From positions 4,774,001 to 4,838,000 of the forward strand of contig SMSO01000034.1 in assembly GCA_004764695.1 (NCBI GenBank): DNA of 64,000 nt, written 5' to 3'. Position numbers and translations under genes: made by a program. The notes beneath the pieces are model-generated. The model saw only the letters and a list, made by a program, of their open reading frames with translations. It made no database searches and was not told where the DNA came from. This DNA comes from Schizochytrium sp. TIO01 (taxonomy: Eukaryota > Protista > Bigyra: Labyrinthulomycetes). Every line of letters begins with the position of its first letter. Position 1 is the first letter of the stretch. Below, piece after piece: positions 1-64,000 of this stretch.

Positions 1-1
1 T

Positions 2-802
2 GACGAAAGTGACCCTTGTGAACTTGCGGTCTTCTACGGGTTCAAAGAGATACCCTAGCACATACGCCTTACCCTTTACAGTGGGACGTTGGGGGGCGGC
101 TGGAGTAAAGGCTGCTAGGGACTTGGTCTGGGCAGCCGACCCACTGACGGAGCGAATGAGGGCAGATAGAGTGCCAGATAAAGGTCTCGAAAGAGATCGA
201 ACAAAGCTTGTCGATTCTTCACTGACGGAGGTATCACTCATGACGGAATATTTTGACTTGGTGCTCTTGGGTCGAGACGAAATGCTTTTCTTTTTGGCAA
301 TAGGCTGAATTGGTGCGGTGGGGTCGCCACTAGGGTCTTGTCGGCATAATACAACAAGCGAACCATCGTGACGCTGGTATGTATACTCGATGAGCGCGAA
401 GTCTCGTGCGCAAAGAGGGGCCGGAAATTGCATAGTCCAAAGAAGTTTTGCTCTTGAGGGGGATTCCATGTCCAGAACCTTCATTTCGTCCATCTGAAAC
501 ATGGTTGCAATGTTCTCGCCAACAACCTCTGGATCAATGGTCCTAGCGAGGGTATTGTACTCCGTACGATTCCGGATGAACCACGCGACAATATCCATCG
601 GTGCTCGAAACACAGCCGATCCTCGCCAGTAATCTATGCTATAATCGGCATCCATTTTATAAGTTACCTTGGTACCCCGAGGTCCGTCTTGCGCGCGTGA
701 CTTGTTATCCCACCCATAGTCCTCACGGCACAGATCTACAAACTCTTCAATGAACGCGAAGTCGTCACCTTCTGCAAGGGGAATACTACCTGAGCAGCCC
801 AT
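2..802 (-). CDS. START/SRPBCC lipid-transfer-domain protein, N-terminal part (runs off the left window edge)
   Basis: Hand translation from the ATG at 802 is open to the window edge: MGCSGSIPLAEGDDFAFIEEF...LLWTMQFPAPLCARDFALIEYTYQRHDGSLVVLCR...RVSLEPVEDRKFTRVTFV. The 'P.P...RDF' and 'TRVTFV' motifs are START-like. The N-terminal MGCxxS is a myristoylation/palmitoylation-type motif. A possible upstream intron spans 822-1557 (GT..AG). The ORF track omits this CDS because it has no stop inside the window. Confidence 0.75.
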   Translation of the reverse strand, partial: MGCSGSIPLAEGDDFAFIEEFVDLCREDYGWDNKSRAQDGPRGTKVTYKMDADYSIDYWRGSAVFRAPMDIVAWFIRNRTEYNTLARTIDPEVVGENIATMFQMDEMKVLDMESPSRAKLLWTMQFPAPLCARDFALIEYTYQRHDGSLVVLCRQDPSGDPTAPIQPIAKKKSISSRPKSTKSKYSVMSDTSVSEESTSFVRSLSRPLSGTLSALIRSVSGSAAQTKSLAAFTPAAPQRPTVKGKAYVLGYLFEPVEDRKFTRVTFV

Positions 803-1923
803 TTCTCCTGCTGCTGAGGACCTGCAAAGATTGCCAGGTCCTTGGGCAGAAGGAACCCACGTTCTTTGCCTGCGCTTCGATGGTATTTGCTCCCAAAGCA
901 ACAACAAGCCTTCTTCTGCACGTGTTCCCCTCGCTGATTACGTTTCTCAGCTCTTTTTTTAATTATAATTTAATTTAAACTTTGTTTTTATTCCAAAGTA
1001 GTACATACGGACTTCGCAATTATTAGGTAAACTGATAGTGTCCCCCTACAAGAAAAAAAGCTATTCTCATTTGAGTAGTAGGTACCTATTGTCAGTTAGC
1101 TGTGCTTACACGTTTTTTAGATAACCATCCATGGAATCATAGTAATAGTAGTAATATGAATAACTATTATTTATTATAATTTGTTTTTAGAAAGTAAAAA
1201 AGAGGTGACCTGCTGAATGGATGCAAAAAAGAATAGAAAAAGAAACTCTTCCTCCTTTCGAATGTTTGCAACTAACTGCCTACCTACCTACCTACCTAAC
1301 ACACACCTGAACAAAAACTTAGCTATCGCTCGCCCCCTTCCCGTCTCCAAGTACCTCCCTACTTACGTTCTTAATGCCATGCCATGCCGGCCGCCTTGGT
1401 GTCCAATGAAGCAGTCATAATCCAACTTCGTTATCATCATCGATTTGCCCAGTCTACAATAATTACTGAAAAACAGAAATAATAGTTCTATTTATTAAAC
1501 AACGACGAAGTAAAACTTCTGCTAGGAGTACCTACTGATGGCCACTAGGCCCCCTACCTCAGTTTTTTTGGCCAGCACGTGAATTCTCTCTGCACGGCTT
1601 CATACAAGTTGAGGAGGGCCGTCAATGCGCCTCTTGATTTCGTCCTTCGGCGTCGAGTTCGACTTCGTGGCCGGAGGGACTCTTGGGTCGAGGCATCTGG
1701 TGAAGCGGCGAAGATGGAGTCGGGGTGGTCATCAAGCTGCCACGGGGGGGTAATGATTGCGATACCCGGGTGGGTGGGCTGTGTGAGTGAGTGAACAAAG
1801 TATCGGCGGGCACTGTTCTTTCCACTTTTGTCTTTTCTGGGAAGCAAACAGTGACTTTAAAATAATAATAAATATATACATTTTTTTTTTTATATATAAT
1901 TCAAGATTCATAATTTGTGCTAG

Positions 1924-2560
1924 AGCAGAAGATATTGGAGAAGCAGATGGGTGAATACCTACCTAGGTACCTTCGAAGGTGCTTACTTCTACCATGTCTA
2001 CCATGTAAAGGAAGAAAGAAATAACACTCTCACCAGTCAGAGGCAACTCCTTAAACTCTTTTCTGAAGAACTTGGGTATGTGTGTGTCAATATAACTATC
2101 ACAGAAATCATTTATTTGAGCACACTGAAGATTGAACTTACGAGGCTGCGCAGTGCATTGGCTTCAGTGGACACCAAGGTGGCCTCAAGCATACAATCCT
2201 CAGCCAACGTGCAGCTTGTGGTGAGCAGCTCTCACTTCGTGGTGACGTTCTCAATTCTCCATGACTATATTCAGCCTGAGGCTGTCTTAAACCGAGGCGC
2301 TAAGGAATCAATTCTACTCCACAAGGTATTTGTTTTGTGAGACTATAAAACGCTGCTGCTCACGTTGAACGCAAAGCCGAGAGCACGTGGATACCTCCCT
2401 TCTGCTGGCCAATGGAGCATGGAATCCCGGAAAGCCTCAGGGAATTGCTGTACCTACCTCTGCAGCGGACAATTGCGCTCGAGCCTTTGCTTCGACGCAA
2501 GACGGCATTGGAAACGGGCTTTGGACCAAGACGCCTCCATACAACCTCGTCCCTAGTTGA
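1924..2560 (+). CDS. Possible multi-exon hypothetical (coiled-coil) gene; 5' end not resolved
   Basis: A series of ~45-55 nt GT..AG segments (gtgaat.., gtatgt..ttgag, gtgagc..ttcag, gtattt..gag) can be removed to give a continuous frame: QKILEKQM-ERNNTLTSQRQLLKLFSEELG-TLKIELTRLRSALAS...-PEAVLNRGAKESILLHK-HVDTSLL...PS*. I recognise no homologue. Confidence 0.3.
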
Positions 2561-3822
2561 TCGAGTTCGCAGCGACTGACACACCACAATTCCACTGTCA
2601 AAGCAGCAGGTACCTATGCATCTAGCCTTTGAGGCTGCTGCTTAGACTCGGAGGATTGATTGCAGCGGGAGACGAAATTCGACGCCAATGTGACGACAAA
2701 CGAGAGAAACCAACTTTGATAGCTCTACCTACTTCATCATGTTTTAAAGATCTATTTTTTTTGGTATTCATTTTTTTCTGATCATGGCCGCAGAAATTGA
2801 CTGGCGGGATATCCACATTATAGGTCAAGTCATTTTCTGCTATCCACATGGGGATTGGATGAAAGGAGGCCAGGGCCGCGGCCGTGGCGACCAGGGGAAG
2901 GAGGGTATCATTAGAAAAGCACCCACTTTAGGAATGGCCAAGTTTCACGGCAAAAAGTCACTCGTCCAGTATATCCTTTTAATATGTTTAATGAAGTTCG
3001 TCGTTAAAGGTGTGTACTGTGCTAAGTCAACTTCTCGGGACTATGGAAGTTCAAGTGCTTCGCAGTACCTCTAGAGATAACCAGATATATACTACGAGCG
3101 CTCGCGGAAAGCTTGCTTATTGCGATATGCATTTTGCATCTTGCTTTGCCCGCTCACTTACAAGATTAGTACGAGTTGTGGAAATTGATGCTGTCTTGTA
3201 TTCCTATGCTGAGTGGATTAAAAATAATGAAAAGGAAAAAGATGACTTTTTATTTTTCTGTTTACATGAATTTTCCTTAACGTCAGAGTACTTGGAAATT
3301 CAAGTGGATAGAGATCTTTTGAAAGGCTTTGGTTCAGAAAAGCAAGTTATTAACTAAGGTAGTGCGGTTGTTTGGAGGGTGATATTAGGGCTTCAAAGAG
3401 AGTTAGTTACAAGTTAGTTTTTTTAATATTCTAAAAAAATGATCAACTTGATAGTTGTCATCCAGCGAGCTGCATTCCTCCGTTTCCTACAAGAGGTGAC
3501 AAAGCTGACCATGCCCATCTCCCTTCGCAGGAGCTCATTAATATGTCATATTGCTAGAATACCTACGCCATTGGTCTGTAGGTAGTTTCTCTTCTTACGA
3601 AATTCAAGTCGTGAAGAGCAATGAAAAGTTAATTTCGCTTCCGAGTCGGTTCAGATTGTCTCGCTAGGATCGATAGCCTGCTTTATTGATCACTTCCCTC
3701 GCTACCGCTACTCCTCCCCCGCTCGTTGGCGCTAGAAAATCTGCAATCAAGCCGCCAATTTCACTGGTCACCAGATAAAGATATTTACCCTATAACCATT
3801 AGCAAAGTCCTAATAGCACTAT

Positions 3823-4002
3823 CAATAGAACGAAAAAGGGGCTTGGTATATATACCGTAAGCCTTTACTTGGAGGTTAAAACTCGAGTCAAAACAAGTGC
3901 AATCTTATGTAGATACAATAGACGAAAAAGGGGCTTGGTATACATACGGCTTTACTTGGAGGTTAGAACTCGAGTCAAAACAAATGCAATCTTATGTAGA
4001 TA
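3823..4002. repeat. Direct tandem duplication, ~90 bp x2
   Basis: CAATAGA(A)CGAAAAAGGGGCTTGGTATA...CTTTACTTGGAGGTTA(A/G)AACTCGAGTCAAAACAA(G/A)TGCAATCTTATGTAGATA occurs at 3823-3915 and 3916-4002. Confidence 0.9.
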
Positions 4003-4277
4003 ATCTTTAATACTAACTTCCCCAAGAGACTCTTAACAGCCATAGTACCTCTTTGTATGAGTACAAATCCACGTTGATAATACAAGATGTCAAACTGTCA
4101 CCCAAAATCTAACATCGCCTGACTTCCAAGCCTCCATGTTGCTGTCTTGTTATTGCACTGAGCTCTCGGAAGACACGGAAGTTTGATCATATTGTGAACA
4201 CGCGAGGGATTATAATACTATTTTTAATTGACTTTGATACTAAAGGGTGGTTTATATCTTCTAGGAAAATGCTAGGA

Positions 4278-4870
4278 TCAGAATGTCTGCAAAAAGGTAC
4301 GAATCCTGTTGAGGAGCTCTGCCTTTATGGAATCCGGAACCGTTGCTATACCACGAAGAGATCATGGTGTCATTAAACACGTTAGTAGTGTGCATATCAC
4401 TTTGTAAATTAAATTTCGCTTCAAAACAAATTACTTACCTCGGCCTCGTGGTGTCGCCTCTGCAATCAATTTGTCCACGGTAATACTTTCTGTGCCCTTG
4501 TTCTTGATTATTTCTGTGTCAATTTCGAATAAAAAGCAAAGTTAGCACTTCTTTGGGTGCTATTTTCCCGTCACATGGGGGTTTACACAGCTCTCTACGT
4601 ACCTTTACAATAAGCTTTGAGCTCATCCCTCCAGCCACACTCGATTAATTTTGTTCTCAAGAGCTCTTCAAGTCTGTACAATCGTGCCAATCAGCGTGAG
4701 TTGTTGTTTCTTTTCATATCCAGCAGAGCATGGGGACTTTTATGCACCATTTCAACTTACCGCTCCCGCTCACCGGTCTCCTCAAGTTTATTTGCAATCG
4801 AGGCGCGTGCTTGTTGCTCCCGTTTCTTGCGTTCGAGCAAGCTGGTGCTCGATGCTCCCGAGTGGTCCAT
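4278..4870 (-). CDS. ENY2: Transcription and mRNA export factor ENY2/Sus1 (SAGA DUB module / TREX-2), 4 exons, 107 aa
   Basis: Exons 4761-4870, 4603-4673, 4439-4513 and 4278-4345, joined at GT..AG introns, total 324 nt: [107 protein letters not shown]. This matches the ENY2 signature (ETGERERL..LL..KLIECGW.D; TP.GR..VPDS.K.ELL.RIR.FL). Confidence 0.95.
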
Positions 4871-5339
4871 TTCTCCTTTGTGATTGTTTATTTATGAGGC
4901 AAGAAAGAAAGCACCCTCGCGGTCTCCGCACGAACCAGGTCCACTGCTCGTGATTCACGACTATTTCGCACTATTGCAGGTTTGGTTATGAAACTTTAGC
5001 TTCGCTCAGGGTCCATGCACTAGCAAACGTGGGCTCTTTAGTGATAAGAGGTTTAAGAGATCCGTTGAATGCGGGAAAACTAGGTCAACGTTTCCCCGAT
5101 AGCAAATTAGAGGAAGTGTGACTCGATTTTATTATTATTATTATATATAAAAGAAAAACAGTCTAGAAAGGAAGACCTGACTATAATGCATGCAGAGGAC
5201 CCAAAAGAAAGTAAAAGGCTATACGAACTAATAATTTTACGTGTCTCTAAAGTGACAATAAAATGAATCGGTACATTAAAGAAGAAATTATATTATTACG
5301 ATTATTATTATTTTTTCTCTGTACACCAGATCAAATTCA

Positions 5340-6587
5340 TTAAGATTGAAGATCACGACCATAACAGCGAATATTTTTGCCGAGATCGATGTTATATGCT
5401 GTAAGCAAGTTCTTGTAATTGTTTGCAATAGTAGGCAAATCTGCACATTTAATTGGTGAACCAACGTGTGAGCTTGCTACCTGGGTGCAAATACTGTTCG
5501 TGTCCAAAGTCGCAGGGATACTGGGGCATTCAGAGTCAGAAATGCACTCACAGCCACACATGGTCATGTGGCAATTCTTGATACGCTTCTCCTTGGTATA
5601 ATAGCGAAAGATATGGGGCAGGTTGGGCTCATCAGGTGATGGGATAGAAGCTTTGCAGAGTTCGAGCTCATTGGATTGGTTATCTGCAACTTGGTCGTAG
5701 TCGCAGCAGCGGGAGTTGAGGCCCTCATTAACCTCAAGATTTTTAAACAAAGTTTGCCAGAAGCTAATCATTCGGCCACTCATTTTGCTGTCGCAATTCA
5801 CAGCTTCCTTAAGAGCGCTTACTTTGGCATTTGGCATGCACCTTTTCACCTCAACCTTTTCAAAACTCTGGATTCGGTCATCCGTGCATTTGATGTCTGT
5901 ATCGATCTTGTCGTTGTCCTCAGATACAACCACAATCTCTACCTCGCTTGCGAGGGAGCGTTTATAAACCTCAATACTGAAGTCGTTGAAGGGTACGTCA
6001 TCAAGCTTCTCGATGAGTGCCTTGGTAATATCGATGCTCTCCAGCATAGCCGTGTCTGCCCAGGTCACACGGTTTCCCGCCGCACTAAAATGAATCAAGA
6101 GAATATCTCTGCGCGAGGCGTGCCTCTCCATGAAAGCTACCAGGTCGGTCTTGGCGCCATGCAAAGCGACCTCGGCAACCACGACAGCACTAAGGATTAT
6201 AGAAAAGAGCACGAAGAGCCCAATACCAATCCAACGCCGATGATTGACCTCCGTGGGCGCGCGGTCGCCTGTAACCATGATGTTCATCTGCTTCATTTGC
6301 TTGCTATCATCAAGCCTATGCACCTCATAGGTTGTGCTCGACAGCGTACGAACCCTCCTAGACTTGCGGCCCTTCTTGCCACGACCGGCCTCGTTCTCGC
6401 CCATACCCACCTCCTCGTCACCAGTCCCTGAGAGTGCGTGCACGTCCTTCTCAAGGTCGTCCACATCATCCTCTTCGTACGAGCCGTCGTCCGAAGAGAC
6501 GTCGTCCTCATGGTGCATCATGACCAGCTGGTTGTCGCCAGCGCCAACGGAGCCCACCGCATGGTACTGTTGCTTGGGAGAGCTCAT
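5340..6587 (-). CDS. Hypothetical single-pass (type II) membrane protein with acidic N-tail and Cys-rich C-terminal ectodomain
   Basis: 432-aa ORF; the first ATG is at 6587 (MSSPKQQY). It has an acidic stretch, one hydrophobic segment (WIGIGLFVLFSIILSAVVVAEVAL) and many Cys in the C-terminal half. Confidence 0.75.
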   Translation of the reverse strand: MSSPKQQYHAVGSVGAGDNQLVMMHHEDDVSSDDGSYEEDDVDDLEKDVHALSGTGDEEVGMGENEAGRGKKGRKSRRVRTLSSTTYEVHRLDDSKQMKQMNIMVTGDRAPTEVNHRRWIGIGLFVLFSIILSAVVVAEVALHGAKTDLVAFMERHASRRDILLIHFSAAGNRVTWADTAMLESIDITKALIEKLDDVPFNDFSIEVYKRSLASEVEIVVVSEDNDKIDTDIKCTDDRIQSFEKVEVKRCMPNAKVSALKEAVNCDSKMSGRMISFWQTLFKNLEVNEGLNSRCCDYDQVADNQSNELELCKASIPSPDEPNLPHIFRYYTKEKRIKNCHMTMCGCECISDSECPSIPATLDTNSICTQVASSHVGSPIKCADLPTIANNYKNLLTAYNIDLGKNIRCYGRDLQS

Positions 6588-8082
6588 GGCGCCCAAGAAA
6601 ACAAGAACTACAGAGCGAGGAGGGTCTCCACAGCACACGAGATCCCCGCGCGAGAAGACTGGCGAGGCCGACGCGCGGCGCCGTTCGCGATTTGAATGAT
6701 CGACCCTCTTGCCGATCTAGGTACCTGTCTGTATTGGGTATTAGATACAAGTTGATCGATCATCATCAACTCTTTCTCTTTCTCAGTTATGATAGATAGC
6801 AAACTCGTAGCAGGAATACTAGTGCCCTCGTATCTACTCCTACGTACTAAATATTCGATGAGAACGAGGAAGCGAAGAAGGTCCTCTTCTCGGATTACTA
6901 GCCAAGGCTAGGGATAATCATAGCAACTCTGCCCGGTGAGGAAGACAAAACAAAACAAAAGGGAAGGAAGGAAGTACCTGCGAGGTGGAGTAGGTTGACA
7001 GCAGCAACGAGATGCGAGGAACGAACGTTGGACGTCATGGATATCAAGTCTATGTATTGTAATAGGGCTTACGACACACTTGGACAGTAAACAGGCTCAT
7101 AAAACTCGCAAGAAAAATTTGGATTGAACAGCAAGTATCAAACAGGAGAATATTGAAGATGTCTAACTAAAATATGAAATTTCGAATATAGATAAACAAG
7201 CACCTTTCATCAATAAATATGTATCTAGTTATGATCAAGATAGCCTTAAACGCAGAATTTCTGTACTCGCATTTGTATAATCCAATCAACAATTATCACC
7301 AGTTCTCGATATCAAGTACCGGTCCCTTTGAATTAGGGGCGAACTTGTGGAGCTCAACTTTGTACTTCCAACACAGGCGATTCTTGAAACAACAAAATGC
7401 AAACTGACTTGTACTTTGAAGCACCAATAACAAAAGTAACTCCCTGTCCAAACTTTATCTAAGCAAACTAGACTTGTATCTGAAATTCAGAAGTACATTC
7501 TGATTTTCACAGCCTCGATCGCGTTGCAAAAGTCAAAGAAAGAGAATAATGATGGATGGGAAACCCGGTGCATGATATTAGAAAAAGTGTCTCCGAGCAA
7601 TGGTAACCAGTTTATCAAGACTCTGGAGAACCCCGCTCGCTACACATAAATACATTTGAATGTGAACAACTTTTAGCTCAAATTCGAAGTCGTCCAATAA
7701 TTATTACAAAAAACACCACAATCATAGCTTAAACGAGGCGATAACATCTAAAGTTATACTTCGCTCTCTCAAGAATGACAGCAGTTTTCTGCAAGCTCCA
7801 CTTTATCAATGGAGAAAGGGACGAATGGAATAACCTCAAGACTAGAATTATATGAGTTTTCTGGTATTTTCTAACACCTGATCCTAAAAGTATCTGTTAT
7901 AAAGAAACGTTTGCCAACGCTGAGGGATTAAACAAGAAACGAATATAGACATGACTAGATAATCGTTTATTTTATTTAATCAAATTGTATCCAGAATGAA
8001 ACAAAGTCACGAGAGAAACATGCCTTACGCAACTTCGAATGTCTTGTTTCCTCTGCTTGATTACGCAACGATAAGTAGTTGA

Positions 8083-11000
8083 TCAAGCAGAGTCCAATTC
8101 CATTGATATAGCTCCATCTAGGTGACGAGTCCGCCTTTGGATGTGATATTTCTGTCCCTCTAGGATTTTATCAACAGCTCGCCCAACATTCCCAATAATG
8201 TTATATTCAGTAAATGTTTGTCCTGCCTTCAATTCTATGACGATATCGAAAATAGGAGATCCAGCTCTTTGACTTCTAACCTTTTGCAATGAAGAGCCAG
8301 AACTCGCTGATCGTGCTTCTTTATCTCCGATAGTAACACTTGTGACGCCGCCTACTAATGCTCTCAGCATGTGGTTTTTAACCAAGCCTCTGAGAGAGCC
8401 ATGCGCAGAAGCGACCAGTCGCACACCCCTCCCTTTACAAGTTCGGGCTGCTCCAACTTCTTTTGCCCTTCCAATCTCATCAAGCACCATAATCTGCGGT
8501 GTATGATTCTGTACACATTCTAACATTATATCGCTCTGTGCGTTCAGTGAAGGCACTATCATACGACGAGCATGACCGATGCAAGGGTGGGGAACATCCC
8601 CATCACCAGCAATTTCATTGCTAGTGTCTATAATGCATACGTTGAAGCGTTGGGCCAACACTCGAGATGTTTCGCGAACAATAGTTGTTTTACCTGAACC
8701 TGGCTCACCAAGAAAAAGTATCGATTTCTTTGGATCGCTAAAGAGAAGGTCTTCGATGATAAGTGCAGCACCAGTGACATGCCGCCCGACTCGCATTGTC
8801 AACCCAATGATTTCAGATGAACGATTGCGAATGGCCGAAATACGATGAAGTTTCCGCTCCAATCCAGATCTATTGTCACCTCCGAAATCCCCAATATTTT
8901 CAACAACTGTATCAATGTCCTCTCTCGTCACCACTTGGTCGCGAAGAAGAACACGTTTACGTTTCACCCAAGCGTGTGGGGGTCTACCTAGATCAAGAAC
9001 AATTTCGATTAGATTCTCAAAGTCTCCGCGTTTGGCAAGGGCCTCACTAAGATCAGGTGGAAGGGTCGCGAACAAAGTGTCTACGTCATTCACCACATCG
9101 ATGGGTTGAAGTTGCCTACTATCTAGACCAGAAATTTCGATCCAAAGCTCAAATGACTTCATTTGATAGGCTTCGTTTTCATCAAAGCAAATGTGTCGGC
9201 CTCCGTCATAAAGAAGAGCCGACTTTGCTCTGCGGTCTGATGCCCGCTGAACCTGGGACCAAAGCTCCTCTCCAAGACTGTCTCGTATGCCTTTAATAAC
9301 AGAGATAAGAAGAGTAACGTCAAGAACAGCATAGTTCAATACATCAGGAGGTAGAGGGCGTTTGGAAAATATGTTACCGCTGCTGTTCATTTTCCTGTGT
9401 ATTTCTTTCTTTAAATTGTGTTGTTGCCCTTGCCCGAATCTATCAAGCATCATGTTGAATCCGACATGAATGTCTCCTGATAAAGCTTCCGCAGCAAGCT
9501 GAGTATCAAAGGTCCCTTTAAATTGAGACCCAACTCTACCAATTCGTGACATCGCCAGAACATCTTTGTGCATGTCGTGGAAATATTTTATTATCGAAGG
9601 GTTTGCCAATATAGAATCTTCTAGAGCCGAACAAACCAGTATTGGGTCTAACTGAATACAATCAAAGATATATGTGATCTTTTTCGTCCTCATGATTGCA
9701 CAAATCTGAATCAAATATAAGTTCTGGGGTACGCCTTCGCAGTCAATGGCCACCAAATCAGCTTCCTTCAACTCATCACATGCTTGAATCAAGGTCATAG
9801 CAGTCTCAACAAAAATAACAGTATCTTTACGACCGGACCTCAATTCCTGTTCTTGAGTAGCTGAATTGCATTTGGTAGTCAAAATCACCTCAGAGGTGGT
9901 TGAGTGAGCATGCCCTTGACTTGTCCCCATATTTAGATTTCTCAAATCGTTGCATGTTCGTTCCAACAACGTTGTAATTACCGCAGCAGAAGTAGGACAT
10001 TGGGAAGGAGTTTCCAAAGTATCGTCTTCGCGATCACCGTTTAAGTTCGGCTCTCGGTTAGTCTGGTTGCAAGCGATTGGCGTAGTTTTCAAGCTTTCAG
10101 ATGTCAAATAAAGTTGCTCCTGACTCATCTTAATATCTACATCCTCCCCATTGTTGCATGCCTGGTCCAAATACATCGTAGCGTCTACAGGAGCAGCAAG
10201 AGCAGCTTTCCGAGTCAAGTTTTCGCTGTCATTGCTCACTTCTGTTTCTTGGATAACATTACTATGATTGGTACTCTCGTAAGGCGAGCGCAGTTTTCCT
10301 TGAATCATCGAGTTTGCGAGTGTCATATCCCATATGCAACTTTTGGAGGTTCCTGATAAACACCCAGCCTCTTTAAGGCGCAGGAGAATTCCGTGAACAA
10401 CCTGCTTATGCGAGTCGCAAGAACTGTCTAGACCATAAAACTTATAGCAGAGAGCCTTTAAGGTTTTCTTTGCAGTTGGCCAATTGTCTCCATACTTCAC
10501 GCTCAAGTGCAACATAAAGTTGATCATCACTGTTTGGTGATCCGAAGAATTAGCTCTGCTTGTGGTCTTGGCACATTCATTATTGATTGTTTTATTTCCC
10601 GTCATGAAACTCGCATGAAAATACAATATCCTATTGTTCATCTTCATGCATGTTACTCCTTCCATTTCTCTTAGTACTACCCCTGGAGAAACAGTATGGC
10701 CATCATTACCTTGTTGGGACAGGGCATACTTGAAACCTTTGACGTTTTTCACAACCATGTTGCACGTGACACCTTCTGGATGTTTAAGCAGAAACCCATG
10801 CAAATTCTTTTGAAAATGATATGAATCCTGAAGTATTGTGATTGTCTCTTCGGTGCTCTCATTCAGTATAATTCTGTTTTCTAAGCGATGACCATTCAAA
10901 ATTGCACTATCACCATCTGGCCCTTTATGTTGCCTCTGATTCAGCGATAGCACGGACAACAACCCTTGGCCAATCCTAGTTCTTTTCAGATGTAAAGATG

Positions 11001-11508
11001 ATAAGCTACAAATAAAATCCTGCAAGCTTTTGTAGCCTAAATGTTTAAAGGATATAGTTTCATGATATCTTGATTCATATTGACCTCGAAGCTGGTCCAA
11101 AGGTATCGATGACATTGATTTGAAGAGCTCAAGAATCTTCCTTTCCACGCGTCGTATTTGCCTGCCCCGAATAATTTCCTTGTTGGACTTTGAATGATTT
11201 ATCGCGACATTCTCGAGCATGGACTTCCCTTGCTGCGTTGCATTACGCGTGATAAAGCATGCCAAGCCTCCACCTTTCCCATGGACATCTAAAGAAGGAA
11301 GATCACTTACGAAGGTTCGTAACTGTCTATAACCATAACTTTGATAGGCAATGGGCTCCTTAAAGTGGTTTCTAAATAAAATGGGAAGCTGGCATAGAGG
11401 TATTTGCTCTACCTGGTTCAAGTCAAATAGTTCAACAATATGATTCTCCACGTCCTTGATTTTGATCTCCTTTTCAGTCGCCAATTCTACCCCTCGATGG
11501 TTTGCCAT
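8083..11508 (-). CDS. LOTUS(OST-HTH) x2 + DEDDy 3'-5' exonuclease + Ycf45/SpoIIIAA-like P-loop ATPase fusion, 1141 aa
   Basis: Two N-terminal LOTUS-like repeats (IPLCQLPILFRNHFKEPIAYQSYGYRQLRTFVSDLP; IPLDQLRGQYESRYHETISFKHLGYKSLQDFICSLS). Exonuclease motifs VAIDCEG, FHDMHKD, FDTQLA and NYAVLDV. ATPase motifs RISAIRNR..IIGLTMRVGR, GEPGSGKTT, IIDTSNEIAGDGD, VQNHTP..MVLDEIG and SAHG, typical of Ycf45/SpoIIIAA. Confidence 0.85.
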   Translation of the reverse strand: MANHRGVELATEKEIKIKDVENHIVELFDLNQVEQIPLCQLPILFRNHFKEPIAYQSYGYRQLRTFVSDLPSLDVHGKGGGLACFITRNATQQGKSMLENVAINHSKSNKEIIRGRQIRRVERKILELFKSMSSIPLDQLRGQYESRYHETISFKHLGYKSLQDFICSLSSLHLKRTRIGQGLLSVLSLNQRQHKGPDGDSAILNGHRLENRIILNESTEETITILQDSYHFQKNLHGFLLKHPEGVTCNMVVKNVKGFKYALSQQGNDGHTVSPGVVLREMEGVTCMKMNNRILYFHASFMTGNKTINNECAKTTSRANSSDHQTVMINFMLHLSVKYGDNWPTAKKTLKALCYKFYGLDSSCDSHKQVVHGILLRLKEAGCLSGTSKSCIWDMTLANSMIQGKLRSPYESTNHSNVIQETEVSNDSENLTRKAALAAPVDATMYLDQACNNGEDVDIKMSQEQLYLTSESLKTTPIACNQTNREPNLNGDREDDTLETPSQCPTSAAVITTLLERTCNDLRNLNMGTSQGHAHSTTSEVILTTKCNSATQEQELRSGRKDTVIFVETAMTLIQACDELKEADLVAIDCEGVPQNLYLIQICAIMRTKKITYIFDCIQLDPILVCSALEDSILANPSIIKYFHDMHKDVLAMSRIGRVGSQFKGTFDTQLAAEALSGDIHVGFNMMLDRFGQGQQHNLKKEIHRKMNSSGNIFSKRPLPPDVLNYAVLDVTLLISVIKGIRDSLGEELWSQVQRASDRRAKSALLYDGGRHICFDENEAYQMKSFELWIEISGLDSRQLQPIDVVNDVDTLFATLPPDLSEALAKRGDFENLIEIVLDLGRPPHAWVKRKRVLLRDQVVTREDIDTVVENIGDFGGDNRSGLERKLHRISAIRNRSSEIIGLTMRVGRHVTGAALIIEDLLFSDPKKSILFLGEPGSGKTTIVRETSRVLAQRFNVCIIDTSNEIAGDGDVPHPCIGHARRMIVPSLNAQSDIMLECVQNHTPQIMVLDEIGRAKEVGAARTCKGRGVRLVASAHGSLRGLVKNHMLRALVGGVTSVTIGDKEARSASSGSSLQKVRSQRAGSPIFDIVIELKAGQTFTEYNIIGNVGRAVDKILEGQKYHIQRRTRHLDGAISMELDSA

Positions 11509-13569
11509 AGTGTCCTGGAGAAGTAGTTGTTTTCAATAATTTCGATAAAGTTCGAGGCTCAGCGACTTTCAAGCTTCCCCTTAACAAAATTGCACAATCA
11601 CAAGTATGCAAAACTCTTCGTTAGTAAAACGTTGTTATCTTGCTTGCAGGGTATATAGAATTTAGCAGCTTCTGAACTAGGGCGAGCACCTGTTTGCTTG
11701 TTCGTTTGGGTTTTGCTAATGCCAATGCACTCTCTTTCTTGCATTCGTGCATGCGTCACTCTTTACCGATGGACGTTCTCGGAATTGCATTTTTTTTAAA
11801 GCAGGGTACTATTACCTTGGTAATACTTCTTGTGGGGAAGGGTTTATACACGGTCAAATCTAGCCAGTCTGACAATTTGTTCATTCAGGTAGAAACATTA
11901 AAAACATTGTTTATTATTTTTCAGCACATAGACTCTATTGCATCAGTGCGCAACTTGAAAATATTCGAGAAGTGTGGTACGACAACTGGATGATGTGAAA
12001 GGCTAATCAATATTCTATGTTCTTTACTTCAGAAAACAGCTTTGTTGAGTTTTCAAGCCAACTGGGCTGGCTACCTTGAGAGAAAAAGTTCGCGGAAAAT
12101 TATATAAATAACATGTAATTATTTATAATACTAATTTCAAAGAAGTGCTTACCTACCTGTGCATGTCTTTGGTTTTCTAAAAAGCGCTCCCGATTTTTAA
12201 CGTGTCCCGGTTTGTAATTAAAAAAAAAAAAATTTAAAAAAAAATCCGACTCGGAGTCCCCAGACTTTTTTCAAAAATAACTATTTTGAAAACTGCCTCA
12301 ACAGTTCTATAGTTACAACTATTAGATCACTATAATCCTATAATATGAATTTTTTTTTTTTATTTTTTTAAATATACATATATAAATAAAAGTAAAAAAT
12401 TGATCGTGGCACACTGGTACTCACCTAAGAAAAAAAGATGGACACAATTTTTGTGAACACAGGGAATTGGTATTTCTTTCGTCTTAATTAAGAATACAGT
12501 AGGTATAAATGCGGTTCCTAATTTCCTGCTATTGTTTATATAGTAGCTTTTCCTACTTCGTCTGCATTAGGAACTAAACTCCTCCATCACTGGAGCCTGT
12601 TGTTTTCAAAAGAGAACAGTTTTGTCAGACAAGGTACATGTTACCGGCGTACTTCTTTTGCAAATCGTGCAAGTTAGTATGCCTTTCTCACGGTTTAAAA
12701 ATTCTCAATTCTCGAGGACCGACGCCAAAAAATATTGTTTTTTCGGAGTGGTTTGTATGCTGCCTCCAAAAATTGACTCTTCCTTGTGAAGTATATACAA
12801 ACCTAATCTTGAGATTAGTATACTGATGCCTTGAATTACCTCGGTTATTCTTAAAAGAATGTTCCGAGGTACTCCAGTAAGGTGCTCAACACAAAGTGCC
12901 GCCCAAAGACTTGCGATCTTTTAAATGAGCTTTTTCTTAGCATCTCTCGGTTTCGGATATATCAGAGTTTTAAAAAAGTGCGGCGCTGAAAGAAAACTGT
13001 ATCAGAATATTAAAATTCATTTGATTTTTAATTACATTCTCCCCCCGGCCCCTCCGTTCAAAGCCTGTCGATATCTTTACACTAAGGCAAGGCCTAGTGG
13101 AGAACCTGTAGGTAACAGGCATCGAGATATGATTGGCTTGTTCAATACAATAGATTGGGTCAGTGAATGGGCAATGGCGATGTCGTACCACGAATCACTA
13201 GTGATTGACCAATCAAAAGAAAAGTAATCGAGCATGCATCTATACATATAATTTTTTCAGGATGGAAATAAAATGATTCAAAGAGAGGTTCTGGGATGAC
13301 TTACTACAAGCGGAAGCTATGGGACAATCACTATAGATATAACACATACATGATACTGCTTTCTAAAGCTGAAATAAATCATAGCAATGTAAGGCAAGGC
13401 AAATAATAATTGAAAGAAAAGAAAAGCTAGCCTTCTGAACGATTTATGAGTTTCTATGCTAGATGTCGTGTTCTTCGTATCAAGAATCGAACATCGATGT
13501 CCTACAGACAAGAGGAACGCGAAGAATGAAATTTGCTTAAATCAGCGGATAAACAAGTCTCCAACCGGC

Positions 13570-16191
13570 TTATGCAGCAGCTGCAGGGTTACCAGCGACA
13601 AGAGCCGCACGGAAGTCAAGAGGGGCAAAAGCAATTCCGTCACCTTTGTAGAATTTGTTCTGGAACTCAACCCAGGCGAGACGAAGACTGTGCAGGAAGC
13701 ACTCGAGGTTGTCCATGCACATGAGCACAGCAAAAGTAATTGCGGCAAAGATAGCATAGCCAATGAATGCCATGATGACACCCATTGCAGAGTCATCCGG
13801 AAGCCAGTCGAGAAGAGCCTTCTCCAAAAAGACGGAGGCGAGCTGGGAGTGAGCAAGGGAAAGAGCCCAGAGACGCAGGTACGAGGCGGTGTTTGAAATG
13901 CAACCAAGGGTGAACTCGATAGTCTCGATCGCCTGGTGAATCCAAATGTCGCCTGCGGAGTGCTCCTCCTCGTTGTCATGCGGTTGAGCAGCAGGGTTAA
14001 GAGTTGCATCATCGTTGTTGTGGGCTTCGTCGCCAATCATGAGCTCGTTAGCCTCAAGAGAATCATGGCGAACATCACGAACACCGCGGTGTCCATGGTG
14101 CTCATGCATGCGTTTGATGAGGAAGTAAGGCTTGGGAATGAGCATGAGCGGTACCATGATCACGGCGAGCAAGAGGAGAAAGGCCTGGACGGAACCTTGG
14201 CCATCATAAAGACTCTCATCTTCCGGAACATTGCCGGGCTCAAGAGCGATGTTGATGAGAGTTGATAGCAGCGCCGGGGGGTTTTGGCAGTTGACACGCC
14301 CACAGTCCTTCTCAAGCCAGCCAAGAGACCACTTATAAAGGATGAGAAAGCACATGTAGCCAAAGAGTGCACCCATGAAGATGATCATGGGAAGAGCCTC
14401 AAACCACAAATCGAGGTTGTGAAACAGCCCACGATCCTGGAAATACAAAGCGTTGAACAGACGATGAAACAGACCCATCATCATATGGGTGACACCGAAG
14501 ATTACAGCCATCTTCATCTTAAGCGAGTTGAAGAAGAGAAGATCATTCTCAGCGCGGTGCCAGGTCGGGTCAACACCGAAAGGGTATGTCCAATCCGGAT
14601 TCGGTGTAAAGTGGATGGTCTCACTACCAGTAGCACTGGTCTCCTCAATCCATTTGGACGGCCAGAGACGCAGACCCATAGCAAACCAATCGTTGTAAAT
14701 GAAACCACAGTAGGTGGCAAATAATCCCATGAGGATCAAGATGTAACGACCACCAAATACCATGTCAGCAAGTTCGTTCTGACCAACCATCTTACCGAAC
14801 TCTTTCTCCTTGAAGACAATGTAGCATGCAAAAATCAGCAGAAGCACACCATGGCCGATATCACCAAACATGACACCGAAAAAGAACGGAAAGGTGATCA
14901 CAGTAGTCAATGCAGGGTTGGCCTCATGGTAGCGCGGTACACCATAGGTATCAACAATGCCCTGGAATACAGAGGTGAACTTGTTGGTACGAAAGAAGGT
15001 CGGGGGTGATGAGGGCCACTCGGACTCTGGGATCACAGTCACGGAGCTGGGCATCGCCTGAGAGGTAGCGGACTCTGCATGAGCACGGGCGACCATTTCA
15101 GCAACCTCCTCTCGCTTCGTAGCGATTACCCAACCTTCTCCGCGCAAAACACCAGCAACGTCAGCCGCAAAGTGGTTCATAGTGTGATAGATGGACTTCT
15201 CACGCATGGCAATCCACTTCCAGACCTCAAGGTACTGGGCTACCTCAGAGAGCAAGGCCTTAATGTCAGCCTCGTTCTTGTGCAACACACGTGCACGGTC
15301 CTGGATGTCTTCGTGAACCTCACGAAGGCGATCCTCGATTGCCGCAACGTTACTGAGGTCAGGAATCTGGTGGAGACGTGCCTCAAAGGCATCGCAAATA
15401 CGGCGAATCTTTTGCTCGATGTAAGGAGCCTGGAAGAAGACGATGAAGACATCCTTCATCATTACCTCTCCAGTTTCGACGTTCTTGATCGTGTCATCAT
15501 CAATATCATAGAAACGCATAAGGCAGTTACCACGGGTGCTGCGGAATACCATGCGTTCGAAACGGTTGCGGTTCTCGCGAGATACCACACCAGCAATAAA
15601 TCGGAACCGAAGAGCATCTTCATAAACGGCCCCAGTCTCGAGGTTGCCTCCGCTGACCTCAACACTTTGAGCATCGAAAGTGGCATCAGTCACATTCTCC
15701 TGCGCGTACATTTTGGCCTGCTGAAGGACGTGGCGAAGCTCAATCTGAGAGTAGTACTCACTGCTGAGGGTCGAGTTGTACATGTTGAGCTGTACAAGCT
15801 CGGACTCTTTCTCCTCGACGTGGTTCTCGAGGTTGTCCATGTAGTTCATCGGCTGACGGGAAACCTCGCCATCAGATCCTTGGCGCTGGTCCAGGCGATC
15901 CAAAAAGGCGTCGACACTCGGACTGCCGATCGCCGGGATCTCAAAGCGACGGAGCTGCTCATCGAGGTAGCGAAGCTTACGTTCCACTTGGTCGCATCGC
16001 TGGACCTCATTCACATACCGGCGTTGGAAAAGGGTCTGGTCGCCATTCAGATCAGTGAACTGCACAGCACCCATTCGGCCAACTTGCGACAGTACACGGT
16101 GGGCACAGTCCTCCTGAAGCACAATGTTAATGTACTCCATGTCCGCAGAGCGGAACCATGCTTGCACGCCGCCAATATCTTCGCCGCTCAT
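13570..16191 (-). CDS. V-type H+-ATPase V0 subunit a (Vph1/Stv1-like), 873 aa
   Basis: Motifs FRSADM, QFTDLN, PPTFFRTNKFT..FQGIVDTYG, FPFFFGVMFGDIGHG, NSLKMKMA, HQAIETIEFTLGCISNTASYLRLWALSLAH and LHSLRLAWVEFQNKFY. Confidence 0.98.
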   Translation of the reverse strand: MSGEDIGGVQAWFRSADMEYINIVLQEDCAHRVLSQVGRMGAVQFTDLNGDQTLFQRRYVNEVQRCDQVERKLRYLDEQLRRFEIPAIGSPSVDAFLDRLDQRQGSDGEVSRQPMNYMDNLENHVEEKESELVQLNMYNSTLSSEYYSQIELRHVLQQAKMYAQENVTDATFDAQSVEVSGGNLETGAVYEDALRFRFIAGVVSRENRNRFERMVFRSTRGNCLMRFYDIDDDTIKNVETGEVMMKDVFIVFFQAPYIEQKIRRICDAFEARLHQIPDLSNVAAIEDRLREVHEDIQDRARVLHKNEADIKALLSEVAQYLEVWKWIAMREKSIYHTMNHFAADVAGVLRGEGWVIATKREEVAEMVARAHAESATSQAMPSSVTVIPESEWPSSPPTFFRTNKFTSVFQGIVDTYGVPRYHEANPALTTVITFPFFFGVMFGDIGHGVLLLIFACYIVFKEKEFGKMVGQNELADMVFGGRYILILMGLFATYCGFIYNDWFAMGLRLWPSKWIEETSATGSETIHFTPNPDWTYPFGVDPTWHRAENDLLFFNSLKMKMAVIFGVTHMMMGLFHRLFNALYFQDRGLFHNLDLWFEALPMIIFMGALFGYMCFLILYKWSLGWLEKDCGRVNCQNPPALLSTLINIALEPGNVPEDESLYDGQGSVQAFLLLLAVIMVPLMLIPKPYFLIKRMHEHHGHRGVRDVRHDSLEANELMIGDEAHNNDDATLNPAAQPHDNEEEHSAGDIWIHQAIETIEFTLGCISNTASYLRLWALSLAHSQLASVFLEKALLDWLPDDSAMGVIMAFIGYAIFAAITFAVLMCMDNLECFLHSLRLAWVEFQNKFYKGDGIAFAPLDFRAALVAGNPAAAA

Positions 16192-17452
16192 GGTGCTTGG
16201 AGGGTAATCAGAAGATCTCTTCTAGCCTGAGTTAACTTCGTGGACCAAGAAACTCACGACGAAAGCGTGAACCTGGGCAAGAGAGTGATTCTCCGCTCTG
16301 CGTAAAGATCACGTAGCGCAGCAGAAGGAGGGACCTTGCTGGGGCGTTGAGGCGGAGCTAGCCGGCCACCGTCACGAAGCCGATGAAGCGGCGCCGCGCA
16401 GGAAACCAGGTCGCGGCGCGAGCCACGCAGGGAAGGAACGGGAAGGAGGGTCGCCGAAGGCCCTCGCGCACGACCAATATCGGCGCAGACACAGGGAGCG
16501 AGCGAGCGAGGGGTCGGAGGGGTCTACCGCCGCCTTTTTGCTCGTGGCTGGCTGCTTTCAAGGCTACTTATTATTAGATAGATTTATTCGTCATTATTCA
16601 TTTATTTATTTGAATACTAGTACCACACTACATAGGTTTATAGTTAGTAACTTGTAGATACTACTCAATTAGTCACTTGATAGATCATTATTTTAAAATA
16701 GAATAGAATAGATGAACGACTCTATATAATAAAAGACTACAAATAGGCTTCATAGTAGTCTTTTCTTTTTAATAATGTATCTATGGGAGAAGCGATAGAA
16801 GAGTAAGAAGGTCCGTCACTGAAAGATCTCCTCACGGGGAAAGTCAATTTTGAGCAGAGGAAAGGTGCAGTGTCTTGAAGAAGGCAGGGATGCACAACAG
16901 TTCCTTTTTGATGATTTTTGGATCATGATGCTCGCCATCTATAGGTGATTGTGGGCTATGAGGAGGGAGTATTCATGATGTGCCAGAAAGTAGATAAACA
17001 TATGAATTGAATACTATAGTTTGGACGTTACAGGCTATTATGGCGTTCTACATCAAGTTCTCTGTCTGCCAACTTTGCTCATAAATTGTGAGCAAAGCTG
17101 CTAGGTTCTGCAATATTCGATTCTGTGAAAAAAAAAAAAAAAATGAAAGAAGAAAGCTTAGCTATTACCAACAAAAATGAAAATGCCAATTGTAGAGCAA
17201 AGTGTTCCTCCGACACAATAGCAAGCCTATATCCCATGTAATCAATATCAAACCTATATCCCATGTAATCACCCCTGGGATTTGAAATATGCTGAAGATT
17301 TGAGACAATTGTGCTGGCAAATACAATGTTGTTAGGTGTGAATTTAGAAAAGACATGTACCTTGTTAAGAAATTATTATCCTTCAACGCTTATTAATAAA
17401 TTAAAGTAGGAATTTCAAAATAGAACCTTATCGACTACGATACATCAATGGG

Positions 17453-19276
17453 TTACGTAGAGGCTCCATTGAGGTCTAGCATGCCCCGGCCAAGAGCTTG
17501 GAGCCCTTCGCGAAGGTAAATCCAACGACCATGAAATTTCCAAGCTTCGGGAGACGTCTTTAACATGGACATGACTACTTCTCGCGAGAGGAAGACCATC
17601 TCTGTATATGTGAGGAACCCTACACTAGTTAGAGGAACACGAGCTGGGTGAGTACTTTCAAGAAGGACCTGTCCTGCCCCGATCGTCGAATCAGTTGTGA
17701 GGGTACGCAGAGCAGACACACGACGCCCTGTGCTGTCATAATGTGCTCGAAGTGCAGACCCAAGTCTCATGATATAAATTCCACGCTCCAAATCAGATGT
17801 CTGAGAGCTATAGATACATAACGATTCGCCAGGCGAGAAATCAACAAGTTGACAAGAGGTGGCCGCCTCCATCAAGGCCGAAAGATGCATGTACTCACGT
17901 CTTAGGTATGGGACCACACAAATACTATCTTCCATTAGCGCCAAAGCAGCACCCGCGCGCAGCTCGGGTGGCAGCATTCCAAGGATTGAGTATGTTTCAT
18001 CCATTGTACTTCGTGACGAATCATGGCTTCCGTTCCCTCGGAGACTTTTAATACGAATATAATCACGAATTCGTTCGGCGAGAGCTGAGTTTTTATCCCA
18101 TTTTGTTTCCTCTGTAGTTAATACCTTGTTCATATGAGCCCCCAAGCTACCCGCTGGTAGTATGCTTCGACGTTTTTGAGGGAAATGCGAAATAAGGTGA
18201 TTTGCGGCATCCATCCTTGTTCGAAAAGCTTCATCCTCAGCCTGAAGCGAAGCCGCAATATTAACAGTACTACCAACTACGTAAGCCCAGCAAAGTCCTG
18301 CAAGTAGCATTAGAATGGAAGCAATCCACCATTCCACTGGTGTATATGGTGATAAGGTACCGTATCCAATACTTGTGAGCGTCTGAATTGACCAAAAGAG
18401 TGCCAATACGTATCGATCAAAACTGTTCTCCCAGCCGATTGGATTAATACCAGACGTATTGTTGGCATCCCAGCTGCTAATCCAATTGTCTGAGTTCCCG
18501 AGGGCATCACCAAAGCCTCCTGCCTCGCAAAGTGCCACAAAGACCCAGAAGCAAGCTAGCCAGTGGCTGACCAAGGTCAAAACAAAGAGAAACCACAACA
18601 GTTGCAGGTAGCTCGATTTAATTCGGGAACGGATGTTCATGGCTAGCTCTGAGTGTTTCAAGATATCGTTCGCACGTGCCAAACGAGCAAACTTGAGGAC
18701 CTCAATTATCTTTAGTAAGATCAACCACTCCTGACCCATTTCGGTGACCATAGAAAGATCTGTGATATGCCGCGTATAAACCGTAAATATTAGCGTGCTT
18801 GGGAAGCATGAGATAAGATTGAGTAGAAACTTGCCTCGAAGATAACGTCGCTGAATTTGGCGCAGGTCAAGCTGTAGGTGACCTCGCTTGTCATAAAATG
18901 ACCTGAAAAAGTAAAGAAAGGTATCGACGAAAAAAATACCATTCATAAAAAGTGTCACTGCAAACCACGCGTCGTTTACGATTAAGTAATAGCCTCCACT
19001 TACACCGATTTGATAAGGTAAGGAGAAGGACAGAATGAATAGAGCCCAAAGCATGAGTCCATCCCACCAACGTATCCACTTATTTGTGGGGAAAATTATC
19101 CATTTAGGATGCTTTGCCTCAAACTGTTTCCTTGTGCGTTCTACAATCACCTGTGCATTACTTCTGTGACCTCTCTCTAGGCTGTCGGTGTTGTCATTCA
19201 CAACATATTTACCGGACGTCAGCTCTGTTTCTTCGTCGACTTGGCCATCGTCCTTGTCCCCGTCCCGTGCCGCCAT
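17453..19276 (-). CDS. Voltage-gated, cyclic-nucleotide-binding-domain K+ channel (KCNH/AKT/HCN-like)
   Basis: Six TM segments, S4-like LKFARLAR, HWLACFW, pore helix and filter LFWSIQTLTSIGYG, C-linker (RIRDY; LPPELR) and a degenerate CNBD. The first ATG in frame is at 19276. Confidence 0.9.
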   Translation of the reverse strand: MAARDGDKDDGQVDEETELTSGKYVVNDNTDSLERGHRSNAQVIVERTRKQFEAKHPKWIIFPTNKWIRWWDGLMLWALFILSFSLPYQIGVSGGYYLIVNDAWFAVTLFMNGIFFVDTFLYFFRSFYDKRGHLQLDLRQIQRRYLRGKFLLNLISCFPSTLIFTVYTRHITDLSMVTEMGQEWLILLKIIEVLKFARLARANDILKHSELAMNIRSRIKSSYLQLLWFLFVLTLVSHWLACFWVFVALCEAGGFGDALGNSDNWISSWDANNTSGINPIGWENSFDRYVLALFWSIQTLTSIGYGTLSPYTPVEWWIASILMLLAGLCWAYVVGSTVNIAASLQAEDEAFRTRMDAANHLISHFPQKRRSILPAGSLGAHMNKVLTTEETKWDKNSALAERIRDYIRIKSLRGNGSHDSSRSTMDETYSILGMLPPELRAGAALALMEDSICVVPYLRREYMHLSALMEAATSCQLVDFSPGESLCIYSSQTSDLERGIYIMRLGSALRAHYDSTGRRVSALRTLTTDSTIGAGQVLLESTHPARVPLTSVGFLTYTEMVFLSREVVMSMLKTSPEAWKFHGRWIYLREGLQALGRGMLDLNGAST

Positions 19277-19987
19277 TCTCAACAGCACTCAAGAAGTGCG
19301 CTATCTACGTGCGCGCACGCTTTACAACGCAAACCCGTGGGAAGTGGCTATAAGCCTCCACTGTCAGGAATAATCTTTTGCCGTTTGCGTTGAAGCAGTT
19401 CCTCAAATTGGTTTCGTGACTGATACGAAGCTAGATTGATCTGGTGTCCCTGCAGGTGCATGTTGGGGATACTGGTAGTTCTACTAGCATCAATTATAAG
19501 CACACAAAAAAGAATCTCAAATTGTATGTATGTAGGTGCCTAGTAAATAGGTAAATTAGGAAACTAAGTGAATTAAGTAGGTATGTTTTTTGTTTGTTTT
19601 TTCAGTGATGAAAGGTTCCAACTAGTAAATGTCTACCTACGATTCTCAACAGGCAGAGGCCACACTTGCTAATCCTTTTACTTGGGTCAAAACTCAAGTC
19701 AAAGCCTTCTTTTAATACCGCACGCAAATAACAACATCAACATCACACTTTAACGAAAATAGAGAAAAGAGAACATAATTATAGTCATTCATTGCAACAT
19801 GCAGGAACGTACTCTCGAAGCAGCGGGCCATGGCAGCAAAGGATGCAGATTTGTTTGATGAATAAATGAGACAAACTATATGTTGTGAAGAGGTGGGAAT
19901 GGACTGTTAGATCTTTGGTTCATTTTGCTTTGTTTTTGTCGAATGATTTTGTACGGTTGGTTGGTTGATTAGAGAGACAGAGTAACT

Positions 19988-21199
19988 TTATCGACGGCCG
20001 CGGCCACGACCGCGCTTAACACCACGACCACGTTGAGCACCGGCCTTGCGCTTGAATCCAACTGCAGCAGAATTTGCAGAACCCTCCTTGGGTTTGAAGA
20101 AACTTTCAAGACGAGACTGAGAAGTTTGCGACTTGCTCTTTTCGAGGCGCTCCAGTGCGGCCTTGACGCGCTTTTCATCAAAACCCTTCTCATCCACAAG
20201 AAACTTGAGAAGCTTGTCCTTTTGCACAGAGTCAAACTTGAATTCGACAGTGTTGCCGTCGGTGACATCAGGGGTTTTAAACATGCCGCGAATCTGGTCA
20301 AGGTTATCCTTGAGCGAGCTCGGAATGTCGTACTTTCCTTCCTTTTCGATTGCCTCCAAAGCCTTATCAAGAGATTTGTGATCACGAATGTACTTGAGTG
20401 CCTTCTTGGGGCCGATTCCTTTAATGTTGGAGCAGTAATCACAACCGCACAGGATACACAGGTCGATAAACTGGTCCATGTCAAGCTCCAGCTGGGCCAA
20501 TACTTTGTCAAGGTGCACTTCCACAACTGGCTGATTCTGAGAGTCCGGAAGAGTCAAGCGACGGAGCAGAATGGGTGCGCCAAAGGTAAGTGCATCCATA
20601 TCTTCAGTTGCAGCCGCGAACACCTTGCCCTTTGCAGCAAGCTCTGCGCACTGGGCCTCAGCTTCACCTGGGGCCAGAATCACTGGGAGGCCCATAAGGC
20701 GTAAAAGCTTTTGCACATCTGTGTTGTGTTCACGCGTTACACGGGTGGTGCGTTTAGATGCCTTTTCGATTTCGAGTTGCGCAGCCTCGAGCTCTTCTTT
20801 GGTCTTGTCCTGCTCAGTGGCATCAGCGTGAGCAGCTTGGGCTTTGGCAAGGTCCGCTTCTGCCTTGGCCTTTAACTCTTTTCGTTTGGCAATTTCGTCG
20901 CTCTTAAGCTCGGGGGCCTTGCCGTCAAAAACGAAAACCGGCTTCAGACCCTTTTGTAAAAGGTTGATGGTGCGGTAAAAGAAACCATTGATGTGCGAGG
21001 TCACCTCACCAGCTTCGTTCATAAGATGCTGGGCAGGAGCACCTCCTTGACCTGCAGTTCGAACCATCACTAAAAAGGCATACATTTGCATAGAGGCGTC
21101 GATTGCCACGGTGCGGCCCATGTAGTTGGCCTTTTCAGCCTCCTTGTAGCACCCTGGTGCCTCCTCATCGAGCAGCTTCATGAGTTGCTTGATGCCCAT
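19988..21199 (-). CDS. FEN1: Flap endonuclease 1
   Basis: MGIKQL start, AIDAS, FVFDGKAP, EAEAQCA, TEDMDALTFG, LCGCDY..IKGIGPK (H3TH), PIP box QSRLESFF and a basic C-tail. Confidence 0.98.
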   Translation of the reverse strand: MGIKQLMKLLDEEAPGCYKEAEKANYMGRTVAIDASMQMYAFLVMVRTAGQGGAPAQHLMNEAGEVTSHINGFFYRTINLLQKGLKPVFVFDGKAPELKSDEIAKRKELKAKAEADLAKAQAAHADATEQDKTKEELEAAQLEIEKASKRTTRVTREHNTDVQKLLRLMGLPVILAPGEAEAQCAELAAKGKVFAAATEDMDALTFGAPILLRRLTLPDSQNQPVVEVHLDKVLAQLELDMDQFIDLCILCGCDYCSNIKGIGPKKALKYIRDHKSLDKALEAIEKEGKYDIPSSLKDNLDQIRGMFKTPDVTDGNTVEFKFDSVQKDKLLKFLVDEKGFDEKRVKAALERLEKSKSQTSQSRLESFFKPKEGSANSAAVGFKRKAGAQRGRGVKRGRGRGRR

Positions 21200-21712
21200 C
21201 TTGCCCTTCCCACTCAGAAAACAGTACCTCCAGCTGCTGCTTTTCTCTATCAACTCTATCCACGTCAACTTTCGTTCTCACGTTTTCTCAAGAAACCTCT
21301 CTTGACGTTGAGTTACGCAACTGCACAGCACTCATAGCTCCAGCGTCGAAAGGACTTCTTCTCTGATGATAGGCTAGTTTGAAGAAGAATCAATGTGGTG
21401 GTTATGTTTTCTATTTGGTAGATAGTATTCTGGTAGAGCGATATTTGTCATATATCTCTTGATTTTCTTCTACTAGTCAAAGTTACTTTCTGCAACAACA
21501 TCGAGAATATCCATTACCAACTACCTCTATGGTATAATATTAGTATGATATTATTAATAGTATATATTGTACCTAGTCGTTCTTTCCAATGATCACCGGA
21601 ATCCCGTTGCTCTCTTATCCAAGCAGACTCGAGCGCGGGTGCCCGTCGCCGGTGTTTGCATACCTCTTCGGCGCTAAGCTGAGGTCGCGTGTTGTGCCGT
21701 TCTTTACGGACG

Positions 21713-21836
21713 ATGCCTGGGTCCCCAAAGCGGCGCGTGAGCACGCACGAGCACATGAATCCCGACGCCATGGTGACTTCGACACCAGCGATGGCAACAA
21801 GTGCACCTGGCATGGCGGAGACATCTGGCGGTCGCA

Positions 21837-21868
<32 letters not shown>

Positions 21869-22573
21869 AGTAGCGATGTACCTGCCGGTGTGGATACCTT
21901 GGCTATTCAGGAACTAGCAGCTGCGATGGAATTAGCACGGCCTTACTTCGAGCGCGTGGAAACGAAGCTTGTATTACGCAGACTTGTGCACTCCATGGTG
22001 CCCATGCACCGTGCCACTGTAGCTCTCATTGCTGACCCAGACCTCTTTGGTCCACTCATGATTGTTGCAACCGAGGCTCTGCTCTTGCAAACTGCAGGTT
22101 TTTCTCTTCTCGCTGGTATCTTGATTGCAGTCTTTTACTGGATTGGTCTTTCAGGAGGTCTCTACATTGCTCTTAAAAGGATTCTTCACGAGTTTAGTCC
22201 AATCGCAATCTCAGCTGACGGTGGTTCACCTCTAAGTCATGACGAAGAAACAGGTTTTGGGAGCGAAGATGAAGGGATAGGAGCGACGCGACAAATCTAT
22301 CAGAGACCTCTGCGGCTGGACCAACTTCTCTGTGTTTGTGGGTATGGAAGTTTTGCCCATTGCCTTCTGCTAGGGCTAACGTCGGCAGGAAGTGGAATGT
22401 TTATGATCTTGTGTAAACTTTGTGTGCTTCTTTCGAGCAGCGCATGTGTAGCCCTGGTGGTGTTTCGCAGCTTGTCGGTCTTGACGAATAACCAAGTTGC
22501 AGCCCTTGTTGGAGTTGCCGTCATCCTAATGCACGGACTTATATGGCCAATAGGTGTCGGACGCTTCCCGTGA
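21713..22573 (+). CDS. Yip1-family (YIPF) Golgi/ER membrane protein
   Basis: Motifs RPYF, PDLFGPLMIV and LLCVCGYG with ~5 hydrophobic segments. It is divergent from FEN1. Confidence 0.8.
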
Positions 22574-23240
22574 ACTAGCCTGCAATTAGCCTTGGCTCGC
22601 GAAATATGACTGGTGAACCTTCTTAGAGGTCATGTATGTCTTTGTATTGATAAACAGCTACGCGAAAATGTCCTTGTACTTTTCTTCATTTGATCGAATA
22701 TATTTGTTTTACAATTTTTCAGAATTATCCACTTGCTTCTCATAGATTTAATGTGTCTTTTTGTTAAAGTCTAGGTATAGTGATGTGGCATTTTGTATCT
22801 GATAGAATAATGAAGAAAGTATATTTTTCTTGAGTCCCTTGTTTTTTGTTTGACAAAGCCGACTCAAAGCAACTATGTAAATACTCGTGTTTTCTGGACT
22901 TCAATTATAGTTAGTCTCTATTGGAGATAGCGTGCAGGATGGATACGGCCGTGCAAAGCGAAACGCACGGGGTGTTGTAAAACACCTTCGTGAAGTGAAA
23001 TCCGCTTATTGGTCAAATATCCCATTTACTCAAAATAAAAGACATTAGCAAAGAAAAATTTAACTTGAAGTTCACATCAATTTCTCACAAGAAAATCTTC
23101 GGAGTGCGCAAACAATTACAGCTCATGGAAAGACTTAAGTCAATCTGGAACTGCAATGGAATTATTGCAAGTCCAAGCATAAAAGAGTGAAAAAAAAAGA
23201 TGCTATACAAAGCGACCTAGGGATCCAGACATCCCCAATT

Positions 23241-23345
23241 CGTGCGACGAGGAATTGAACCTCGAGACCTCGTTTGAACGATTGCTTAATGTCGAACCCT
23301 TTACGGGATTCATGAGAACGAGGCGCTGACCTTCAGCACCGCACG
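23241..23345 (-). ncRNA. Non-canonical tRNA-like RNA, copy 1 (105 nt)
   Basis: Acceptor CGTGCGG/TCGCACG; 1-nt connector; D-arm GCTG-AAGGT-CAGC; 7-bp stem CCTCGTT/AACGAGG enclosing a 42-nt insert; 3-nt variable loop; T-arm CGAGG-TTCAATT-CCTCG. TTTATAA lies ~25-31 nt upstream and T9 (23190-23198) lies downstream. Confidence 0.75.
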
Positions 23346-23569
23346 TGATTCTTCTGAGTAGCAGACCACTTATAAACCTCAGCAATTACACGTACATAAT
23401 ATCTCAATAATAAACAAACTTCCTGCACTTTGAAGAGTGGTTAGGAACTGTTTGAGAACTCAAAAAGAGTGAACCCGGAACTTCAATGGAATTGTTGCAA
23501 ATCTAAGCATGAAAGAAGAAAAAAAAAGATGCTATACAAAGCGACCTAGAGATCCAGACATCCCCAATT

Positions 23570-23674
23570 CGTGCGACGAGGAATTGAACCTCGAGACCTC
23601 GTTTGAACGATTGCTTAGTGTCGAACCCTTAACGGGATCCATGAGAACGAGGCGCTGACCTTCAGCACCGCACG
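23570..23674 (-). ncRNA. Non-canonical tRNA-like RNA, copy 2
   Basis: Same as copy 1. The substitutions fall in the insert and trailer and keep their hairpins through G-U pairs. Confidence 0.75.
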
Positions 23675-23899
23675 TGATTCTTCTGAGGAGCAGACCACTT
23701 ATAAACCTCAGCAATTACACGTACATAATATCTCAATAATAAACAAACTTCCTGCACTTTGAAGAGTGGTTAGGAACTGTTTGAGAACTCAAAAAGAGTG
23801 AACCCGGAACTGCAATGGAATTGTTGCAAATCTAAGCATGAAAGAAGAAAAAAAAAAGATGCTATACAAAGCGACCTAGAGATCCAGACATCCCCAATT

Positions 23900-24004
23900 C
23901 GTGCGACGAGGAATTGAACCTCGAGACCTCGTTTGAACGATTGCTTAGTGTCGAACCCTTAACGGGATCCATGAGAACGAGGCGCTGACCTTCAGCACCG
24001 CACG
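23900..24004 (-). ncRNA. Non-canonical tRNA-like RNA, copy 3
   Basis: Same as copy 2. Confidence 0.75.
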
Positions 24005-24503
24005 TGATTCTTCTGAGTAGCAGACCTCTTATAAACCTCAGCGCGACTTCCGTACCAAAGTTCGTTTGATCCGAAGCAAGTTCCCCAAACGATCTTCATT
24101 GGGTCCAAGTAGGTTCTAGGTACGTTCTAAGAACCAAACCTACCAGTTCCAAAAGGAAATCTCTCTGGTCTGGATCGAAGTTCATTAGATACAAGTGCTA
24201 CTAATACTTACTTACATGAGTTATCTTTTAAAAATAATTTTAAAATATTAAAAAGAAAAAGAAAAAGATATTTAAATATGCACGGTACGTAGGTACATAT
24301 TTCTTTAAAAGATTAAAGTAAGCACAAGAAATACAAAGTACACTCCACCAGCTGGAGCACGATTTCTTGCGCGAGTTGTTTGTTTGTTTCTTTCTCTACG
24401 CTCGACAGGCGCCAAGTCCAGCGAAGCGGGGACAATTCACACGCAATCGAAGCTCAATAGATTGAAAAAGAGAGTGCGGACCGCTGCAACAGCTGTCCGC
24501 CTA

Positions 24504-24592
24504 CACGCGACGAGGACTTGAACCTCGGAATCCCGATAGATTAATCCAAGTTTTAAATGAGAAATCGGGACGCTATCCTTTAGCACCGCGCG
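24504..24592 (-). ncRNA. Non-canonical tRNA-like RNA, divergent paralogue (89 nt)
   Basis: Acceptor CGCGCGG/TCGCGTG; D-arm GCTA-AAGGA-TAGC; 7-bp stem TCCCGAT/ATCGGGA with a 26-nt insert; T-arm CGAGG-TTCAAGT-CCTCG. It is followed by the hairpin GCGGAC..GTCCGC (24476-24500) and T5 (24465-24469). Confidence 0.75.
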
Positions 24593-25133
24593 TTACCGCT
24601 ATCAAGAAATCACACGTCGACCTTCGCGGGAATCGATCCTAAGACTTCGCTCGCGAGAGACCCAAAGCGCAGTTATACTGAAGAAGTTCATGACCTGCCA
24701 GTATAAGGAATGCTGCGCGTCGCGGTTTTATATGGCGGGGTCCGCGGAAGTACGGTATCTGAGGAAATTGGACGGAGGGAAAGAAGGCGGAACCGCGAGC
24801 GAAAGATATTGGAGAGCGCTGCGAACGGCTGCAGAGGATGCGGCCGTGGACTGAGTAGCTGATGGTGACGAGTCTGCGCATCGTTGTGCCGTAGTTGGAT
24901 TGAGGAGGTCCTCGGAACGTTCAAGGAAAGTAAAAAATGAAAGCAAAAATTAGAGGATTTTGAACTTCAAAATTGACGTCGCGAGGTGAAACCAAACCGC
25001 TTTCCTTCTTCAGCTTCTTGGACCTTGTGCAAGGGAGAGGCGTCGCTGGGCCAGCAAATCTGAAACTCGGTTCAAGAGTTGGTTGCGAGAACAGACAGGG
25101 TGGGGCGCGGTTCTCAACAGGGAAGACGGGAAG

Positions 25134-28100
25134 ATGGCACAGGCTGGCGAGCCCACGAAGGTGGGGGTGCTGGGGCTGCTCGGTGGCTTCTCTGGAGATG
25201 AGGAGAAGCGCGAATGTCTAGAGGCACTCTTTAAGGACGGCCGGCTGCCCAGCGCTGAGGAAGTTATGAAGGCGGTGCAGAATTTGCCTCACAAGACTCG
25301 CGTGAGCCTGTTGGCGATACAAATCCGCGATGCCAAAGCACAAGGACGTGAGCTAGACGGCCTAGCCGACCTTGTGTACAGCCTCCTCACAATGCAAGAT
25401 TCAAGCATATCAAGTGCAAACGAGAGCGACAACGCTGGCAATGATTCCCAACGATGATTCTATGGAAGAGGCGTCAGTGTCACCACTCACGGATAACGAG
25501 TTTGTGCGTGTTCTTTATGCAGACGCCAACCCAGTGCGTATGACGAATCGGCAAGATCTAGCTGAGATTGCCCTCACTGTGGCACCCCAACTTGGCAGAC
25601 GGGGAGCCGATATGCTCTTGTACGCCGTGGCAGAGGCTAGCGTCTCAATGCAGGCTCTGGCGATGCGTGGAGCGGTAAAGTGCAAGGATGTCTTGGACGA
25701 GGAATTGGTGATGCTGGTAAGCTCTGCGCGTACTGCTCAAGAGATGCGCACCCGCACAGAGCAAGTTCTGCGTGGCAGACCCTCTACGGGAGTGGCTGAC
25801 GCTCTCTTTGAGAATTTGAGGTATCCAGAGCCCACCCTTGCCTTCAATGTAGTTATGCCCAACTGCAGCGCCGGGCTGGTCATAAAACTGGTACGGGAGT
25901 CGCTAGACAAAGTCCTCGTAGGTTTGCCTCTGACCTCGGAACCATCCAGGCCTCTGCTTAATCATCTTCCAATGAAAAGGCTCTGGAACCGCTATAGTGA
26001 CTCACTACTTCAAGCTTATGAGACTTATCTGCAGGCTGCAAAGGCAAAGGGGGGAGCGCATGCCCTGGTTGGCGTTGGCCAGATTCACCTGATGTGGGCC
26101 TCTGTAGTGCAATCTTGGCAAGGTGTTCCGCGTGCTGGGAGTACCCGTCTTTTGCGTCTCATTATGGCATATCCGCCCTTTGCATTTCAAAATAACTCAC
26201 CCGCACACCAGGGTGACCTCTTGAAACAAATAACACAACATGATGTGAATGAGCTTACTGAGAACGTTCTTCAGCTGAAACTGCCTAACTGGTTCACCGC
26301 GAACAGCCCCATTCTATCTTCGCTAAGCTTTCAGCAAGTTGTGGATGTCTACCTAGGATGCTTCCAGACTCCCTTGGCTAAAACTGATCCTGCATCCAGT
26401 CTTCCTGTGATTGTGAGTTCGCTGAAATGGGCTCCCGTTGCAGGTACACTCGGCAAACACTTGCATGTCCGCCTGAACAGGAAACTTGCTCGAGACATTC
26501 GCTTTGCCTCAAGTAAGGGGAAAACAGAAGCTTTGCAAAAGCTTATCACTTGGTATGTGGCACAAATCACAAAACTTATTCAAAGTGAAGACAATGTTAC
26601 GCTTGGCACAAACAACGAGACCTCCCCGCTAGTATGGGACTTCACACTTTGCCAGGTATTACCCGAACCTGGGGAAACATGCCGCCAGGGTCAACTTCAG
26701 CGCGAGGCAACACTATTCAGTCGGGCTCGGGCCCGCTTTGATGAGCATATTTCAGGCTTGAATGAGCACATTGGAAAAGGAATATTCGGTGCTTTCGAGA
26801 TAGACAATTCAAACTTTTCAAGTAAGCTCGGTAAAACCATGTGTGATGCACGTTTCGATGCAATTATCCACTTTGCAGAACAACTTTTGCTACGTGCTGA
26901 CCAGGGCAATGCCGCAACGGAAAAGGACAAGACAAAGAAGGTTATGCTTGTTGGATTTGCAAAGAGCTTGTTTCTCTACGCTAGCGCCCTGGTGCATCAC
27001 GTTCAGGACATAAGCAGGTACCTTACGCTTCTTCGTGCTATGGTCTCCAAATGGCTCCCCATTCATGAAGCTCTGTCAAGTGTGACTGCAACAAATGCAG
27101 CTTACGAAAGTTCGTATGGCTATAGAAATCGTCATAGATATGAGCCTATTCAATTTTCAGAGTCAACTTTTATACTAGAACTCTGTCGTGCCTTGAAATA
27201 TGGCAAGGAGGGAAACCAGTGGAAACAGATTATGAAAGTTGTATTGGATGGGTGCGTTAAATCACACCTTGAAAGACTCGAATTTATGCTCCAGCCGCAT
27301 ATATTAGACCGCGTCAGTAGTGTCTTTGAGTGCCTAAATTCAATTGACAATGATCTCACTAGTCTCCTTAATAACCCTGAAGTTTCCGGAACTGATGGTT
27401 TTGCCTATTGGAAACATCTCATCGACGAGGTGGGAGAAAAGGGTCTTGCCATGATAGTAAATCAGTGGCAAAAGTATGCACGACACTCTGCGTTTGAGTT
27501 CCCTCCGATGCCGGAGGATGCCGACAGCTCGATGATTTGGAGCTCTGAGGCACACAAACTTGTGAAAGCAAACTATGAGAAGTCCACATCTCTATCTCTA
27601 CAAAGGGATATGCTTGCTCGGTGGGAAAGTATGGTAAGCACAATGTACGCGCCAATTGCACAGTCCAAGACCTTTTCAAAACACAATGTTGATGAGATTT
27701 TCTGGAAGTATCGGCCACCCTGTAAGATCTCTCCTCAGATTTTTGGCAACCTCTTAGTCAAGATGCTGATAGTGGGCCCCGAGGGCGCCTCTAGCGACCG
27801 AGAGAGGCTATGCGAGATTGTTAAGGATCTAGCAAAGATTGTGTGTGAAACGTCCAACACGGAAACATCGAACTCTTTGTCACGAATCTTGGCAACTCTT
27901 GTGAGATTTAGAGCGACAATCCCTATTGAAAAAGTATTTCCAGGCATTGGGGAAATCTTCGTGGAAGCTGTGACCTGTGATGAACATTTTCTCTTTTCAT
28001 TTGTGACTTCGCAGTTGAACAGGTTACCAGGCTCTTCATCGAGTTCCATCGACTTTGTTGATCGAACTATTCATGTTGTTATGACTGAATTTATTCCTCA

Positions 28101-31100
28101 GCTCAAGGTCCTTCGGCCATCTGAGCAGCAGACGTTGATAAAATCTCTTGAGAGCAATGCTCACATGCGGGATCGAGCTTTTGCAAAAACTCGCCGTGAG
28201 GCTTGCAAACAGAAAAACTTTTCTCCAGGACGTCGCCAGGTATACAGTGAACTTCTTCGAAAAGCTTGCCAGCGGAAAGGCTACACAAGCATTGCACAAT
28301 TATTTGCTAATCAGGTGCGTAGTATCATGAATGAGCAAGGTCCTTACCGTCTTGAAGCTCTAGCAGATCTGAACGGAATATGGGATACGATTGTGCCCCT
28401 ATTTTTGCTTGTACCAGTGGTTGATAGCCGTTTCCCGCATTACATTGTCGATACAGCAAATCAAAGCGGCTTTTTGCAGGCTTGGGAATTACCTCGCTGT
28501 GCTGAACAGGTTCGCGCTGCATTTGAAAAGCTGACGCAGGACACGGTTGGTGCAATCAATATGGATGCCCGCTCTATGACAGCTGCCAAGTCCCACCTCG
28601 AAGGTATGATCTCATATGTGCAAACCATATGCTGTTTCCGACTTGAAGCTCGTAATAATGAGTTGCAGCAAAGCTCTGACAACTACATGGAAGAAAGGAA
28701 GAAATGGTATATCTCTGCCGCAAAGTGTAAATTGATGATCGAGAGTGTAACTCAGGGAACGCGCGCTCTTGAGTCTATTCAACTTGGGTTTGCCAACATG
28801 GAATCTGCCCAAAAGAGCCCTCTTCGTATAGACTTTGACACTGATCTTAAACCAATGCTTGACTCAGTCCTTCATCAAGATGCCTCGGAGACAGCTCGTG
28901 CTGATTATCTTCGTGCCATTCAGACAGAGAACAAAATGATTCCGCGAGCCCATGTCACATTTGAAATCGACGTGTTCGAGCTCCTCGAGATTGTGCAGGC
29001 AGGATATGCAAGCCTTGGTTTGGATGAACCCTTTTCGCCATCCAATATGCTAGCTCCTACATTGGAGCGTCTTAACAGCCTGGTAACAGCGATTGGCGCC
29101 TTCTGGCCGGCGATTCCAGGTATTCTGAAGACTATTGAGACTCTGAGCAAGGCATCATCTGTACCAAGAGATCGGCTCTGCGATTTGCGAGGAACCTATC
29201 AGCTTATTCAGTCCCTTTTCGATCTGACTGAAAGCTTTGAACCACTTGGTATGGCCTTACCCAGTTTGCGCAGTGCGATTTATCGCCTAGTGTGTGAGGG
29301 AATTCCAGCTGCGTCAAAAACATATATTTATAGGCATCCAGGCGAGAGTTATGACGCTAACCTTCATAAAAGTATCGCGTCCGGATGGGAGAAGGTCAAC
29401 CGTGTCAACGAGGCTTTTTGCACACTAGGGGCTAATTTGGAACACCTGTTGACGACAAAGCTTGGCCCTCGTTCATTGGCGGCCTTTCATTGGCTAAATA
29501 AACTCCTTCCGCCCGTCTGTAGTCCAGAGGATGCTTTGAACAGGAAAGATATCCAGCTTCAAGCACGCATTGCCAGAGATCTGTTGCGTGTGGATAAGAG
29601 TGCTGTGCACCTACCATTTGTGCAAAAGGTGCTCTGCAACATACGCCAAGACCACTTGTGGCCATTTGTAAATCCATTATTGCCTCACGAAAATTTTGCA
29701 GGTCAGTTTCAAATGGAAGCAGCAAGCACGATAGAAAGCTTATTATCTATGACAGATCCGAAAGAACGCGAAGAGTTCTTGCAAAGCATTGTAGGTTTCC
29801 GTCTTGGTCAGCTTGGAAATCGCTTACGTCTGCAAAAACTCCCTGTCCCTGTATTACATCGTCTTGCAGAACAATGCTGGGAGGACTTTTCAAATGAAAA
29901 GCTTACCTTTAAGGAACGTCAAGATGCTCTTGTGCAGTGGCTCAGGAACCCGTCATTGGGTTCGCGGGAGGTGGTAAATAGCCTTGTCGAACTATATGAA
30001 GTTGCTGCCAAGGAAACCGAGGAAAGTAATGCTCTGTCTCCTCAGACGCAGGGAAGTATTTCCAGTATTATTGCTGGCATGTTTTCCATCCAAGATCCAC
30101 TCTCATGCCTTGGCTTTCTTCTATCCCCGAGTGTCATGCAAAAGGACTATGGCAACGCAACTGCAACTGCACTTGCTGGAGCACGGCAGAAAATAAGCGA
30201 GTCCAAGTTTGTGGAACTTATTCGGATTGTGTTGGGGCCGGATCACCGGAAGGTCTTGAAAGTAGGGCTTCATAAATCTTTGGTGCGTCTCCTGACAAGC
30301 TTGCAGACGCCAGCAGCTCTAGATCTGCTCAAGTCAGAGTGGAACCAGAAGGAACCTGCACTGCATTTAGACGTGAAACGTGTCATTGTGCAATTTGCAC
30401 TGTCTTGTTTAGACTCTGGTCGCGATGGGCGTGCAAAAGCTGAGGACTCGTGGCTAGCTGTCGAGGCTGACTTTGCCATGTCCATCCTGCAAGACCTTGC
30501 AACTGCGACCCGGCATGAGATGGACTTGCGAGGCTATTTGCTTGGTGCGCAGCCTGAGAATACGCCTTACATAGATGGCCCTGACCGCAACAAGTTTTGG
30601 CGCTCCCATGCTGGTACATTCCATACGGTACTTTCTCAATTCAAGTTAGAAGTAAACCGATCGGATCTCCACATTGATGCTGCCTATGATGCGGCCATGT
30701 CCACTGCAACAACCATTCACCGAAAACATGCCTCGGAGTTTTACAAGCGTGTCATTGTACGACTCGCTTGTGTTGCTCGCCCTGCCGAGGAATCATTTGT
30801 GATTCCCGTTGCGCGAGTACTCGCCACTACTTCCTGGGCAGAATATGTTCAGGATGCTGACTTTATCATACGCCTATTAAGCGAGGTGCAGATTCAGACT
30901 GCACCTTCCTTGAAGGACTTGACTAGCCTGGCCGTCCTCGCAGAATCTAGTCATGAGCTCTTTCAGGTGCGAGGTCTAAGCGCGGCCCTTGTGTGGCACC
31001 GACTGGTGCGACAATACTGCAAGGATTCAAAGGAATACGCAATCACAGCTACAGCAAAGCAAATTGAGGATGATGTAAATGTTTTACTCACTGAGTCGCG

Positions 31101-31347
31101 CATTAATTTGAACAAGATTCTTTTGGCGACTGCCAGACTTGAGACAATTGCCTGGGTTGCACTCTCGTTGGCAAATGAAAGTCAAAGAGAGGCCAGGATC
31201 GAAAATTATGCGTTTTTGCGAGGTTGTTATGGCTACGTTGGAGATCATGAAGTTGCGATGAGGAAGCTTCAGAGGGCTGGTCTTTTATCAGAGGGCATGA
31301 AGCTGAATCAAGTCTGCTCCACCTTTTTCTCTTCGAATTCTCGCTGA
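25134..31347 (+). CDS. Large (~2070 aa) uncharacterised, predicted alpha-helical protein; apparent 1-nt frameshift near 25448
   Basis: The 1991-aa ORF overlaps an upstream ORF starting MAQAGEPTKV (ATG 25134). Removing one C from 'gattcccaacgat' joins them (…AGNDSNDDSMEEAS…). I recognise no catalytic motifs. Confidence 0.75.
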
Positions 31348-31965
31348 TCTTGATCTCCTGGGTTATTTTTTTTTGGTTAGATGTTTTTCTCCTATGGAAA
31401 ATAGATATCCTGAAATACAATAACGCCTGATGTTGACTCTACTGGATTTCTCAAACCAAGAACGCAAATGGGGTACATTCAGTACATGCTGATGCCGTCT
31501 GGTTGAGAGCACCTAATTGAAAACTTTTCTCCTGAGAAAGCATTAAAGGAGAGTATGGAATGGATTTATTATTAAGATTTTCACTTGAGATTATAAATGA
31601 AGTCTTTGTTAATTTTTTATGATATTTAGCATTCAAACTTTGACTGTTACTTTCGAAAGTCAAGCGTGCACTCGAAGAATTGATACAGCGATAGCTAGCT
31701 GGAAAAAACAGGAGAGGATTTCTGTTTTGCTTTTCTTTCTTTAACTTTTGTATTTAAGTTTCAAGGCTGTGCAAACTATAAATTTGAAATGGTCAATGAG
31801 ATAATCTGATATGCAGAGTTTGACCCGCTTTGAACATGAAAAAAAATCTATTTTCAAAAAATTGATTCGAAACTTGTTTAAAGTATAGGAGAATAGTGGT
31901 TGAAGAAGCAAACTACTCTCTCTAACCTTTTATTTGACAGAAGTTCAAAGCGTACCTCAAATCAT

Positions 31966-33030
31966 TCATTGAGAAGACCCAGTGAGAGGGAAAGCTGAAC
32001 CCTTTACAAACTGCCAGAGTCCGTAACCTTGAGAACCCCACGAAATGCAGAGCCACGCGTGTAAGATCGTGTTGGTCACACCTAATGAAGGCTCAAGATA
32101 GTTCAGAATGTCATAAGTCGGTAAAAGGACACTATTTGCAATGGCCCCAAAGACCAGGATAACTGTTGTGGAGACGGTGATGCTGACATTTTGCCACGAA
32201 GTGCGTGAGATAATGACTGACATGAGATAGAACGTTGGTGGTGCCTGAGTAACCCCTGTAAGGAAGATGTCACATGCGGGTTGAGCCATTGAAAAACGAC
32301 CTGATATAACCACGCCCATAAAGAAAAGTGACCACAAAGCCCAGCAGAAGCCGGGAACTACAGGCACGCGAAACCTCGGATGCGTCTGCTTGTCATCAAG
32401 TGGAAGACGTGCAATTGCCGAAGCTGCCTCCCCCATAATTCCTCCTGCGACGGCAACCGCACCAACGCAGACATTCCACATAAGCCTAAATTGGAGTTTA
32501 TGGAGGGAATGTGCCAGAAAGTGGTGACATATTGCACCCGCAAACGTAGAAATAGAATATGAAAAAAGGAGAGCAGAAGATGTAGCCATGAGTCGAGCGT
32601 TTTGTGGCGTGCGCTTCTCGGAGAGAATAGCTAAGGCAAAAAATGTCATAATGATAGAAAGGAGGTAGTCCGTAACGTACGTAGGCCAAGTGTCATCAAA
32701 TTTGACAGGGTGCTGATAATTAAAGTTCACCATAGTATAGAGTTCAGGACCAACGAGGATCGCTGTGAGTGGAGGAAGATATTGAGCCAAAGCGTAGGTT
32801 CCAAGAATAAGAGCACTAAAGATGATCAGCCATGCGAGCGCGTTGGCCAAATCGGGGTCGCCAAAAGCCTCTAGTGTACGGAAAGCTTGCTTACCAAAGA
32901 TGCTTTTGACGGGTAAAAGGTGGTCCTGTCTTGCCTTTTCAACATTTGCTCCATTCTTGTCTTCCCTGTCTGGTTTATGAGTAGGGATGGTGGCGTTTGC
33001 TTTAAATGTTGGCTGTGAAGAGTCAGACAT
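31966..33030 (-). CDS. Multi-pass membrane protein (DUF6962/CREST-like, tentative)
   Basis: About 7-8 hydrophobic segments with PTYVTDYLL, GAICHH and NTILH motifs. The conserved-looking His residues suggest a metal-binding membrane hydrolase-like fold. The family assignment is from memory. Confidence 0.6.
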   Translation of the reverse strand: MSDSSQPTFKANATIPTHKPDREDKNGANVEKARQDHLLPVKSIFGKQAFRTLEAFGDPDLANALAWLIIFSALILGTYALAQYLPPLTAILVGPELYTMVNFNYQHPVKFDDTWPTYVTDYLLSIIMTFFALAILSEKRTPQNARLMATSSALLFSYSISTFAGAICHHFLAHSLHKLQFRLMWNVCVGAVAVAGGIMGEAASAIARLPLDDKQTHPRFRVPVVPGFCWALWSLFFMGVVISGRFSMAQPACDIFLTGVTQAPPTFYLMSVIISRTSWQNVSITVSTTVILVFGAIANSVLLPTYDILNYLEPSLGVTNTILHAWLCISWGSQGYGLWQFVKGSAFPLTGSSQ

Positions 33031-33760
33031 TGTACTTGTAGGTCTATGTACAGCCACTATGCGCTAATCCTTTTACGAGCAAGCCAAGTTCTCTTCTGTA
33101 GCTGGCGTCGGTGCTATGACGCATAACTAACAGGGTATCTTTTCTCCCCTCTAGAGAACTAATCCATACTTTACAATAATTTTAACTATTAAAAAATGAA
33201 TAAAAATACGAATAAATAGTCAAGCTCCGAGGCTATATATCTATAATAGACCTTGGCCTTTCAAAAATACAGTCGTTAGTGGTGAGGACGCCCCAATAGA
33301 TTAGTAAGGTTCGAGATTTGCCAAAGGGGTGCGCTCTGATATTGCCAATCAATTCTCATAAGATCGCTAGGCTAGTAACTTCTATAGCTCATCATCCTAC
33401 AGTTCTTTTTGTATTCAAGTGCCTATGTAGTAATAGCCTCTAACAACCAATCGAGCTATGGAAGTGAAATCTGATACAGATCAAAGCAGTTGCGCAAGCA
33501 AGGGTTAGTCATTCACGTACACTTCGACCTACTGGGTAACATCATGTATCATAGATGATAATTTATAGCCTTATGTCAAGCAAGATAGGATGATCAAATT
33601 TGCAATAAATGAGCCCGTCAGTCCGCTACGATTTTAGACCCTGCTCCGTACAGCGCAGCAAAACAACAATTAGAATACAGTGAACCGCCATTTGTACAAG
33701 AGTTACAGATACTCCAAGGAACAGTCTGGATCTATTGAGGTTATCGAAGCAGTCTTAAGA

Positions 33761-34282
33761 ATGCAAGAAAACAAGGACAATCGGGGAGAGGTGCTCTTGG
33801 TGTGTCAACAAAAAACAGTGTATCATGGTGCAATTTGTTTTGCCTTGGGATTGTTGTCCGGTATCCCATACACTGGTGTCATTTTACGTGAGTATACCAA
33901 AGACTGGTCTGCTGGTGAGCAAAACGCGCTCATTGGAACAGCGATATACAATTTGGCACTGAAGACTGGCGGCACAGAAAGGGCATGGAAGATGGCTCAT
34001 ATGGAGGGTCTTTTGAATGGAATGAGCATGTTCCTTGTAGCTGCCATCATGCCAGTACTCACAAAGCTTTCTGGAGACGAACTTCGTTCATTGACGGCAG
34101 CTATGCTTGTAACAGGGTATGGAAACTCTGTGGCTTCAATTTTCTGTGCTGCTGCATCGGTCCGTGGCATGGTTCAGGCAGGCTCCTTGATGAATCGTGC
34201 GGGGAATCTGGGCTTCACAGTAGCTGTTGTCACCATTACGCGTGCAGTTTATCTGTTGATGAAAGGAACTGGCCGGGGATGA
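33761..34282 (+). CDS. Styrene-oxide-isomerase (StyC)-like small membrane protein
   Basis: HGAICFALGLLSG in TM1 and the motif RAWKMAHMEGLLNG resemble the StyC-family W..AH....NG haem-ligand motif. It has 4 TM segments and no introns. Confidence 0.6.
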   Translation: MQENKDNRGEVLLVCQQKTVYHGAICFALGLLSGIPYTGVILREYTKDWSAGEQNALIGTAIYNLALKTGGTERAWKMAHMEGLLNGMSMFLVAAIMPVLTKLSGDELRSLTAAMLVTGYGNSVASIFCAAASVRGMVQAGSLMNRAGNLGFTVAVVTITRAVYLLMKGTGRG

Positions 34283-34391
34283 TTTTTGCGATGCATAACA
34301 ATAGCATATTGCCAGATCATTTTTAATAAATGTAAATAATTGCAAATTTTAAAGTCAAGTATAAGAGTACAAAATTAAACTTTTGCTTTGT

Positions 34392-35648
34392 TTAGCGAAA
34401 GTAGCTCCGAAATAATGTTGAAGATTGAAGCAGACCTAAGCCTCCAGCTCGTAAAAGGGTTTCGTTTAATGAGTCTTCAGAGGGAAATCTGAACTCACCT
34501 GGAGAGGCATTATTGTCTTTGCAAACAGTAGAAGAGCTTGGGAAAGACCGTGGCGGGTTTGGTGCAGCCCTTGCTGCCATAAGAGGCGGAGGTGGCGAAG
34601 GAGGAGGTGATGGCGGTGGTGAGATTACTTCCGGTTGAAAAGAGCTCGAAAGCTTGCTCTGACGAGGTGCATTACAGACATTTAAATGATGGCCTCCGTT
34701 TTGTGATACACACTCCTTTCCTTGGTATAAACTCTGTGTTGAGCCTGGGGGTGAGAGCAAACAAGAACGTTTCACAGAAGGCCTTTCAGGTTTGCGATCC
34801 TGGAGCTTTGCTGATATTTTGCTTGCAGCCGGAGGGTTCTGAGGTTTATGCGACTGTAAATTTACGCCTTGCTTTGGTGATTTTGATATTTCATCGATGG
34901 AGGATGACAGCGGAGCGTGAGAAGAACACGGCGAAGGTGAATTTTGAGAAGTGGGGGAGCAAGACGCAAGGGAAGGGCGAGAGGCTACTTTAGCAACGAT
35001 TCGCCTGCTATTCGCATTAACACTTGGTGAAAATGTGCATTCGGTTGTTTCGGATGTTTGTTTGATCATCCTTCGGGATTCAATCTTGGCCTTGCGTTGG
35101 TGATTCCAATTTTCACGATCTGCTGCAGACCTTTGCTGTACAAGCCGTTGAGATCGTGCATTTACTTGAGGATGTGGGCGAACTTCACGCATTTCTTCCT
35201 CAAATAGTGCATTTCGGAGATCATCGTCGTGGCGTCTCGCGCGGTTGGTGTATTGCCGAGCTCTACTTCCATGAGCTACTGGCACATTACCGTTCTGTAA
35301 AGCGCCTGGCATCCTGCTCTCAACCGCATTCCCAGAGTTGCTCACCTTGCGTGAGCTGTTCCTCCCTTTTGGCTCCTTTTTAAATTGAGCGACTCGTTCT
35401 TGTCCTTCCTCACAAATAAAGGTGGTTGCGATTGCAAGTTCCTGGCGCCTTTCTTCTTCCCGGCGATAATCTAGCTTGAGCGCCTGCAGTAAGTGAAACG
35501 TGTTGGAGACAGAAGCCATGACCTCCTCGCTGGTGCTGGTGCTGGTGCTGTTGCTAGTGCTGGTGCTGTTGCTCCTGGTGCCCAATCCCTCGCGAACCCT
35601 AGAAATCGTGGCTATTCCTCCCGACTTTGCAGACATTGAGTCTGTCAT
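34392..35648 (-). CDS. Hypothetical low-complexity Ser/Pro-rich protein with a TFxPxVN motif
   Basis: 418-aa ORF with coiled-coil stretches, 'HPQVNARS' and 'ECTFSPSVNANS' repeats, and a poly-Pro tract. Confidence 0.65.
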   Translation of the reverse strand: MTDSMSAKSGGIATISRVREGLGTRSNSTSTSNSTSTSTSEEVMASVSNTFHLLQALKLDYRREEERRQELAIATTFICEEGQERVAQFKKEPKGRNSSRKVSNSGNAVESRMPGALQNGNVPVAHGSRARQYTNRARRHDDDLRNALFEEEMREVRPHPQVNARSQRLVQQRSAADRENWNHQRKAKIESRRMIKQTSETTECTFSPSVNANSRRIVAKVASRPSLASCSPTSQNSPSPCSSHAPLSSSIDEISKSPKQGVNLQSHKPQNPPAASKISAKLQDRKPERPSVKRSCLLSPPGSTQSLYQGKECVSQNGGHHLNVCNAPRQSKLSSSFQPEVISPPPSPPPSPPPPLMAARAAPNPPRSFPSSSTVCKDNNASPGEFRFPSEDSLNETLLRAGGLGLLQSSTLFRSYFR

Positions 35649-36668
35649 GTTCCTCTATAGCGTTCAAGCATGAACTTAGCAAGTATTGGATTGCTCGGCG
35701 CACGTGGCAAGATAGTTCTTCAAGTCAAGCTAAGAGTATTTGATCACTTCTCAACTCATGTTTCGTTTCAAGATAAGCTCTTATGTGTTAAGCATATAGA
35801 GGGCTAGACAACTCGTTTTCTATTTACTTTGATTTTAAAAGTAATTTGCCAACAACAACAATCATCGAGTCAGACATTACAAAGGTTCCCAGAAGTATAC
35901 TAACTAGGTAAGTACTATGTACTATTACCGCCCGTTACAACGGAGACGAAATGGACCACTAGTGCCTCCTAAGGTAATAATATTATTACTACTACCTACT
36001 ACTGTAAAACGAGGGCTTGGTACCTAATATGGGCAATTGTCTTGACTCGAGCTTCTACCCCAGAAAAGGAGCCAACAAACAAAGGATTGATAGGAGTAGC
36101 CTTTAAATGGTAAGGGAGTGAAAACAAGGTTCTGAGATGATGTAACTTTGCGAGGTGTTTGGCTGAATGGCTGATGAGGAGGAAATAGAGTTGGTGAATC
36201 ATGCCAATGCGGGGCAGATATAAGAATTGCATGCATGTAAAATTCTGGTAGAGGACTGACAACCTAAAATGTATAGATGAATACATTGTAAAGGGGGTGT
36301 ATGATAGGAAGTAGCACTTTAGCACATTGTGGTTCGGGGAAAAGTAGTACATATACTATACAAGGACATACGCATACTAATCATACATCTTGCCGAGGTA
36401 TTGTACTCTGTGAGTAACAAATCCAGGCTGCGAAGGTATTGGAGTAACAAATCCAGGTAGATTACCATTGCTAATGGCAATATCTACACTTCCGTAGTAA
36501 CTCATTCATATCTATGCACTGCGATATGAGCATTCTGGGGTATCTTTCTCATTTGCAAACTTTTAAAATGGAGAAGGTACTGGGAAAGACAGATGAACCC
36601 ATATTGTGCACAACGAATTATGTTTGCTGATGGTATTTTGTGAAGGTACCGGCAAAGAAAACCGGCGT

Positions 36669-38225
36669 TTAGTACACGCCAGCGACAATTGCAGAGAAGG
36701 AGACACAGGTTGAGATGACACCAAAGATAGAGATGGGTATTGCCAACGACCTAAACTTTGAGTCCGAAGAAGGCTTGATGAGCGCAGCAAAGCAAAGGCC
36801 TGGGATAGTGACGGCCAGAGACACTGCAAAGGTAGACCCCACAAAACTCATCACAAGTCCAAGGCTGTTAAGAACCATCGCTGCAAAGAGGGAAAGCAGT
36901 GCCACAACAAATCCTACACCAAAATCAAATAGGTTGAGGCCATTACCTGTAGCAGCCTCCGCAGCAACAGGGTTTGCAAAAGAAGTCTGCGTAGCACCGG
37001 TGAGAGCAAGGTACGGGGAGTAGCTCATGGGTACTGACATGGTTCCCGCTTCGATTTGGCCAGAGAGCACGTTATGGCCTCGTGCAGAGTCTGGCGAATC
37101 TCCTCCGTCAAATTCGTCCTCACGCCAGTTGCGTAACACGCCCACAAGCTCAACGATGATAGGAAAGCGGATCACAGGGTATGAGCAGACACACTTTGCA
37201 ATAATACATATTTGTGCCACAACGTTCATTACAGTTCCCCGTTCAAGTGACCCTGTAGGCAAATCAGTAATGGTGTTGCCGAATGCGAGGCACATGAGGA
37301 TTCCAAGGACCAAGAGTAGCACGGCCATGAAGCCAAATGTCCAGTTAACAACTCTCTTATAGTCGCGTTTGTGGCGGAGGGTCTCGTAGATTGACGGGTA
37401 CACAGCATGTCCCGCAAAGAGCAATAGAATGCCTCCGTAGCTGGCGCTAAACTCGATAGCTCTAGATGGAAAAAAGGGCCAGTCTGTGTAGACGATGCCT
37501 GTGGTGACCATGGTCCGCACGCTCTCAAAGGCGAGAACGCCATAGAGCAGGAAAAAGATTGCGATTCCTGCGAGACTAATGTAGCTAAGGTGAATAGGGT
37601 TGATAAAAACAATCGTGGGTCCAATGATAGCCCACATGAGCCCCACGCTTAGCGAGTGGGAGATGCCCGGAATGGCCAGCAGGGCTTCCTTGACTGCTAC
37701 TACGTTCATGAGAAGGTATGAGAAGAGTTCAAGAATCTGAAAGATACGCAGACCAACTGCCGCAATGGTGGTGGCACTTCGTGCTGAGAAGCCACGACGC
37801 GCAGCTTGGTTTCCAATTTCGGCATAACTGTGAATTCCAGGAAAGCGCTCGAGGACTTCGCCAAGCATGATGGCAGTGATCCAGCAGACAATGAAAGCCA
37901 CCGTAGTGATGACCAGGCCAGAGTAACCATCGCGGCTGAGATTATATCCATAGCAGAGAATGCCAAAGCCGCAGTTGTAGTTGAGCGAGGTGAAGAGCGC
38001 CATCTTGAAGCTGAGGCCTTCCTTGTTATCAGCCGCGTCGAGGAGCTGCTCAATATCAACCTCGTCCTCCGAATCTACATCACCCTCGCTGGCAGCCTCT
38101 CCGTTCAGCAACGGTGCACGCATCTGCTGCAGACGGGCGTGGCGCGCGTCGGAGCCATCGCGCACATCGGCGCTGTTGGCACGCTCACGTGCGGGATCCG
38201 ACAGAGTGCGGTCGATGCGCGGCAT
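36669..38225 (-). CDS. Amino-acid/auxin permease (AAAP, Aa_trans) family transporter, AVT1-like
   Basis: ~11 TM segments with motifs LN..CGFGIL, SYAEIG..A, LFAGHAVYPSIY and SYP, plus an acidic dileucine-type N-tail (EVDIEQLL). Confidence 0.9.
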   Translation of the reverse strand: MPRIDRTLSDPARERANSADVRDGSDARHARLQQMRAPLLNGEAASEGDVDSEDEVDIEQLLDAADNKEGLSFKMALFTSLNYNCGFGILCYGYNLSRDGYSGLVITTVAFIVCWITAIMLGEVLERFPGIHSYAEIGNQAARRGFSARSATTIAAVGLRIFQILELFSYLLMNVVAVKEALLAIPGISHSLSVGLMWAIIGPTIVFINPIHLSYISLAGIAIFFLLYGVLAFESVRTMVTTGIVYTDWPFFPSRAIEFSASYGGILLLFAGHAVYPSIYETLRHKRDYKRVVNWTFGFMAVLLLVLGILMCLAFGNTITDLPTGSLERGTVMNVVAQICIIAKCVCSYPVIRFPIIVELVGVLRNWREDEFDGGDSPDSARGHNVLSGQIEAGTMSVPMSYSPYLALTGATQTSFANPVAAEAATGNGLNLFDFGVGFVVALLSLFAAMVLNSLGLVMSFVGSTFAVSLAVTIPGLCFAALIKPSSDSKFRSLAIPISIFGVISTCVSFSAIVAGVY

Positions 38226-40026
38226 GGCAACGAGCGTTTACGAGTTCGGACCCTGATCTGCGTCACGCTGCTCTTTTCTAAACAAGTGTTGAAAACGGTC
38301 CGTGCTGGCCGCTGGCTGTTCAAGACTTGGTCACTGCGTGCGAAGAACGGCGTGACTTTGAAGAAAAGCGAAGGAAGGATAACCTAACTAACTAACCACT
38401 TTCAACAAATCATATAAACAAGGGAACAGGAGAAAGAAGAAAAAGATATTCACGTCCTGCAAGTACCTACTGCGGAACACGGAGAAGACCACCTCAAGGA
38501 ATTGGTGCAATCTGAAGGAGAAGAGGCCATACGCAGGGAACCCTGGCTCGTGCAGCTCGTGGGCATGCACTTAGTGATGATGTCTAGGTGAAGAGGTGAT
38601 GTGGTTTTAGTTCTTCTTGCTTGTAAGACAAAGGACAAATCTGTTGCTTTTACCTATAGTTTCTTATTTAGCAAAAATGGGGCATACTATTTATTGTTAG
38701 TAGTAGCTAACTAGCAGATAGGCAGGTATTGTTTAGCCACCATCAGCCCGAAACAGCGCAACTTGAAGACACAAGATTGTCTGGCCTCTCAGACTACGAG
38801 TATGATGCTCTGGAGCAAGGACACTCATTGCAGCAGGATCACAGTAAAAAGGTACAGGTTCATGGCAGCAAGCCATAGCAGCGCACCGGTGACAGCTTGC
38901 GACTTTCAAGTGCCAGTGCCGTTTTACTATGCAGTTTTTTGGCAGTTCCCTTCGATGAGCTGCAGATGAAGGAAAGTAGAAGCAAGAGCGGCCTGCTTTA
39001 CTTACGACACAATGTGAAGGCAGGCTGGGCACTTACATTCTTTGTCTGGTATGAGGGCGTATGGGCACGCCTGCTTAAGCAAGCCCTAGTTCTTGTCGGC
39101 TCATTATTCGTTCGTTTGCGTGTCGAGTGAAATGCTAAGCGTTCATCGCATAGAAGTACATAGGGTGTGGCAAGCATGCTACCTAACTAGTCAAGGCTAA
39201 TGTTGCTGGACACTCAAAGATTTGCATAGGTTTCAAGATGTCGCAGACAACGTGGAACCAGGCACAGGTGCATGTGTTTGGAGAAGGCAGGCAGGCAGGC
39301 AGGCAGGCAATCAAGATGGCAGACAGGTCGGCAGTCAGGCGAGCTGAAGACTCAGGAGCTAGCTGCAAAACAAAGTTCCCTGTTAGAATTTCAGTTTAAT
39401 GGACAAGTGTGGCGTGCATAATATACTTAACAGCCTTGGTAGCACCAGTGGTTCTTTGTTGGCCAAAGTGAGAAATTGAAATATAATTAGCCGCTGCTAT
39501 GGTGAACTTGAGTTTTTCACTAACGCATCTGCTTAACCCACTTGACATCAGGCTATATATTGTTCTCGAGAGATTTGCTTCCCACCTTCGGGATATAGTA
39601 GCCAGTTACCTTCTCCCAATGGAGCTTTATAAATTACATAATTGAATGATGAGAGTAATTGATGCATCTTCCTACCTAGTACCTATCTACCATGCGACTA
39701 TGCTATTCTTTTACGTGTGTTCTAAAAGCAGATCCTTACAATCGAATAGCTTGGACAAAACCTTGCGCGAAAACAATCAATCATTGAGGAAATGAGTTGG
39801 TTTTGTTCAAGTAATTTCCCGTGACTAGCGAGAGTGTAATTGCCTATTACCTACGAGGTTGATAGATCCCTGATTTTCTTTTAGCCCTAGTACTTCAAGT
39901 TCAAGTTGGGGTTTCTACCCGAACATATCCAGATTTTTAGGATCACCAGTCTTTGTGGTAAGATACATCACTATATATGTTCAATATGAAATTGTGAAGC
40001 ATCTCTCAAAAGAGTCTGCTCGTAAA

Positions 40027-40098
40027 GCAGGTGTAGCTCAGTGGTAGAGCGTCCGCCTGACACGCGGAAGGTCACGAGTTCGATCCTCGTCATCTGTA
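40027..40098 (+). tRNA. tRNA-Val(GAC)
   Basis: GCAGGTG/CATCTGT acceptor, D-arm GCTC-AGTGGTA-GAGC, anticodon arm TCCGC-CTGACAC-GCGGA, T-arm ACGAG-TTCGATC-CTCGT, discriminator A and a downstream T-run. Confidence 0.93.
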
Positions 40099-40379
40099 CA
40101 ACAGATACTTTTTTTAATGTTTTATTTTTATTTTTATTTTTCCTATGGGCCAATTTAATATATTGTTCATGGATGTTTGAGCTGTTCCGAGCTTGGCACC
40201 TATCACATTCATTGCATGTTTTTGAAGTGTAGTTCTCCCTGCAAAGTACAAGTTTATACCAGAGGGAGGGGGCAGGCTTTGTAAATGAGCGCTTGACAGA
40301 ATAAAATGGACCCAGCAACATCATTGGGACTGTCTGGGAGGAGTCAAAAGGATGACACGGGAGTTTTCACAACAGAGAG

Positions 40380-41990
40380 CTAGAGTGCAAGCTTGCAGTG
40401 AACCTCGGTAGCCTTGTTCATCATCTCGAGGAGTGCACGATGGTATGCACATTTCAAGGCAGTTTTACCTTTTTTCTTTCGAGTCAGTTTACCTTTGATA
40501 TTGTCGACGCGGCAACAGAGAATAAGCATCGCTTTGTATCCTTCCCTGTGCCTCCACTCAATGGCCCGGCCATCAGCATCGTACATGGCCTGAAATATAC
40601 GTTTGGGTGTGCACCAAATGCCTGGTTTTCTGGGAGTATTTTTCCTTCATGCAAAATGGGGAAAGTAAACATGACCAAGGCTATTCATTTGCACACTTAC
40701 AGCATTGGTTACTTGGCCGGGAAACATTACGAAAGCTTTTTTTAGAAACAGTGCACTTTTGCCTTTCCTTCAGCTTCAGTCGCGTTCCCCGACCTCGAAA
40801 ATCTGGATTTGTCGTGCTTTCTACAAGAAGAGCGAATTCCAAGTTATTTTCGGCGGCTGATTCCTCTGCTTTGGTCCGACCAGCATCGAGGGTTTTGAAA
40901 AAATCAACGATTCCTGAATCGCGCACAGCTTGTGGTACCTCAAAGACACAGTTCAGGCGCATCCGTACTTCTTGAAGGCGCATTGCTATTTTCCTATATA
41001 AACATTTTAGGATTACCTTCTTCGTATTTCAGGATTTGCTTCGTTTTGGGAACCTCCCTGATGCATGCGTCTTGATGCGGGGCCACAGCTTCGTCTTATC
41101 TTTGAATATCCACCATCCGTAAGTCATCAAATCTCCGACGGGGGGTTCTCACGGTCAACAGTATAGATTTGGTTCTAGCAAGCTTGGCATTCGTACTGAT
41201 CATATCTACAAGTACAGATATACAACAATGAGGTACCTTACTTCAGCGTGATGTCCTTAACAAGAGTGATTAAATCGTCAATCGATGATCCTCTCAAAAT
41301 AGGCTAATCACCAAACTAACAAGATCAAGAAGACATATTTTGCAAACCATGCTGACGAAGTATGTGAACAGAAGTTCACTTATGCAATCAGCTTTATGCC
41401 TTTGATCAAGAAAGAATCAGACAAGTCTCTCGCTCTCGAGTCCCATTCATAGGTCAAAGTTGACATTGGTATTGTAATAGATCCAGCTAAGAATCTCGCT
41501 CATAACGTTTTGAGCAACTCTATCCCACAGCAATCTAGCTTTTGGCTTTTGTTATCCACTGCCACTTCGCCTTCGAAACATCCAGAAACTCTAATGATGG
41601 CATCAATGATGACAAAACACTGAAAGAGAATTTGTCGAATCTGGGTTGGAAGAAAGGGCAGTTTCCTTAGTCTCCTAATTACGGAATGAACTAACCCATC
41701 TGGTGAAAATATAGATCCCAAAAATGATAATTCACTTAAATAGTAAAACTTTGAATGCATAAGGTTCTTGGCGTTTTGACGCTAGATGTTCATCTCCAAG
41801 GTCACCATCATATATATCCTCAATTCTGTCATTGTCTCGCAATCTCAGATTCGATAGAACAAACTGACTCTTTCATGCTTTATTCTACAATAGTTTTGAA
41901 GAGAAACTTGACGAGCCGATCATGAACCCAGCGTTTTACCTTTCTGAGGTTCGTTGAGTCAACTTTGTCCTCAGAGTTTAAGATGTAGAA
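40380..41990 (-). pseudogene. Possible decayed gene (fragmented ORFs, some LRR-like wording)
   Basis: Short protein-like fragments in shifting frames (…DSGIVDFFKTLDAG…, …SVLSSLMPSLEFLDVSK…, …YYLSELSFLGS…) are interrupted by stops. No intact frame is present. Confidence 0.3.
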
Positions 41991-42076
41991 ATTGAATGGT
42001 TTTCTTGAGAAGAGTCTATGCTTCGAGTAGTAGATCTGGATACATAGCACATTATTGAAGTAATATACAGCTACTG

Positions 42077-42103
42077 CCTAACCTAATCTAACCTAACCTA
42101 ACC
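42077..42103. repeat. Short interstitial telomere-like tract (CCTAA)5
   Basis: CCTAA CCTAA TCTAA CCTAA CCTAA CC, which reads TTAGG on the other strand. Confidence 0.6.
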
Positions 42104-43196
42104 ACCTCTCATGTCCGACACATCCTGTGTATCGGACTGACATCATACATTCATCCCTGCCTGTATCCAGACCCGAAACCCCAATAACTCATATATCATC
42201 CTCTTTCTCTTTCTCCTGAGTTCGCCATCCTTGTCAGACTACCTCTGCACGCTCCACAGCACAAGCTACTCTGCAATACACATCAAGATGATAACTTATT
42301 GAGGGTGTAAATAAGTAGAAGGAGCTGATGGTTTAACTCTACCTTTCAGAGGTTGTCTGGAATGCAAAGCCTAAGTTATTTATAAATGATTTATTCCGAG
42401 ATAGTAGATAGTGATCAAGACAAAGAGTATATATCCTATCGTTCATGACACCAAAGGTTCGAAGAAAGGGTTGTGGCTATAATATTTTTCTTGCTCCTGC
42501 CTTTGATGGAGTCTTATGCGAATTCATAAAGCACAAAACCCTTGCAATCGCAGTATCGTAGTATCCAACCACTGATGCGAGCGTAAAAGTGGAATTTGCC
42601 CTTTAAATGCTAGTGTGAAGCAGCGATTGGTAGTTCTGTCATGCAATATATAAATTGCAAGGAAATCATCAGATCGAGGGCTTTGAAGATAGGTAGTGCT
42701 CAATAAGAATCTCCCGCCTTCGACGAAAACATAAATAGAGTTTCTTTCCAAAATCAGCGCTATTGAAAGATAGTTGAAAAAAAGCATTTTACAGACTGCT
42801 TTGAGACGACTTGCCTATGTAACTGCTTAAAGGGTAGAGTTTCTGATACCCTATAGTGTTGCTGAATAATCTATCGGCAGAGCGGAGAAAGCAAAATGAA
42901 GGAAGAATTTTTATACAGAAATAAACTAAATGTGTTCCTCAACCTGGAAAAATAAAGTTTTGGAAGCATATTATATATATATTTATAATATCAGTCGAAT
43001 GTTGCCAAATCATTATTATGTTCTACTTTACTTTAACTTTGAGCATATTTCCTCACCAAGAACCTTACAAATAAAATTATTAATCTGATTAGCAGACGTC
43101 GGTATTATTGCGAGGTGACCAACTACTTTCTCACCTTCCTGCAGGCCCTAGCCAACGGCGCTTAAGCAAAAGATAATCATTAAAAATTCGAATAGT

Positions 43197-46100
43197 TTAT
43201 TCCAATCTAAAATTTGCGCCAACAATCTCTGGTGTTAGCAAAGGTGACAATAAGTCTTTCAGAACGAGCCGAAGATTTATGTCTTGTGTATTTGCATCCC
43301 AGTACTCACGCAGACGCTCTGCACGGAGCAACCGCCACGCTTCACGAACCTGCTCGAATGAATCAGGAAAGAATAGATCTTGCCCAAGTCTTCTTGAACA
43401 GGTTCTCACATGAGCATGGCAAACAACTTCATCCTGAGAACTATACCCAAGGCACCAAGCGCAGAAGAGGTGTCCACAAGCATTATTACCACATTTTACA
43501 GCGCAACAACCCTCAAACTCATAAACATAAGTATTACAGTTCGGACAACATGTGCTCAAGATCTTCTCTTGAATATGAAGTAAATGAACCCGTGCGTCGC
43601 GATTCTGTTCATCAGCACGTAAAACTTGTGCTATACGCCTTTGGATCTCCTTCTCCGCCCACACTGCTGCTTCATTTTCTGCCTTCATCTTCGCAATCAA
43701 CAATAGGTGATTCAAAGCAGTTGGTGCAAGACGGGTGATTTCTTGACCTGATATCCTTCCACCACATTCAGGTTTCATGCATGCCATCGTTCCATCAGCA
43801 TCCACTCTTACGTTAGCAAGTGGCCGTGCCGCCGCTTCTACTGCAGATTCGATACAGTCTCTGCAAAGGAAGTCTCCCTCCTCGCAGCTCGTGCCCTCGG
43901 AAAGTGGATGCGTCTCCATACATACTAGACATATCTTGACAGGGGTCTTAGGAGCTCCAAAAGCTTCATGTTGGAGTGCTTGGCGAGCGGTTGGACGTTG
44001 GCCAGGGTCTGTTGCTGTAAGAGCATCGATAAGTGTCTGCATTGCAGCGGTTCGCTCAGTAGGATACAGCTCCTTTAAGCTTATGCCCACAGAGTACATA
44101 TCCATCGCTGTTTCAAACCTATCTACAGGCCCATTCTGCAACTCGGGGCAAACGTACCGTGGCGTTGCCTGAAGTGATGTGTAAGTTGCAGTGTAGTCTG
44201 CAACCTTGATGCCGTCAAAGTCGCCGATCAATGGTGTCCCGTTGCTTGTGAGGAAAATGTTTTCTGGTTTGATGTCACAATGCACAATGCCATGGGTATG
44301 CAAATCCGCCACACCGATAAGCAGGCCCATAGCAAGTCTGTCGCGCGCTGCTTTGCCTTCGTTAGGATGATTCTCAATCCACTTGGCAAGGTCACCTTGC
44401 TCGTAGAAAGGCATGACAATACAACCACGTGGCTCTCCATTAGAGGTATCCACAAAAGCACCAGTGATACGTATCATGTGATGAGACACCACTTTGCCCA
44501 GATTGGCAACTTGTTTGTAGAAGGTTTTGGATTGACTTAGATGCCCAAGCTGAAACTTTTTGAGAACCAGAGTTCTGCTATCTCCATCAAGAACCTTCTG
44601 AACGGTCTTGCCAACTCTGGAAGCAAGGGGCTCGCCGACAGGCTTGAAGTCTGAAACTGTGACATTCGTCAACCAAAGGTCAGAACATGCTACTTCAAAA
44701 ACACCCTCTGCAGTTACGTGAAGCCTTTCTAACCAAGCTCTATCCTGCAACAATTCAGGATAATGTTTCTGCGCAAGTTGCAGAGTTTCTGCAAGCTTAT
44801 GACGAAAAACTTTGCTAAGCTCGATAGGGCTGCCTTGAGAGAGAATGCGCTTCTGTTTCTTGATTTGACTCCTGTAGTGCTTTCGTTCTTCCTCTTCCAG
44901 GTCCTCAGAGTCGACATCTTCTCTAGCTCTTTTTAACCTCTTTGTGGCTTTCCTCGACTTGTCAAGTTTCTGGTACAATTTCTCAACATTTAAGACGGAA
45001 GGTTCTTTCAAACCCAGTAATGCATAGTCATACAGTTCAGAGAGTTCTTCTGGTGTGTACTTGCTCGCGTCATTCAACGCAGCACTTTCAGAGTATCCTT
45101 CAAATCGAGCAAATGTTGAACTTATCGCGCAAAGTATTTTGCACAATTGGGCACGAAGTGTATCTCCTTGGAGAACTTCGATTTCTTGCTTGAGAGCAAT
45201 CTCAAGTTCAGACAACTCGGGTTCTAGCTTCATGGCTTGTTCGGGTGTTCTCAGAGCAACTGATAATCCATCACCAAGTTTTAGCTCAGACAATCGAGAG
45301 ATGACGCGTTTTACAGCTTGTTGGCTTCGTTCCCCAATGTTGTTGAGTTGGCCTTCTCCACTCCCCTTGTACCCTTCCATGCATTGGACAGCCTGAACAA
45401 TGAGTTCTTGGGAGTGTTTGAAGTCATCTGTGCTGGTCTCTTCATTGACTGGTGCAAGGTCGATCTTTAGATCGTTTACCAAACTTTCAACTCTCACTTT
45501 GAATTCTCGCACTGCACCCTCATCACTTTCGCAAAGGTTGGCGCGAACCCATGGGTACACGACCTGCAAAAGTGAATGCAGGTGCCTCCGTTCGGCATTT
45601 CGCTTTTCGATGAGGCTGGGCAAGCCATCAGCAGAGCTTGCACGAATCTGGTCTTGCAGCGCGTCAAGACTCTCTTTGGAGCTCTTGATGTCAGCGGAAA
45701 CCTGTCGCAACTTCACTTGTCCAAAGTAGCCCTGGATCGCCGGTCGAACGAATTCCTCAAGCAAGGCAATCCCAGTTTGCAAGGAGTTTCCTCTGAGCCC
45801 GTCTCGGTCCGCGCGCAAGTCCGAGACTTTCTTGGCAAGCTGCACCACATCAGCGAAACTCACGCTCGCTCCATCCGGCCGTTCTCTAAGGTGAACCAGA
45901 AGACGTGAACAAACGACCAAAGCGATGTTGAAGCAGCAATAAAAGTAGAAGCAAAAGTTAGGATTCCCTCTATCTCAATAGCACAATTCGTGGAATGAAT
46001 GATCACACGATCCCAAACAAAGACTGACTGCATGAACTTACCCAGATCCATCCAAAGTAACAGGCCCGGTGCCACCAATGCCGTCTTGCTTGTTCTTGGG

Positions 46101-46787
46101 CTCTGCAGAAGGCTTGCTTTCTGACGCCTTAATGAAGTCGGTGTCTGACGAGGAATCGACGATATCTTCTCCAGGAGAACACACCCTTTCGAACAATTCT
46201 TTAGGGGTCAAAAACGAAAATGGGTCATCGAAACTGCGGCGTTTTGTAAACGAATGTGAATAACCCAATGAAAGAGAATAAGAGTGCTTGTTAGAAAAAC
46301 GATGAACACAGTTAAAGACGGCCTTGCAAGTCCGTGGAGGCACAGAGAGAACCAGCGAAGGCAAGGCTTGGCGCAAGCTGGGAACAGCAGCAGAGGGAAC
46401 GGAACTTACCCGATTTGAACAGAAGGACATGCTTTGTGCAGAGACTTTGCGACGGCCTTTGCGCCCTCCGGGCCAATCTTGGTGTGAAGAAGACTGTGAG
46501 TATAAATCAATAATTTTTTTCGTTCGTTGTCAGGAAAGGCAATTCCGCCAGTCAGCGCTCTTTTTCTTCGTTTTGCCCCCTTCACAATGATAAAAAATAA
46601 TCTCCAGAGAAGTCCTCTTCTTCTGTTTATCGTACTATTATTATATGGAGACACTACCGTGTAGATTTCCTTTTCCCTTCCTTCTTCACTTTTAAAAACA
46701 AAAGAAAGAGCTATTTTCCTTTCTAACTTCCTTCTCAAATAGTGTTTTCATTTTGATTCCTTTTACCCTACTAAAAACACCACTAAA

Positions 46788-46823
<36 letters not shown>

Positions 46824-64000: not shown

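What the first reader, a model, noticed from the sequence alone, without database searches (positions are those of the whole stretch)
23241..24592. Family of non-canonical tRNA-shaped RNAs with covarying stems and a tRNA-Pyl/mt-tRNA-Ser(UCN)-like geometry
Seen: three tandem copies and one divergent paralogue fold identically. Each has a 7-bp acceptor, a single connector nt, a 4-bp D-stem with a 5-nt loop (AAGGW), one nt, a perfect 7-bp 'anticodon' stem, a 3-nt variable loop and a canonical T-arm (B-box GGTTCAAxTCC). Between the two types the pairs change compensatorily: D-stem GCTG/CAGC vs GCTA/TAGC; central stem CCTCGTT/AACGAGG vs TCCCGAT/ATCGGGA (three pair swaps); acceptor T-A vs C-G. In place of a 7-nt anticodon loop there is a 42- or 26-nt insert, and only TTCTCAT is shared, offset by 2 nt between types. 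Each gene has a 3' trailer hairpin followed by a T-run, and copies 1-3 have TTTATAA at about -30. Known: a 1-nt connector, 5-nt D-loop, extended anticodon stem and 3-nt variable loop characterise tRNA-Pyl and mammalian mt-tRNA-Ser(UCN), not cytosolic eukaryotic tRNAs. Inference: a selected Pol III RNA family. It could be intron-containing atypical tRNAs (the anticodon reads CAT, CTC or TCA depending on register) or tRNA mimics/processing scaffolds. The covariation argues against decayed pseudogenes.
Basis: partly seen in the sequence, partly recalled or inferred. Interest (0 to 1): 0.85.

Follow-up and report, generated by a model that had tools for sequence, protein, structure and literature searches.

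The report
Four odd tRNA-shaped genes in protist
A marine protist (probably the thraustochytrid Aurantiochytrium) has four neighbouring genes for unusually compact tRNA-shaped RNAs; their stems have been kept by matching mutations, but standard tRNA models do not recognise them, they duplicate no missing tRNA, and whether they are expressed or spliced could not be tested.

Summary
On the minus strand lie one divergent gene (24502-24592) and three tandem copies (23899-24004, 23569-23674, 23240-23345). All four fold into the same cloverleaf: 7-bp acceptor, one connector nucleotide, a 4-bp D stem with a 5-nt AAGGW loop, a 7-bp central helix, a 3-nt variable loop and a normal T arm. All 23 pairs hold in every copy, and 5 pairs changed on both sides.

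These are the only four such genes found in the 64-Mb genome. Rfam's tRNA model misses them even at E<=10. It scores three of the host's intron-containing tRNA families (initiator Met, Pro, Gly) at 39-50 bits.

They carry the host's tRNA-gene grammar: an upstream GTTTATA box on the tandem copies and T-run terminators on all four. Between tandem copies the exons are unchanged, while the DNA after the terminator differs at 17% of sites.

Ordinary genes for Glu-CUC, Glu-UUC, both Met tRNAs and Sec exist elsewhere, so these four fill no gap. The 26/42-nt insert fits the host's tRNA-intron rule only in the divergent copy.

My best reading (confidence 0.4) is atypical intron-containing tRNA genes with anticodon CUC. 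An unspliced tRNA mimic is nearly as likely. No RNA evidence was obtained. The scan had noted only this same stretch before, not other DNA.

The parts
24502..24592 (-). Divergent tRNA-shaped gene (copy D). The acceptor runs 24586-24592 / 24504-24510 and the nucleotide at position 73 is 24503.
   Evidence: ARAGORN calls it an intron-containing tRNA, but the anticodon changes with the settings: Met-cat, Arg-tct. Cloverleaf minimum-energy fold z -2.7. Model R1 scores 88 bits.
23899..24004 (-). Tandem copy 3 of the tRNA-shaped gene
   Evidence: R1 133.8 bits
23569..23674 (-). Tandem copy 2 of the tRNA-shaped gene
23240..23345 (-). Tandem copy 1 of the tRNA-shaped gene
   Evidence: It differs from copies 2 and 3 at 3 positions, all inside the insert.
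24538..24563 (-). 26-nt insert of copy D, between the two strands of the 7-bp helix. It begins with UUCUCAU.
   Evidence: Alignment A2. In the 7-bp register it reads U33, CUC, A37, with a 19-nt intron and a 32:-3 U:A pair.
23275..23316 (-). 42-nt insert of copy 1. The equivalent inserts are 23604-23645 in copy 2 and 23934-23975 in copy 3.
   Evidence: Alignment A2. No register gives a 32:-3 pair. All three differences between copy 1 and copies 2/3 lie here.
23370..23376 (-). Upstream TTTATAA box at -31..-25 of copy 1. The same box lies at 23699-23705 (copy 2) and 24029-24035 (copy 3).
   Evidence: A similar GTTTATAT / GTATAAAT box lies at about -30 to -41 upstream of the host's Pro-CGG, initiator-Met and Gly-UCC genes.
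23199..23239 (-). 41-nt 3' trailer of copy 1 with an 8-bp hairpin. The equivalents are 23528-23568 (copy 2) and 23858-23898 (copy 3).
   Evidence: z -1.7 and -1.0, not significant. One change in 41 nt between copies.
23190..23198 (-). T9 terminator run of copy 1. The equivalents are 23519-23527 (copy 2) and 23848-23857 (copy 3).
   Evidence: Identity between copy 1 and copy 2 falls to 83% just beyond it.
24470..24502 (-). 3' trailer of copy D, with a 10-bp G+C-rich hairpin
   Evidence: -16.8 kcal/mol, z -3.4
24465..24469 (-). T5 terminator run of copy D

Best explanation
These are four real nuclear genes of the tRNA type, transcribed by RNA polymerase III, and they form a private family.

Their product has a compact core: only U8 as connector, a minimal D loop that still holds A14 and G18 G19, and a 3-nt variable loop. 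It keeps a standard 12-bp acceptor/T-arm stack and a standard T loop. It should therefore be cut by RNase P and RNase Z and receive CCA like a tRNA.

The 26/42-nt insert behaves like an intron. It sits in the anticodon arm, it evolves fast, and it follows a conserved UUCUCA block that has the form of anticodon-loop positions 32-37 (U33, anticodon CUC, A37).

The most coherent reading is that the insert is removed, giving an extra, structurally non-canonical tRNA with anticodon CUC. The anticodon stem would be 5 bp in the tandem type and 7 bp in the divergent type. This RNA is not part of the ordinary decoding set.

Shown here: the structure, the compensatory changes, the promoter and terminator grammar, the copy number, and the redundancy with canonical tRNAs.

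Inferred only: transcription, end processing, splicing, the anticodon, and any charging with an amino acid.
For: - Structure and covariation.
- Only four members in the genome: BLAST, covariance model, a generic pattern for the compact D arm plus B box and the T-arm pattern.
- Promoter and terminator: the upstream GTTTATA-type box is shared with the host's Pro-CGG, initiator-Met and Gly-UCC genes. The host's initiator-Met genes also have a long trailer before the T-run.
- Constraint ends at the terminator. Copy 1 against copy 2 shows 0/64 changes in exons, 3/42 in the insert, 1/41 in the trailer and 10/58 after the T-run (Fisher p = 4e-4).
- The insert is unconserved between the two types except for UUCUCAU, which has U at its 2nd and A at its 6th position.
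- Insert lengths after assigning the loop (19-39 nt) fall in the range of the host's real tRNA introns, 14-38 nt.
- Copy D in the 7-bp register has the 32:-3 pair and a 3-nt bulge at the 3' splice site, like the host's real introns.
- ARAGORN accepts all four as intron-containing tRNAs.
- The neighbours are ordinary nuclear genes: an ion channel and a FEN1/XPG nuclease.
Against:
- In copies 1-3 no register gives the 32:-3 anticodon-intron pair, and the expected 3' splice site lies inside a helix. All four control families of the host have that pair, and the three checked for it (Pro, initiator Met, Gly) also have an anticodon stem that cannot be extended beyond 5 bp.
- The CUC reading requires anticodon stems of different length (5 and 7 bp) on the same body, which is hard to reconcile with ribosomal decoding.
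- With one common 7-bp geometry the anticodons would differ (CAU with G37, against CUC).
- ARAGORN's anticodon calls disagree with one another (Met, Arg, Sec).
- Canonical Glu-CUC (23 genes), Glu-UUC (5), elongator Met (9), initiator Met and Sec genes all exist, so there is no decoding gap to fill.
- The covariation rests on only two independent lineages.
Confidence: 0.4

Rival explanations
1. Unspliced tRNA mimic. The RNA keeps its insert, and the tRNA-shaped body serves as a Pol III promoter, an RNase P/Z processing handle, a stabilising scaffold or a protein decoy. The long central arm and/or the 3' trailer would be the variable payload. It would not decode.
For: - The conserved feature of the central arm is a 7-bp helix, not a fixed anticodon register. 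After a 2-nt shift of UUCUCAU the helix is still 7 bp, and its sixth pair changes U-A to A-U.
- Copies 1-3 lack the host's splice-site grammar.
- All plausible anticodons are redundant with canonical genes.
- Rfam's tRNA model gives no hit, while it scores the controls at 39-50 bits.
- Both types carry a trailer of 33-41 nt with a hairpin before the T-run.
Against: - If the insert were the payload it should be conserved between the two types. Only UUCUCAU is, and that block has the form of an anticodon loop.
- The trailer hairpins are short (8-10 bp), are not alike in the two types, and are no better than shuffled sequence in the tandem copies.
- No target, partner or downstream small-RNA family was found.
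- There is no primer-binding site in the genome complementary to its 3' end plus CCA (tested only for the tandem type).
Confidence: 0.3
2. Both types share one geometry, a 7-bp anticodon stem on the compact core. They would be spliced to different tRNAs: CAU (three tandem genes, loop CUCAUGA) and CUC (divergent gene, loop UUCUCAU).
For: The 7-bp helix is perfect in all four genes. In this register both types have U33 and a purine at position 37. ARAGORN's default run also reads cat in copy D.
Against: - The shared UUCUCAU would then be a coincidence of a shifted 7-mer.
- CAU with G37 is an unnatural combination; on established knowledge A37 is universal for tRNAs that read A-starting codons.
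- Copies 1-3 have no 32:-3 pair in this register.
- Canonical elongator and initiator Met genes exist.
- A 7-bp stem is longer than the 6 bp of the known compact tRNAs.
Confidence: 0.1
3. Non-functional relics of a tRNA gene. They would be kept alike by recent duplication and gene conversion, with pairing preserved by chance.
For: Copies 2 and 3 are 99% identical over the whole 330-bp unit, so they are recent duplicates. No relatives were found in any collection searched. The genes are redundant with canonical tRNAs.
Against: - All eleven stem differences between the two types keep the pairing, five of them as double changes.
- Every loop nucleotide needed for tertiary contacts is kept (U8, A14, G18 G19, U54 U55 C56, A58).
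- Exons show 0/64 changes against 10/58 just past the terminator.
- The promoter box is kept at -30 even upstream of copy 3, where the rest of the flank is unrelated.
Confidence: 0.12
4. Suppressor or selenocysteine-type tRNA with anticodon UCA and an intron at the non-canonical position 32/33, as ARAGORN draws copies 1-3.
For: ARAGORN with introns of 0-80 nt calls copies 1-3 tRNA-SeC(tca), with the loop UUUCAAA.
Against: - A canonical tRNA-Sec exists elsewhere and scores 70 bits on RF01852.
- These genes have no long variable arm and no 9/4 or 8/5 acceptor/T layout.
- The same program gives Arg-tct for copy D, with the intron at a different place.
- All host tRNA introns seen here are at position 37/38.
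Confidence: 0.04

Closest known systems
Mammalian mitochondrial tRNA-Ser(UCN), the 'type I' mt-tRNA
   Same: One nucleotide between the acceptor and D stems, a small D loop, an anticodon stem longer than 5 bp, a 3-nt variable loop, and G18 G19 and T-psi-C retained (PMC7609411).
   Different: The genes here are nuclear, not mitochondrial. They are Pol III genes with an upstream TATA-type box and a T-run. They carry a 26/42-nt insert. The helix is 7 bp, not 6. No register gives the anticodon UGA. This organism's own mitochondrial tRNA-Ser(UGA) is an ordinary long-arm tRNA.
tRNA-Pyl (Methanosarcina, Desulfitobacterium)
   Same: A single connector nucleotide, a 5-nt D loop, a 3-nt variable loop and an elongated anticodon stem.
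   Different: tRNA-Pyl has a CUA anticodon, G1:C72 and G73, and lacks G18 G19 and T-psi-C. The genes here have C1:G72, A73 or U73, GG in the D loop and a UUC T loop. They give no CUA in any canonical register. tRNA-Pyl is archaeal or bacterial and has no intron.
The host's own intron-containing nuclear tRNA genes (Pro-CGG, initiator Met, elongator Met, Gly-UCC)
   Same: An upstream GTTTATA-type box (not checked for elongator Met), internal A/B-box regions, an insert in the anticodon loop region of similar length (14-38 nt) and a T-run terminator. The initiator-Met genes also have a 36-nt trailer.
   Different: The host genes have a 2-nt connector, a normal D loop and a 4-5-nt variable loop, with a 5-bp anticodon stem that the intron cannot extend and a 32:-3 pair. 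Three of these families (all but elongator Met, which was not scanned) score 39-50 bits on Rfam's tRNA model. The four genes here fail the body features, and copies 1-3 also fail the 32:-3 pair.
Pol III units made of a tRNA-like body plus downstream hairpins (TMERs of murine gammaherpesvirus 68; plant tRNA-snoRNA dicistrons). This comparison is from my own knowledge.
   Same: A tRNA-shaped body that provides the Pol III promoter, followed by a hairpin-containing trailer and a T-run.
   Different: The trailer hairpins here are only 8-10 bp, too short for a pre-miRNA. No snoRNA boxes or Rfam match were found. The locus is chromosomal and not viral by its neighbours.

Membership tests
Canonical cytosolic tRNA (Rfam RF00005) | Scores above the gathering threshold (29 bits) on the tRNA covariance model | tested here: not met
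   No tRNA hit at the gathering score or even at E<=10 over 23100-24700. The host's intron-containing Pro, initiator-Met and Gly genes score 39-50 bits in the same test.
Canonical cytosolic tRNA (Rfam RF00005) | Two connector nucleotides (8, 9), a D loop of 7 nt or more, and a variable loop of 4-5 nt (class I) | tested here: not met
   One connector nucleotide, a 5-nt D loop and a 3-nt variable loop in all four genes.
Canonical cytosolic tRNA (Rfam RF00005) | 7-bp acceptor stem, 5-bp T stem, a T-psi-C-type loop, and G18 G19 | tested here: met
   loops UUCAAUU / UUCAAGU and AAGGU / AAGGA.
Canonical cytosolic tRNA (Rfam RF00005) | A 7-nt anticodon loop with U33 and a purine at 37, in one consistent register after removing a 37/38 intron | tested here: inconclusive
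   The tandem type passes with a 5-bp stem (CUC) or a 7-bp stem (CAU). Copy D passes only with a 7-bp stem (CUC).
Eukaryotic tRNA intron (Sen-complex substrate) | A 32:-3 anticodon-intron pair, with the 3' splice site in a single-stranded bulge | tested here: inconclusive
   Met by copy D in the 7-bp register (U:A). Not met by copies 1-3 in any register, where the site lies inside the 7-bp helix. All four host control families meet it. Background: PMC4090602.
tRNA-Pyl | CUA anticodon; G1:C72 and G73; no G18 G19 and no T-psi-C | tested here: not met
   No CUA in any canonical register. The genes have C1:G72, GG in the D loop and a UUC T loop. Features taken from PMC7609411.
tRNA-Pyl | A cognate PylRS encoded in the genome | not tested
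   Not searched. Membership already fails on the anticodon and the loops.
Type I mt-tRNA-Ser(UCN) | Compact core (1-nt connector, small D loop, 3-nt variable loop) with G18 G19 and T-psi-C kept | tested here: met
Type I mt-tRNA-Ser(UCN) | Encoded in the mitochondrial genome, anticodon UGA, 6-bp anticodon stem | tested here: not met
   The locus is on a nuclear chromosome (C33) among nuclear genes. There is no similarity to the 21 mitochondrial tRNAs. The helix is 7 bp and no register reads UGA.
tRNA-Sec (RF01852) | 13-bp acceptor/T domain, 6-bp D stem, long variable arm, UCA anticodon | tested here: not met
   RF01852 does not hit the locus. It finds a canonical tRNA-Sec at C36:4224424-4224509 at 70 bits. 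The genes here have a 7/5 layout and a 3-nt variable loop.
tRNA-derived SINE | Many dispersed, decaying copies | tested here: not met
   Four copies, all at one locus.

The most novel reading that the evidence does not exclude
A eukaryotic nucleus encodes a private class of compact tRNAs of the Pyl / mt-Ser(UCN) type. Under this reading they are expressed, lose a non-standard intron, and are charged. They would then serve a specialised role outside the ordinary decoding set, for example a dedicated or orthogonal aminoacylation pair, condition-specific recoding of GAG, or a non-ribosomal use of aminoacyl-tRNA.
Probability: 0.2. Interest if true: 0.85.

Novelty: new variant of a known kind. Interest (0 to 1): 0.6.

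Why it matters
As far as the review read here (PMC7609411) and my own knowledge go, compact tRNAs with one connector nucleotide and a 3-nt variable loop are known from archaeal and bacterial tRNA-Pyl and from animal mitochondria. I found no report of them among nuclear, Pol III-transcribed genes of a eukaryote.

If these RNAs are made and charged, they would be a natural, structurally orthogonal-looking tRNA scaffold in a eukaryotic cytoplasm. They would also test how RNase P, RNase Z, the splicing endonuclease and the synthetases cope with a shrunken core.

If they are unspliced mimics, they add a new tRNA-like Pol III RNA. This genome already shows several other odd tRNA gene layouts, according to unchecked notes of this scan.

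The practical point is that standard annotation misses them. Rfam gives no hit, and ARAGORN gives three conflicting identities.

Tried and rejected
RNA evidence
- The look-up of sequencing runs lists 14 transcriptome-sized runs, only guessed to be RNA, from several organism labels. They hold 0.09-0.35 of the stretch's words. Three pre-tRNA-sized pieces would give about 0.2, but this proves nothing.

Relatives elsewhere
- The viral-contig scan found none.
- The metagenome scan gave 64 loci and the prokaryote genome scan 37. None is a relative. The best R1 scores were 35 and 30 bits, from prokaryote-type tRNAs or chance matches.
- No collection of eukaryotic genomes was available, so orthologues in other thraustochytrids could not be sought, and R-scape is not meaningful with two lineages.

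Identity
- Not Sec.
- Not a copy of a mitochondrial tRNA.
- The mitochondrial genome lacks tRNA-Arg and tRNA-Thr, but only one unstable ARAGORN call (Arg-tct for copy D) points that way.
- No retroelement primer-binding site complementary to the tandem type's 3' end plus CCA. Copy D's 3' end was not tested.
- A GTAAAG...AG stretch inside the tandem insert is only 20 nt long and is not kept in copies 2 and 3, so I rejected it as an mRNA-type intron.
- No box C/D motif. The SNORD46 and CRISPR-DR33 matches are at chance level (E of 3-4).
- Two further exact T-arm matches in the genome (C31, C13) lie in coding-like sequence, not in tRNAs.

Joined (spliced) sequences were not sent to any search tool. 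Registers were only tabulated inside scripts.
Full report
WHAT IS THERE

The finding lies on the minus strand. Reading 5' to 3' on that strand there is first a divergent gene (copy D, 24592 to 24502). About 500 nt further on come three head-to-tail copies inside 330-bp repeat units: copy 3 (24004-23899), copy 2 (23674-23569) and copy 1 (23345-23240).

All four share one layout:
- a 7-bp acceptor stem starting with C1:G72;
- U8 as the only connector nucleotide;
- a 4-bp D stem closed by a 5-nt loop, AAGGU or AAGGA;
- G26;
- a perfect 7-bp central helix;
- an insert of 42 nt (tandem type) or 26 nt (copy D);
- a 3-nt variable loop;
- a 5-bp T stem with the loop UUCAAUU or UUCAAGU.

The free-energy folds recover this cloverleaf unaided, with z = -3.4, -2.5 and -2.7.

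IS IT MORE THAN CHANCE?

On alignment A2 all 23 pairs are standard pairs in every row. Five pairs differ on both sides between the two types and one changes G-C to G-U. Only 1 of 500 shuffles reaches this. Sliding the partners by 1-3 columns drops pairing to 30-49% and leaves 0-1 double changes.

Outside the insert the two types differ at 16 of 65 columns. All 11 differences that fall in stems preserve pairing. The nucleotides that make the tertiary contacts of a tRNA are all kept: U8, A14, G18 G19, U54 U55 C56 and A58.

The caveat is that there are only two independent lineages. Copies 2 and 3 are 99% identical recent duplicates.

HOW MANY COPIES, AND WHERE?

Five searches of the 64-Mb assembly find these four genes and nothing else of the kind:
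- BLAST;
- a covariance model built from the four genes (R1);
- a generic pattern for the compact D arm plus B box, with short or long spacing;
- the exact T-arm pattern. Its two extra hits outside known tRNA genes lie in coding-like DNA; the rest are the mitochondrial tRNA-Met and the canonical tRNA-Sec.

So this is not a SINE. The neighbours are ordinary nuclear genes, an ion channel and a FEN1/XPG nuclease, and base composition is unremarkable.

The genome is most likely Aurantiochytrium limacinum.

GENE GRAMMAR

Copies 1-3 carry TTTATAA at -31..-25. This box and the roughly 37 nt next to the gene are kept even upstream of copy 3, where the rest of the flank is unrelated.

The host's real Pro-CGG, initiator-Met and Gly-UCC genes carry the same kind of box (GTTTATAT, GTATAAAT) at about -30 to -41.

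The first T-run lies at +42 (T9-T10) for the tandem copies and at +34 (T5) for copy D. Most host tRNA genes terminate at +2 to +11, but the initiator-Met genes also have a 36-nt trailer.

Comparing copy 1 with copy 2 gives these change counts:

| Segment | Changes |
|---|---|
| Exons | 0 of 64 |
| Insert | 3 of 42 |
| Trailer | 1 of 41 |
| First 58 nt after the T-run | 10 of 58 |

Exons against the post-terminator stretch give Fisher p = 4e-4. Constraint therefore seems to end at the terminator. Part of this gradient could simply reflect the edge of the repeat array.

Only copy D's trailer hairpin is better than shuffled sequence (z -3.4). The 148 nt upstream of copy D are not (z -0.4).

WHAT STANDARD TOOLS SAY

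Rfam finds no family here, neither at the gathering score nor at E<=10. This failure is not caused by the insert. The same model scores the host's Pro-CGG (38-nt intron), initiator-Met (30-31 nt) and Gly-UCC (23 nt) genes at 39-50 bits.

ARAGORN accepts the four genes as intron-containing tRNAs but changes its mind about them:
- By default it reports only copy D, as Met-cat.
- With introns of 0-80 nt it reports copy D as Arg-tct and copies 1-3 as SeC-tca, with introns at 34/35 and 32/33.

These calls come from the program's freedom to place the intron. They are not evidence of identity.

WHICH ANTICODON, AND IS THE INSERT AN INTRON?

I tabulated the registers. With the canonical 37/38 site:

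| Type | 5-bp stem | 6-bp stem | 7-bp stem |
|---|---|---|---|
| Tandem copies | CUC (U33, A37) | C33, fails | CAU (U33, G37) |
| Copy D | UUC with U37, fails | UCU with C37, fails | CUC (U33, A37) |

The only block shared by the two inserts, UUCUCAU, is 7 nt long with U second and A sixth, which is the form of an anticodon loop. Aligned on it, both types read CUC. Copy D then has two more base pairs (AU/AU) and a 3-nt bulge (UCU) that the tandem type lacks.

Four real intron-containing tRNA families of this genome served as controls: Pro-CGG, initiator Met, Gly-UCC and elongator Met. All pair position 32 with the intron nucleotide 3 nt before the 3' splice site. For Pro-CGG, initiator Met and Gly-UCC the script also shows a 5-bp anticodon stem that the intron cannot extend. 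Elongator Met was parsed by hand from the matched strings. This agrees with the published picture of splice sites lying in single-stranded stretches next to helices, measured from the tRNA body (PMC4090602).

Copy D in its 7-bp register obeys this rule (U:A, U:A, then a 3-nt bulge). Copies 1-3 obey it in no canonical register, and their expected 3' site lies inside the 7-bp helix. By hand, the rule would be met in the tandem type only if the intron sat one position later, at 38/39. That placement would also give the loop UUCUCAU. This last point is inference.

IS THERE A DECODING GAP TO FILL?

No. The genome holds:
- 23 ordinary Glu-CUC genes;
- 5 Glu-UUC genes;
- 9 elongator-Met genes with a 13-14-nt intron;
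- initiator-Met genes;
- a canonical tRNA-Sec at 70 bits.

The mitochondrial genome (41.7 kb) encodes 21 ordinary tRNAs. It lacks Arg and Thr. None of its tRNAs resembles these genes.

CONCLUSION

The body of the RNA is under selection, and the genes have the host's tRNA-gene promoter and terminator signals.

The insert behaves like an intron in its position, its length and its rate of change. It fits the host's splicing grammar only in copy D.

I rank the readings as follows:
- Spliced, supernumerary, structurally non-canonical tRNA with anticodon CUC: 0.4.
- Unspliced tRNA mimic or scaffold: 0.3.
- One common 7-bp geometry with different anticodons (CAU and CUC): 0.1.
- Non-functional relics: 0.12.
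- UCA suppressor or Sec-type tRNA: 0.04.

COMPARISON WITH KNOWN FAMILIES

The geometry is that of type I mitochondrial tRNA-Ser(UCN), and it partly matches tRNA-Pyl (PMC7609411). Membership of either family fails on anticodon, genome compartment, helix length and, for Pyl, the loops and acceptor identity. tRNA-Sec and SINE membership also fail.

LIMITS OF THIS WORK

I worked beside those places and sent none of their letters to any search tool afterwards.
- No eukaryotic genome collection was at hand.
- Joined exon sequences were not sent to any search tool.
- The run search shows that transcriptome-sized assemblies from several labelled organisms hold 9-35% of the stretch's words. This is compatible with expression or conservation of a discrete part, but it is not evidence for either.

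Noticed in passing
L088:1485-1594; L114:485-588 and 1474-1576; L123:1471-1565; G000:C34:4233740-4240621: Four ordinary tRNA families of this genome carry canonical 37/38 introns, and all have a 32:-3 pair: Pro-CGG (38 nt), initiator Met (30-31 nt), Gly-UCC (23 nt) and elongator Met (13-14 nt). An intron in the initiator tRNA is unusual among eukaryotes, from my own knowledge.
   Followed up: partly
L088, L114, L123 and window 23370-23376, 23699-23705, 24029-24035: A GTTTATA(T/A) or GTATAAAT box at about -25 to -41 lies upstream of several tRNA gene families. It looks like a genome-wide upstream Pol III promoter element. Glu-CUC, Glu-UUC and Val genes do not show it clearly.
   Followed up: partly
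L114, 36 nt downstream of the initiator-Met genes; window 24628-24640 (minus strand, upstream of copy D); window about 23470-23480 and 23800-23810 (spacer after the T-run): B-box-like motifs (GTTCGATTCC, GATCGATTCCC, GGGTTCACTC) recur in the flanks of tRNA-type genes. They may be remnants of T arms or small tRNA-like minihelices.
   Followed up: no
L012, L055, L056 (tRNA-Gly UCC); L040:1044-1128 (tRNA-Ser GGA): Metagenomic tRNA arrays with encoded CCA contain compact tRNAs with the same D arm (GCUN-AAGGN-NAGC). L056 also has the single U8 connector and a 3-nt variable loop. So this compact D arm is not confined to tRNA-Pyl and mt-tRNA-Ser(UCN).
   Followed up: partly
G000:C37 (41,662 bp; also present as a doubled copy in C15): The mitochondrial genome encodes 21 tRNAs by ARAGORN. 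It has no tRNA-Arg, no tRNA-Thr and no Leu-UAA, so it must import some tRNAs.
   Followed up: partly
G000:C4:1180673-1186760 and C32:562828-564237: There are dense tandem arrays of identical tRNA-Glu genes. They hold 23 CUC genes in all, with 5 UUC genes interleaved among them on C32.
   Followed up: no
window 25372-31347 (+) and 21689-22573 (+): Long open frames of 1991 aa and 294 aa flank the cluster and have no Pfam match.
   Followed up: no
L066:108-176 (-): This metagenomic tRNA-array member is the best outside match to model R1 (35 bits). It has a T arm almost identical to that of the four genes, an encoded CCA, and an apparent 4-bp anticodon stem with a 9-nt loop (hand parse).
   Followed up: no
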